Shown here piece by piece: positions 1-64,000 of a DNA stretch of 64,000 bases. The DNA comes from Octopus sinensis. Lineage: Eukaryota. A program made the position numbers and the translations under genes. The stretch covers positions 21,204,001 to 21,268,000 of the forward strand of contig NC_043015.1 in NCBI RefSeq assembly GCF_006345805.1, written 5' to 3'. How positions within the stretch are numbered: position 1 is the first letter of the stretch; every line of letters starts with the position of its first letter. The notes under the pieces are model-generated. The model made no database searches. It was not told where the DNA came from and saw nothing but the letters and a program-made list of their open reading frames with translations.

Positions 1-431
1 CATAGTCAATCTTCAGGTTAAGATAATAGTTAAATAAATAAGCAAATATATTTAAACAATATTTTTCAAGAAATAAAATAATAAATAAAATAATATAATA
101 ATATAATAATATAATAATATGATAATATAATAATAAAATAAATATAATAATAAAATTAAAAATAATAATAAATAAATAAATAAATATAAATATTAAAAAA
201 TTAAAAGTTTAAACATTTATAAATTTAAAATTTAAAAAATAACAAAAATTTATAAATATGAATTAAAAATTTTAAATTTAAATAATTTAATTTTAAATTT
301 TATATTTTATATATTTTGTATATTATATAAATTATATTTATTTTTATGTTTTGGTTTATGTTTTTCACTGTTTGATTTGCCTAATAGTGGTTTTATCACT
401 AATATAATTTTTATATATATGTATATGTATG

Positions 432-464
<33 letters not shown>

Positions 465-475
465 GTATATTTAAG

Positions 476-510
<35 letters not shown>

Positions 511-602
511 GTATGTACGTATATATGTATGTATATATGTATAAATATAATCGGCTGTACCGTTCGTCTTTGTTCGGCTTCAGCAAATTATATTTCTGAT
601 AT

Positions 603-678
603 ACTCTACTGACGATTCGAAAATACTTATGTAAGTAAAACTACATAATCTATTAACGATGAAACAATTGTATAGAGT
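603..678 (+). ncRNA. Minimal type I hammerhead ribozyme motif (Penelope-type)
   Basis: Stem I actcta(603-608)/tagagt(673-678); core CTGACGA(609-615); short stem II tcg/cga with long loop; GAAA(661-664); palindromic helix III ACAATTGT(664-671); GTA cleavage triplet(670-672). Confidence 0.75.
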
Positions 679-832
679 TAACCTATTTTTTCGTTATTTT
701 TCATTTGTCCTGCTCGCTTACATTCTTGGCGTTTTGAATTAATTCTTGAGAACAATTCTTTAGTGGCGGATTCCCTTTGCGGATCTATATCTAGCGTTAG
801 AGTGACCACATGGTGGACTCTCTCTTATTATT

Positions 833-914
<82 letters not shown>

Positions 915-919
<5 letters not shown>

Positions 920-970
920 TTTATTTAAAGCAGCAGAAAATTCTACAAAACCTGTTACTCTGAGTTTCAC
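915..970 (-). mobile_element. Truncated copy of the hammerhead-bearing short element also seen at 37108-37312
   Basis: ctttatttaaagcagcagaaaattctacaaaacctgttactctgagtttc matches 37180-37229; the minus strand reads GAAACTCAGAGTAacagg (hammerhead 3' half). Adjacent to a (TA)n run. Confidence 0.7.
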
Positions 971-1312
971 AGTAGGGTAAAACCCTGAAAGCCTCAAGTG
1001 TTTGTAGAATACGGTCGGTGTGTAAGTACCAAATCTAATTTCAACCTTACGTCCAACTTAGTGTTGGTTTAGATGTGGCGCAGGTATAAAAATCAGATCA
1101 GTGATGGGATTTAAATTTTTGCGACTACTATTGGGGTAGAATTTTATTGATGTATTCATGTATTACATCATAACAAATAATTCACCATACATAATCTATC
1201 AATTACAAACACACATACACAAACACATACACAGTCTCTCACACACACACACACACACGTATGCGAACTATTTATAGAAAGAAAGGGGGATAGACAAAGG
1301 GAGAGGGCAAAG

Positions 1313-1454
1313 CAAGGATGGCTGTGTTGTAAGAAGCTTGCTTTCCAACCATATAGTTCCGGGTGACAATTTTGGCAAGTGTCTTCTACTATAACCCTGG
1401 GGCCGAACAAAATCTTATGAGTAGATTTGGTGGGCGGAAACTGAAAGAAGACCG

Positions 1455-1457
<3 letters not shown>
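1313..1457 (+). mobile_element. tRNA-derived SINE family A, 5' part
   Basis: tggctgtgttgtaagaagcttgc...ggcaagtgtcttctactata...gaaactgaaagaag; matches copies at 36558 and 55072. Confidence 0.8.
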
Positions 1458-1496
<39 letters not shown>

Positions 1497-1509
1497 GTGT
1501 GTGTGTGTG

Positions 1510-2520
1510 AATGGAGCGGTGACATTCTGGAAACACCAAGAGACTGCTATAGTAGTCTATTAAAGACTACTATAAAAAAGCACCAATATTAGGAGCAAGG
1601 GAGAGTTCTTGGTGCAAAGGATCCGTGACTCAATAGAGGAGGATCGCTTGGTGAAGACAGTAGATCTTGTACATTTACGATAATGGATACAGTCGGACAA
1701 GGCACTCAAACATCCACTGTCCTAAAAGGAAGTCTTGGATACTGACCCTGGAAAATTGTTCTTCTCCTTCGTACTTTGCTGACCTCTTGCGAAACTCAAC
1801 CTTAAGAAATAGTGTAAAGAAGGCCGCTCCTGAAAGAAATGTGGAGTAATTCTTTCCACTCTGGATCACATTTTGACCGGATGCCGTTGGACACAGAGAG
1901 AATCCCGATACATATGGAGACATGGCAAGATCCTTGCATAAATCGCTAAATGGACTGAGATGCAAATAGTGAAGGTGCAATCAGTGAAACTCCATTCACA
2001 ACCAGAGGGGGTGAGATTCCTTAAGGAAAGCGACAAAGCACCCAAGAAGAAATCAATAGCAAAGAAGGAGGTTTCAGTTTTGCAATCAACATGAGAATGG
2101 CAGATGAAAGAGGAAACTGAAGGGCAGACTTGTCTTCTCAGAACAGATAGCAGTAACATCATTCCGACTTAAAATGTTCCTGTTCTACGGGATTACAACA
2201 ACCACCCATTTGTGGAAAACCCAGTGTTCTGAGAGGACAGACTCCATATTTCCCTTGGTAAATATTTCGTTAATCAGGAATTGATTTACGAGGCCTTTGT
2301 CGAGGAACGACATGTACCTCATTCTCCATTGAGGTCGGCTTTTGCAGCTTTCCTGCAAAATTAGCGCGCTATTTCTTACAGAAGATATTTCTGGAACGCC
2401 AACTACGGAACGCTGCTCCAGACAAGGTAAAAGTACAGGCTAAGGGTGAAGCAGTTGAGAAACTGCAATACCAACTGACCATACAGAAGGGCTTCTAGCA
2501 TGGTGGTGGATTTAAAAGAA
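1510..2520 (+). pseudogene. Degenerate RLE-type non-LTR retrotransposon (HERO/NeSL/R2-like) ORF C-terminus
   Basis: Frameshifted translation gives LDHILTGC (1861-1884), then RYIWRHGKIL (the RYxWRH motif after the CCHC knuckle), then endonuclease-like VE..VF*EDR and FSIEVG; several stops and frameshifts. Confidence 0.7.
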
Positions 2521-2650
2521 CTTGCCAAACCTGTGAGGAGCTCCTTCAGTTTCTGTATAGGGCAAAGCTTCTCTTATGCTTGTTTCACTAGATTTTAAAA
2601 ATACGCGTTCAGGTTGATTTATATGACTAAATTCATTAAAGGGACGCCCC

Positions 2651-2714
2651 AGCATCGCGATGCCTTAGCATGGCGATACCTTAGCATGGCGATGCCTTAG
2701 CATGGCGATGGCTT
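2651..2714. repeat. 16-bp minisatellite x4 (agcatggcgatgcctt)
   Basis: Four directly readable units starting at 2651, 2667, 2683 and 2699. Confidence 0.9.
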
Positions 2715-4295
2715 AATAATAAGGAAAAGTGATAAAAAAACAAAACTATAAAAAAGCAAAGCAAAACAAATAAACTAAACAAAAATAGATGAAAAGACCA
2801 AGAAAAAACAAATGATATACGGGAATAGAATGGATAAGAATGAAGCAGAATTAGATTCTAACTAGAATAAAAAACAAGAAGCAAAGATAGTTTCTCCTTT
2901 CAAACTGAAATTTTTTCCGCAGCTTTAAAATGATTTGGTTCTGTTACACTTGAAACTCAAACGTGTTATTGATCAATGTTTCATATATTTGATATAGTTC
3001 ACGAAATTCGTAAAAAGAAAAAGAAAAATAGAAAAAAATTACAGAGATTAAATTGACAAAGTCAATACTAATCGTGATAAAAATATATACAGTAACGGTT
3101 CGATTTAATCATTAGAATTTGATAGTCGTTTTGTTAAACTGGAAAATAATTAATCATGATATTCCAATTAATTAATAACAGATTGCAGCAATGTTATATC
3201 TAAATATACGATGCTATGTATTTTTACTGCTCGTTTAATGGTGGGCGTTTTTCTTTTTCTTCTGCTCGTGTGCATACAGATATAATGTATTGTTCTGGCA
3301 GTCGTCACGAAGACTGCATGTTGCAGATAACAGCAGGCTGCGTGTTTCAGAGAGTAGCGAGAGAAATATATGGTGCTGTGCGGATTAGTATAAGACATTG
3401 CTATCGTTTTTACATTAGGGGATTTCTGCCACTGGAAATGAAATACATAAAAACTGTAACCACGGCTCGGCCATTCCTGAGACAAAGATTGAGAATCTAC
3501 GTGGTCACAGTTGTTGCCGGAAGTAAGCAACAACATTTCCTTTACTATACATTACCTTTATTTTCTGAAAGACACAGCGGAGAGTGTATTTCCATGTAGA
3601 CTGTGCCTGGAAACAAAAGTGCGATTGACACGACTAGAATGTTTTAGGCTTTATCAAAGGCTAACCAACCGCACGACAACATAATGACAACAACAACAAT
3701 AGCAACAACCACTACCAGCACAATTATCACCGTCACCACCATCACCACCACCATCTCATTCACATCTACCATGACCAATTCAACAACAGCAAAACCCTTA
3801 TGTCCGAAAGAATATGGGAATCTCGGTGCGAGATTCTGAGTTGCAGGAAATTCCAAACCAGATCTTCCTCAGTTCACAGCTTACTGTAGAGAAATTTAAA
3901 ACTTGTCGCACAATGTAATCCTAGTATAAATATACGGCAGTATAATTAAGGTGCTTTGTTATAAGTATATTTAATCAAGATTGAGCTGGGGCCAAATTAC
4001 AACATCAGCAGCAACAACCATGTCACATAACAAGGAGTCTCCTGGGAGTTGTATGATCTACTAGAAACAACAATCAAATGTCCTTCGTATCACAATGTAT
4101 CGTGTATGAATGACGAAATCACTGAAGAATGGCATGACAGGAATCCTATGACCAAATGGATGTCAGAATATTCGAAGGTGGAAAGTCTCCTCTTCGAACT
4201 GGGGATTAACCTGTGAATAAACATCAACAACATCAACCAAATCTCCTCCAAAAAGAACAACAAAAAGAACAACGGCAAGAGCAGCAGCAGCAGCA

Positions 4296-4630
4296 GTGGA
4301 GAGGGAATGGCCCAGTGGTTAGGGCAGCGGACTCGCGGTCGGAGGATCACGGTTTCGATTCCCAGACCGGGTGTTGTGTGTGTTTATTGAGCGAAAACAC
4401 CTAAAGCTCTACAAATATCCGGCAGGTTGTGGTGGCGACCCCTGCTGTACTCTTTCTCTTCAACTTTCTCTCACTCTTTCTTCCTGTTTCTTTTCCCCGA
4501 CTTCCTACGCAACCGCTGACCCTGGATGCGCTTTCATCCATCCGTCAATGCTCTCGGTGTTGGGGGTTGACCTGCTTTCTCTTCTGCGGGTCTTACGAAT
4601 AGCAAAGGGCCCCGTTTCGGACTTCTCCCA
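4296..4630 (+). mobile_element. tRNA-derived SINE family B (tail type 1)
   Basis: A-box-like tggcccagtgg and B-box-like ggtttcgattccc; head shared with 21400-21545 and 58780-58959. Confidence 0.85.
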
Positions 4631-5087
4631 CTGGGACGAAGACCGCTTCGCTCAACAAACAAACAAACAAGCAGCAGCAGCAGCAGTGGCAGTAAAAGTG
4701 GCAACAACAATCACAACAGCAGTAAATGCAACAACCCCCAAACAAACAAAAAAAAACTCGCAATAACTATAACAAGCAAAAAAAAAGCAAGCAACAACAA
4801 CTAAAAATAGTAACAAATGCTATAACCAAAATATGGCAGCAGCAGCAACACGGAGAACCACAAAAGAACAATGGCAACAACTTCCAAAAAATAGCAACAG
4901 CGACCTTCTCTTCGTAGACATTCATCTTAAGGCTTCATTGTAACCCGTAGTTTCTGAAATCTATAATGTATTTCATTGATAATCGTCTTTTTAAGGACCG
5001 TTGCTTTCCGTTTAAAAAGAATTTTGGCGGCTCTTTCTAATGTGTCGAGAAATCATAGTGTGAAGGTAAATGTATGTGTGTGCACAT

Positions 5088-5128
<41 letters not shown>

Positions 5129-7349
5129 TGCCCGAAAGCTGTATGGCTGAATGTTGTTTGCTGCGCACTCACAAAGGTCAAGCTTGAGACCACTGCGTAT
5201 CCCGGCTCCCTGGGAGAAGGAAATTTCATTTGCTACAAACCTTCTATTAACCCAAAACAGTCAAACTGTGCAGAGGGAAATCGACAAACGGGTTGCACTG
5301 TTTTTGATGTAAACGTACGGCTATGTTACAAATTGAAAAACACCGATTCTTTGTGAAGATTAAGTTAAAGCTTTACCTGTCTCTACAACACTTAGCCTTT
5401 AAAACATTAAATCAAATGTGGGAGTAGATCAGTCAATCGAACGAGAGAAAATGCATCGTCGATTCTGACTGAGGTCCATTTACTTTTTCATGCGCGTATA
5501 TGTGAAATTTTATTTTTGTATTTTATATATTTTCGGTAGCACTTTGTTTTTTTTTTGTAACTTTTACATGAGTTTCTATAGGAGACATTTATGTTATCTA
5601 AACGATTACATTTGATATTCCCCGGCTGGGGATGGTGAGTGAAGCAAGCATTTAGTTTTTGGTCGCTAGTTATTCATTTTACTCTTACTTTGTACACCCT
5701 GTTAACAATAACTTTTCCTGTTTGCATGAATCGGGTGTCGTCACTTCAACCATGACTGTTCAGAATGTTGTTGCTGTTGAGAAATAAGTTTCTAACTTGA
5801 AAATGTTTACCAAGCGAAGTGGTGCTTTCATGATATAAAAGGATTGTTTCAGCAATTTGATGTTGAGAATCGCTTTTAGGTATCTTTGCTGGATTAGATA
5901 TGTCAAAATGCCGGCGGTATATTATGTATATTTAAACTGAATACAATGATAGAACGAAACCACAGCTACGCATTTTGGTTATCAAAGAAAATATTGTGAA
6001 GATATTAGGCTATTTATTTATTTATTTTTTCTGTTCTTCAAACAACAACGCCTTTAAATGTTATAAGAGGAAAACAAGAGATGCAACGCAATCACGATTT
6101 TCTTCCTATGGTATTTCTCTGTGAACATGATTTGTGATTGCTTACAAACAGGAACGAAAGAAAAAAGCTTGCCATGTTGTATAGGATTGCCGAGAGCATA
6201 TCTCTTGAACTACAGAGCACACCTCACATGTTGGCACGTTCCATTTGAACATGGAATCACCGAGCTGAGACGGAAGGTTGTCTTTTAGGCTTACAATATA
6301 AGTTGTTTCCTGGTAAAAAAAGAAAAAAAGCGAAAATTTTTAAAATGACATGAAATATCACATGTACATGCTGCCAGATGACAGAACTCACGTGGAATAA
6401 AAGCTGAGAGCCGCATATCTTTTGTAATATTATCTCAGAGAATGATGTGATGTCGGGGTGAAAGGAAACGAAAAAAAATCAATGACAAAAGTCGTCCTTT
6501 TAAATAAAAGCAAACAGAAATTATTCTAACAGAGTAAAGAATGAAGGTGATGCGCGGGGTTATGAGATATCTGAGATTTACTAACACACAGACACACGCA
6601 CACTGTGCAAGAATACACGAACAATACGTACCCTCTCAGCACGCATAAACAAACACGCACAAACACGTATACAGCTCGCGTACGTACAAATGCGACAAGC
6701 ACTGATAAATTCATATACAATCATGCATACATTGATACATACAGACACGCATGCACAGAATATTCGTGAGTTTATATGGGTAAGTGTGTGCGTCCGTGTG
6801 TATGTATTTGTGTATGTTAATATACATACATGTATGTTCATATATATATATATATAAACTTACATATGATTTTATAAATATAAACATAGATATAAGTATA
6901 TTTACACACACATAAACATATGCATATGTATGTAAAAGTATATATATATACATGTATGTATATATATATTTGTGTGTCTGTGTGTGTACTTGTGTGTATG
7001 TATCTATGTAAGCACATATGTGTGCGTTGTATCTATGCGTGCGTGCGCGTGTCTGAGTTAAGCTTTAGTTGTTGAATATACCTGAATATATTCGAAACAT
7101 AAATACTTTATTTTATGGAGAACTCATTACAAATCACAGAGCTTAATTCCGCATCCATATTATGTTATATGACAATAAATTTTGATGGTGTCCTATAAAA
7201 GTTCCACCGTGTAACCAGTGTCTGAATAAGCTGGGTAAATACCTAAACATATATATAACCATCACAATTTCCTATTCGATACAAAAGCGATACAAACTTA
7301 TACACCATTATCTGTAAGAACATATATGTATTTAAGTAGGTATGTAAGC

Positions 7350-7383
<34 letters not shown>

Positions 7384-7384
7384 G

Positions 7385-7500
<116 letters not shown>

Positions 7501-7916
7501 GTATGATATGTATGTGCGTGTATACACATAGATATTCTGTACAGTTTAGAGATATATTAAAGGTAGTAATGTGTCCGAATTTAATCGTTATTATTAAAGA
7601 CATTTTCACATATAATTATTAGTCGTTTCTGTTTAGTTAGGGACAGTAATGATGCTAGGTCTATTAATGTGTGAGGAAACGTAGCCGATAAGGTCTTGGA
7701 AAGTTACAAAACCCAGCCACGTTATTGGTCCAGACTAAACAGAAAGCAGTAATAAATTTATATGAAAAATCTTTAATAAGAACAGATCATTTTCAAGCGA
7801 AGACTTGTCTTCAAAGTAATATATATTTCAGAATGAAAAGCTGTTGTGTATATACATACATACTTACACACACACACATATATATATATACATACACATA
7901 TACAGGTATGTATAAT

Positions 7917-7959
<43 letters not shown>

Positions 7960-7994
7960 ATATATATATCTTCTCTTTTTACCCATATACTCTT

Positions 7995-8295
7995 TTACCG
8001 TTTTCAATCATTTGACTGCGGCCATGGTAGAGTACCGCCTTTAGTGGAACAAATTGTCCCCAGGATTTATTATTTCTTAGCCTAGTACTAATTCTATCGG
8101 ATTACTATTGCCGAACCGCTAATTTACGGGGACGTAAAGACACCAGCATAGTTTGTCAAGCAACACTGGGGAGGGGGGCTCAAAACCACACACACATACG
8201 ACGGGCTTCTCTCAGTTTCCGCCTACCAAATTCACTAACAAGGCTTTGGTCAACCCGTGGGTCTAGTAGAAGACGCACAAGGTTCCATGCAGTCA

Positions 8296-8297
<2 letters not shown>
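7995..8297 (-). mobile_element. SINE family A, degenerate
   Basis: tcatttgactgcggccatg...gccgaaccgctaa...acgacgggcttc...aaggctttggtc matches other family A copies. Confidence 0.8.
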
Positions 8298-8353
<56 letters not shown>

Positions 8354-9102
8354 TTCAGAACAAGGTTAAATAATAGTCATTATACATTTTAACTCCTTTT
8401 TTACTATGTCACTTTGTATAACAACCAACTTGTTTGTCTGGAGGTCAACCACGGATTTACAATATAGGATTGTAATGAACCATAACTTTGCAACCTATCG
8501 CTTTTCACCTATCGCGGTTTATTATTTATGTTTACGTCGACCATTCTTCCGAAGTGTTCTTTTGCATTTATTATAAAATAAATATATACAAATTATAAAA
8601 ATAGTTATAAAAATATACAGTAAAGTACTGTTTTTACTTCGTGGATCTTCACATATCGAGGTGGGTGCGCGTTTGGAACACAACATCCTCGATAATCGAG
8701 AGATTACTATATGTATATCATATAATACATACACACACACACTCATATAATATATATAATGCATAGAGAGGAATAGAGAGAGAGGTCTGTAGTATATACG
8801 AATAATAGACATACAGTCGTTCTCAGAGCCATACAAATGCAAGCGTACGCATCCCAACACTCATGTGTCCATAAATACATGCATACATACAAACATACAT
8901 ACATACATACTTACAAGCATGCCTACGAGAACTATATATATACTGCGTAAATATAAATACGACTTCCATAATATATTCACACACACATATGTGCGCAAGT
9001 ATTTGTAGCCATGTCTGTGTATGCATCGTGTATGTATTTATATATCTGTGTGTAAGTGCTTGCGTATCCGTGTGTATGTACATGTATAGAATTTACACAT
9101 GA

Positions 9103-9140
<38 letters not shown>

Positions 9141-9244
9141 ACAGATATATATATATATATATATAATATATATATATATATATGTACATATATATATATA
9201 TATATATTATATATATACAGATGCATATAAATACACACTCACAG

Positions 9245-9311
<67 letters not shown>

Positions 9312-9522
9312 ATGTGCATGTATATATACATATATAAATATATATATATGTATATATACATATATAAATGTTTATTCATATATATGTGTACATATACATG
9401 TATTGTATATACATATATACATGTATATATATATTTATATTTAAATATATATAAATGTATATGTATATATACATATATAAATATTTATTTATATATATGT
9501 GTACATATACATGTATATGTAT

Positions 9523-9572
<50 letters not shown>

Positions 9573-9663
9573 TGGAAAACACTCACGCACAACGTAACAC
9601 AGACACACATATACCAACACACACACACACACACACACACATACACACACACATACACATATA

Positions 9664-9729
<66 letters not shown>

Positions 9730-10519
9730 CACAGATGTGAGAGAGACAATTATATTTCTGCGTGATCAGTTTATGGAACACCGTATTAATGATCGATAAA
9801 AACCATTGAGCTCTACAGTAATCTGTCTCTTCGTTTCGTTTTCAATTTTCAAAAATATTTTTCACACTTCATTCATTTGTAGTTTTAACATTTTAACCAC
9901 TTACCGAAGTTTAAATTCTGCAAATTTACTCAAAGACTTCGCTTCATTTGAATATTTTTCCCTTGTAATTGTTATACTTCATTGTTTGGAAATATTGAGT
10001 CTAACTCTCCCTTCGTATAATGGAGTTTTGTTATTCATATTCGTCTTGCAACGTTATTAAAATGATTGTTGTATAGAAGCAGACAGTGTTGAATTTATAC
10101 TGCCAGCGAGCACACGTATTTGTTATATTTTATTTCAGTGTCATTACCAGTCAACTATAGAATGAATCAGATGATCAACTTGACGATGGATGAGTCTGTG
10201 AACGTCCCTTTGTTCAGTCTGTGACCTTATAAATGTCAATATGCTCCCCATCCTCCGCTTTCTTCTAAACACAATCATTGTCTGGTTTCTCTCCGTTTGC
10301 TAGGCCATGTAAGGGGCACATAATCACTGAAATAGTTACAGATTGTGAGAAAAGAACTATGACAGAACAATCAATCAATGAAGTGATCAGCTGATTCATT
10401 TCCTAATTAATTAGTAATACAATTGATGTGAGACGTAGCCAGTGAGTGTAATTTTATTGGCAATATGATCGTCCCAAAATACAACCATTGAGTGTTTTGC
10501 ATTGCACGTAGGACCATGG

Positions 10520-11704
10520 ACAAAGCTCAAGAGGCCGAGGAAGGGCGAATGGCACCGCGAGTGTCGCGTTGCTCTCAAGCAACTCTGCCGTCCTGGGTCG
10601 ACCTTGAGTGACTTCATCACAATCAAAGCATTCTATAGGGGATTAGTGGAGGGGAGGTACGACGACGAGCTCGGGGCGAACCTGGACGTCGACGAGGAGT
10701 ACCTGACCCGCCTGTTCGGGACGACTTTCGGGCTAGGGCCCATGGACAACTTCTAGAGATCCCTGGCCTGGCAGTGCTACCGAGAAGCGCTACCCGTTCG
10801 GGATAAACTCTACAGACACGGCTCGAGAAACACGGGGCCGACCTGCCCGAGATGCGTTCAGAGCGACGAAACCGTTCTGCACGCACTCGTGCAGTGTCCA
10901 AAAATTTCCGACCTGTGGGCTTATGTCGAACAACTGCTGTCACGTGTGGGACGAGTCGGTTTATCAGCTGAGTCTATTGTCAATATTGTCACGCCTCCTT
11001 CCTTCAAACGGGAAGGAAGAGCTATTTTCATCATCCTTGTGGCTATGGCGAAAGAATGTATCTGGTGGACGCGTCTGAAAGGATTGGAGACAAACACTTT
11101 CCTCTCTGGCCAATCTCTCATCAACTTCTTCAAGTACCACTTGAAAAGGAAAGTGAGAGTAGAGAGGCAAGTTTTGTCTAGCGAATGTTTAAAAAAAAGA
11201 TGGGTGAATATAGCAAGGATGGCACGTATGAATGACGAAGCCACCTTGAGCATAATCCTATGAACCCAGAAATTGAAAACAGAGGGTTAGCCACTTGCAA
11301 ACAAATGTGGTAACATATAACAATATTGACCAAGGTTACCGTGGTCTTTTTCGTAGGCTTTTCTTCCCACGGATAAACCTTACTTGCTTTCCCCTTTACA
11401 CCATACATCATAACACTGTGATACACGATCACTATTGATCGTTTTTTTCCTCTTCCCATTCTTTTTCCCCTTTTTTCTTCTTTTTTTCATTTCTCTTTTC
11501 TTTTGTTCCTTTTCCTTTTCTCTTTTTTTTTCTTTATTTTTGTTCTCTTTCCCCTTTTACGATCCCTATTGATCGGAAACCTACGCCACCTTTTTTTTAT
11601 TTCTTTTGTTTTTTTGTTTTTTGCTTTTTTCATCCACCAAAAGAAAAGCTCTACCTTGTAACTTGTCCCATCTGTGTGCAGCCCTGTGTGGCCAATAAAG
11701 AAAC
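10520..11704 (+). mobile_element. 5'-truncated Tx1/L1-clade LINE, copy 1 (ORF2 C-terminal zf-RVT plus 3' UTR)
   Basis: LPVRDKLYRHG...TCPRCVQSDETVLHALVQCP zinc-finger motif; premature TAG at 10754-10756; ORF ends 11263; T-rich 3' UTR ending aataaagaaac. The 5' boundary is approximate. Confidence 0.9.
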
Positions 11705-12139
11705 TTATCTTCCAAATTAGAACGTTACCACAAAAACAACAAACGTTTACAAAGTGTTCTGATTGAATATGCTGATTAAATATATGTTACAGTTACATAT
11801 CAATTGTAGTGAAGTATATACGATACATTCATCACGCGTGTATTACTGCTACTTATTCATCAGACTATACACACACATACACACACACATACACGCGTGC
11901 ACACATACTTTCTTAATCCAAATACTTTGTTAGTTCGCCGGTAGGGTACGTAATGGAGCGGTGGCGATGACTACTTCAAAGCGTCGGATGCTGAAATACA
12001 CAGACAGACGAGACAACTAACTTCAAATGCCATTCAGGAGCAATGGGCATCCAAGTTTCACCATGTTGGCGGCTTATAACATCACGCACCCGAACCAGAC
12101 TGTAGACGAACTTAATCGCCAGTCAATGACTATATTCTT

Positions 12140-12349
12140 TTGCTTGCTTCAGTCATTTGACTGCGGCCATGCTGGAGCACCGCCTTTAGTCGAACAATTC
12201 GACCCCGGACTTATTCTTTGTAAGACTAGTACTTATTCTATCGGAAAACTTTTGCCGAACCGCTAATATTACGGGGACGTAAACACACCAAAAACATTTG
12301 TAAAACGATGGTAGGAGGACAAACACAAACACACAAACATACAAACACT

Positions 12350-12384
<35 letters not shown>

Positions 12385-12547
12385 TACGACGGGCTTCTTC
12401 AGTTTCCGTCTACCAAATCCACTCACAAGGCTTTGGTGGCCTGAGGCTACGGTAGAAGACACTTCTCCAAGGTGCCACGCAGTGGGACTGAACCCGGGAG
12501 CTTGTGGTTGGTAAGCAAGCGATTTCCTCATAGCCACCCCTGCGCCT
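12140..12547 (-). mobile_element. SINE family A, near full length
   Basis: Complete tail (cagtcatttgactgcggccatgctggagcaccgcc), internal (TA)n, and tRNA-like head ending gccacccctgcgcc. Confidence 0.9.
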
Positions 12548-12953
12548 ATATAGCGTAAAAAAATTGCTGGTCTGCCCTGTTGGCACATACATAAGAATAT
12601 ATTCAAATGTAGATTAGAAGAGCAGCGCTAGTATTGTAAACACTACCGACCAAACATATAGAATGTGTAAGATTTGTATGTATGGAGGTAGCTTTCGATT
12701 TAGCACGGTGGGTATGACTACTTGAAAGCACCAAGTGTGTGTGTGCTTGTATATATATATATATAGACCACAAGCAACTAAACCTTTTTTCTATTTTCTC
12801 TCCGTTTATTTCTGTCTTCCTTTCTGTCGAAGAGCGTAGGCTCGAAACGTAAGAGACTTTCTCACTTCCCGAGCATTAAACTAATACATCTCTTTGTTGT
12901 TTACACACTCGTCTTCTGTTTCTGTTTTTGTTTTTTAAATTCTCACTATATAT

Positions 12954-12995
<42 letters not shown>

Positions 12996-13560
12996 ATACG
13001 ACGGGCTTCTTTCAGTTTCCGTCTACCAAATCCACTCACAAGGCTTTGGTGGCCTGAGGCTACGGTAGAAGACACTTCTCCAAGGTGCCACGCAGTGGGA
13101 CTGAACCCGGGAGCTTGTGGTTGGTAAGCAAGCGATTTCCTCATAGCCACCCCTGCGCCTATATAGCGTAAAAAAATTGCTGGTCTGCCCTGTTGGCACA
13201 TACATAAGAATATATTCAAATGTAGATTAGAAGAGCAGCGCTAGTATTGTAAACACTACCGACCAAACATATAGAATGTGTAAGATTTGTATGTATGGAG
13301 GTAGCTTTCGATTTAGCACGGTGGGTATGACTACTTGAAAGCACCAAGTGTGTGTGTGTGCTTGTATATATATATATAGACCACAAGCAACTAAACCTTT
13401 TTTCTATTTTCTCTCCGTTTATTTCTGTCTTCCTTTCTGTCGAAGAGCGTAGGCTCGAAACGTAAGAGACTTTCTCACTTCCCGAGCATTAAACTAATAC
13501 ATCTCTTTGTTGTTTACACACTCGTCTTCTGTTTCTGTTTTTGTTTTTTAAATTCTCACT
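12385..13560. repeat. Near-identical tandem duplication, about 610-bp period (12385-12948 / 12996-13560)
   Basis: Both units read SINE head, unique sequence, then hammerhead-like fragment, and differ only by small indels; junctions lie in (TA)n. Confidence 0.95.
12821..12854 (+). ncRNA. Variant minimal hammerhead-like motif (second copy at 13434-13467)
   Basis: ttt-CTGTCGA-A-GAGC gtag GCTC-GAAACGTA-aga: perfect stem II, palindromic ACGT helix III, GTA site; core reads CUGUCGA instead of CUGANGA. Confidence 0.5.
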
Positions 13561-13585
13561 ATATATATATATATATATATATATA

Positions 13586-13790
13586 CTCCTTACTCTTTTA
13601 CTTGTTTCAGTCATTTTGACTGCGGCCATGCTGGAGCACCGCCTTTAGTCGAACAACTCGACCCCAGGACTTATTCTTTGTAAGCCCAGTACTTATTCTA
13701 TCGGTCTCTTTTGCCGAACCGCTAAGTGACGGGGACATAAACACACCAGCATCGGTTGTCAAGCAATGCTATGGGGACAAACACAGACAC
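13586..13790 (-). mobile_element. SINE family A, 3' half
   Basis: ctctttacttgtttcagtcattttgactgcggccatgctggagcaccgcc...ggttgtcaagc. Confidence 0.85.
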
Positions 13791-13809
13791 ACACGCACAC
13801 ACACACACA

Positions 13810-13875
<66 letters not shown>

Positions 13876-14139
13876 TTATATAAAGTAAACATATATATGT
13901 ATATAGATATAAATATACATATCCAAAATTTTGGGAATGGAGTACAGAAAATCCAGGCAGCAGATGTTTCATATCTACCTGAGCATGGGATGTAGTAATC
14001 ATCAATAAACCACTATCGTTCATGAAATTTGCTGTATTTTTATACCTTCTACAAACTTCTCGAAGTTTACCAACTTCCTACACATCAATCCTTAAATCTT
14101 TACATATAATATATAATACACGCACACACACATATAAAG

Positions 14140-14440
14140 TTAAGGTGCATGGGTTCTGGTTAGGGCATTGCACTAACCATCGCTAGACCATGGGTTCAGG
14201 ACCGGGTGCCGCGTGGTGTTCTTGAGCAAATAGGTTCATTTCACATTGTTCTGGGCCACCCAGCTGTAATTCGTTTAATCTACGACGGAATAACTCACCC
14301 GCACCCCGCTCACAGTAATGTTGACGTGCTCGTTTACGCAGTTGGGCAGCAGCATTTGAGAGCTAAAACAATGCATAGGCGATTGTGACCGGCCATGTAT
14401 AACAATACCAGATAATCTGGTCTAAACCATAATACCGTGA
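14140..14440 (+). mobile_element. Old, degenerate tRNA-SINE with tail related to the family B type 2 tail
   Basis: tggttagggc...gggttcaggaccggg head; gctaaaacaatgc...attgtgacc tail matches the reverse complement of 21280-21335. Confidence 0.55.
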
Positions 14441-15039
14441 GATATATGTGTGTGTGTGTTTATGGATCTACAGAAGCACACAAGCACACACAGTTATACA
14501 CATACTCACACACATGCATAGTGATAGATATCTTTTATTGTTTTATTGTTTCAGTCATTACACCGCGGCCATCTTGCAGCACTGCAATTCAAAGGACACT
14601 ACTCGAACCGGTTTTTACACAGTCTCTGCGGTCCAAATGCATTCACAAGGCGACGGTCGTTTTGGGTTTATGGAAGAGAAGTGATTGACTTAGCAGCTAG
14701 GTGCACCGTGGAATTGAACCTGTGAGTAAATATTTGAAAACCTTAGTCCTGGACTGTAAAGTACATTAAAATCGGAACGTGAAGGCAAGTATGGACAGAA
14801 AGCGGAGCGATGCTGTGCGGCAGGACGGCCAGGTCTGTTTCTCTCTGATATTCCTGTGATGACTCACCCCAAAGAAATCTTACTCGCCTCATGCAACGCA
14901 ACATATCTTTCAACACCATTTCAAAGATGGAGAAGACCATTCTTCCATATCGATATGCGCGTAATATCGATCACTATTTTAAGAAGTATGGTTCCAATCA
15001 CAGACATAATAGTAGTAACAATGCTGCTGCTGATAATGA

Positions 15040-15100
15040 TAACAACAAAGCAAGAACAACAACAACAATGATAATAGTAATGATAATAATAGCAATAATA

Positions 15101-15133
<33 letters not shown>

Positions 15134-15149
15134 TAATAATAATAATAAT

Positions 15150-15211
<62 letters not shown>

Positions 15212-15360
15212 TGATAATAATAATAATGATAATAGTAATAATGATGAAAATAATAATAATAATGATAAAAGTAATAACAATAATAATGATAATCACAACA
15301 CAATAGTAAGCAAGAAAAAGCACGAGAACAAGAACAACTACAACAACAACAGTAACAAGA
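15040..15360. repeat. (AAT)n/(AAC)n microsatellite
   Basis: Direct reading. Confidence 0.95.
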
Positions 15361-15456
15361 GCAACATTTATGCACATACTGTAGAGTAGCAAGCAGAGTC
15401 TCACAATAATAACCATTGTAATACTACCTAACAATACATCGGAATCGATAGCTTTA

Positions 15457-15497
<41 letters not shown>

Positions 15498-15502
15498 GTA
15501 TC

Positions 15503-15534
<32 letters not shown>

Positions 15535-15564
15535 TGTATGTATGTATGTATGTATGTATGTATG

Positions 15565-15595
<31 letters not shown>

Positions 15596-15610
15596 TTGTC
15601 TGTCTGTCTA

Positions 15611-15647
<37 letters not shown>

Positions 15648-15900
15648 ACACATACATACATGTATTTGTATATGTGTGTGTGTGTGCGCGCGCGCGCGCG
15701 TGTGTGTGTGCGTATGTGTGTGCGTATGTGTGCGTATAGATGTGCATTTATATATGTTTATATGCGAACGTATGCGCTTATGCATATATGTACGCATATA
15801 TTTGTATACATTGATATACGTGTAAAAACATTTCTTATATCTATGTATACATCCATCCGCACACGCACATATATGCATACATACACACACATCATATATG

Positions 15901-15962
<62 letters not shown>

Positions 15963-17314
15963 GTATGTATATATATATATATACCTATATTTCCAAGAGA
16001 GATCTTGGGAATAAAAAAAAAAAAAAATGATGTAAAGAGAGAGAAGTCTGATACAAGAGGAAAGAGAGAGACGTAGAAATAAAGAGGGATGCGAAATATC
16101 TTTATAGGGTGACTATATCAAATCATGTGTGTATATATATATATATATATATTTATTTATTTATTTATTTATACATACACACTTACATGCGCGCACACAA
16201 ACATATACAAGACATACATAAACGTACATATATATGCATATACGTCCTCATACACATACACTCACGCACACATATCGGGACCACCAAAATTTTACAACCA
16301 TTGATCATATTTTTATATGTTGCATAATTTCATAGCTGAGGGAGCGAATCGACGAACTAAACCTGTATTATTTAATTCTCTATAACGTCTTCTACAAAGC
16401 AACTTCTGCCGCTATGTTGAATTATCTTGTTTTTACATCAATGTGCATAATTTTCATCGTTCGTATAGACTACAAGGCGCCATATATTTCATACCAGAAA
16501 TGAAAATATTATTATTAACACAAACAACGATTTCCCATTGAGCAAAATATAATATTCACAAGTTAATATCCAGTGCGATATTCTTTTCTCTCAATGACCT
16601 CCCTACATCTTGAAAGGTAGAGAAACAATCATACGCTGGCAACCAGAAATTGGAATTTATTTCCATCATACTTTGATCACAGCCAACAGATTGTTGATAT
16701 TCGACTGTTTCTCAGCTTTGATGTCATGATCGACTACTTCCCTGAGATTTGTACCAAAGAGATGAAATTTATATTTCTCAGAGAAATACGTCATAACTCG
16801 ACGCGGAAATATGTTAAATAAGAAAGTAGAAATTTTGTACGTGTGCAGTCATATGAATACATTACTCCTGGGGAAATATCAACTACAGACGGGGTAACTA
16901 TCCTCCCTATCGCTCGTTCAATATTAATTCTTCTCTATAAAGAACGGAACTTTATAGTAGTCGTTCTCTCTCTCCTCTAAGCAACCCTAAACTAAATACT
17001 TGACAACCACCTTTTCTCTCATATCAGTACCTCTTTCATCCTTGGTTAGTGAAAAGAAGTTTGATTATTTTCACAGTGATTCCTCGCTCCATTTTGTTGT
17101 GCGGTTTATCACCTGCCATGGAATAATTTAAATTTGGCGTATACCTTGTCTTTATTACTTCAATTCGCAAACGCGTTCTTCCATAGATTGCTTGGCTGTC
17201 TAAAAGGTTGCATTAAAGGTTACGAGAGAAATTCTGAATGATAATTTGCGAGAGAGAGAAAGAGAGAGAGGGAGAGAGAGAGAGAGAGAGGAGAGAGACA
17301 TATGTACACATATC

Positions 17315-17347
<33 letters not shown>

Positions 17348-19166
17348 ACATGAGTATTGCTGAAATAAAGTGTGAAAGGAAGATAAGAGGAAAAAAGCGA
17401 AAAACCCAAACACGAAAATGCAATAGGTTTGGAAAGAAATTTATTCGGTTGATACTCGGAGAATTAGATAACAGGCATCAGATATCAGCCTTCTTTGGAA
17501 TTTTTATATCAGTGGATGGAAAGAAATGAAAGACGACGCAAAAAAAAAACCCCAGAGAAGATTGCGCCAGACATCTTATCCCAATTGTGTTGCTTCTTTT
17601 ATACTATCAACAAAATATTATAGTTTCTCCGGTCTGTTTAGCGACGCCACTGATGTTATTTGTCAGTAGATCTACCTGACAGAAGAACTCTTTTAGTAGG
17701 CCTGATGATTATAGACGGGAATATGATCTCAACTGCATTCTAAGTTGTATGAAGCCTTAGCATCTCTACCCCCCCTCTTTCTATCTTTCTCTCTGTCAAC
17801 TTTGCTTTTTAGAAAGGTATGAAACTGATTTGTGATACGGGAAACAGATATTGCATAATGTCAATTTTGATGAACAGGATTTTATTTTAAGCTTTGGTCT
17901 GTAGTAAGGAATACGTGTCCAGACACAGCCTGGATATCTTCTGTCCTATTTAGCTCAAACCTCGTAGACTTTCTACTGCTGCTAATTTGTTGGGAAGAAA
18001 CTATTCGAAACCTCTTCGGATGTTAACAGTATAAGAAAAATGCTATCGTCATTAAACTTAAAGTCACATTGAAAGGAAAGCATTTAAATTCGGTGACATC
18101 CTTTTTAAACAGGGCAAACACAGAATTTATCGATATGGGATCTGATAGGAATTTTCCTCAGCATTTCAGCTTTGGTGGAACGAATGAATAAGACTAAAAT
18201 CATTTTCCTGTAATATCATGATACTCTTGGCAATGACGAAATGAATTTCCACATTAAAATGCATTCTTATACCGATGGTCGGAGTAACAGTGAATATCCA
18301 CTTTTTTCTTTTAGCCACAGTGGAATTTTAAACCACGATAGCATTAAAGACATCATTTTCAACCCATCGAGGCGTCCCTAGAGAAAATTACCTGTACGAG
18401 ACGACGGGATGTGGATAGAGATCATAACCATCAACGGAACACCAATGAATGAATATTCCACACATATTAGAAATTGGTGTAATGAATCTACAGGGAATCA
18501 AAATAGACTCGTAATTGACAAAATTTTCAATTCTAAACTCCCTAAAGACAAACCTCGCTAGGAAAATGAGAAACTCGCCAAAAGTAAAGCATATTTATTA
18601 TCTGATCTTTCACTGATATTTATCTAGTTACACATAAAATAAACGTGCATAAGATAAACAATAAAATGTTTACGAATATTCTAGGAAAAAAGGCGGATGG
18701 AACATACTATTTGTATCGAAAACCCTTTTGGAACGAAGAAGCTAAACCTGAGTGGTAACATAGTAGATAAAGGGTAATAAAGTTATATTCAATATTGAAA
18801 CAGCTACCAGAGTCAAGAAAACTAGATCCACCAAATCAATTGTCTATAGCTGTTCCCCATTTGACAGACAAATTTCTAGAAAGAATTGCAATATTAGCGT
18901 CAAAAATTATAAAGTATCGCAGAGCGTATACGATATTGAGATCTAAAGGGCGTAAATCTCCTTTAATCTCGTATAGAGGAGATATACAACGGTATATATG
19001 AAAGATTGGGGTACTGGTGAAAGATCAATCAATAAGAGAAAGATCGGGCAAGAGGTGAATGCCTGGAGCAAAGGTATTGATAAAGACTGAGAACAGCGAT
19101 ATCGAAAATAGTTCTACGTGTATCTTTTTATCATCTGCACCACCACCACTACCATCACCACCATCA

Positions 19167-19283
19167 TGCATTGTTTATACCATTTATTATTTTGAATACT
19201 ATCAGTGGAATTTTTGAAACATGTGTCGAAAGTAAAAATATTTGATTAATACCTGCGTTAAACTCCATTTATTTATTCATATA
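19167..19283 (+). mobile_element. 5'-truncated copy of the hammerhead element at 22304-22440
   Basis: tgcattgtttataccatt...tttgaaacatgtgtcgaaagtaaaaatatttg...aactccatttatttattcatata is nearly identical to 22323-22440. Confidence 0.85.
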
Positions 19284-19509
19284 TATATATATATAGGAAG
19301 AAAAATAAAATGTAGATTGTGGAATTAATAAATGATTATAATCAACAAGACAATCGTTACCGCTTACAGCTGTTTCAACTAACATTCATTGAAATAATTA
19401 TTTAATTCATATGCCCTGAGCAATATTAATTATTAGGTATTGAACCAGTATTTCCTTGGATGGCACCATCCCCTCCTGAGGCTAACACAACCTCTAATCG
19501 AGTTTTACA

Positions 19510-19541
<32 letters not shown>

Positions 19542-20492
19542 TTTATGCTTATCGGATTGTGTGACTTATTTAGCTTTTTACACAATGGATACACAGTGCA
19601 GTCGTCATAACGATAATAACGTATGAGATTTCTACTATAAGCAGATCATGTAAACATCCGTTGAGACAATATATAAATACACAGCAAACGACATCTGCTA
19701 TTGTCATCTTGCCCATTAGAGAAACGATACGGACAATAGCAAGCATTGATGGTAATAACGATAAATAAATAAATAGAGCAGATGTCAAAATTTGAAGAGA
19801 TGAAGGATGAGAAAAGAGAAACAAATGAAATTGAATCTAAAGGCAATAATAAGCCCAGAAGCCCTAACATACATCAAAAAGCAACGAGATAATAGATCCA
19901 CTACTGGAGCACAAATGAGCACAAATGAACAACTAGACAAAACAAAATAATTATTCCATATATCGGTTTGACATTAACGACTCCCATGCTTAAGAAGGAA
20001 TGTAATTAAGGAAAGAGAGGAAATAACGAAGAAGAAAGAGAGAAACACCGTATTTTACTTCAAATGATTGAAACTTGTATAAAACGATTGTCAAGAATCG
20101 CAGCGGATTCGTGTCAATAAACCGGTTGGATATGTGCGTAGAAGACTTTTGGCATTTCAGAGTAGACAATATTACTAAGAAGATGAGGGAAAGTGAAGCA
20201 TTATTAACAAATAAAGGAACGGTAAACGTGACAGTTTGTTGAATGTCGTTAAATAACGAAAGTGACTCTTCCACTTGTAAGTATCTCTCTCTCTCTCGCA
20301 CGCTTAACACACGCACAACACAGAGTCAGGTGTGCGTGCATATAAATCCGTAAGCATACACACATACATACATACATACATATATATATAATGCAAACAC
20401 ACACACACACACACACACATATAATTATATGTACATGCATACATATATGTATCCAAAACACACACATATATATACTAACATGTATATATATG

Positions 20493-20620
20493 AAAAAAGT
20501 GGTATGATGACACCTTGTTCTCTGGACCGGAAAGTACTTAAGATCCAGGAACTCATCCTACGAGCTATATCGACCTTCTTGTTGATGTGTGCACTCCAAC
20601 TGAGATCGTCATCAACAATA
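20493..20620 (-). pseudogene. CR1/Jockey-group LINE RT C-terminal fragment within (TA)n
   Basis: Translates IVDDDLSWSAHINKKVDIARRMSSWILSTFRSREQGVIIPLF, typical of the D.xLsw..Hi region. Confidence 0.75.
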
Positions 20621-21221
20621 TATATATACATATATATATATAGTTCGTATTTGCATTTGGTTTGCAAGGTTCTTTGTGTGAATTCGTGTGTTGAAAGAAA
20701 TACTATTGATTTTGGGGAGGGTCATTATGCAGGTAATAATAAACACACGCACTGGTTCGGTCCTTTATTGTTATTGTTCTATATTGTTCGTGTTGTTATT
20801 CCATTTTTGTTTGTCAAATAATTATTTCATCGCATTGCTGTAGTCTCTTCAGTGACACGTCTCTCTACTTCCATTTCATTTAAACTTATATTCCAGCGTT
20901 GGAATTTGTACGAGATCTGTCCGAGATAAGTATGTGACTTTATGCATGTCAGTATGTGTGTGCGTTTATACGTATAAACACACACACACACACGTGCTCA
21001 TCACGGTCACATCCCAGTTCTGGTACATAAGTTCAAATGAAATAGCATTAGAGAGACATGACACTGAAGATACTGCAACAATGCGACGAAATGATTAGTT
21101 GACACAAAAATAGAAATAACAACACGAACACTACTGAACAAAAACAATAAAGTATCGAACCACTGTGTGTGTTTGTTATTACCGACATAATGTCGCTCCA
21201 GAGATCAAAAGAATATATATA

Positions 21222-21253
<32 letters not shown>

Positions 21254-21257
<4 letters not shown>

Positions 21258-21545
21258 CGTGATCACCGTGACCGACCAGGCTATCAGATGTTGCTACACA
21301 TCGCTGGTCACAATGCGCTTCGCATTATTTTAGCCTTTAAATGACACCACCCCGCTGGCTAAGCGAGCAGGCCAACAGAAGAAAGAGTGAGAGAAAATTG
21401 TGACGTAAGAGAGCAGCAGGATCGCCATCACCCCCTACCAGAGCTACGGGGAGCTTTAGGTGTTTTCACTCAATAAACACTCACAACGCCCGGTCTGGGA
21501 ATCGAAACTGCGATCCTACAACCGCGAGTCCGCTGCCCTAACCAC
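21254..21545 (-). mobile_element. SINE family B (tail type 2)
   Basis: Same head as 4296 (ttagggcagcggactcgcgg...tttcgattcccagaccgggcg), different tail ending (cacggtgat)2. Confidence 0.85.
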
Positions 21546-21554
21546 ACACACACG

Positions 21555-21608
<54 letters not shown>

Positions 21609-21609
21609 C

Positions 21610-21676
<67 letters not shown>

Positions 21677-21737
21677 TATACATATATATATATATATACA
21701 TATATAGGTACATATATACATATATACATACATATGT

Positions 21738-21813
<76 letters not shown>

Positions 21814-21814
21814 G

Positions 21815-22431
21815 AGAGTATTTTTACCTAGTCAACAATTAATACGGAAAAAATAAATAGTTAACAGGGTAGCAAAAATCTCACAAATAAAGAGGTTGCA
21901 ACTCCTTGTTTATAAACGTAGAAACTTCGTGTTTACGTGGAAGTTTTTGTATAATATATGAATAAATAAATTGAGTTTAAGGCAGGTTAATTTTGAGCTA
22001 TTTTTCATTATTTTTCCTAAAAATCCCCTAGTAAACACGGTTATAGAGCGAGCATACAGATGTAAACATTGGCAAAACCACACCTTTAGTACATATAAGT
22101 AGTCTCTATCATTATATATAATTTAAAATTCAATTTCCTTTATATTTAACATTCACTATTAATATCCCTACTCTTTCTGTAAGATACTTATGACGTTATA
22201 TCATATAACGTTTTTTTAAACAATATTAGTAGCGTTCAGTTAATCGCTATACAAATCCATCATTTTTTGCTAAAATGTCTTATTGACGAGTTTCGTTTTT
22301 TTCACTTTCCTGAAGAGAAGATTGCATTGTTTATACCATTTATTCTTTTGAATAGTATCAGTGGAATTTTTGAAACATGTGTCGAAAGTAAAAATATTTG
22401 ATTTATTCCTGCGTTAAACTCCATTTATTTA

Positions 22432-22440
<9 letters not shown>
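21815..22440 (+). mobile_element. Non-coding Penelope-type element with inverted terminal copy and hammerhead
   Basis: 21954-21986 (atatatgaataaataaattgagtttaaggcagg) is an inverted copy of 22408-22440; the upstream extension (cagggtagcaaaa...) recurs at 23357; hammerhead at 22304-22389. Confidence 0.65.
22304..22389 (+). ncRNA. Minimal type I hammerhead ribozyme motif
   Basis: Stem I actttc(22304-22309)/gaaagt(22384-22389); CTGAAGA(22310-22316); stem II gaaga/ttttt (gaaga/tcttc in the related copy at 23466-23519); GAAACATGTGTC with GTC site at 22381-22383. Confidence 0.8.
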
Positions 22441-22470
<30 letters not shown>

Positions 22471-22583
22471 ATATTTTGGAATGGTCATTTTGCCAGTTTA
22501 GCCAATAAAAACACACACACTATATGTTTGGTGTTATTTTGCTTCAGTGTTATTTTTTTTTACATTAATCTTAATCTTATTTC

Positions 22584-22628
22584 GGCCAGAGTTCTTTCGT
22601 CACACTCCTGTGACCGCATCAGTGGTCC
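22584..22628 (-). ncRNA. Variant hammerhead-like motif
   Basis: Minus strand ggacca-CTGATGCG-GTCACA ggag TGTGAC-GAAAGAACTC-tggcc: 6-bp stem II, partial stem I, non-canonical core position 9. Confidence 0.4.
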
Positions 22629-22886
22629 TTTGTTTTCTTCTTTCTTATTTGTGTCTCTCCTTACTAACCGTCAGCCATTTTGTATTTCTATTGTATGTCT
22701 TCATTTGCGGATGCTTATATCTCTATGTGCGTCTATGTCTATTTAGTGTGTGTGTGTGAGGGGATGCCTGTAATATTTGTATCTCCTGTTTATATACGTT
22801 CATGTAATTTGTATTTTGTTTTTGTTGTTGTTGTTTTTGTATATTCTTATTTTGTTCATATTTTGAATAAATCTCAACTAATGATA

Positions 22887-22919
<33 letters not shown>

Positions 22920-23349
22920 GTAAAGATAGAAAGAGAAGACGTAATGTACCATGACCTCCAAAATGATTTCGTCTATAATATGCAGTACTTTGTGGGCGTG
23001 GAACGATGCAATAACGCCAGAGACATAGCACAATGTATAGAATAATCCTCATTTGCTTAACGACTTGAAGCGTTACACTGCAAAATTGTATGATTCAAAT
23101 ATATTAAGCCTTCTTTCCTCATCTGGAGGACCTTTTCTTTTCTCTTCTTTTATTTTATCTGTTTGTCCTCAGTTTGATGAAGCTCCATGTACCAGATTGG
23201 ATGTGCTATAGACTATGACGAATATTATTCTCAGAATTTTCCTTTGCAGCGCTGATGGACATTGGAAGCAGAAACGGCTGCTAGAAGTGAATGCAAATGG
23301 ATGAATGAATTATCCTTTGTTTACTGTTAACATGGAAAATTTCAATAAA

Positions 23350-23584
23350 CAGTTACCAGGGTAGCAAAATTCATGCAAGTAACAAGGATGTAGCGACCTA
23401 TTCAAAGGTAGAAACTCCGGGTTAATGTGCAGTAATTTGTGTAGTATAAGTAAATAAATGGATGAGAAGATTGTATTTTACGCCGTTTATTCCTTTGGAA
23501 TAAAACCAATGTTGTCTTCGAAACATATGTTGAAAGTAAAAGAATTTGAATAGCATATGCGTTCAACTCCATTTATTTACTTAA

Positions 23585-23586
<2 letters not shown>
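23350..23586 (+). mobile_element. Diverged relative of the 21815-22440 element, with a hammerhead truncated at the inversion point
   Basis: taagtaaataaatgga (about 23447-23462) is inverted to tccatttatttactta (23568-23583); GATGA-GAAGA...TCTTC-GAAACATATGTT-gaaagt at 23461-23537. Confidence 0.65.
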
Positions 23587-23632
<46 letters not shown>

Positions 23633-24626
23633 GTATGTATATATATTCATATACATAAATATAGATACATAGACATGCATATATTTGTTTGTACGTTTGG
23701 TTTAGTCACAAGCAAGCGTGTCTTAAGCAAGAGTTACCTAAATTGCCAGAAGATCTTGCCAAGCTACCCTGAAAATGTACCGTACTCTATTAACATAGGG
23801 AGAATGTTATTATTGAGGCCCTGAATAACAAAAATTGGGTTGTAACAAATAATGTTATACCACTGAGTATATTTATTCTATCTCAACAGATTTGGGAATT
23901 TATTCAGACGAAGAACTGCAACAATATCAGGAAAAATACGGAAAGCAGTTGTATTTCAGAAGGGTTAGCTTTCGAATGCTTAAATATATTCACATGATAC
24001 TTTCCACGTTGCTCGTCCTGAAGTCGAAGAAGACAAAATGAAATCTCTCAACGACAGAATCACGATAACAATCAATGTGGGGGAGCAAGAACTGTAATCT
24101 ATCATCTGATCGATATCATTAATATATCTAAATATCAATATTTCAACAACCGAACCAGGCAACCTGAAACTCTTCTATATTGTCTTCGAGATTGTCTGAT
24201 GAAAAATAGGAAGATTTACAATGATAATAATAATGATTATGATTATAATAATAAGAATAATACTGATGATGATGATGATGATGATGATAATAATAATGAG
24301 TATATTAATAAAGGTTTCACAAAAATATATCAAGAACAATGTTTCGACATGTTAACCCTGTAGCAAGAGATTATACGCGACCAAAGATAATTATATTATT
24401 CGCTAGCGAGTTATAGACTGAGAAAGAAAGAGAGAAAAAGACGGAGAGACTGAGAGAGTAGGAAGAGGGGGACTTACACATAATGAGGAAAGAAAGAGCG
24501 AGGAAGATAGGTAGAGAAGAAAGTAAAGGGAAAATAAAACGAAGAATAAAAAACTAGAAGTGAAATAGAGAGTGTGAGAAAGAGGGCAAAAGAGAGAGAG
24601 AGAGAGAGAGGAGGGATAAAGAGACG

Positions 24627-24665
<39 letters not shown>

Positions 24666-25042
24666 TGTATGTATATATTTATATGTATGCATATAAATGT
24701 ATATATACATGTATATATGTATATATATATGTATTATACATATATATATATATGTATATATATGTATATGTATATATATATATTATATATACATATATAT
24801 ATGTATATATATGTATATGTACGTGTATATATATATACATATTACATATATATATATATATATGTATATGTACGTGTATATATACATGTATATATATGTA
24901 TGTATATATATATATATATATTATATATATATATATGTACATATATATATGTATATATATATATGTATATATATATATACATATACATATATATACATAT
25001 ATACATATATATATATATTATATATATAAATATAAATATACA

Positions 25043-25073
<31 letters not shown>

Positions 25074-25114
25074 TTATATACATATGTATATATATGTACA
25101 CAGACACACACAAG

Positions 25115-25164
<50 letters not shown>

Positions 25165-25407
25165 GGTAGATAGATAAACAGAGACAGACAGACAAAGAGA
25201 GAGTGAGTGAGTGAGTGAAGGAAGAGTCAGTAGAGATATAACTAAAGGGAGATAAAGAAAGGTTAAAAGAGCCACACGGGCAAACAGAAAGACAAGAAAA
25301 TATTGAACAAGAGAAAGAGAAGATTGACAGACAGAGAGAGTGCGTAATGTAATTTGCTAATTGTGTAGTCATCTAAATATCGTATCAATGTTGGATATCT
25401 AATCTGC

Positions 25408-25408
25408 A

Positions 25409-25470
<62 letters not shown>

Positions 25471-25477
25471 TAATAAT

Positions 25478-25537
<60 letters not shown>

Positions 25538-25560
25538 GCTGATGATGATGATGATGATCG
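25408..25560. repeat. (AAT)n then (GAT)n microsatellite
   Basis: Direct reading. Confidence 0.95.
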
Positions 25561-26297
25561 TGATGGTATATCCATAGCTGTTGCTGATCAGAGATATCGC
25601 GGTGGTGACATATACCAGTTGTTACATTATAAAACGTTATATGATATCAAATACTACAAGCAGGAAACGGTAAAGTTGAAAACACGAGACATACGACTAC
25701 AATAATTCCGCTCACCGCCATTCCCGCTTTCGCAGCAAATACAATTAGAACGAGAAAATATATACCAGCAGAAGAAGCAGCCGTAGCAGAAGCAGCGATC
25801 GTAATGATATGTAAATTAAGAAATAAAAACTAAAAAAAAAAAGCAAATTAATAACCACATAGAGTAACTACATTAATAAAGCGATGTATATAGTATTGAT
25901 GAAGCATAGTGGCACATTTTCGGTTGTATAGCACAGGAGTTACGCACACACACACGCACGAACGCACAATTTTCAACGGTGTTGGAGAACATAAAGGTTA
26001 AATTTGTAGATAAAAAAGTTATCTGTCATGAAGGACTGTAAACCATATCCACAATGGAAAATAGTTGCCTGTATCATGATTATTCGCGCCAAAGGCGGAT
26101 ATCATGGCTATAGTCACCAGCAGTTTATGTGTCTGAATTGAATTTAAGGCCATGGCCTTCAATTGTCTGAAAGATTCCGGCGTGCGGAATGCCGCCGTGT
26201 CCATTCTTGTTGGCCACGGCTTCCTCGTCTCCGTTGCAGCTGTTCATGACAAGTCTTATAAGCTCGACAGTGTTCACAGTGCATTCAGCAGCAGTCA

Positions 26298-26350
<53 letters not shown>

Positions 26351-27441
26351 GCACCGCGAGTGTCGCGTTGCTCTCAAGCAACTCTGCCGTCCTGGGTCGA
26401 CCTTAAGTGACTTCAACACAACCAAAGCATTCTATAGGGGTTTAGTGGAGGGGAGGTACGACGACGAGCTCGGGGCGAACCTGGACGTCGACGAGGAGTA
26501 CCTGACCCGCCTGTTCGGGACGACTTTCGGGCCAGGGCCCATGGACAACTTCCAGAGATCCCTGGCCTGGCAGTGCTACCGAGAAGCGCTACCCGTTCGG
26601 GATAAGCTCTACAGACACGGCTCGAGAAACACGGGGCCGACCTGCCCGAGATGCGGTCAGAGCGACGAAACCGTTCTGCACGCACTCGTTCAGTGTCCAA
26701 CAATTTCCGACCTGTGGGCTTATGTCGAACAACTGCTGTCACGTGTGGGACGAGTCGGTTTATCAGCTGAGTCTATCGTCAATATTGTCACGCCTCCTTC
26801 CTTCAAACGGGAAGGCAGAGCTATTTTCATCATCCTTGTGGCTATGGCGAAAAAATGTATCTGGTGGACGCGTCTGAAAGGATTGGAGACAAACACTTTC
26901 CTCTCTGGTCAATCTCTCATCAACTTCTTCAAGTACCACTTGAAAAGGAAAGTGAGAGTAGAGAGGCAAGTTTTGTCTAGCGAATGTTTTAAAAAAAGAA
27001 TGTAGCAAGAATGGCACGTATGAATGACGAAGCCACCTTGAGCATAGTCCTATGAACCCAGAAATCGAAAACAGAGAGTTGCTTATTTGCAAAAAAAAAA
27101 AAAAAAAAAAAAAAATATAAAATGTGACTTCATTGACCGAGGTTACCGTGGTCTTTTCCGTAGGCTTTTCTTTCCACGGGTAAACCTCACCTGTCCTCCC
27201 CTTTACACTTCATATTGACATTTCTGTGATAACGATCCCTATTGATCAATTTTTTTTCCTCTCCCCCTTTTTTTTTTTTTTAACCCCCCCCTTTTTTTTG
27301 TCCTCTTTCTCTCCTTTTACGATCCCTTTTGATCGAAACTCCCCCTTCCTTTTTTTTTTTTTTTTTAAACCTTCAAAAGAAAAGCTCTACCTTGTAATTT
27401 GTTCTATCTGTGTGCAGCCCTGTGTGGCTAATAAAGAAACA

Positions 27442-27442
<1 letters not shown>
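26351..27442 (+). mobile_element. 5'-truncated Tx1/L1-clade LINE, copy 2, within (ATCT)n
   Basis: ORF to 27005 with zf-RVT CPRCGQSDETVLHALVQC; a small deletion near 27000 shifts the frame; (ATCT)n on both sides. Confidence 0.92.
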
Positions 27443-27478
<36 letters not shown>

Positions 27479-27651
27479 GTCAGTCTATTCATCAGTCTAT
27501 TTATCAATCTATCTATCAGTCTATCTATGTATCTATCTGTCTGTCTATCTGTCTGTCTGTCTCTCTATCTGTCAATCTCTCTATCTATCTGTCTATCTAT
27601 TTGTCTATCTATCTATCTGTCTATATATCTATCTGTCTATATATCTATCTG

Positions 27652-27708
<57 letters not shown>

Positions 27709-27723
27709 ATGTATGTATATATA

Positions 27724-27890
27724 TAGTGTTTCAAAAATTTGATATAATTTCGCAATCTAATAACTTTGCCAGTTCTAATATTAACAGCATGTGTAGAAAC
27801 AGTCAAAATTTTATGTTTACTGTTTGATATGTTTATCTTTTCAGGTGCAGAAATGGCGTTCACTGGATGAGAAAATGCGTTTTGTGTGCT
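27724..27890 (+). mobile_element. Possible Tc1-like (DUF4817-type) transposon 5' remnant
   Basis: atggcgttcactggatgagaaaatgcgttttgtgtgctt translates MAFTG*ENAFCVL, resembling the start of these transposases. Confidence 0.35.
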
Positions 27891-28684
27891 TCCAGTGTTG
27901 ACTACAACATTTGAACTCAGAATATAAAGACAAGGATGTATCCAGCGAGCACGATATATTCTTTTTATGATTATTTGACCCAAAACGCCTTTGCCAAACA
28001 CCGGCTGTAATAATAAAAATAAACCTTTGCTAGTAGTGTTGTGCATTCGAATTGATCCCCAAATTGCATATTTGCAAACTGCACTTCTTAACCTTCCTTA
28101 CACGACCACCATGTTTTTAGCCAAGTTCGTAACCACAGAGCCGTGCCTGAAATTATAATGAAGTCCAGTAGACAATAACATTCCCATTAATACAATTAAA
28201 ATGATGACAAACAATGAAATAACAAGACCTAAATCATTGTTTTCTATCTTCAAAAGAATAGATTTTTTTAAATGTTAGAAAATACTAAAATTGCTAATTC
28301 ACCAAAGAATCATCTCATATTTCAAAGACAAATACAGTGATAATGATGTCATTATTAGTCCCCGAGAAACCATTACAGCACATGATGTTATGTGAGTAGA
28401 ATATTCATTGTATACAGATGGACTACATTCAAGCACCAAAGTCATCTTTCAGAAAAAAATAAAAAGGAAAGAAAATCGATTATGCAGCTGTTTTTAATTT
28501 TTTTTTTCCCCTGTTCAGCCTTGATCGAACAGATCTAAAAATCTATCATATTCCGAACGTGACCATCTCGTTTATTTTCCGCAGCACAGTATATCCAGAA
28601 TAGCATGATATAAAGTTTAGGGGTAGAATGTCATTTCTGGAATGATAGGTTGTTTTGTTTGTAATTATAATAGAACTTTACGCA

Positions 28685-28860
28685 GGGAGCTGGAAACATC
28701 GTTAGCAAACTGGACGAAATGTTTAGCGACATTTCGTCCGTCTTTGTTTTGAGTTCTAATTTCGGAGTCGATAAAATAAGTACCACTTGAGTACCAGGGC
28801 CGATGTTATCGACTTACCCTCTCAAGACTTGCTGGGTTTGTGCCAAAATTTGAAACCAAT
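28685..28860 (+). mobile_element. SINE family C, degenerate
   Basis: gagctggaaacatcgttagc...gacgaaatgtttagc...gtcgataaaataagtacc...tttgaaacc. Confidence 0.75.
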
Positions 28861-30075
28861 TCTCAGAGGTCATTACATTGCGCAGACGATCCATTAATTA
28901 TAACAATATTATTTTTGTTGCTGTTGTTGTTATTGGTGGGGGTGATAGTGTCAATGGTAGTTGTGCTAAAAATGGTTATAACAGAACGAGTGTGACCTAA
29001 AGTTGCTTGTAGTGGTAGCAACAGAGGAAAAATTACTACACTTTTCATAAAATATTCTTCATATATCAAATCTAATTGGATTTAACCCATAATTTTAAAT
29101 TCTCTTTTAGTAAAAATGTTTAGCTACTTACCCCGTGGTATGAGTTCTAACCATTGTCGTCTTAACGCGTTTCTAAGAAAATACTCTTTATTTTTAAACT
29201 CATAAAGTTTTATACAAAAATCATTTAATGATTTCAAAACATTTACTGTAAATATAAACGTGCTGAATTTTCCCGAGGAAGCATACGAAATGTTAAATTT
29301 ATTAGGATTTGTTTGAAAATTGTTTTATTTATTTAAATATTGAGAAAATGTAGATTGCTGTTTTGAAGAGAAAATGGGTCACCCTGGTTGAAGAGATAGG
29401 AACTGTAGGCCCCTGGGGCTTTTAGATTAGTTCATTTGGTATTCCGAGTTCGTATTTCCATATTCATTCTTGTCATATAAAGTCTCATCTTTGCTTCATA
29501 CTCATTATTTCATTGAAGAGGGTATGTTTAATCTCCTCCTCCCCTTCTCCCTCTCTCCTCCTCCATCTTTCTCCTCCGTCCTCCTCCCTCCTCCACCGCC
29601 ACCACCACCACCTGCGCCATCTCTTCATTCTCCGACTTCACATCAATCTTCTTCCCATCGTTACCTTCTCCGTCGCCATCAGCATAATTTTTAATTCCTT
29701 ATCTTCTACATTATCAACAATCCTCCTCCTGCTCCTCATCAATTCCCCTCTTTCTTTTTACTTTCCTCGTGATGATGAAGCTGATGATGATCATCACCTT
29801 CATCGTCATCATTATCTTAATCCTACCCTTCCTCCTCCCCCTCCTCCTCATCATCATCCTCCTCATCATCATCATCAACGTCATCAATAGTTCCTACGTC
29901 CCCTCCTCCTCTTCTTTTTTCTCATTATCATCTCAAATTCCTCGTCTTCATTATCATCAATTCTCCGTCCTTTTTCTTCATATTCCTCCTCTTCATGAAC
30001 ACCACATCCACCACCGTCGTCGTCGTCACCCTCACCACCACCATCACGACCATCCCCACCACCACCACCACCACC

Positions 30076-30118
<43 letters not shown>

Positions 30119-30949
30119 TCATCATCATCATCATCATCATCATTATCATCACTAATGCTAGTAATAAATTAAGTCGATCAAAGCTTTAATAGAATTGTAA
30201 AACAAGTCCATTTTCGGATGGCAAATAAATCTCAACTAATGATATTCTACTCACAGAATAAACCACGCAATAAAAATATCTGTCACTGTCAAATTAAACG
30301 AAAGGCAATTTTCATTTGTAAGTCATTTTTTTTTCTTCTTTTCTGATATGTTATCTTATCGATAATCTTCTACATAGCAGTTGCTTATTTTTTCTTGCCA
30401 TTATTACATTAACCTTGTATATTAACCATCTTACAACCATATTATATTAACAAGCTTTAAATATAGCATTAAAAAAAACACCACTCGCTAAAGAAGTAAA
30501 ATCCAGAAGAGCGAAACTACGAAGACGGGAACTCCTGACTTACTTCAGAAATAACAACCAACTCCTTCTCAAATTACACGCTAGAGACTTGGAAAAAAAA
30601 GGGAAAAGGAACCACTTTCTCTTCCTGTCTCTCTCTGTCTCTCTCTGTTTCTCTCCCTCACACACACACACACATACACACACATATAGTGTAGTCACAG
30701 ATATACATTTCATCGGAAAAGTAACATATAGGATGTTCTTGGCACGAGAGGATTTGATTATAAATTTATGCGTCCAGCTGTCCTGAAACTAAAGATCTGT
30801 TTCTAAAATAGGCCCTATATCAAGTTTATGGGTGAGGGGTTGTCTCAATAGAATAATTAGGTCCAATTGGTTAAGTGGTACTTTATTTTATAGACACGAA
30901 ATGATTTCTGTATTTATTTTCCCGTTTTATTATTAACCAGATGAGGCAA

Positions 30950-31970
30950 AGAGTTTAGCGGCATTTCGCCCGTCTTTACGCTCTGAGCACAAATTCCGCC
31001 GAGGTCGACTTTGCCTTTCATCCTTTCGAGGTCAATAATGTAAATACCAGTTGAGCAGTGAGGCCTATGCAATCAATTTGTCCCCTTTCCCAAACTCTCT
31101 GTCATTGTGCACCAAATTCGAAACTATTAATTAGAAGACGGTATTTCGTCCTTGTACGTCATGAGATTAAATTCTGCAGAAGTCGACTTGTCTTTCATCC
31201 ACCCGGAGTCTGTAAAATAAGTGCCAGTTAGCACTGGGGTGCATATAATTGATTTACCCCCTCCTCTAAATTTCTGGCTTTGCGCCCAACATTTGAGACC
31301 AAACATTAGTTACATTATTTACATTTGTCGGATATTTGTCCTCATCTTGTTTGTTGTTAACAAAACGTTTCAGTTGGTATACCCTCCAGTCTTCAACAAC
31401 CTTGGGGGAAGGCTGGCGGGTATATCAGCCGAAACGTTGTGTTAACAATAAACAAGATGAGGACAAATATCTGTCAAATGTAAATAATGTACATAATTCC
31501 TCATCTCTTAAATATAGAACTGTGTTTGAAACCATTAGTAACCAGGAGAGGAGACGAGCTGACAGAATCGTTAACATACTGGACGAGATGCTTAGCGATA
31601 GGTCGTTCAAATACCGCCGAAGTCAATTTGTTCTTCATCCTGTGCGGGACGGTGAAATAAGCACCTGTTAGACGCCGGGGTCAATGTAATCGACGTTCCT
31701 GCTCCTTGTAAGATATTAGGACTTGTGTCTTTAACTGAAAGAACTGTTAACGGAGAGAAAGGATTCGAGCTGGTAGAATCGTCTCCATGTCGGAATAGAT
31801 GTTTAGCGGTATTTCGTTCATTTTTACGTTCTGATTTCAAATTACGTTGAGGTCAACTTTGCTTCTAATCCGTTCAAGATCAATGTCACTACCAGTCAAA
31901 CACGGGTGAATGCAATCGATTTGCTCTACCAACCAAGATTGCTGATCATGGACCAAAATAAGAAATAATT
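30950..31970 (+). mobile_element. Cluster of at least 4 degenerate family C SINE copies
   Basis: Recurrent gaggtcgactttgcctttcatcc core at about 31000, 31180, 31620 and 31850. Confidence 0.75.
31311..31525. mobile_element. Foldback (hairpin) element from the family of 39783-40097, with hammerhead halves and a 3' tail
   Basis: Inverted arms of about 84 bp (31311-31394 vs about 31408-31491), about 13-nt spacer; right arm GAAGGCTG...CAGCC-GAAACGTT-gtgtt; unpaired tail cataattcctcatctcttaaatatagaac. Confidence 0.85.
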
Positions 31971-32267
31971 ATGAATCAGGGAAGAGAGAGGATTGCTGAA
32001 GACATGTTAAAGTATCTCGAAGTAATCTAGACAGGCGGAGGGAAAGATAACTCCAAACTGGAAACGTAGCCTAACATAACAAAGTGCATGCTACCATCAA
32101 GGTACCCTACGGTAACTATATATGCCACAAAAACAATTAAGTGAAAATATGGTACAACTTACCAAGTTGAAGTGACACGGATATTTCTAATGCACCTCAA
32201 TGCCTCTCGCTGCTTCTCTCTATCTCTCCCCTCTCTACATACACACACTACCTACGTATCTATATAT

Positions 32268-32368
<101 letters not shown>

Positions 32369-32369
32369 T

Positions 32370-32465
32370 GTGTGGCAACTTGGGCAAGTGTCTTCTACTA
32401 TAACCTCGGGCCGACCAAAACTTTGTTAGTGGATTTGGTAGACGGAAACTGTAAGAAGCCCATTG

Positions 32466-32466
<1 letters not shown>
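32370..32466 (+). mobile_element. SINE family A fragment
   Basis: gtggcaacttgggcaagtgtcttctactataacctcgggccgacc...gaagccc. Confidence 0.8.
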
Positions 32467-32500
<34 letters not shown>

Positions 32501-33612
32501 GTGGTGTGTGTGAGTGTGTGTGTGTGTGTGTGTGTATTTACGTACACACACATACATCGATATATATAGAGAGAGTGAGACAAATCAATGTGTGTGTGTG
32601 TATGTGCGCGCGTGTGTCTAAGCATGTGCGCATATACACAGCTTCCCCTACCCCGTCAATAAACAAACGAGAGATCGATGCTGAAGCTAAGAAATATGTC
32701 TTCTGCAACTGTCACCTCGCAAAGTATGAGTAAAAACTTTAGGTAAACCCTGATCTGACGAGTGTCAAAGAAGGGTGAAGTTTACCCGATATTGTCGAAA
32801 TAAATGCAACGGATAAACCGTCTTCGCGTTGTGTTAAAGATTGCTTTTACATTAATATGATATGATAGCGTCGACATATCTTCAATAAATTGTCTTATTG
32901 TTTATCATTGCTTGCTAATCTTCACTAAATTTTCGTGGAAACTTCCAAAATTATGACACAATGACAGCTGACATACATATGTGAACTACATACTGAATAC
33001 GAAAACCGATCTCTCTTCTCTCTCTCACTTCTCTATCTCTCTCTCACCTCTCTTTCTCTCTCTCACCTCTCTTTCTCTCTCTCACCTCTCTTTCTCTTTC
33101 TCACCTCTCTTTCTCTCTCTCCGTCTCTCTCTTCCTCTTTCCCTCTCCTTCTCTTTCTCAAACATGCATAATCACATACACGAGTATTCATGCATGTGGA
33201 ACATATATATACACACACTTACATACATATATGAGTGTGCATACGTACTTGCGTACACACCTGACATATATATACATATACACACATATATACATGCATA
33301 CATATATTAGGTCCGCATATATATAATTATACACACATACACACCTTCATGTAGGAAGAAACACACATACATATTTGTACGCAAAAACAGTCGAACATAT
33401 GTTTAAACCTTTCAAATATTGAAAAAAATTCAATAATTCTGACACATGTAAGTTAAGTGATGGGTGCAGTTGGTTACTCACGTCAATTGCTCTCAATCAA
33501 TTGCAAAAAACAAGGCTACAGGTCGAGAGTTCGTCGATATCCCAGGGCTTTAACTCTCAACAGCTATGGATATTTTAAAAATATTATTTGAACACATTTT
33601 TGGAATCTGAAT

Positions 33613-33799
33613 CTCTTTACTCCTTTACTCTTTTACTTGTTCCAGTTATTTGATTGTGGCCATGCTGGAGCTACGCCTTTAGTTGAACGAATCGACCTGA
33701 GGACTTATTCTTTGTAAGCCTAGTTCTTATTCTATCGGTAGCTTTTGCCAAACCGCTAAGTTACGGGGACGTAAACACACGAGCATCGGTTGTCAAGCG

Positions 33800-33830
<31 letters not shown>

Positions 33831-33979
33831 CATATATACGACGGGCTTCTTTCATTTTCCGTCTACCAAATCCACCCACAAGGCTTTGGTCGGCCCGAGG
33901 CTATAGCAGAAGACACTTGCCCAAGGTGACACGCATTTGGACTGAACCCGGAACCATGTGGTTCGTAAGCAAGCTACTT
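33613..33979 (-). mobile_element. SINE family A, interrupted; the head continues at 36040-36074
   Basis: Breaks after gtaagcaagctactt and resumes as gtaaacaagctactt-accacacagccactcc at 36040. Confidence 0.9.
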
Positions 33980-36039
33980 TATTTCATAAAATTTGTCATC
34001 GTAGACAGTACAAAGAGTGCGTAGCTTTGCGGGCTGGACAAACACATTAATGAATGAAAATGAAATAGAATGAATAAATGAGAGACGAAACCCAACACCC
34101 GCCGATTGAATTTTTCTCGAAAACATATTTTCTTTTTTTAAAAATCAATATGAGGTTTCAAACCTCTTACATGAAGGAGGCACTAAAGCCTCTTACTTAA
34201 CATGTTTCTTTTTTAAACACACAATTGAGGTTATAAACCACTACAAATAATACAATAAGATGAGGTGTCAAACCCTATAACGAGGGTCTTTCATCTCCTA
34301 CTCTTCGATATATCCATCGATATATTCATCATTATCTTCAATGCCGCCTGAGTTCCTGTATCTAGCCATTTCCCTTGCCTCACTCATGTAGGACATGTAA
34401 GTCATGTAAGGGCCACCCGGCCATATGCGACATTCCTCCCCAAATCCTTTAAGCCTTTCCCACAAGGGAAACCTTATGACCTCTACAGCTATCTGCGGAG
34501 GCCATTCGGGGTCCCGTGTGAAGGGCATATCTACTGTCTCTTTATGTTCTGCTACTATTTTTTCCACCTTCCCGCCCTTATAGAAAAAGATAATTAATTC
34601 ATCATCTTTAAGGGTAGGGGTCGTTTCTTCCACCGTGGGTGGCAAAACTTCGGGACATGCAGACGGCACTTCATCTCCCCGCTGAGATGACCAGTTCTTC
34701 TTCCTTCATTTTTTTCTTTTCTTCTTGACTTCGGGAGAGTGGAGCTCTTCCACTTTGTCCGGAGACTCTCCCCTCCTCCCGAAGCCTTAGGTTCCTTCGG
34801 CGGGCAACTATTGTTGCCCGCCTTCTTCCTTTTTAATGCTTTCTGAGTTGAGGAGGCTGAAGCCTCCTCGACCACGTCTACCTCTCCCTTTGATCGGGTA
34901 GGGGAAGTGGCATCTAGTGACTGTTCCAGGATCTTACCATGGTCCTGGGGGCAGTCCTTTTTAATGTGGCCTGGCTGCAGGCACGAGTGACACATGGGGG
35001 GACGTCCCTCAAGTATCACCGGATACCTGCAGCCAGCCATTTTCAAGAAATCTGGAAAAACCAGATCTGTTGCGGCCGATGAGGTCCACAGGGTCAAAAT
35101 CACTTTTGACCCTTCCTAATCGAATGCCGGCAATACCCTTACATTTAAGAACCTGGGCCCGCCATCCCCCAGTCCCCCTCGGATGGTATCTTCAATCCAA
35201 TCCGCTTCGGTGCCTGGGGGTAACCCACATGCCTAGACTCTTATTAATTTCCTCCCGCAATATGACGAGAGGAACAGAATTTCCGTGTCTTCTAAAGCTG
35301 ACTCGCAAACTGGCGAGCCTTTTCCCCGTTGTCAAACAGCAACCATACGGTTGCATGTTTGACACCACAGGATATCTATTTTACAGAGGACAAATAGTCT
35401 TTAAGTCCATTTTTATAACTTGTTTTGGGAAGACGGTGATGGAATTAAGAACTTTAGAATAAGTTCTAAGCCCCATCGTCTTCTCCTCCATATCTTTTAA
35501 CCACTGCTTAGGCGGGTTAATTTCCCATTCTAAAACAGAGTTCTTTTTAAGTTCCTTCTCTGCCATGTCAAAAAACAGTTCAAAAGTAGTTCAAAAGACA
35601 GTCTGCCAAAAAATTAAACCGAATATAAATAAAACAAAATAAAAGAGGTGGAAAGGGAACCGAAATTAAAGTAATGAAAAGAACGAACCAACATTTAGAA
35701 AGAAAGATAAAATAGAAGAAGGGAAAAGTAAAAGAAAAACCTCACAAATAGCACCGACAGGGAATCATTTGTATAATACTCCAAAAAAGTAATCCAAATA
35801 GCTTATTCTTGAAGTACTCCAATTCTGAAAAATTGTACTTTTTCTGGCGAGATACGCCCACTAGAATTTACAAAAAGAATTTTCAAGCAAAAATTCTCAA
35901 TTCACCGTTACGGTGATGAGAACCAGTAATTGACAATTTTTCTTTTTGTTCTTTTTTCTATTCACGGAGCCCCCCAAAAACTCACATCTTATCACTGTAA
36001 CAGTCCAGACCAGCTAGTGTTGCATTCTGGTAACCGGAA
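33980..36039 (-). mobile_element. ORF1-only (HAL1-like) non-autonomous L1/Tx1-type retrotransposon, apparently full length
   Basis: 15-bp TSD with 1 mismatch (33965-33979 / 36040-36054); about 470-bp 5' UTR; disrupted ORF from 35566; minus-strand 3' end ...atgaaataaa; no EN or RT sequence seen. Confidence 0.8.
34298..35566 (-). pseudogene. Disrupted L1/Tx1 ORF1-like (Gag-like) protein with CCHC zinc knuckle
   Basis: Pieces MAEKELKK..., YCGRKLIRV*ACGLPP, YPVILEGRPPMCHSCLQPGHIKKDC (CX2CX4HX4C), then low-complexity and acidic C-terminal segments; stops and frameshifts present. Confidence 0.8.
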
Positions 36040-36507
36040 GTAAACAAGCTACTTACCACACAGCCACTCCTACGGATATAATAGCTTTTACATTAATATG
36101 GTATGATAGCGTCAAAAATAAAAAGGAATTACCATTAATCGGGTAATTTAGTCGAAATCACTTACATCTAATCTCCTGTTGATATCCTTAAACCGGAGAC
36201 TGGTTAAGCCAACCACATTCTTTAAAACTTACTTTCAGATTCGATCCCTTTCCTCAATCGTCTGAGCAATTGTCATCCGTGACCGCATGTTTGAACTCTG
36301 ACTAGTGAGTGGAAATTGGCAGAACGACGTGCTAGAGAAATCAATGGAACGGAATGTAACCATACAGAGAATTGGATGCTATGTATAGCAGGCGAAAAAC
36401 CAGATAGATGTGTTTATTTAGTCATACAAAGGACCTCACATATATGCGCATTATGTATATGTGTATACATATACATGTATGTGTATGTATGTATATATAT
36501 ATCTATA

Positions 36508-36556
<49 letters not shown>

Positions 36557-36557
36557 C

Positions 36558-36950
36558 ATGGCTGTGTGGTAAGTAGCTTGCTTACCAACCACATGGTTCT
36601 GGGTTCAGTCCCACTGCGTGGCACCTTGGGCAAGTGACTTCTACTATAGCTTCGGGCCGACCAAAGTCTTGTGAGTGGATTTGGTAGATGGAAACTGAAA
36701 GAAGCCTGTCGTATATATGTATATGTATACATGCATATGTGTGTGTGCGCCTCTGTATGTGCTTCTGTGTGTGTTCCCCCCACCCACATCGCTTGACAAC
36801 CGATGCTGGTGTGTGTACGTCCCCGTAAGCTAGCGGTTCGGCAAAATATACCGATAGAATAGGCACTAGGCTATGTGGTCGATTTGCTCGACTAAAGGCG
36901 GTGCTGCAGCATGGCCGCAGTCAAATGACTGAAACAAGTAAAAGAGTAAA
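36558..36950 (+). mobile_element. SINE family A, near full length
   Basis: tggctgtgtggtaagtagcttgc...gggttcagtccc...ccttgggcaagt...gactgaaacaagtaaaagag. Confidence 0.9.
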
Positions 36951-37107
36951 TGAGTATATATACATACATACATAGATACATACATACATACACACACACA
37001 CATACACACACATATATACACATACACATACGTAATATGTATGTGCGATTCTTTGTATGAATGAATGTATACCTCGGTCTGGTTTATATGTATATATCTA
37101 AAATATG

Positions 37108-37312
37108 CCGGAGTAAACACATAAATGTGAAACAAGGTGGAAAAAAAGAGTACTGAAATACCAGTGGTAGAGTAATATGCTTTATTTAAAGCAGCAGAAA
37201 ATTCAACAAAACCTGTTTCTCTGAGTTTCCCGTTTCCGTTCGTCGGACGACGAACGGAAACGGGAAACTCTGAGTAACAGGTTTTGTTGAACTTTCTGCT
37301 GCTTAAATAAAG
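37108..37312. mobile_element. 205-bp foldback element with hammerhead-like arms and a 15-bp TSD
   Basis: Direct repeat tatatctaaaatatg at 37093-37107 and 37313-37327; inverted arms of about 70 bp (37175-37245 / 37248-37317) with a 2-nt loop. Confidence 0.85.
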
Positions 37313-37504
37313 TATATCTAAAATATGTACAGTTTGTGACCAAGTCTTTTTACAAATAGTTTTGCTAACGATGAAATGTGTTTAAATCAATATTCTAAAC
37401 TTCTTGACTTAAGAGTTTAATCTTTTTACAGGATAAAATATGTGTCTGCCACACAGGTATTAATTTCAATTTACTGTTTTCGTTTGCGCGTGGCTGTATG
37501 TATG

Positions 37505-37578
<74 letters not shown>

Positions 37579-37589
37579 CGAGAGAGAGA

Positions 37590-38940
37590 TAAGAAATACC
37601 AAAAAGGATCAGTAAAGAATTCATTACTAAATCAATTGAATTCATCCTACATAATAACCACTTCATGTTTGACAATACATTTTACCGTCAAAAATCCGGA
37701 ATTGCTATGGGTACAAGGGCAGCACCAGTCATTGCAAACCTAACAATGGGCTACCTGGAAATAATAATTTACCAGGAATCTTTATTAATCTTTGGAAACC
37801 CCCTCTCTCAATACACAAAAGAGAATTGGAAACGATTCCTGGACGATTGTTTTATACTCTGGAATGAAAACACAGATAAACTCCTAAAATTAAAAAACCT
37901 ATTGAACAGCATAAACCCAAATATACAGTTCACAATGGAATACAACCAAAAGGAGCTCCCATTCTTGGATATACTAATTAAAAAAATTAACCTTAAAATA
38001 GAAACAGACATTTTTTACAAAGCCACAGACGCCAAACAATACCTTCTTTTATTCATGCCACCCAAGACACACTAAAACAAACATCCCCTTCAACCTTGCA
38101 AGAAGGATATGCACAATAGTGTCAGAACAAAATACCAGGAACTTTAGACTGCAAGAACTCAAAAACACCCTAATTGACAGACATTACCCAGCTCAACTCA
38201 TAGAGGATGGGATCAGACGTGCAACAGAAATCAACATAGAAACTTTAAGAAAAGTTCAACACAACAACACACCTTCCCCGAAAATACTACCTTAAATATC
38301 TACATACAACCCCAGAAACAAAGAAGCCTTCACCATCATCACCCAGAATTTACCAATACTTCAGAAGGACCCCAAATTAAAGGAAATTCTAAACATACAC
38401 CAAATCATTAAAAGCTACAAACAACCTAAATCATTTAAAAAGATTCTCACAAAGGCAAAATTGTTTTCTGAAATTACGGATGCAAAAGTAAAAAGATGTG
38501 GTAGACCAAACTGTGCAACATGTCCAAACCTGTTAGAAGGATCAGAATTCCTCTTCAAAGAGGGACAGAAATTCAAGATCAAATCTAACTTTACTTGTGC
38601 CTCTGAAAACATAATTTATGTCATAAAATGCTCGGGCTGCCACCAAGACTACGTGGGATCCACGGGACTATCACTCAGACGTAGATGCACACTGCATCGA
38701 CAACAGATTGCGTTCCCAGAATACAGAATGATACCTTTTAGTGAGCACATTGAGAAATGCGCAAAGCAACTACTACCACAATTCTTAATCTTTCCATTTT
38801 ACCAATGTACTATCGGATCATCAACACAAATTAGACTAAACAAGGAAACATTCTTCATTGAAAAGTACAAGCCCAGACTTAACCATTCCAACATACTGAT
38901 ACAGAGAAATTCACACCAAGGGAAATGCAAAAAAGTTTAA
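37590..38940 (+). pseudogene. 5'-truncated Penelope-like element: RT plus GIY-YIG endonuclease (Neptune-like)
   Basis: FYRQKSGIAMGTRAAP, WKRFLDDCF, LPFLDI, DIFYKATD; frameshift near 38050; stop 38293-38295; CGRPNCATC zinc finger; NIIYVIKCSGCHQDYVGST. Confidence 0.95.
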
Positions 38941-39049
38941 GCGATTATCTCCCTTACACCGGAAGAAATCACTTATTACCTCTCCTTAGCTAGAACTCTT
39001 TTGAACATAAACATAACGATAACTCTTCTCAACATAAACATAACGACGT

Positions 39050-39088
39050 AAGAAATTTGAAAAGCTAAACGCGAAACCAGTCTTTCTT
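39050..39088 (+). ncRNA. Degenerate hammerhead in the 3' region (pLTR) of the Penelope copy
   Basis: aagaaa/tttctt stem I, TTGAAAA (mutated CTGAAGA), GC..GC stem II, GAAACCAGTC; lies 110 nt after the ORF stop. Confidence 0.5.
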
Positions 39089-39782
39089 CTAAACTATGTC
39101 ATTGTAAGAAAAAATTTATAATATTCTTCACACATATTGACTCAAATATATATTTTTTAACCTTTTAAAACAAGCCTTCTGTAGTTTTTTCACTTTTTAC
39201 TATTTTCTATATATATATATATATATATACATGGGTGTGTGCGTGTTTGTATGTATGCATACCCCTAAGGAATGAGGGAAACAGAAAATGGAATTCACGA
39301 GAATCTTTATTCATCACATCAATCGTTTGGAGCCATCTTAGATCGGACTTTTGCGGATGGGATATTATACAACGGATGGTACTGCGTCCTCTGGTGTAGA
39401 CATATCACGTCAGGTAACTTTTTAAAAAAATCATACCTTACTCAGTATGAAATATATATTATAGTGGGGTAGGTCGGTTAATTGAGTTACTCTTGTTACT
39501 GATGGCCTGAGACCACACAGTCGAAGATCGCTGGACAATGGCAAAGAGAAATAATCATTTAGTGTTTACACTTAAAAATGAGACTTTTCCCCCTCCATAC
39601 TTTAAAGAGGTCTCAGGCCAGCAGTGTTTAGGGAGTGAGGATACGCCGTAAGGCCAAACTCTTACGAGCGAAAAACCCAGGGTAACCTTATAAACTGGCC
39701 TACACCACTATAATATTAACTGCTCTACATCTTAGAGTGATGTGCTTCTACTCCGGATTATTGTATTTCTACAAATGATCCT

Positions 39783-40096
39783 TACATTATTTGTCCTCAG
39801 CTTTTTTGTTGTTAACACAACGTTTCGGCTGATATACCCCCTCCCCAGCCTTCAGGTGTCCTGGGGAAATTTCGAACCTATGTCCTCATTCCTAAGGTAT
39901 TTTTCAATGATATTATTATTGTTATTATTATTATTATTATTATTAGTAATAGTAGTAGTATTCAGGTCACTGCCTGGTATTGAACTCGGAATCTTAGGGT
40001 TAGTAGCACGCGCTCTAAACCACTACGCCATATGCCAGTAGGCAAATGTAAATAATGTAAATAATGTACATGATTCCTAATTTTTTAGATATAGAA

Positions 40097-40097
<1 letters not shown>
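39783..40097 (-). mobile_element. tRNA-headed SINE with hammerhead-type 3' region and inverted tail
   Basis: Minus-strand head 39965-40036 (TGGCGTAGTGG A box, GAGTTCAATACC B box), (AAT)n, then gacac-CTGA[TGA missing]AGGCTG...CAGCC-GAAACGTT-gtgtt at 39814-39860; plus-strand tail 40045-40097 matches 31480-31520. Confidence 0.75.
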
Positions 40098-40143
<46 letters not shown>

Positions 40144-40195
40144 AACCATTCAAACACTGAGGTTTGATATATATACACATACATACATACACACA

Positions 40196-40279
<84 letters not shown>

Positions 40280-40294
40280 TTTATACGTATGTAT

Positions 40295-40489
40295 ATTTGC
40301 GTGTCTCTGTTTGTCCTCACATCATCGTTTGACAATCCATTGGTGTGTTTATGTACCCGCGATATAGTAATTCGTCAAATAGAGACCGATAGATTTAGTA
40401 CTAGGCTCGCAAAAAATAAGTAGTGATGTCGATTCGTTCGACTAAAGGCGGGGCTCCAGCATGACCGAAGTAAAATGACTGAACAAGTA
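40295..40489 (+). mobile_element. SINE family A, 3' half, degenerate
   Basis: gtcgattcgttcgactaaaggcgggctccagcatgacc...gactgaacaagtaa. Confidence 0.75.
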
Positions 40490-40499
40490 ATATATATAT

Positions 40500-40559
<60 letters not shown>

Positions 40560-40732
40560 GCCACGCGGCTCTGTCAGAAGTTATGTCGAACTCTTACACC
40601 CAAACTTTCTCTCACTCTTTCCTCATGAATCTTGCAGCTCACCTACGACGGACCGGCTCACCTACGACGACCGCCAAGGAAACCGGGAAACCGGCCCTAT
40701 GAGCCAGGCATGACTCGAGAAGGAACAAACAA
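40560..40732 (+). mobile_element. SINE 3' part sharing the family B central motif (tail type 4)
   Basis: aactttctctcactctttc followed by ggaaaccgggaaaccggccctatgagccaggcatgactcgagaagg; internal duplication of gctcacctacgacg. Confidence 0.6.
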
Positions 40733-40743
40733 CACACACACAT

Positions 40744-40781
<38 letters not shown>

Positions 40782-42047
40782 CACTGTCAGACGCATAGGT
40801 GTTGATATTTGAATGGACCTCTCTTCATTAGGATCAGTCTATTCAAAATCTTTCAATGAACTCATGCTTTTAGTGCCAAACATTTGCTCACATTGGGTTG
40901 TACACCAGATCGAACGGATGCAAAGCTCCAGCAGAAAAACTAGAACGTTCCACAGACTAACCAGCTTCATATTACTAAGTTTGGCTTCACCAAGCACTAT
41001 ATTCACCTCTTGCCTTTGAATCACTCAAACTTTTGTGATGCATGCTTCCACGAACGCTAAAGTAGGTACCAGCATACAAACTACCATGAGCGTCCTCCTA
41101 TGTATTTCAAACATTTGTCTGGTATCTACAGAAAGAAATCAATAATAATAATAATGATGATCAGTAAGAGATGGAGAAAACAGTATTAGAGATACGAGGT
41201 CATATCGAAAACAACAAAACTATGACAATAACTGTAGCAGCAGTAGGAGAAAGTTCAGAAGAAGAAGAAGAAGAAGAAGAAGAAGAAGAAGAAGAAGAAG
41301 AAGAAGAAGGGTGATGAGGGGGTGAAGAGGAAAAGAAGCAGCAGACATTTGATGTTGACAGCAAAAGAATGTGATCCGTTTAACTAAGCCACAATCCAAT
41401 TATGACGAAAATTATACGGGGTTGTGGGTGAAGAAATGGTGTTACTTGAAACAGTGTTTTATTTTTTCCATTGTGAAGTTTTTCCTATGTCGGCCAACAG
41501 CTTTTTAAGAAACAATGAAAGCTTCCGGGGGATGCTTACGTAAGACGTCAAAAAATGCGTTTCTGATGATAAATCAAGCTTTTTTTAATACATGTATTTA
41601 TTTATTATTTTAGTTGTTTTTTTTTCTCTACATCACTCCTTTTTGTTTCATTTTTAGGTTCTCAGTAAATCGATAATATGGGATGCACGCATAAATGCTG
41701 AGAGGCAGGGGACGTAATTGTTACTGATGACAGTGAAGATGGCAGTCACAAGCAATTTCGAAGACGAAGAAGAAGAAGGAAACAGCATATCGATGCCAGC
41801 AGAGAGGAAAGCAAAAGAGGAGAGAAGATTAGCTCACGGATATGGAGTGGGGTTGGGTAGGAGGAAGACATGAACGTTGTGACATAATTCGTAGAGACAT
41901 GAGATGCAATTCGAGAAGGGGGGGATGGAGGGGTCGTTTGGTACGTGAGGGTATTTAAAGAAAACACTACTACTACTACTACCACTAGTGCTGCTGCTGC
42001 TGCTGCAACTACTACTACTACTACTACTACTACTACTGCTGCTGCTG

Positions 42048-42116
<69 letters not shown>

Positions 42117-42266
42117 ATTTTGAACTTGACAAAGACAGACTTACTGTGGAAATTTCGTTCAAGCAATAAAATATTTATTACAATCGAACCGCGCTATTCG
42201 TCTTGACTGTTTACCTTCGTAAAGAGTTACGTCAAACCTTTTATAATAATAACAATAATAATAATG

Positions 42267-42320
<54 letters not shown>

Positions 42321-43545
42321 TATTTTATTGGCCTAGTAGTAGCTTGAAATTTTGGCACAAATTCAGCAATTTCTCGGGAGAAGCAAGTCGATAGACCTCA
42401 GTATTCAACTGGTACTTATTTCAGCGATCTCAAAAAGATGAATGCAAAGTCACCTCAGCGGAATTATGGACTTGAAATGCAAAGATGGACAATTTGTCGA
42501 ACACGGTAACGACTTGCAGCTCGCAGATTGCTGCTGTTTCTGTTAATGAGACCCCTTTTTCTTCTGTGCTGCTGTTTTATAGTAACAAACAACTTGATCC
42601 AACAAACTAGACATCTATCTGGTTGCGCGAACTGGTTTATGTAGATGCTAAATAATCCCTCAAGCAACAAGTCATAGTCTTAAGGGCAGATGAAATGATC
42701 ATGCCCTGGATGTTTTGTGCGGACATCACACACACACACACACGTGTGTAGGGTGGGGGGACAGAATGAACTATAAGTAAAAAGCTTGTATGTGAGAAAA
42801 CTAAGAATAAAAACGTTCCTACTATCCAATCATATCGAATAGTCTCCTGATAGACCGTTTCGCAATTTGTAGATAACTCCTCAGATGAAAGTGATTTATC
42901 CATTGACTAGATAGATAATGAATTAAAATATCAGTATATTGCTTAGTGTAATTTATATATTAGTCGTTTTGACAGCGTATCGTTTATTAGTCAGTAAATA
43001 TCGTATGTGAAATATGACGTGAATTACAAAGCCCAGCTTCAACGCCCTAACATTGTTAAGAGAAAGATGCCTTCCATGCTTCAGATACGGAGTCTTGTAA
43101 CGGACCGCGTTCCCTGGTTTAATGGTCATCCCTATTGAAAGAATTTTCCAATTTACGTCCGAAATATACAGCAGAGGAAATTCATATAGTGGAGAGTTGT
43201 AAGTTAGGTTAAACATTGCCCATTTTCCGACTGCTCGAAGGAGGAGGACTGATCTCAAAACTATATTGTTACAAAACGAAATACTTAATCCCACATTCAC
43301 GAATCATATATACACATACATATAGAAAACTGTGTAACAGTATCTACGCGTGCGTTTGAGTGTGTGTGTGAGCACGAGCGCGCATGCACAATCAATATGA
43401 GTATATATATATACACATATATATATGTATATATATATATGTATATATACACATAGATATGTACATATCTATATGTGCATATATAAATATAAATATAAAT
43501 ATATATATACATACACACAAACATGCATACACACACACACCCATA

Positions 43546-43580
<35 letters not shown>

Positions 43581-44420
43581 GATATATATATATATATGTA
43601 TGCATGTTTGTGTGTATGTATATATGTATATATGTATATATGTGTGCGTGCGTATATATATATATATACATATATACATAAAAATAGATATATATACATA
43701 TACATGTGTGTGTGCATGTATGGACTGATGTAAGTGTATATGTGTATGTATGTACGTATGTATGTGTGTGCATGATGTGTGTTTGTACGTATGTTTGTAT
43801 GTGTTTGTGTATGCATGCATGCAAGCGTGTATGTACGTATGAGGGGGCGTTTCCTTTCTTCCATTGACATTTAATAGATAGTATGACTCCGAAATAATGA
43901 GTGCAAACTAATTACGACGCAGATAATCCAAAACAAGCTACCAAATCAAACACAGAAAGAAATACAAAACACGTAAAAAGGAAGAACTAAACCGTACTGT
44001 ACTCGATGGAACCCGGGGAGTTCCCGCTTTCAGTTCAATATAATAATAACGCTGGGATATAAAATTGCGCAGTCGCCTATGCCAACTTATTCCGTTTCCT
44101 GTAATGTTTAAAACGGCGTCACTTTCAGTTTTTATCATTAAACTGAAGTGAAGCGTGCACGATGCCAAACTAATCGTACAAATGCTTCGCCTTCTACCCA
44201 TTGATTGTTATTAATTGCAGTCCCTCGTACATTTTAGAAGGTGTGACATTTGATTCCCTTCTGGTATTATATATTGTTTTGTTGCATTATGTTAGATTCT
44301 TCATTTCCGTCTTTAATTATTGCGTCTACGTATTAATACATAAAGAAATCGCATACACAACATGCCTATGTATATATACTTGTGTTTGCATACCTATATA
44401 TACTTATATATTTATATATG

Positions 44421-44523
<103 letters not shown>

Positions 44524-44619
44524 TTATATTATATATATATATATGTTTCACACAAATTCGAAACAATATATATATATATATATTATATAATATATATTTA
44601 TATATATATGTATATGTGT

Positions 44620-44654
<35 letters not shown>

Positions 44655-44880
44655 GCATATGTATATATATATACATATATATATATATGTATATGTATAT
44701 ACATATACTTATATATATATATAGATATATATATATATAGATAGATAGATAGATTAGATACACACCCATGCACATATATATGAACATATATACTTACAAA
44801 TAAGAATATGCTTGTGCGCGCGCACGTGTGTGTATGTGTTGTGTGTGAGTGTGTGTTTTTGTGTGTGTGTGTGTATGTGT

Positions 44881-44951
<71 letters not shown>

Positions 44952-45214
44952 TGTGTGCGTGCGTGCGTTTGTCGCATAATTGATTTGCAGAAAATAAAGA
45001 CAGTTATAAAACGCTTCTAAGTGCGAAAAACGAACTCGGATAAAGTAGGAATCGAGTCGCTAAGTCTATTAACATTGATTTTATTATTTAGTCTACCGTA
45101 AGTTAGTACATATCAAGGCATGTATAAAAGGAAGGAAGCTGTAAATGAAATTGATCTCTCAACCCTTTGAATCCTCATCTACGCTGTTAAACAGCAGCGA
45201 TATATTTTTTTGAA

Positions 45215-46056
45215 TATTGCACCCGGAAGATGCAAAAGTAAGCACCCGAATGCTTTTGTGTTAACGGTTGAAAATTACAATGTTTCTGCCAGTTAGTGAG
45301 GCGTAAATATAAAACTATGTGGCCACCATCTTTTGCGTCTTCCGGGGGTATAATCAAAAGTAATCGCACTCGAAGAAGTGTACACGTCGGTTCAGAAGGT
45401 TAAGACAGAAGGTAATTAATTTAATGATAGCTGATGTCAACTCAGAGAGAAGAATCAGGGAGATAAAGGAACTGTGAGATGCTATATGATGCTACGTTGT
45501 ATAAAGACAGCGGATTAAAAAATAATCTTAGAGCAAAATTATATGTGAGTTTTCAAGGAATATAACGCATGAATATTAATATGGTTTCAAATTTTGCACA
45601 AAGCGAGCAGTTTTGCACAAAGTCGACAATATTAACCCCAGTGAATGACTGATGCTTATTTCATCGAAAGAATGAAAAGTATATTCGAACCCAGAGAAAT
45701 TTGAACTCATAACTTGAACATGACAGTGTGCCGCGTTTTATAATAGAGTTGATACTGTAGACCTCAGTACTTGGCGGGGTGCAACGGAAGTCAGAGTTGA
45801 CCTCCGCAGCATCACAATCAAGAAAGTGAGAAAAAAGAAACAGATAATGGTTTAAAATTTTGCCACAATGGCTGCAATTTTGAGTGGGTGGGGTATGAGT
45901 CGATTAGATCGATACAATTGCTCCACAGGTACATATTTCAGGGATCCCAATAGTAAAAAATGCCATGTCGACCTCGTTGGAATTTGAACGTAAAGACTGA
46001 CGAAATGTCGCTGAGCATTTTGCCTGCCGTGCTAACGATTCTGCTAGCTCACCGCC
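45215..46056. repeat. Diverged local segmental duplication, copy 1 (partner 50802-51662)
   Basis: Colinear similarity from tattgcacccggaa through the embedded family C SINE fragments. Confidence 0.9.
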
Positions 46057-46067
46057 TTGCTGTTTAT

Positions 46068-46111
<44 letters not shown>

Positions 46112-46227
46112 TATAATAGTAGTAGCAGTAGTAATAGTAGTAGTAGTAGTAGTAGTAGTAGTTGTTGTAGTAGTAATAGTAATAGTAATAATAATAATTA
46201 TAATGATGATGATGATGATGATGATGA

Positions 46228-46783
46228 ATGCCCTAATGTAGTACCAGGCATTGGCTCTCATGGGTTCTGATCTTAACTGATTAGAAGTGTTATCATGTAC
46301 ATTATTTTGTCTTGGTATAACAGATGGGCTACAGCAAATATTCTGCTCAATACCACAGATTTGCTTGTCAGTTGTTTGACTTTAACCAGTTGAGCATGTC
46401 CCTTAGTGGCTAACGATATGTGCATCTCTGATCACGAGCAGAAGTAGTGGGGGAGCATCATAGCCGTGTGTTGAGAGGGATTCTTTGGGGTTTGAATAAT
46501 TCACCTCTGGAAACATGGGTGTTTTGTTCAACATCCTTAAACAACCCTTATTCAGGGACCTTTTGAGTGGGATGGGTTACTCGAACTGAAGAAAATTCTA
46601 ACTGGGCCCCACCTGCAAGGTCATGTGCTGTTTATCTTGATATGAGATCACCATGTCGCGCACATATGGTTGTGATGCATGTGCCTGGTGTACCTTTATC
46701 AGACGGGTAGTGGTGATGGGTATACTGGGCTTCGTATATTTTACCCCAGTGTCACTTTGATGGCATGAACTGCTCTCTCACTC
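46228..46783 (+). mobile_element. Non-coding interspersed element embedded in (AAT)n/(GAT)n, possibly Dong/R4-related
   Basis: Complex 555-bp block sharply bounded by trinucleotide repeats and ending ...ctctctcactc-(aat)n; no ORF. Confidence 0.5.
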
Positions 46784-46820
46784 AATAATAATAATAATAA
46801 TAATATTAATAATAATAATG

Positions 46821-46856
<36 letters not shown>

Positions 46857-46977
46857 TAATAATAATAATCCCAGTGCTCAGCTGGTATTTCCTAGGCCTT
46901 GAATTGAAGAAAAGTTAAGTCGACCTCAACTTCTCAGCACTTTGCCCAGCATGGTCACAATTCTACTAGTTCCCCGC

Positions 46978-47018
46978 GTTCTTCTTCTTCTTCTTCTTCT
47001 TCTTCTTCTTCTTCTTCT

Positions 47019-47065
<47 letters not shown>

Positions 47066-47108
47066 TTCTCTTCTTCTTCTTCTCTTCTTCTTCTTCTTCT
47101 TCTTCTTC
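46978..47108. repeat. (CTT)n microsatellite
   Basis: Direct reading. Confidence 0.95.
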
Positions 47109-48905
47109 TAGAGGTGGGGTCAAAAATGAGGTTGATTTCAGCGCATTCTGAATTCAGAATGAAATACATTTGGGGAAAATATTGTATTCATTTTTCTCCC
47201 CTATGTAGAAACGATACTGATAATTCACAGAATATAAATATCTATTATAGTTGTAAAAACAACGCATTTTCTTGGGTCACCACCGCCTTATGTCACCAGT
47301 TTTCTAATTATTATTGTATGGATCTATAGATACAAAGCATAAAACAAAGTTTGGTAAAGTATTTAAATGCTCTTGTTATTACTTAAACAAAGGTGAATTC
47401 GGAACGAGCAGAAATATGGTGCGAGTAGTGTCAAAGAATCTTTCTCTTCCTGTTTAGACGACATAATTTTGTATTAGATGTATGAATCTACTGTTTGTGA
47501 CAGTTCGTTATAGTCCACACATTGTTACGTTATACGCCTCCAAACTTTAGCATCTATTAGATATATATCCTGTCTACCGTACACCATCATCACGTTACAA
47601 TAGCTATATTTCAGCTGTTGGATATTAAACACGTTTAGTTATGTAAAATTAAGAATGTGAATCGGGAGGCATTTAATGAAAAAATATTTTTTTTAAAAGT
47701 CAAGAAAAGTGCACGCACAAGTTAAATTTCACTACACGTTAACATTGGTCAACACGTTAACCAAATATTTCACCAAATAATAAATCGATTATTTGAATAA
47801 TCGTTCGGTCAATCATTCAATTAGCTAGTTATTTCAAAGTCCTTCAATGACACACCTTTTCTCCACCAGGTTTGCTTCAGGTCCTTCACGAATGGCGGAA
47901 GGACATTGCTAAAGGTAGCCGATTACCTGAGTGACTGCCTGACTAATCAATCAATGAATTAATTGGTTAATGGTTAAGTAGTTCATTAATCATTATAAAA
48001 GAAGTGAAATAGAGCCATGAACTGTAATTAATATTCACATAAAGGCCGATCTTAGATACAACAAAATCTGTTTCACGAGTTCACATCAAGAATTTTGCAA
48101 AAATAAAGAACGCACTTTTCTTTACAATCGATAGTATTTTATAAAATGCCCCTTAATATAACAAATTGCCAAAAGAATATCGAGAAGAACCACAAAACAA
48201 AAACAATATATGTTAAGTACATACATATTATACATAAACATCCATCCATCCATATATATATATATATAATATTCATATAATATATATATATATTTATATA
48301 TATATATACACTATATATATATATATATAATATTCATATAATATTTATATATACACCATATATATATAATAGGTAATATAATATATATATATATATATAT
48401 AATGTGTAATGTATATATCATATATAATATATACGCCCATACATATACGTACATACACACACACTCACACACTCATATATATGTATATATAGATATATAT
48501 TTATGTGTGTTTATGTATTTATATATGTATGTATATATGGTTATGGATATGCCAGTAATATGGTAAAAAATATGGATGTAGTATTTTAGAAACAAGATAG
48601 AAAATTGATAGAACATCGAGAAATATAATAAGAGTTATTTTTTGTCTTTACAATCAGTCATAAATCATTTTTTAAGATGAAATATTTGTGGGCGATATTA
48701 GTTAAAATGCAGCAGTTAGGAATCATGTCATGGTGACACAACATTTAAATTTCTTATTCTTATCACAAATCAAATATATATTTCTTCGCAAATTGTGCAA
48801 ATATTACTGATACATCAGCTTTTATGCTTTCTCACTCGCTGTAAGATTCGCTGTCTTGCCTCTGTAATATATATATGTATATGTATATGTATATGTATAT
48901 ATATA

Positions 48906-48967
<62 letters not shown>

Positions 48968-49026
48968 GTATATATATATATAGAGAGAGAGAGGACAGAG
49001 AGAAATGTGTATATATGTATATATAA

Positions 49027-49073
<47 letters not shown>

Positions 49074-50801
49074 CGGGGGGGTGTTTGTATTGTGCATTTC
49101 TGTTTTCTATTAATGCTTATATATGTACACATGCAAACATAAATGGATACACATATTTATACATACGTATATATTATCATATATGTGTATATGAATACAC
49201 ATACAAGCATATATAAATACAAGCATACATACATTGATACATATGTATATAGTTACTCATCAGCGTTCATATATATACATATATGTATACACACAAAGTC
49301 ATTAAATCGTAGTAGACGGTTTGAAATGCCAAGAGATTTTTTAATTATATGAAAACATACTCAAACAAACACATACCCACACACAAACACACGTACACAC
49401 CTATACACAGAAACAATCACATTCAGCATGCACACTCTTAGATGTAATATATATATCATATGTCGTCGAAACTTCGAAGTTACTCTTAATAAAAATATCA
49501 AAATTATTAACCTATATTTTTAGCTTTCATTTAATATTCGCCGTTTTATGAGCTTGTGACCACATATTTTGTTAGATTTATATGTATTCATCTACGAATA
49601 TATGTATGTATATATGTATATATATATATATATATATATGTAAGCATGGATGCCTCTACCTACGTATACATGTATTTGTGTACGAATATATTTGTGTATA
49701 TATGTATATATACATGTATCTATTTATATGTGTATACATACGATTGTATATAATTCTATATATATATGTTTGTATATATATATATATATATATATGCATA
49801 TATAAATGTTATGTATATATATATATATAAATATATGTTTATATATATGTAATGCATATACGTATGTGTATATAACTATATGTACGTATATATATTATAG
49901 ATTTACATATAATATGCACAAACGCATACATACATATATTTGCATGTGTATGTAACTGTCAATGCATAAATACACATATGCATATATTTATATGTGTATA
50001 TATTTTATTACGAGTGTTCATTGTTCTTTGAATCACCAGAAAGAGAATTGAATGTTTCTTACTTACGAAAATAAAATGCAAGTGACTGGAACATATTACA
50101 TCTACTTTAAGATAGTCGTGATGAAATATATTACGAACATATTATGTGCCTTAATGGTATAAATGCGATGGCGGCTAATTAGCAGGATCGATAATGTTGT
50201 GGTCAATATATTGTCTTTAGTTACGTCCCTTTGTGTTCATTATTGTTACGTAACAATTCTGTTACAAAATGTCAGAATACTATTTCTGGAAGCCATTTCA
50301 TCTTGTACTATGTAGACAAATACAGGTGTATCAATTACTATTCAATAAAACTTCTTGATTTATTAAGATAATCTCTGCCTCTAGAGAATATATTATAATT
50401 ACCAAATGGCAATTAAGATCAGGACCAATATAGAAATCAAAACTTCCCAAAAGCTGACATACCATTAAGGGAGAAGACAGATTTAGTGTCTTGAGATAAG
50501 TGTTTTTATCTCCATAACACTCTTTAGAACCAGGGTTATCTTCCCTTCTCTCAATTGGAGATTGTCTTTTGTATTTGGCAATTATGAATTACTCCTCCGG
50601 CGTAAGTCAAATTTAATTTGAAGCACGAATTTATATTGTATGTTATTTGATATGCCTGTATTTATCTATGATGTTCAAATACATGTCATTGGACACTTAG
50701 GCATTTCTCTTTGCTCTCCAAAAACAAAAATCTTAATCCAATAGTAACCGGTTATGGTCGACTTTCGGCGTCAAAATTGACTTCTGCAGAACTCATTTGA
50801 T

Positions 50802-51662
50802 TATTGCACCCGGAATATGCAACAACAAGCGCCCAAATGCTTTTGTGTTTACGGTTGAAAATTACAATGTTTCTCCCAGTTAGTGAGGCGTAAATATAAA
50901 AATTATGTGGCCACACTCTTTTACGTCTTCCGGGGGTATAATCAAAAGTAATCGCACTTGAAAAGCGTACACGTCGGTTCAGAAGTTTAAGACGTAAGGT
51001 AATTAATTTAATGATAGCTGATGTCAACTCAGAGAGAAGAATCCGGGAGATAAAGGAACTGTGAGTTGCTATATGATGCTACGTTGTATAAAGACAGCGC
51101 ATTAAAAAAAAAATCTAAGAGCAAATTTATATGTGAATTTTCAAGGAATATAACGCATGAATGTTAATATGGTTTCAAATTTTGCACAAAGCGAGCAGTT
51201 TTGTGGGAGGGAGTAAGTCGACAGCATCAATCCCAGTGAATGACTGATATTTATTTTAACGAAAGAATGAAAGGTAAATTTGAACCCGGGGAGGTTTGAA
51301 CTCATAACGTGAATATGGACGGTATTCCGCGTTTTATAATTAAAGGGTTTAGTTGATACTGTAGACCCCAGTAGTTGGCGGGGTGGAATGAAAGTCAGAG
51401 TTGACTTCCACGGCATCACAATCTCGAAATTAACAAAAAAACAAATGATGGTTTAAAATTTGCCACAATGGCTGCAATTTTGTATGATGGAGGATGAGTC
51501 GATTACTACAATACCAGTGCTCAACTGGTACATATTTTGTCGAACCCAAAAGGATAAAGGGCAAAGTCAACCTCGCTGGAGTTTGAATTCAGAACGTAAA
51601 GACGGACGATATGCTGCCGAGTATTTTGTCCGTCGAGGTAACGATTCTGCCAGCTCGCCGCC
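50802..51662. repeat. Diverged local segmental duplication, copy 2
   Basis: See 45215-46056. Confidence 0.9.
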
Positions 51663-54609
51663 GCGAAGTCTGCAGCACTAATCACTAAGCCTGAAAAAAG
51701 CCGCGGAAAAACGTCTTGAGAATTTACTTAAATCAGATAATAGGTGATGATCAGGTAGATTAGCACCGCCACGACTAACAAACCAATGAAATATATGAAT
51801 GGATGTTACGCCAAGATTATATTTCTATAGCTGATGAGTCTCGAGTAAGCAGTAGTAAAGTTTAGTATAAACAATTCCAGGCGACTCCAACGCAAGATAT
51901 TCAATGTGAGCGTTCCAAATGTTCTATTTTATGTGCTGAGGTCTTACTGAGCTATCCTGCTGTTTCGGAAATAATTGAGTTGGCTCCTGAAGTTCGTCAT
52001 AACTGTAGTACTGGTATCTAATAATCGTTGTCCTATGTCAAATTTTAACCCTCTTGTCATACATATTATCAATAACAAAGGATATGTTTGTGTGTGTAGA
52101 GTAAGCGAAACAGCCCAGTTGCCTTCTTTAGATATCGTTTCATTTCGTCACTAGAATCAAGTACATGAATTTTTCCGAGGTAACTTACATTTGTTTTCAG
52201 AGGTGAGACATGTATCAGTTGTATACTATACTCCATGGTGAACTAAACTACAATACAAGTGCTTTGACTTAACAAAAGAAAAATGAAGTCCATGAAACTA
52301 AAACCAGACATAAAGCGAGACATTATTAATGGCTTCAAATTTTGGCACAATACCAGCGGTTTTGCGGTGTTTTATGGGGTATGCAGTGAACCAAGTCCTT
52401 AGTTTCGAGTCTGGTACTTACGCTTTTGGAAGCATTTGTCGAACTGCTAAGTTTAGACGACGTAAATAAGCCAGAACCGGTTGTTAATGGGTGGGTGACA
52501 AACACGATACAAACACAAAGACACACACATATACACACACACAAACACATACCCACACACTCGCACCCACAAACATGAGAGGCATCTTCACTGTTCTCTT
52601 CATTGAAGTTCACTGACAAGACATCGATCGGTCCGGGGATGGAGCAGAAAACACTTTCCAAACTTTCGGTACAATGGAACTAAGCATTGGACCACATAGT
52701 TGCAAAGCGGTCCATCAACTCCCAGTGAAGATAAAAAAGATAGCGGGGTTTATCGAAACTTAATGGCGTCTTGAACATTTGTATTTTGGTTCAGCCGATC
52801 GTGGTCCCCATCTGAACACAGTCGAGTTTATACAGAGTGAAACACAGAAAGAGAGAAAAAGAATCGACCCCTACTACCCAAACCTGAAAAGATATTTTAC
52901 GTTTCAATTAGGAAATAAATGAAAGTCAAAGTTAAATTCTGCGAGATTTGAAGTGAGAGCAAACAAACCCAGAACGTGGAATCTCTCCGACAGTTTAACA
53001 TCTCTTCCAACTCGCCGCCATCAGAACTATAAACCATCCAATAACAAGGAAATATATATATAGAATAACGATCAACTGGCAGCACAAGTTATTTTGTGTT
53101 GATTTCATTTAGATAATATTATTTTAACTAAATTATTTTGCCATAAAATGGCGTCGATAAAAAACATATATTGCGCATTTGCCCAGGGAGAAAAGAAACC
53201 AATATAAAGATAACACATGAAAATTGAATATTGGTGCTAATAATTGTTGGACGTCCAATAATTTATACATCATGTCTCGTACGTATGGGAAAAAATTACC
53301 AAAACAAAACATTTTTCTTGTATTTGCTTAAGTCAACAGTTTTACTAAGGAATTCTTATCGTCGGTTTCATTGGACTCAGTATTTGAATAATGAATTTAC
53401 TTTCATTCTCTTTGGAAAGGTCACGGAGAAAGAAGTCAATCCTTTTCATAACGTAACTAAATAAATGTCAAAGGATTAGCCTTAAATCCGTCGAAATTTT
53501 ACAGGCCTCCATTAACCTGGAGATTATCCCGTTCGCCACTGAGTGTATAAGAACAAAAATACGAAGTATTCATTTTGATTTGAGTGGGGACAGAGCAAAG
53601 TTAAATGAATTGTTGCGCTATAGACTGGAAGGCAGTTTTTGTTGGAATCGAAACCACTAGTATTTAAGCGAGAGTCCCAGGACCTTACCACATAGCCATG
53701 ACCGTTCACAACAAACAGTGTGGCAAATCTAACAGGTTAACTAGTAGAAGACGGTCTTTGAGCTTGAAACATGTGTCCACACATGTTCGTAATTATCATC
53801 TTATGTCCAGACTGTAATCTCTCCTTAACAGCATGACAACTTTGAATAAATCTTGAAACTTGAGATCGTCTCTACTCTTTATATAAAACCGTTCACAATT
53901 TCCATTTGGTAATTCTTCAAGAAGTGGAGATAATTTGAATAAATCAATAATTTTTGTTGTATGGTATTCGATATACTTGTATTTGTCTATGTGTAGACGA
54001 CTGGCTCTCTGTTACTTTATCTGTTTGCAATCATTTTTTATGTTTCACTTCGCATTTACTCTGACGTAACATAGCAATGATGCAGGATTTATCTCATGCC
54101 TTCTAATATAGTTCCATAGACATCTAGAATACATTAGAATGCAATCGAAGATGTATTTTAGGCATTTTATTATCTTGTTTCATTTTTTTGCATAGTGTAT
54201 CGAAGAACGCAATACATGCCATGCTTTTTTAGTAAAATATTTATTTCAGTGATATTTGAGGGAGATTTATTTGTCCTTGCCAGCAGATCTGAAGACCTCG
54301 TATATATTGAGTATCGATGTTGGCCCCTCGAGAAACTGTCCACGGTTCAATAACGCCAGGAAACGTGGAATTTCCTTAGAATTTTTCTCTTTGACCTCCT
54401 CTCTGCCTGCCTATCTGTCTGTCTGTCTGCTTGTCGGTCTGTCTTTGTGTATGTCTGTCTGTCTGTCTGTCTGTCTATCTGTGTCTCCTTTTTATCCCTC
54501 GGTGTTCCTCGTCTGAATTTCTTTATCTCACATGCCTTCTTTCCACCCTTTCACTTGTCTCTGTCTCTCCCTCTCTCCTACTCCCCTGACTAATAATCTT
54601 TTCTCTTTT

Positions 54610-54976
54610 CTTTGTTTTAGTCATTGACTGCGGCCATGCTGGTGCACCATCTTGAAGAACTCCAATACTTATATATTTAAAGCCTGGCATGTATTCTATC
54701 GGAATCTTCGCCGTACTGCAAGGCTACGGAGATGTAAACACACCAACGCCGGCTGTCAAGCGGTGATGAGGGAAAACACAGACACAAACACACTCTACAC
54801 ACACACACACACACACACACAATAGGCTTCTTTCAGTTTTCGTCTACCAAATCTACTCACAAGACATAGGTTGGTCCGAGCTTGTAGTATCAGACACATG
54901 CCCAGTGGGGCCACAATGTAGGCTTGAACCAAGAACCATGTGGTTGGGAAGCAAGTGTCTACTTACGCCTGTGCCT
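54610..54976 (-). mobile_element. SINE family A
   Basis: agtcattgactgcggccatgctgg...ggcttctttcagttttcgtctacc...accatgtggttgggaagcaag. Confidence 0.85.
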
Positions 54977-55071
54977 ATTTCTCCATCCTTCATCTTTTAT
55001 CTTTGATTTTTGTGAGTCTATGGTACAACATCCATTAGGGAGATTTGGATATATTATCTTCCTTCACAAGT

Positions 55072-55412
55072 GTAGACGTGGCTGTATGGTAAGCAGCTTA
55101 ATTATCAGCCGCATGGTTCCCGCATGGTTCAGTCCTACAGCGTGACACCTTGGGCAAGTATCTTCTACTATAACCTTGGGCCGATCAAATATGTATATGT
55201 ATATGTTTGTGTGTCTGCGTTTGTACTCACCACCATCGCTTGACAACTGGTGTTGATGTGTTTACGTCCCCGTAAATTAGCGGTCGGCAAAAGATACCGA
55301 TAGGATAAGTACTAGGCTTACAAAGACTAAGTCCTGGGGTCGATTTGTTCGACTTTAGATGCTGCACCAGTATGGCCGCAGTGAAATGAGTGAAACAAGT
55401 AAAAAGATAAAA
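55072..55412 (+). mobile_element. SINE family A
   Basis: gtggctgtatggtaagcagctt...ggttcagtcc...ccttgggcaagt...gaaacaagtaaaaag. Confidence 0.85.
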
Positions 55413-55591
55413 TATTTGATGTGTTAGTATTAATAATAGTATTAGTAGTAGCAGCAGCAGAAGAAAAAGACATTGTCAGCGTTGTAGTATAATCATAATG
55501 GTTGTTGTTGTAGTAGTAGCTGAGCTGTCGAAGTAGTAGTCGTAACCATATTCACACTATTACTGGCATTATTAGTAATATCAATATTAAT

Positions 55592-55960
55592 TTTTCTACT
55601 CTAGGCACAAAGCCCGAAATATCGGGGAAAGGGCTAGACGATTAGGTCGCCCCCGTACGCAATTGGTACTTAATTTATCGACCCCGAAAGGATGAAAGGC
55701 AAAGTCGACCACAGCGGATTTCGAACTCAGGACGTAACGGCAGACGAAATGCCTATTTCTTTACTACCCACAAGGGGCTAAACACAGAGGGGACAAACAA
55801 GGAAAGACAAACGGATTAAGCCGATTATATCGACCCCAGTGCGTAATTGGTACTTATTTAATCGACCCCGAAAGGATGAAAGGCAAAGTCGACCTCGGCG
55901 GAATCTGAACTCAAAAGCATTTCGCCCGGCGTGCTAACGTTTCTGCCAGCTCGCCGCCTT
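55592..55960 (-). mobile_element. Dimeric SINE family C (two cores, two tails)
   Basis: atcgaccccgaaaggatgaaaggcaaagtcgacc occurs twice (about 55677 and 55861); head ...gccagctcgccgcc. Confidence 0.85.
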
Positions 55961-56055
55961 GTAAATAGCAGTAATAATAACAACAGTGCTATTGGTACTG
56001 GTAGTAATATTAATAACAGCAGCAGTAACATGCGTCGTCATTGTCATCCCCATCA

Positions 56056-56097
<42 letters not shown>

Positions 56098-57050
56098 CTG
56101 CTGTTGATTAAACCTGAATTAGCAGCGATTGAACAGTTCCACTATTATCAAAGATGTTCTAGCTGTGCAACCGAACCTTCTTTACCAGGGAACATAAGTG
56201 TATCAAGGACTACGTAGTCCAATGTGTCATTTTTTGAAAACAAAGCTTGTGAGATGTGATGTAATCCATTGTAACCTATCCACTCATATTTCCTGTATGT
56301 TTGAACGATCGTCCATGACCATCTCTTCCTCGATGACTGGCAATTAAAGAGGTTTAATGAGATGAAAGTAATGCAGAAGCGAATTAAGTGATAATTTTTA
56401 AAGAGAAACCATTGGATCAGAGGACAAACTCATGGAGCGAGAGCCGGAGAGAAAGAGAGTGTGAGGGGGAAGGAGGAGGAAAGAAAGAAGGAAAATGAGT
56501 GCAGTGAGGGAGAAACCATAATAAAATATAAAAATAAGAGAAAATAATCACCAAATCACCGAATAAAATAAAATAAAAATGTTAGAATAAGAAAATGATA
56601 AAAATGATGCGTAGTCACGCAGAATCACTTAAGATGTGGTACGTGACTGACAGCTGTATTTCACAGGCAGGGTTCAAAATACGGGAAGAGAGAAGGGTGA
56701 TGTTTCTTTTCTTTTTGTTCTCCTTTTATACATTTATATTTTTTTTTTAACATTTTGTTTTTTGTTTTTTATTGAAGAACAGAGGAACAAACTAAGACGA
56801 CCTAGATTTTGACGGTGAATGGAGATTACCGCCCACTAATTAATATGTGCAGAGAACCACCAACGATAATACAGCCATCACCAATATCACCGCTGCCACC
56901 AACACAACCACCGTAACAATCACCGACACCAGCGCAATCGCTCAACAGTTTAAAATGTGTATTTCGTTTCTCCAAAATAAAAAAGTGCAAACTGACATCA
57001 TAAAAAGTATTGGAAATAAACAGCGTGATCTATCTATCTATCTATCTATT

Positions 57051-57129
<79 letters not shown>

Positions 57130-57132
<3 letters not shown>

Positions 57133-58018
57133 CCGAGAAGCGCTACCCGTTCGGGATAAGCTCTACAGACACGGCTCGAGAAACACGGGGCCGACCTGCC
57201 CGAGATGCGGTCAGAGCGACGAAACCGTTCTGCACGCACTCGTTCAGTGTCCAACAATTTCCGACCTGTGGGCTTATGTCGAACAACTGCTGTCACGTGT
57301 GGGACGAGTCGGTTTATCAGCTGAGTCTATCGTCAATATTGTCACGCCTCCTTCCTTCAAACGGGAAGGAAGAGCTATTTTCATCATCCTTGTGGCTATG
57401 GCGAAAGAATGTATCTGGTGGACGCGTCTGAAAGGATTGGAGACAAACACTTTCCTCTCTGGTCAATCTCTCATCAACTTCTTCAAGTACCACTTGAAAA
57501 GGAAAGTGAGAGTAGAGAGGCAAGTTTTGTCTAGCGAATGTTTTAAAAAAAGATGGGTGAATGTAGCAAGAATGGCACGTATGAATGACGAAGCCACCTT
57601 GAGCATAGTCCTATGAACCCAGAAATCGAAAACAGAGAGTTGCTTATTTGCAAAAAAAAAAAAAAAAAAAAAAGAATATAAAAGGTGACTTCATTGACCG
57701 AGGTTACCGTGGTCTTTTCCGCAGGCTTTTCTTTCCACGGGTAAACCTCACCTGTCCTCCCCTTACACTTCATATTGACATTTCTGTGATAACGATCCCT
57801 ATTGATCATTTTTTTTCCTCTCCCCCTCTTTTTTTTTTTTTTTTTTTTTTTTAACCCCCCTTATTTTTGTCCTCTTTCTCTCCTTTTACGATCCCTTTTG
57901 ATCGAACCTCCCCCTTCCTTTTTTTTTTTTTTTTTTTTTTTAATACCTTCAAAAGAAAAGCTCTACCTTGTAATTTGTTCTATCTGTGTGCAGCCCTGTG
58001 TGGCTAATAAAGAAACAT
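57130..58018 (+). mobile_element. 5'-truncated Tx1/L1-clade LINE, copy 3, within (ATCT)n/(GTCT)n
   Basis: Uninterrupted C-terminal ORF to 57616 (zf-RVT); nearly identical to copy 2, including the 3' UTR. Confidence 0.92.
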
Positions 58019-58037
58019 ATCTATCTATCTATCTATT

Positions 58038-58088
<51 letters not shown>

Positions 58089-58089
58089 T

Positions 58090-58156
<67 letters not shown>

Positions 58157-58157
58157 T

Positions 58158-58189
<32 letters not shown>

Positions 58190-58215
58190 AATCTATCTAT
58201 CTATCTATCTATCTA

Positions 58216-58267
<52 letters not shown>

Positions 58268-58299
58268 TCTAGCTATTTGTCTGTCTGTCTGTATGTCTG

Positions 58300-58344
<45 letters not shown>

Positions 58345-58367
58345 TTGTCTGTCTGTCTGTATGTCTG

Positions 58368-58436
<69 letters not shown>

Positions 58437-58478
58437 TTGTCTGTCTGTCTGTATGTCTGTCTATCTATCTATCTATCT
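58019..58478. repeat. Compound (ATCT)n-attt-(GTCT)n satellite with higher-order units
   Basis: Repeated blocks of (ctat)n ttgt (ctgt)n. Confidence 0.9.
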
Positions 58479-58572
58479 CTCACATAAACATATATATTAA
58501 TTATTGATTTTATATGAAATACACTCTACATAACTGTGCAATCAAGGGATTGTACAATACTTGTTAGTCGAG

Positions 58573-58959
58573 GGAAGCACTCCGTCGGTTACGTCGATGA
58601 GGGTTCCGGTTGATCCGAATCAACGGAACAGCCTGCTCGTGAAATTAACGTGTAAGTGGCTGAGCACTCCACAGACACGTGCACTCTTGACGTAGTTCTC
58701 GGGGATATTCAGCGTGACACAGAGAGTGACAAGGCCGGCCCCTTGAAATACAGGTACAACAGAAACAGGAAGTAAGAGTGGGAGAAAGTTGTGGTGAAAG
58801 AGTACAGCAGGGATCACCACCATCCCCTGCCGGAGTCTCGTGGAGCTTTTTTAGGTGTTTTCGCTCAATAAACACTCACAACGCCCGGTCTGGGAATCGA
58901 AACCGCAATCCTATGACCGCGAGTCCGCAGCCCTAACCACTGGGCCATTGCGCCTCCAC
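58573..58959 (-). mobile_element. Full-length SINE family B (tail type 3) with 9-bp TSD
   Basis: TSD ttagtcgag at 58564-58572 and 58960-58968; head gtggaggcgcaatggcccagtggttagggc. Confidence 0.92.
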
Positions 58960-59855
58960 TTAGTCGAGTAGATACCAAGTTGTAGAAGGAAAAGTTCGAC
59001 AGCTATTTAGAAGTTCCGACAGGCTAGCCTTAATCATTCCATTTTCTATAACCCCGAGCCCACTCACACATTGTTAATGAATGTAGGAATACGGAGTCTG
59101 TGTAGAATCCCCTAGCGAGGATTGCACTTAAAACTGAGAAAAAACGGTACGACATTGCCTCAGACCGTGTTAGGCAGCTTCTTCCTGGGTGTAATGTCAA
59201 CGTAGCATCGGCTTCGGTGGTAATCTAAATCTATTACAAGTGAAAACAGAAATTAATGTAGGTGATGTAAGTATTGTATACTCATAGTCCAGTGACGGAG
59301 ATCCACTAAAAGATTCGGCAATATAATCCTTGATGTGTACGTATATGAATTCATATATCTTCATACACGTTCAGATATATGAATACACATCTAGTTCAGA
59401 ACCAATTCTTTTATGTGATTAACTGTGGAAGATGCATATACATAAATGCATACATACATACATACATACATACATACATACATACATACATACATACATA
59501 CATACATACATACATTCATGTACATACGGATACATAAATGTTCATGTATGGATTAGTGTTAGAGCATGGTTAAAAATATAAGCTTTGCGTTCGCAAATAT
59601 ATGCACACAACACATATTCCCGCGTATATTATACATAGAATACGACATATATATATACATGTATATATATATACACACACACACATATATATATATGTAT
59701 ATATATATATATACACACAATATGTATATGAATATATATTTATGTACACAAGTGTACATATATATATATATATATACATATATATATGCATATATATTTG
59801 TATACATGTATATATACGTCTTTTTGTGTGTTTTGTGTATATGTGTGTTTGTGTG

Positions 59856-59888
<33 letters not shown>

Positions 59889-60741
59889 ATATATATGTAA
59901 ACATATGTGTGTATGCGATAGAAAGAAAGAAAGGAAGAAAGATGGGCGTATGTAAGCTCCCCTGTATTCGCATATGATTATGCCTCCTACATACCACTAT
60001 ACAATAATCCGCTGGGGTGTTTTATTTTCTGCTTAATAAAACATCGATAAACATATTAGAGCGATCAATTATTATTATTGCGGTTTTGAGCACCCATTGA
60101 AGGGAAACATCGTAAAATGTTCTTCACAATATGTGTATTCATAAATATTTAATGTGATCTCATTGACAACTTTTACTCATTTCCATAGTTTAGATCTATC
60201 TTTGTAATTAAATATACATATATATACTTGTATACTTACATACATATGTGCGTATGTGATCGCTTATTGTGTGTATTTATATTGACGTAAATATATGTAT
60301 ATATATATGTATATGTGTGTGTGTATGTTCGCGTGTGTGCGTGTACCTTGTATGTTATATATATTAAAATCTATAGTCACATACACATCCATGCATATAT
60401 CTATATATCCGTGCGTATGTATCTACGCTGTGTGTAGGAATCAATGTTTTTATATGAAAATATCTATACATGTATGAAGAAATGTGTCAATGCATCTATG
60501 TGTCTCTCCATGTAATTCCTTATCTCTGCACTCACACTCACACTCATACGCATACACACACATACACACACAGAGAGATAGATAAGAGTATAAAAGGGCT
60601 AAATTATCCTGATGAATACCGAATTATATCATAAAATGGTATAGATGCAGGATATATATTCGAATTGCATAGTAATCCAGTTTAAATAGATATAGGTACT
60701 TGTAAGATCCTATTCGCTTACACTCATATACATAGATTGAT

Positions 60742-60785
<44 letters not shown>

Positions 60786-60851
60786 TTATATTTGCATACA
60801 CATATATGTCCATATTAACATATCTTTTTATGTATGTATATATATATATAT

Positions 60852-61132
60852 ATTTCTTTATTGCCCACAAGGGGCTAAACATAGAGGGGACAAACAAGGA
60901 CCGACGAACGGATTAAGTCGATTACATCGACCCAGTGCGTAACTGGTGCTTTATTTATCGACCCCGAAAGGATGAAAGGCAAACCCGACCTCGGCGGAAT
61001 TTGAACTCACAACGTAACGACAGACGAGATACGGCTACGTATTTCGCCCGGCGTGCCAACGTTTCTGCCAGCTCACCGCCTCAGCCTGCTCGCCGCCTCA
61101 GCCAGCTCACCGCCTCAGCCAGCTCGCCGCCT
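60852..61132 (-). mobile_element. SINE family C with tandemly amplified 5' end
   Basis: Core atcgaccccgaaaggatgaaaggc; 17-bp unit x4 at 61067-61132. Confidence 0.88.
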
Positions 61133-61217
61133 ATGATTTATATTATATACAGTTATATTTATATATATATATATATATATATATGTACATATACATACAT
61201 CTATGTATATATATATA

Positions 61218-61700
61218 TTTGGTTGGCAACTAGGTTCCCGCCGTTTTTTCTAAATTTTGGAATTTATTGCATTTTTAAACTTTGGAATCTATTTTTTTCG
61301 AGAATTCTATTTTTGAATCATTTTGGAATCTATTTTCTTCTTTTTTTCCCTAGTTAATTTTGGTTAATTTTTATTTTCAGATCATTAAAGTGGAATGTCA
61401 AGTTAAAAACGAGCCTTTTCGACACCTCCTTCTTTTTGCTTTTAATCAAGGTTCTAAGGCCGCAAAAGCTGCTCGCGACATTTGTGCTGTGTATGGAGAG
61501 GGTGCCATAGCTGAAAGAACCGCTCGCGATTCGTGTGCCAAGTTCAAAAATGGAAATGTTGACGTCAAAGATACACCTCGTTCTAGCCGTCCAGTTGAGT
61601 TCGAAAATTCTCGTCAAACGACAAGGGAACTGGCAGAGAAAATGAAATGCTCTCACACTGCTATAGAGAAGCATCTTCACTCGATGGGAACGGTTCAGAA
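61218..61700 (+). mobile_element. Mariner transposon 5' part (TIR plus N-terminal HTH of transposase)
   Basis: TA-flanked TIR-like tttggttggcaactagg; FRHLLLFAFNQGSKAAKAARDICAVYGEGAIAERTAR...FKNG...DTPRSSRP; internally deleted. Confidence 0.9.
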
Positions 61701-62194
61701 TTTTAAAGTTTATCGAAAAATATTTCTTTTGTTTTGCAAAGTATTCTTTCGACATCTGTTTCACTAACGCGTACTTAATTTTACAATACTTATAATTATC
61801 GAAACAAAATTTGAACACGCAAGCGTCACACCTTCGGAGACAATTTGAAATAGAAATTAAAAATTCAAACTGGTTCTTAAATGAATTAAATGTCTAGGGG
61901 AATATACGGAATCATTGAGATGAAAACACAAAATGAATGAAAAATTAGAAAAAATGAAAAAATATAAGACATGAACAAATGAGTGTGAATATAAGTTTTG
62001 AAGCTGTGCGTTGAAATATATATAATAGGTAGCTATTTGCAGCTGAACATTTGATTATTTCTCAGACAAAAGCAATGCTAGTTGCTTTAACAAATATAAA
62101 CGATATATGGGGCTGCGTTCTTAAAGGTTACGAAGGAATGACAAGAGATGAAGGAATTATGAAAATAAAGAACATATTTATGTATCTCATTATG

Positions 62195-62670
62195 AGTACA
62201 TGGATATGAAGTGGACACATCACATCACTAACACCAAAGTCCTCAACCGCGCGAAGATACCCAGTATATTTCCCCTGCTCCATCAGCGCCATCTGCGCTA
62301 GCTCGGTCATATGCATCGCATCCCGGACGGGAGGATCCTAAAAGACTTCCTGTATGGGGAATTTTCTACGAGCACAAGAGCACGAAGACGATCTCATCGT
62401 CATTTCCTGGACATCTGCAAGAGAGATACGAAGTTACTTAATCTGGAAGTCCTGAGATGGGAGGATGTCACAAAATATCGCCCACGCTGGAGACAGACAC
62501 TGCAAAAGGGGATGAGGCCAGGGGAAGAGAAACAAGAACATGCCACAAAAGGAAAGCGCATCCGTGGGAAGGAAAGCCAGTAGATTCGGTTAAGAGCTCC
62601 TTCAGATGCAGTCACTGTATATGTGACTGCTGCACCCATGTGATCCTCGACAGTCACAGCAGACACTACA
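62195..62670 (+). pseudogene. RTE-clade LINE ORF C-terminal fragment
   Basis: ITNTKVLNRAKIPSI...LR*LGHMHRIPDGRILKDFLYGE...DICKRD...W....RPRWR followed by a C2H2-like FRCSHC...HSR. Confidence 0.85.
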
Positions 62671-63000
62671 CGACAAAGACGATGAACACCACCACCACCA
62701 CCACCACCACCACGGCACGAGGCTGAGATGAGCAATCTTGATTTAGATGCACTGGGGATACATTTCTGCTCATATGGTATGTATAAATGTTTATAATTAT
62801 GCACATTGAGTTATGTCATACTGATGACGGTAAAGGAAGTTATATCCCTCAACTAGAAACCAATTGATCAATGGCTAGACTTTTTATAAAATCTTTTTCT
62901 TTCATTTTCCTCGCTTTCAGCCCGTGTCTATGCGATAAATAAAGTAGATTTAGAGTAATTTGACGTCTTCTTCTAGCATGTCGCTCTACCATGTGGCTGT

Positions 63001-63050
<50 letters not shown>

Positions 63051-63319
63051 TGATGATGACGATGATGATGATTCAGATAGAATCGGGTACTTGAAAAGAT
63101 ATGCGTCAGATAGGGTTGGATAAACATGTGGTCCCCGCCTATGGATGATAAACATGAAATAGGATATTCCGGTCGTGTACACAGAGAAAACCAACTCTAT
63201 CAGTATTTAGCGCCAAGGGGCTGGTCCAAACCACGCGTTACGTTAGTTGTACGTTGGCGCTATACTTCAGGGTGTCCGACATGTAAATTCCCTATGGTGA
63301 TTATAATTGATTACCCCCC

Positions 63320-63667
63320 CCACGCACACACACATGTACCACACAATTGTTTGATTTCAATGGCTGCTGCTTCTGACTGTGACCTTGAAATGGTTGATCA
63401 CGCATCTGCCTAGCATTTGTTCTCCAGCATGAAAAAACGATTTGACTGGGAACCAGTATCGTAGTGAGGATGATGTGATATCTGCTGTTGATGACTTTTT
63501 CGATCAACTAGATGAAAGGTTCTTCACCAATGTGATCCAAAGACTGCAACACCGATGGAGGAAGTGTGTGGACAATAAAAAGGACAATTTTGAAAAATAA
63601 ACCCTATTTGGACACAGCCCATGAGAATAGCTTCGTCAGCCTCTACGTTTTCAGCCGCCCCTCACAT
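63320..63667 (+). mobile_element. Mariner transposon 3' part (transposase C-terminus plus TIR)
   Basis: HLFSSMKKR..GNQYRSEDDVISAVDDFFDQLDERFFTNVIQRLQHRWRKCVD...FEK*, then TIR-like ttttcagccgcccctcata; family differs from 61218. Confidence 0.85.
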
Positions 63668-64000
63668 ACAAAAACAATTATGCGTGCCTGGAACCGTAGA
63701 TGTGTAAGCGTTCATGAGTAGGCAGGCATGTATTTATCTTTGTAAATCTGTCTTGTTCTTGTCCAAGAACAAAATGCCCACATACAAACACACATGTATA
63801 TATACATTACACACACGAACACAACTAGAAAGTAAACGCTTATATGTGCAAAAACACCCGTATTTTCTGCAACATTTAGCTAATTATCTTAATGATGATT
63901 GTTGGAACTAATGAATGAAATTAATGCCATCACGTTAGAACAGGCAGATGTCATATTCTTCACCTTATCTCTGCTGCTGTAAAAAAGAAAAAAATATAAA

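What the first reader, a model, noticed from the sequence alone, without database searches (positions are those of the whole stretch)
21815..23586. Two diverged relatives support the hammerhead fold and the inverted-tail architecture
Seen: 22304-22389 and 23461-23537 differ strongly in the stem II loop yet keep GAAGA/TYTTY pairing, GAAAC, the helix III palindrome (ACATRTGT) and gaaagt. Both are preceded by an inverted copy of their own 3' end plus a shared extension (cagggtagcaaaa...gtagaaact). A third truncated copy lies at 19167. Established: partial inverted pLTRs with a tail are a Penelope integration signature.
Basis: partly seen in the sequence, partly recalled or inferred. Interest (0 to 1): 0.7.

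Follow-up and report, generated by a model that had tools for sequence, protein, structure and literature searches.

The report
Long-stem hammerhead in Penelope debris
These three related DNA scraps are likely leftover tail ends of a Penelope-type jumping gene; one of them holds a complete, unusually long-stemmed version of a predicted self-cutting RNA, which makes it a modest variant of a known system rather than a new one.

Summary
The motifs, inverted arms, shared extension and third copy are real. The claim that two diverged relatives validate the fold is not. Only copy A (22304-22389) is a complete type I hammerhead. B starts inside the core and lacks helix I. C is 96% identical to A. A-B conservation is close to uniform (core and stems 28/33, rest 64/91, p=0.077), with no two-sided covariation. 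The fold rests on a strict descriptor (only hit in the window; 1 of 100 shuffles) and on folding, which gives a double hammerhead for an A dimer. New here: A's direct arm opens with a reading frame ending in N-x3-E-x4-C-x-H and a stop, the C-terminal signature of Hydra-clade Penelope endonucleases (1 of 20,000 spacer shuffles; chosen post hoc, no database homolog). With (TA)n targets and a 3' hammerhead, this points to truncated Hydra-type Penelope insertions. Two traits depart from published examples: a 55-nt helix II (10-24 nt in 25 Hydra families) and a 120-150 bp inverted-arm extension (textbook tail 30-40 bp). The autonomous parent, copy number and cleavage activity are untested. Verdict: new variant of a known kind, moderate interest.

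The parts
21564..21806 (.). (TA)n-rich microsatellite on the left of insertion A (likely target)
   Evidence: TRF
21807..21959 (-). Extension ('long tail') of A's inverted arm, about 150 nt; BLAST-supported to 21839, the last ~30 nt only by extended alignment
   Evidence: the distal block alone is not significant (253 of 3000 random stretches)
21960..21986 (-). Inverted copy of A's own 3' end (matches 22408-22434; BLAST runs on to 21950 in TA-ambiguous bases)
   Evidence: 2 mismatches in 29
21987..22102 (+). Start of A's direct arm: likely last codons of a Hydra-type PLE endonuclease (E-x12-N-x3-E-x4-C-K-H, stop 22100-22102)
   Evidence: pattern from PMC8557442 Fig S7; no database homolog
22103..22303 (+). 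Likely 3' UTR; its last ~25 nt are predicted to compete with the hammerhead fold
   Evidence: inference
22304..22389 (+). Complete type I hammerhead A: helix I 22304-09/22384-89; core 22310-16; 55-nt helix II 22317-71; GAAA 22372-75; helix III 22375-82; predicted cut after C22383
22390..22434 (+). 45-nt trailer to the proximal 3' end of A
22435..22466 (.). (TA)n on the right of A
23296..23446 (-). Extension of B's inverted arm (supported to 23327, probably to 23296); no (TA)n directly beyond it
23447..23462 (-). Inverted copy of B's own 3' end (16 of 16); overlaps the direct arm by 2 nt (GA microhomology at 23461-23462)
23461..23537 (+). B: hammerhead cut off at G5 (no helix I 5' strand, no C3/U4); keeps helix II, GAAA, helix III palindrome, U17 and the helix I 3' strand
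23538..23583 (+). 46-nt trailer of B, then AG and (TA)n from 23586
19167..19278 (+). C: 5'-truncated copy starting within helix II, 108 of 112 nt identical to A, same 3' end (45 nt past helix I), then (TA)n; no inverted arm

Best explanation
A, B and C are likely 5'-truncated 3'-end insertions of a Penelope-like retrotransposon family, probably of the Hydra clade, and A keeps a complete type I hammerhead with a 55-nt helix II that is predicted to cut after C22383 mainly as a dimer. Shown: the three homologous copies, one shared 3' end 45-46 nt past helix I in 3 of 3, (TA)n after each, head-to-head inverted arms in 2 of 3 with a shared 120-150 nt extension, and the complete motif in A only. Inferred: the parent's RT-endonuclease nicked (TA)n and started reverse transcription at two internal sites of the tandem transcript, as shown for the Anolis element PAc. 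The proximal site gave the direct arm. A distal site 120-150 nt further on gave the inverted arm with its extension. Both cDNAs stopped early and were joined head to head (2-nt microhomology in B). The extension would be the sequence that follows the pLTR in the parent. Predicted: helix III is too weak in a monomer, and two copies pair through the palindrome into a double hammerhead that processes tandem transcripts. At this locus the copies are probably inert: B and C keep only the substrate half, and A is predicted to misfold with its native 5' flank.
For: Strict descriptor: 1 hit in 128 kb of strands, 1 of 100 shuffles. In isolated A, helix I pair probabilities are 0.70-0.97, helix II 0.91-0.99 and helix III at most 0.02. 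A+A cofolds as a double hammerhead at -41.6 kcal/mol vs 2 x -16.3. Inverted arms, tail and 5' truncation are described for PLEs (PMC8557442; PMC3846280); internal RT starts define the tail (PMC11167929). Hydra link: E-x4-C-x-H in 9 of 9 Hydra proteins and 0 of 9 other PLEs in Fig S7. The pattern N-x3-E-x4-C-x-H occurs in 1 of 20,000 shuffles of A's spacer, and with the upstream E and stop in 0 of 20,000. It lies on the sense strand 207 nt before the core. Hydra families target (TA)n, carry a 3' hammerhead with an AC..GT helix III, and include G-U closing pairs (2 of 25), H17 = A, C or U, and an inverted 5' copy in Penelope-13_HM. Published Hydra consensus ends fall 25-42 nt (10 of 24) or 80-148 nt (11 of 24) past helix I, like the two ends seen here.
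Against: The Hydra pattern was applied after I had noticed the peptide. The peptide departs from Hydra at conserved positions (no basic residues after N; R where Hydra has L/I/F/A), and five searches found no true homolog: Pfam, phmmer with 2 repeat-protein artefacts only, ESM Atlas, word search, and a Neptune-type HMM at E 9.4. The CxxC motif would lie at the junction and is missing. Helix III is 8 nt, against 9-10 nt in Hydra rows. No covariation. No Rfam hammerhead hit. Whole-motif folding z is only -1.25. With native flanks helix I probability is about 0.01. B, not A, resembles the 3' UTR of a local Neptune-type PLE. B's extension does not end at (TA)n. No conserved structure or ORF was found in the extension.
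Confidence: 0.68

Rival explanations
1. Non-autonomous hammerhead element (SINE- or retrozyme-like) moved in trans by PLE proteins; the ORF-like motif is chance or a long-dead vestige.
For: No homolog for the peptide. The peptide is degenerate although A and C differ by only 4 of 112 nt. PLE cis sequences can mobilise other DNA (PMC3846280), and retrozymes are proposed PLE derivatives (bioRxiv 2026.07.22.740005).
Against: No tandem array and no tRNA gene in the window. The motif statistics and its position fit a PLE 3' end.
Confidence: 0.16
2. The parent is a Neptune/Nematis-type PLE such as the remnant at 37577-39215.
For: B's direct arm scores best among 610 window tiles at that element's sense-strand 3' UTR, 1 of 5000 shuffles. 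This clade's linker is associated with (TA)n targeting.
Against: One of 100 comparisons. A's direct arm (1325 of 5000) and both inverted arms (3392 and 654 of 5000) do not match. The shared stretch is mostly hammerhead 3'-half motif. tblastn with 6 relatives finds nothing in 18500-24500 except weak hits at 19685-19801 (E above 3).
Confidence: 0.1
3. A foldback or MITE-like repeat in which the hammerhead resemblance is accidental or non-functional.
For: No covariation and near-uniform conservation; predicted misfolding in context; no Rfam hit.
Against: All core nucleotides, three helices and a palindromic helix III occur together (1 of 100 shuffles). The arms are asymmetric and 5'-truncated, and 1 of 3 copies has no inverted arm.
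Confidence: 0.05

Closest known systems
Hydra-clade PLEs (Craig et al. 2021, PMC8557442; e.g. Hydra-1_Obim, Penelope-13_HM, Penelope-1_SK)
   Same: (TA)n target; type I hammerhead near the 3' end with an AC..GT helix III; C-terminal N..E..CxH pattern then a stop; inverted 5'-truncated copy; two classes of 3' end.
   Different: Helix II 55 nt vs 10-24 nt in 25 families (counted by hand); helix III 8 vs 9-10 nt; five short motifs of A/B absent from the paper's supplement; RT, DKT/RWK motifs and CxCX5C linker not present to test.
PLE pLTR hammerheads with a small palindromic helix III (Cervera and De la Pena 2014, PMC4209133)
   Same: Type I topology, U-rich 5' and AU-rich 3' flanks, palindromic helix III, predicted dimer dependence, mostly single dispersed truncated copies.
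   Different: No unpaired base after A9; G10.1-U11.1 in A (G-C in B); helix II far longer than in the 56-motif alignment.
Poseidon_Ac (PAc) tail mechanism (Frangieh et al. 2024, PMC11167929)
   Same: AT-rich target; the tail as the interval between two internal RT start sites.
   Different: Tail 30-40 bp there, 120-150 bp here; there the ORF starts within the hammerhead, here no conserved ORF was found in the trailer or extension.
PLE-X1_sMoe hammerhead (Selaginella; Craig File S2)
   Same: Long helix II (53 nt), flagged as deviating from the canonical form: a precedent for the long stem.
   Different: EN-minus plant element targeting 28S rDNA; different helix III.
Metazoan non-LTR retrozymes (PMC7229834)
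   Same: Type I hammerhead with a weak helix III; dimers cleave better.
   Different: Defined by 150-450 bp tandem repeats, which are absent here.

Membership tests
Type I hammerhead ribozyme | CUGANGA and GAAA core, UH site, three helices open at helix I | tested here: met
   A only. Not met for B or C, which are truncated.
Type I hammerhead ribozyme | Covariation in helices across homologs | tested here: inconclusive
   2 independent sequences; 0 two-sided changes; P=0.28 and 0.16
Type I hammerhead ribozyme | Rfam hammerhead model match | tested here: not met
   0 hits at gathering score; no hammerhead family among 109 hits at E up to 10 in 18000-25000
Type I hammerhead ribozyme | Self-cleavage after H17 | not testable with these tools
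   needs an in vitro assay
Penelope-like element insertion | 5'-truncated copies sharing a 3' end | tested here: met
   3 of 3 end 45-46 nt past helix I, with three different 5' ends
Penelope-like element insertion | Head-to-head inverted 5'-truncated copy | tested here: met
   2 of 3 copies
Penelope-like element insertion | 30-40 bp tail on one arm (optional trait) | tested here: not met
   An extension is present but is 120-153 nt
Penelope-like element insertion | Linked RT plus GIY-YIG ORF | tested here: inconclusive
   Only 38 terminal codons, motif-level match; no homolog; no animal genome collection to extend the copy
Hydra clade | C-terminal conserved E and N followed by CxH | tested here: met
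   pattern applied post hoc, flanking residues atypical
Hydra clade | CxxC before the E; RWK, DKT and CxCX5C motifs; no CCHH; RT phylogeny | not testable with these tools
   The copy is truncated upstream of the E
Hydra clade | (TA)n insertion and a 3' hammerhead | tested here: met
   (TA)n at 3 of 3 direct ends and at A's left end, not at B's or C's left end; hammerhead in A
Neptune/Nematis (local element 37577-39215) | pLTR sequence shared with the element | tested here: inconclusive
   B matches (1 of 5000); A and both inverted arms do not
Naiad | 3' UTR similarity to published cephalopod Naiads; ORF ending in the RT thumb | tested here: not met
   0 hits for 5 motifs; 3' ends of 3 of 5 cephalopod Naiads read by eye; thumb HMM (built from C-terminal-EN relatives, not Naiads) E 9.4
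Non-LTR retrozyme | Tandem 150-450 bp hammerhead repeats | tested here: not met
   TRF found only microsatellites and one 20-bp unit in 18500-24200

The most novel reading that the evidence does not exclude
Hydra-clade Penelopes start reverse transcription at two sites 80-150 nt apart, not 30-40. This would give a long-tail signature already latent in the bimodal ends of published consensus sequences. A branch of them carries hammerheads with a 45-55 nt helix II that Rfam and short-spacer descriptors miss. The unrelated motif at 603-678 would be a second such family, so these ribozymes could be numerous and uncounted in this genome.
Probability: 0.3. Interest if true: 0.6.

Novelty: new variant of a known kind. 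Interest (0 to 1): 0.38.

Why it matters
Hammerheads in Penelope pLTRs, inverted arms and tails are all published, so the locus is mostly ordinary transposon debris. Two points could matter to specialists. First, the origin of the tail is an open question with one in vitro answer (PAc). A family whose direct and inverted arms end 120-150 nt apart maps both putative start sites from genome copies alone and tests whether 30-40 bp is general. Second, a complete hammerhead with a 55-nt helix II escapes Rfam here and would escape a 7-17 nt core-spacer search (PMC8557442 methods), so PLE ribozyme counts may be too low. It also offers a simple natural substrate for testing dimer-dependent cleavage.

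Tried and rejected
Rfam, whole window and local: no hammerhead; the top hits are microsatellite-driven miRNA models.

Genome contigs (bacterial and archaeal) scans with a 30-nt A/B pattern and with a PLE protein pair (327 pattern matches, none confirmed) were empty, as expected for an animal element. Phage blastn of A found no match. The cluster look-up for PLE protein names could not be made.

Naiad idea (prompted by the 'HHR_half_core' label of Naiad_Ovul): rejected. RT-thumb reading of A's peptide: rejected (E 9.4, eighth-best segment of 2092). phmmer hits P0009 and P0010 are tandem-repeat proteins and were dropped. A spacer vs 32660-32990 (16 of 5000 shuffles but outscored by AT-rich tiles): chance. 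Structure in the extension: none shared. Anti-ribozyme pairing upstream of A: -9.8 kcal/mol, matched by 166 of 3000 random 30-mers, not significant. The helix I probabilities printed for the 603 motif used an off-by-one register and were ignored. No covariance model was built: two independent sequences cannot support one.

Full report
SETTING. The window is AT-rich, microsatellite-dense animal-like DNA full of mobile-element remnants. That it resembles octopus DNA is my recollection, not a tool result.

OBSERVATION. Self-BLAST finds three homologous copies: A (direct arm ending 22434), B (23461-23583) and C (19167-19278). A strict type I descriptor hits only A, 22304-22389, on either strand; 1 of 100 shuffled windows gave a hit. 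A has a 6-bp helix I, CUGAAGA, a 55-nt helix II closed by G-U, GAAA, an 8-nt self-complementary helix III segment and C22383 as H17. B begins at G5: the inverted arm replaces helix I and C3/U4, and 2 of 6 in-register positions could pair. C begins within helix II and equals A at 108 of 112 nt. So there is one complete motif and two independent sequences.

DOES DIVERGENCE SUPPORT THE FOLD? Barely. A-B identity is 28/33 in core and stems against 64/91 elsewhere (p=0.077). Distal helix II (31/46) is no more diverged than the 3' flank (33/45; p=0.65) or the extension (118/175). The consensus helix II keeps 15 of 15 pairs, 7 through one-sided changes and none through two-sided changes, but that structure was fitted to both sequences. 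Tested across, A's structure keeps 6 of 11 changed pairs in B (P=0.28) and B's keeps 6 of 7 in A (P=0.16). The fold rests on the descriptor and on thermodynamics: helix II alone folds at z -3.15 in A. In isolated A, helices I and II form, helix III does not (at most 0.02), and two A molecules cofold as a double hammerhead (-41.6 vs 2 x -16.3 kcal/mol). Against this, the whole motif has z -1.25, Rfam finds no hammerhead, and with 54 nt of native 5' flank helix I falls to about 0.01.

ARCHITECTURE. All three direct arms end 45-46 nt past helix I, at (TA)n. A and B are preceded head to head by an inverted copy of their own end (27-37 and 16 nt), which continues into an extension shared at 67-71%. 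The extension is at least 120 nt and probably about 150 nt; the last 30 nt are not significant alone (253 of 3000). A sits inside (TA)n on both sides; B's left end does not. B's junction has a 2-nt overlap. C has no inverted arm. Inverted 5'-truncated copies and an optional 30-40 bp tail are PLE hallmarks (PMC8557442; PMC3846280), and in PAc the tail spans two internal RT start sites (PMC11167929).

LINK TO A PLE ORF. A Penelope remnant with RT, a CX2-5CxxC linker and GIY-YIG lies at 37577-39215. B's direct arm matches its 3' UTR (best of 610 tiles; 1 of 5000 shuffles), but this was 1 of 100 comparisons, and A and both inverted arms do not match. A better link is inside A. Its direct arm opens with a sense frame, 21986-22099, ending E-x12-N-x3-E-x4-C-K-H plus ten residues and a stop. 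Craig et al. describe a Hydra-specific CxH after the conserved E and N. Their Fig S7 shows E-x4-C-x-H in 9 of 9 Hydra proteins and in none of 9 other PLEs. The N-x3 spacing I read from three rows of that figure and by eye from six consensus DNAs. The pattern occurs in 1 of 20,000 shuffles of A's spacer. In the whole window it occurs twice against 0.08 expected, and the second hit (16817) looks by eye like another decayed Hydra-type end. Caveats: I applied the pattern after noticing the peptide, its flanking residues are atypical, and Pfam, phmmer, the ESM Atlas and a word search found no true homolog. I put the Hydra assignment at about 0.65-0.7 and PLE origin at about 0.9.

COMPARISON WITH HYDRA HAMMERHEADS. 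In File S2 (hand counts), 25 Hydra families have helix II totals of 10-24 nt, helix III segments of 9-10 nt of the AC..GT type, H17 of A, C or U, a G-U closing pair in 2, and no extra base after A9 in at least 5. A fits except for the 55-nt helix II and 8-nt helix III. A 53-nt helix II is listed for the plant element PLE-X1_sMoe. From Files S1 and S2 I computed the distance from helix I to the consensus 3' end for 24 families, leaving out Penelope-18_HMa (5' motif only) and the antisense row of Penelope-13_HM: 10 at 25-42 nt, 11 at 80-148 nt, and 58, 65 and 350 nt. This bimodality resembles the two ends here, although curators' trimming could also produce it.

MECHANISM. Shown: the copies, ends, arms and motif. 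Inferred: two-site internal priming at a nicked (TA)n, early termination of both cDNAs, and head-to-head joining. Predicted: dimer-dependent cleavage after C22383 in tandem parent transcripts. Published PLE hammerheads cleave poorly, and PAc's needed its protein and was dispensable for insertion in vitro, so the role is uncertain. At this locus B and C cannot cleave alone, but they keep the palindrome, H17 and the helix I 3' strand, and they cofold with A's helix I 5' strand. They could be cut by A only if co-transcribed, for which there is no evidence.

NOVELTY. A variant of a known system. Nine paper searches returned no description of this family, of a long-helix-II Hydra hammerhead or of long Hydra tails. 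The library lacks most subscription papers and Lunse et al. 2017, which may cover such variants. Repbase and Dfam were not available.

PAPERS SEEN. PMC4209133: main text parts 1-2 of 4, supplement parts 1-2 of 3. PMC11167929: parts 1-2 of 4; supplements listed only, and they may bear on tail mapping. PMC8557442: passages, section 11, three supplement searches and supplement parts 1, 2, 24, 52, 53 and 59 of 59. Passages only: PMC3846280, PMC8969392, PMC6765202, PMC6155905, PMC7229834, PMC13282606 (supplement listed only). bioRxiv 10.64898/2026.07.22.740005: part 1 of 5, supplements closed (16).

VERDICT. Observation partly confirmed; interpretation partly supported; best reading 0.68; new variant of a known kind; interest 0.38.

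Noticed in passing
window 603-678 (+), within 541-835: A second type I hammerhead-like motif: 6-bp helix I, CUGACGA, a 45-nt helix II region with a mismatched base, the perfect palindrome ACAATTGT, A17; flanked by (TA)n. No significant sequence similarity to A or B. Possibly a second long-stem family.
   Followed up: partly
window 16620-16897 (+): Likely a decayed Hydra-type endonuclease end (L-N-x3-E-x4-C-S-H, stop; frameshifted upstream). No DNA match to A, no hammerhead seen downstream, no Pfam or Atlas support.
   Followed up: partly
window 37577-39215 (+): 5'-truncated Neptune/Nematis-type PLE: RT, thumb, linker zinc-finger motif and GIY-YIG, broken by a frameshift and an in-frame stop, between (TA)n tracts. 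Its 3' UTR near 39073-39143 may hold an eroded hammerhead 3' half that resembles B.
   Followed up: partly
window 20716-21199: Head-to-head inverted pair (74%), each arm with a hammerhead-like motif (cores at 20852 minus, 21064 plus; helix I TGTCA/TGACA; short, decayed helix II): another probable PLE family.
   Followed up: partly
window 31305-31497 and 39788-39853: Inverted pair and a solo copy of a short-helix-II hammerhead-like 3' half with damaged cores; a third probable PLE pLTR family.
   Followed up: no
window 37175-37317 and 919-968: A 143-bp near-perfect palindrome whose arm recurs at 919-968 next to (TA)n; possibly a further inverted-pLTR remnant.
   Followed up: no
window 22282-22321: The 5' flank of A can pair with GAAAC and the cleavage site and can sequester the core in a competing hairpin; not significant alone (166 of 3000).
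   Followed up: partly
PMC8557442 Files S1 and S2: Published Hydra consensus 3' ends are bimodal (10 of 24 at 25-42 nt, 11 of 24 at 80-148 nt past helix I); not remarked on in the passages I read.
   Followed up: partly
window 10552-11710, 26351-27446, 57130-58022 (+); 61354-61764 (+); 20500-20610 (-): Three 90-97% identical LINE 3' ends with zf-RVT; a Mos1-type mariner HTH remnant; a short LINE-RT-like peptide (the last label recalled, not tested).
   Followed up: no

Follow-up and report, generated by a model that had tools for sequence, protein, structure and literature searches.

The minus strand of a 64-kb stretch of the Octopus sinensis genome (64,000 nucleotides, hereafter the window) carries an insert of about 2.06 kb (2060 bp, 33980-36039) that interrupts the head of a SINE and contains an ORF1-like gene with no ORF2. 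The question raised by this locus is whether a retrotransposon family encoding only ORF1 produced the copy or whether it is a one-off. A preliminary description had read the insert as a non-autonomous Tx1/L1 derivative. That reading is supported by a TSD-bounded ORF1-only copy, an L1-type 5′ terminus and an octopus homolog. Its implication of a self-propagating family meets a single copy, and searches of the 64-kb window with blastn, tblastn and nhmmer found no second one. On balance, we favor a non-autonomous retrotransposon family of L1/Tx1 type that encodes ORF1 only, with the insert as a full-length, now dead copy. Its source would then be a multi-copy family lacking ORF2 and not a one-off transcript. 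The features of the locus are listed in Table 1.

Table 1. Features of the insert and of the interrupted SINE (window coordinates).
Feature	Position	Strand	Observation
Host SINE head, 5′ part	36055..36075 (upstream end approximate)	-	Aligns with intact SINE copies; resumes directly past the TSD
TSD copy, element 5′ side	36040..36054	-	14/15 identical to 33965-33979
L1-type 5′ terminus ACTTCCGGTT	36032..36041	-	Single occurrence on both strands of the window
5′ UTR	35567..36039	-	473 nt, 33% GC, 42% T; upstream of the ATG matching the homolog start
Broken ORF1-like gene	34706..35566	-	286 codons from ATG to TGA; tblastn with the LOC115225585 protein, E 8e-73
ORF1-like CX2CX4HX4C knuckle	about 34990-34945	-	zf-CCHC match
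ORF1-like gene, other parts			Probable RRM region; low-complexity basic tail
Stop-free frame	34298..34705	-	135 codons, in frame past the TGA; coding-like composition, no known family
AT-rich tail	33980..34297	-	318 nt; either a 3′ UTR or a parental inter-ORF spacer
Terminal AATAAA	33978..33983	-	Last two As common to the TSD
TSD copy, element 3′ side	33965..33979	-	Equals the single 15-mer of the intact SINE at 36571-36585
Host SINE remainder	33620..33964	-	68-91% identical to 7-8 other window copies

Insertion site and ends of the insert

The insert and its host SINE have the same orientation. In an intact SINE copy, the flanking 15-mer is present once (36571-36585) and is followed by the same continuation as that found beyond the right TSD copy. 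When the 2.2-kb segment was shuffled, 37 of 300 versions contained a 15-mer pair of 14/15 quality at some position, and significance from the repeat alone was therefore rejected. The insertion into the SINE head with a target-site duplication is nevertheless real, because the SINE is split and its 15-mer, single in the intact copy, is doubled around the insert. The preliminary description had seen a 15-bp TSD splitting a SINE. The split and the duplication stand, with the SINE context as the proof and the two copies identical at 14 of 15 positions. It had also held that the TSD fixes both ends, which is not true to the base: the 5′ motif starts at 36041, and the last As of the AATAAA (33979-33978) lie inside the left copy. 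The copy at 36040-36054 shares its last 2 nt with the 5′ motif and has its one mismatch 5 nt from the junction. Because of these two features, the TSD measures 10-15 bp, depending on the assignment of the overlaps with the 5′ motif and the AATAAA. The non-microsatellite parts of the SINE cover 3.8% of the window, so a chance insertion into a SINE is plausible.

The SINE is about 400 bp long and abundant, with about ten copies in the window (e.g., 12130-12554, 36559-36954, 54598-54966, and 55072-55404) and an internal (CA)n/(TA)n tract. Its head is presumably tRNA-like, judging from A/B-box patterns. Rfam and ARAGORN gave no match across the window, and hence no Rfam or tRNA call for the SINE, which was matched to no named octopus SINE. 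Part of a SINE is also included in a head-to-tail duplication of 626 bp (12351-12973 and 12965-13585, 98.7% identical), which is either a recent tandem duplication or an assembly artefact. Another repeat of about 870 bp is present in two copies (45209-46056 and 50796-51662, 84% identical), and its end recurs at several other places in the window. Three self-complementary regions of 190-510 bp and 70-84% (20716-21199, 31305-31497, and 49774-50003) are possibly MITE-like.

At its 5′ end, the insert begins with ACTTCCGGTT, which starts 2 nt inside the right TSD copy. The chance of finding this 10-mer within 5 nt of the junction is about 7e-6. The 5′-terminal consensus of L1 is GGACTTCCGGTT in zebrafish and GACTTCCGGTG in lizard clade 1 (PMC5381506). 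The conserved terminus GACTTCCGG is present in the insert; it has been shown for zebrafish and lizard clade 1 L1s only, and it is a supportive character rather than a formal defining feature of the L1 superfamily (L1 and Tx1). With ACTTCCGGTT at the junction, the insert is full-length at its 5′ end. A motif common to fish and lizard L1s suggests an old promoter end, either conserved or convergent, and the 5′ UTR presumably contains an internal pol II promoter.

The leader and the tail have 33-34% GC, versus 47-48% in the coding part. The only sense-strand AATAAA of the insert is located at the 3′ junction and runs directly into the TSD with no poly(A). In vertebrate L1s, AATAAA is followed by a terminal poly(A) (PMC5381506), and a short poly(A) tail may have been lost later from the insert. 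The two UTRs (5′ and 3′) and the terminal AATAAA of the preliminary description were thus recovered as a T-rich leader of 473 nt, a tail of 318 nt and a sole AATAAA at the 3′ junction. Within the tail lie three 13-nt motifs that are related to one another, plus a looser fourth (34152-34274, minus strand), some of them capable of forming short hairpins. Its overall folding is not unusual (z -1.29; 10 of 100 shuffles fold as well).

The ORF1-like gene and the frame that follows it

The closest relative of the ORF1-like gene is Octopus sinensis LOC115225585, an uncharacterized protein of 281 aa. It is colinear with the insert from its first residues to the basic C-terminus, with 158 of 272 residues identical. 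The alignment runs from the ATG at 35566 to 34709 in four pieces (28/42, 22/44, 100/168, and 8/18 identical), and the end of LOC115225585 lies no more than one codon from the in-frame TGA (34708-34706). The two are about 42% divergent. Conservation is higher in the core (78/117 identical) than in the tail (22/51; Fisher p 0.006), which argues for selection on ORF1 in the source lineages, with a functional protein kept during divergence. In LOC115225585, Phe replaces the first knuckle Cys, and this gene may itself be a decaying copy.

The gene in the insert is broken. TAG stops are found at 35378, 35235, and 35118 in addition to the TGA, and the frame changes near 35410, 35297, and 34775, in or beside short homopolymer runs. 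Assembly error was considered for the frameshifts and rejected: the three nonsense codons represent real decay, and the Tx1-like ORF2 fragments of the window are stop-free over 162-216 codons (n=3). Three stops fit a neutral decay of 5-10%, from which 2.3-4.6 are expected. With the rate of 0.0036 per Myr used in PMC13282606, this decay would date very roughly to 15-25 Myr.

The knuckle was detected in a 173-codon frame (35115-34597), whose zf-CCHC match of 20.8 bits is exactly at the Pfam cut-off. The CCHC-knuckle ORF1-like gene of the preliminary description is therefore borne out by this match and by the octopus homolog, but as a gene broken by three stops and three frameshifts. When the same frame was compared with 1.84 billion representatives, 45 matches were found at E<=0.001. 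Only one of the 45, LOC115225585 (E 1.8e-37), is strong and represents a close relative; the others are mostly to the knuckle region. Five distant matches in the protein alignment were not treated as proven Tx1 ORF1s. A word search with LOC115225585 returned only itself among 684 candidates, but this type of search is insensitive and says little on copy number. Word-indexed protein searches with the ORF middle gave 0 of 710 and 0 of 153 candidates, and they carry little weight, as the search with 153 candidates missed the true homolog. Prokaryotic genomes contained no relative (0 of 601 pattern matches), as expected. A literature search found no paper that mentions LOC115225585.

RRM/CCHC-type ORF1 proteins are classified as Type I and, in non-mammalian animals, are associated with the Tx1 clade (PMC5203782). 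The RRM region of the insert is a lead. The Atlas look-alikes of LOC115225585 are zf-CCHC clusters (0.93-0.91), one of them with 10% RRM_1 members, and clusters combining ZCCHC3-RBD with CCHC (0.90 and 0.89). ZCCHC3 is linked to Tx1, although this link was not found in print in the literature searched. Pfam searches of the insert fragments and of LOC115225585 gave no RRM match. The best Atlas structure match reached TM 0.46/0.49, which is below TM 0.5. Single-sequence structure predictions had pLDDT values of 38 and 40 and were unusable; a PDB fold search with our own model (pLDDT 38) found no match at E<=0.001, and in PDB sequence searches the best E was 0.73, for LOC115225585.

The frame of 135 codons downstream of the TGA has 47% GC and is purine-rich like ORF1, versus 33-34% GC in the flanks. 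Only 2 of 5000 shuffles are as open, a figure that is optimistic because the interval was chosen after the frame had been seen. The frame has no match in Pfam, Atlas or PDB sequences, and its one hit is a PHROG of unknown function (E 0.054). The start of an endonuclease was also considered for this frame and was ruled out by a scan for EN/RT motifs. The frame is either a C-terminal domain of ORF1 or a separate module. One reading that fits is an ORF1 originally of about 422 codons that broke in both copies at one and the same A-rich site. A rough count (7 lesions, 3 of 420 codons) puts the chance that the two breaks coincide at random at about 5%, or more at a hot spot. Another reading that fits is that the TGA is a feature of the family; the second part would then be reached when ribosomes read through the stop, slip, or start again at an overlapping ATG, whose own frame closes after 12 codons in this copy. 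The 135-codon frame has no lesions versus 2.8 expected (P 0.06), which decides nothing between the two.

A more specific proposal, which we consider doubtful, is that octopods carry an amplified ORF2-less L1/Tx1-type family with a genuine ORF1 stop near codon 286, shared with LOC115225585, and a downstream module of about 135 codons of no known family; SINE heads would be a possible preferred target. In this proposal, translation would reach the second module by reading through the stop, by slipping -1 on the preceding A-run, or by re-initiating at the overlapping ATG. If true, the family would represent a non-autonomous LINE of two modules in which second place is taken by something other than EN/RT.

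Origin of an insert without ORF2

No EN/RT domain was found in the insert, in agreement with the preliminary description. Four fragments of the insert gave no EN/RT match in Pfam. A scan of three frames with six EN/RT patterns produced a single loose match (N..G[LI]), which lies close to the end of the 135-codon frame, and no EN remnant in any frame. From the last stop, 318 nt remain to the end of the insert.

Such a structure could also arise sporadically from an autonomous L1/Tx1 element if its transcript met an AATAAA in the inter-ORF spacer, was polyadenylated there too early, and was then reverse-transcribed in trans. Premature polyadenylation of L1 RNA is discussed in PMC5381506. According to the same source, L1 inter-ORF spacers are 257-1,032 bp long in fish, frog, and some lizard L1s, and those of fish have about 34% GC and T-rich repeats. 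The tail of the insert, with 318 nt, 34% GC, and short repeats, resembles such a spacer, and the window has no second copy. However, no remnant of EN is present in any frame, and RNAs without ORF2 in cis should insert rarely, so that an amplified family is the likelier source of an ORF1-only insert. We infer that amplified families supply most ORF1-only copies, and we regard early polyadenylation as unlikely, though as a serious competitor. The ORF1-only family is further favored by two ends that look native and by the existence of a diverged relative under selection.

Native-looking ends would also be expected if an autonomous element had inserted and later lost ORF2 by internal deletion, with its own 3′ end kept. 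Three 5′-truncated Tx1-like copies of one family are present in the window (26351-27440, 57130-58016, and about 10515-11704, all on the plus strand); they contain zf-RVT and are 84-92% identical. All three end in AATAAAGAAAC, without poly(A). Two of them are flanked on both sides by a (TATC)n microsatellite, which suggests a target preference; the third is not so flanked. Preference for a target sequence is common in the Tx1 clade (PMC4494074). The preliminary description had noticed that the 3′ end of the insert loosely echoes that of these copies. The echo is at chance level: the last 70 nt of the insert score no better than 518, 593, and 563 of 2000 shuffles against the three copies, and the 9-of-10 match is the best local alignment of these 70 nt against the Tx1 ends. 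With the whole tail, 41-296 of 500 shuffles score equally. Over tail lengths of 70, 100, 150, and 320 nt and the whole tail, the count was never lower than 93 of 2000 or 41 of 500, and the 3′-end link to the window Tx1 copies was rejected. A GAGGTT/AACCTC stem common to both tails was noticed afterwards and was not counted. The Tx1 tail folds better than its shuffles (0 of 100), partly from A and T runs.

For the internal deletion, the mismatch to one window family leaves room, since L1-Tx1 elements are abundant in Octopus vulgaris, with 80 families (PMC13282606). Nevertheless, all of ORF2 would have had to go without a trace, and the tail is uniform in composition and has no Tx1 3′-UTR homology. 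We give this course of events very little probability.

We assign an equally slim probability to a host-gene origin. In that case a gene related to LOC115225585 would have been domesticated from an ORF1, as L1TD1 was, and the insert would be its processed pseudogene. In favor of this origin, the annotation of a 20-Mb contig gives LOC115225585 as a single gene, conservation is biased to the core, and both coding regions end at about the same codon. However, the first knuckle cysteine of LOC115225585 is F, as in a decaying copy. An identity of 58% is too distant for the parent of a copy that has decayed by 5-10%, and the junction begins with the L1 terminus motif. If LOC115225585 belongs to the family, a ACTTCCGG start would be expected about 470 nt upstream. 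LOC115225585 may be followed by an ORF2, and this counts against a family encoding ORF1 only.

In the favored case of an ORF1-only family, pol II would transcribe the source element, starting at the element's own 5′ end, and the ORF1 protein would coat the element RNA in cis. An autonomous L1/Tx1 family would supply the endonuclease and reverse transcriptase in trans. The plus strand would be nicked first, at 5′-ACTT/AC-3′. L1 endonucleases cut TT/A, and the implied nick resembles this site. The exposed TT would prime reverse transcription on the A-rich end of the RNA. Synthesis of the cDNA would proceed as far as the 5′ end, and a second, staggered nick would produce the 10-15-bp duplication. 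The copy would then decay neutrally by about 5-10%. No mobilizing partner LINE was identified, because the insert has no 3′ homology to the Tx1 family of the window. Other transposable elements of the window include a Penelope-like element on the plus strand (37593-38940), in which a weak GIY-YIG frame comes after a broken RT (weak RVT_1) and a near-perfect palindrome of 144 bp lies upstream (37175-37317), and a fragment of a Mariner-type transposase (61354-61767, plus strand; HTH_48 E 1.3e-16).

Relation to known ORF1-only elements

HAL1 elements are ORF1-only derivatives of L1 that have arisen several times in mammals (PMC5753468). Like HAL1, the insert is a TSD-flanked retrotransposed copy that consists of a 5′ UTR, ORF1 only, and a 3′ UTR, with no ORF2 and with EN/RT needed in trans. 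The mammalian ORF1 is a Transposase_22 protein with coiled-coil, RRM, and CTD (PMC5203782), whereas the ORF1 of the insert has a CCHC knuckle. Searches of the insert fragments and of LOC115225585 gave no Transposase_22 match at E<=1. The HAL1 3′ end has a poly(A) tail after AATAAA; the insert, in contrast, lacks poly(A), has a mollusc as its host and is known from one copy. By analogy, the insert probably works like HAL1. It is no HAL1 member, because its ORF1 is of a different type and its family standing is based on a single window copy.

The insert also resembles Tx1-clade and diverse L1 elements with Type I ORF1 in several respects: the knuckle, the look-alike clusters of RRM and ZCCHC3 type, the TSD, the AATAAA end and the L1-type 5′ terminus. 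The difference is that the insert has no ORF2 and hence no RT phylogeny for an assignment to the clade. With the ORF2/3′-UTR copies of the Tx1-like family in the window, it has no detectable sequence in common. CCHC-type ORF1 without ORF2 is also seen in HeT-A and other telomeric elements of Drosophila. About 40% of Drosophila telomeric TE families are ORF1-only, having kept a CCHC-type ORF1 and lost ORF2 (PMC13534243). The HeT-A group, however, belongs to the Jockey clade and forms telomere-targeted head-to-tail arrays, while the insert is interstitial and TSD-flanked with an L1-type 5′ end.

In the literature searched, including PMC13282606 and its supplement as far as they were covered, ORF1-only L1/Tx1 elements are not reported from molluscs; Repbase, Dfam or the library deposited with that paper may include one. 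Elements without RT are probably filed under 'unknown' repeats, which make up 15% of the O. vulgaris assembly in PMC13282606. As a one-off truncated copy, the insert would be an ordinary fossil. We consider it probably a new variant of the half-LINE strategy, with its family status resting on one copy. If the family exists, the ORF1-only strategy would extend beyond mammalian L1 and Drosophila telomeric elements to an RRM/CCHC-type L1/Tx1 lineage in a mollusc, and this would be a further independent case of an ORF1 required in cis and an ORF2 that can be supplied from elsewhere.
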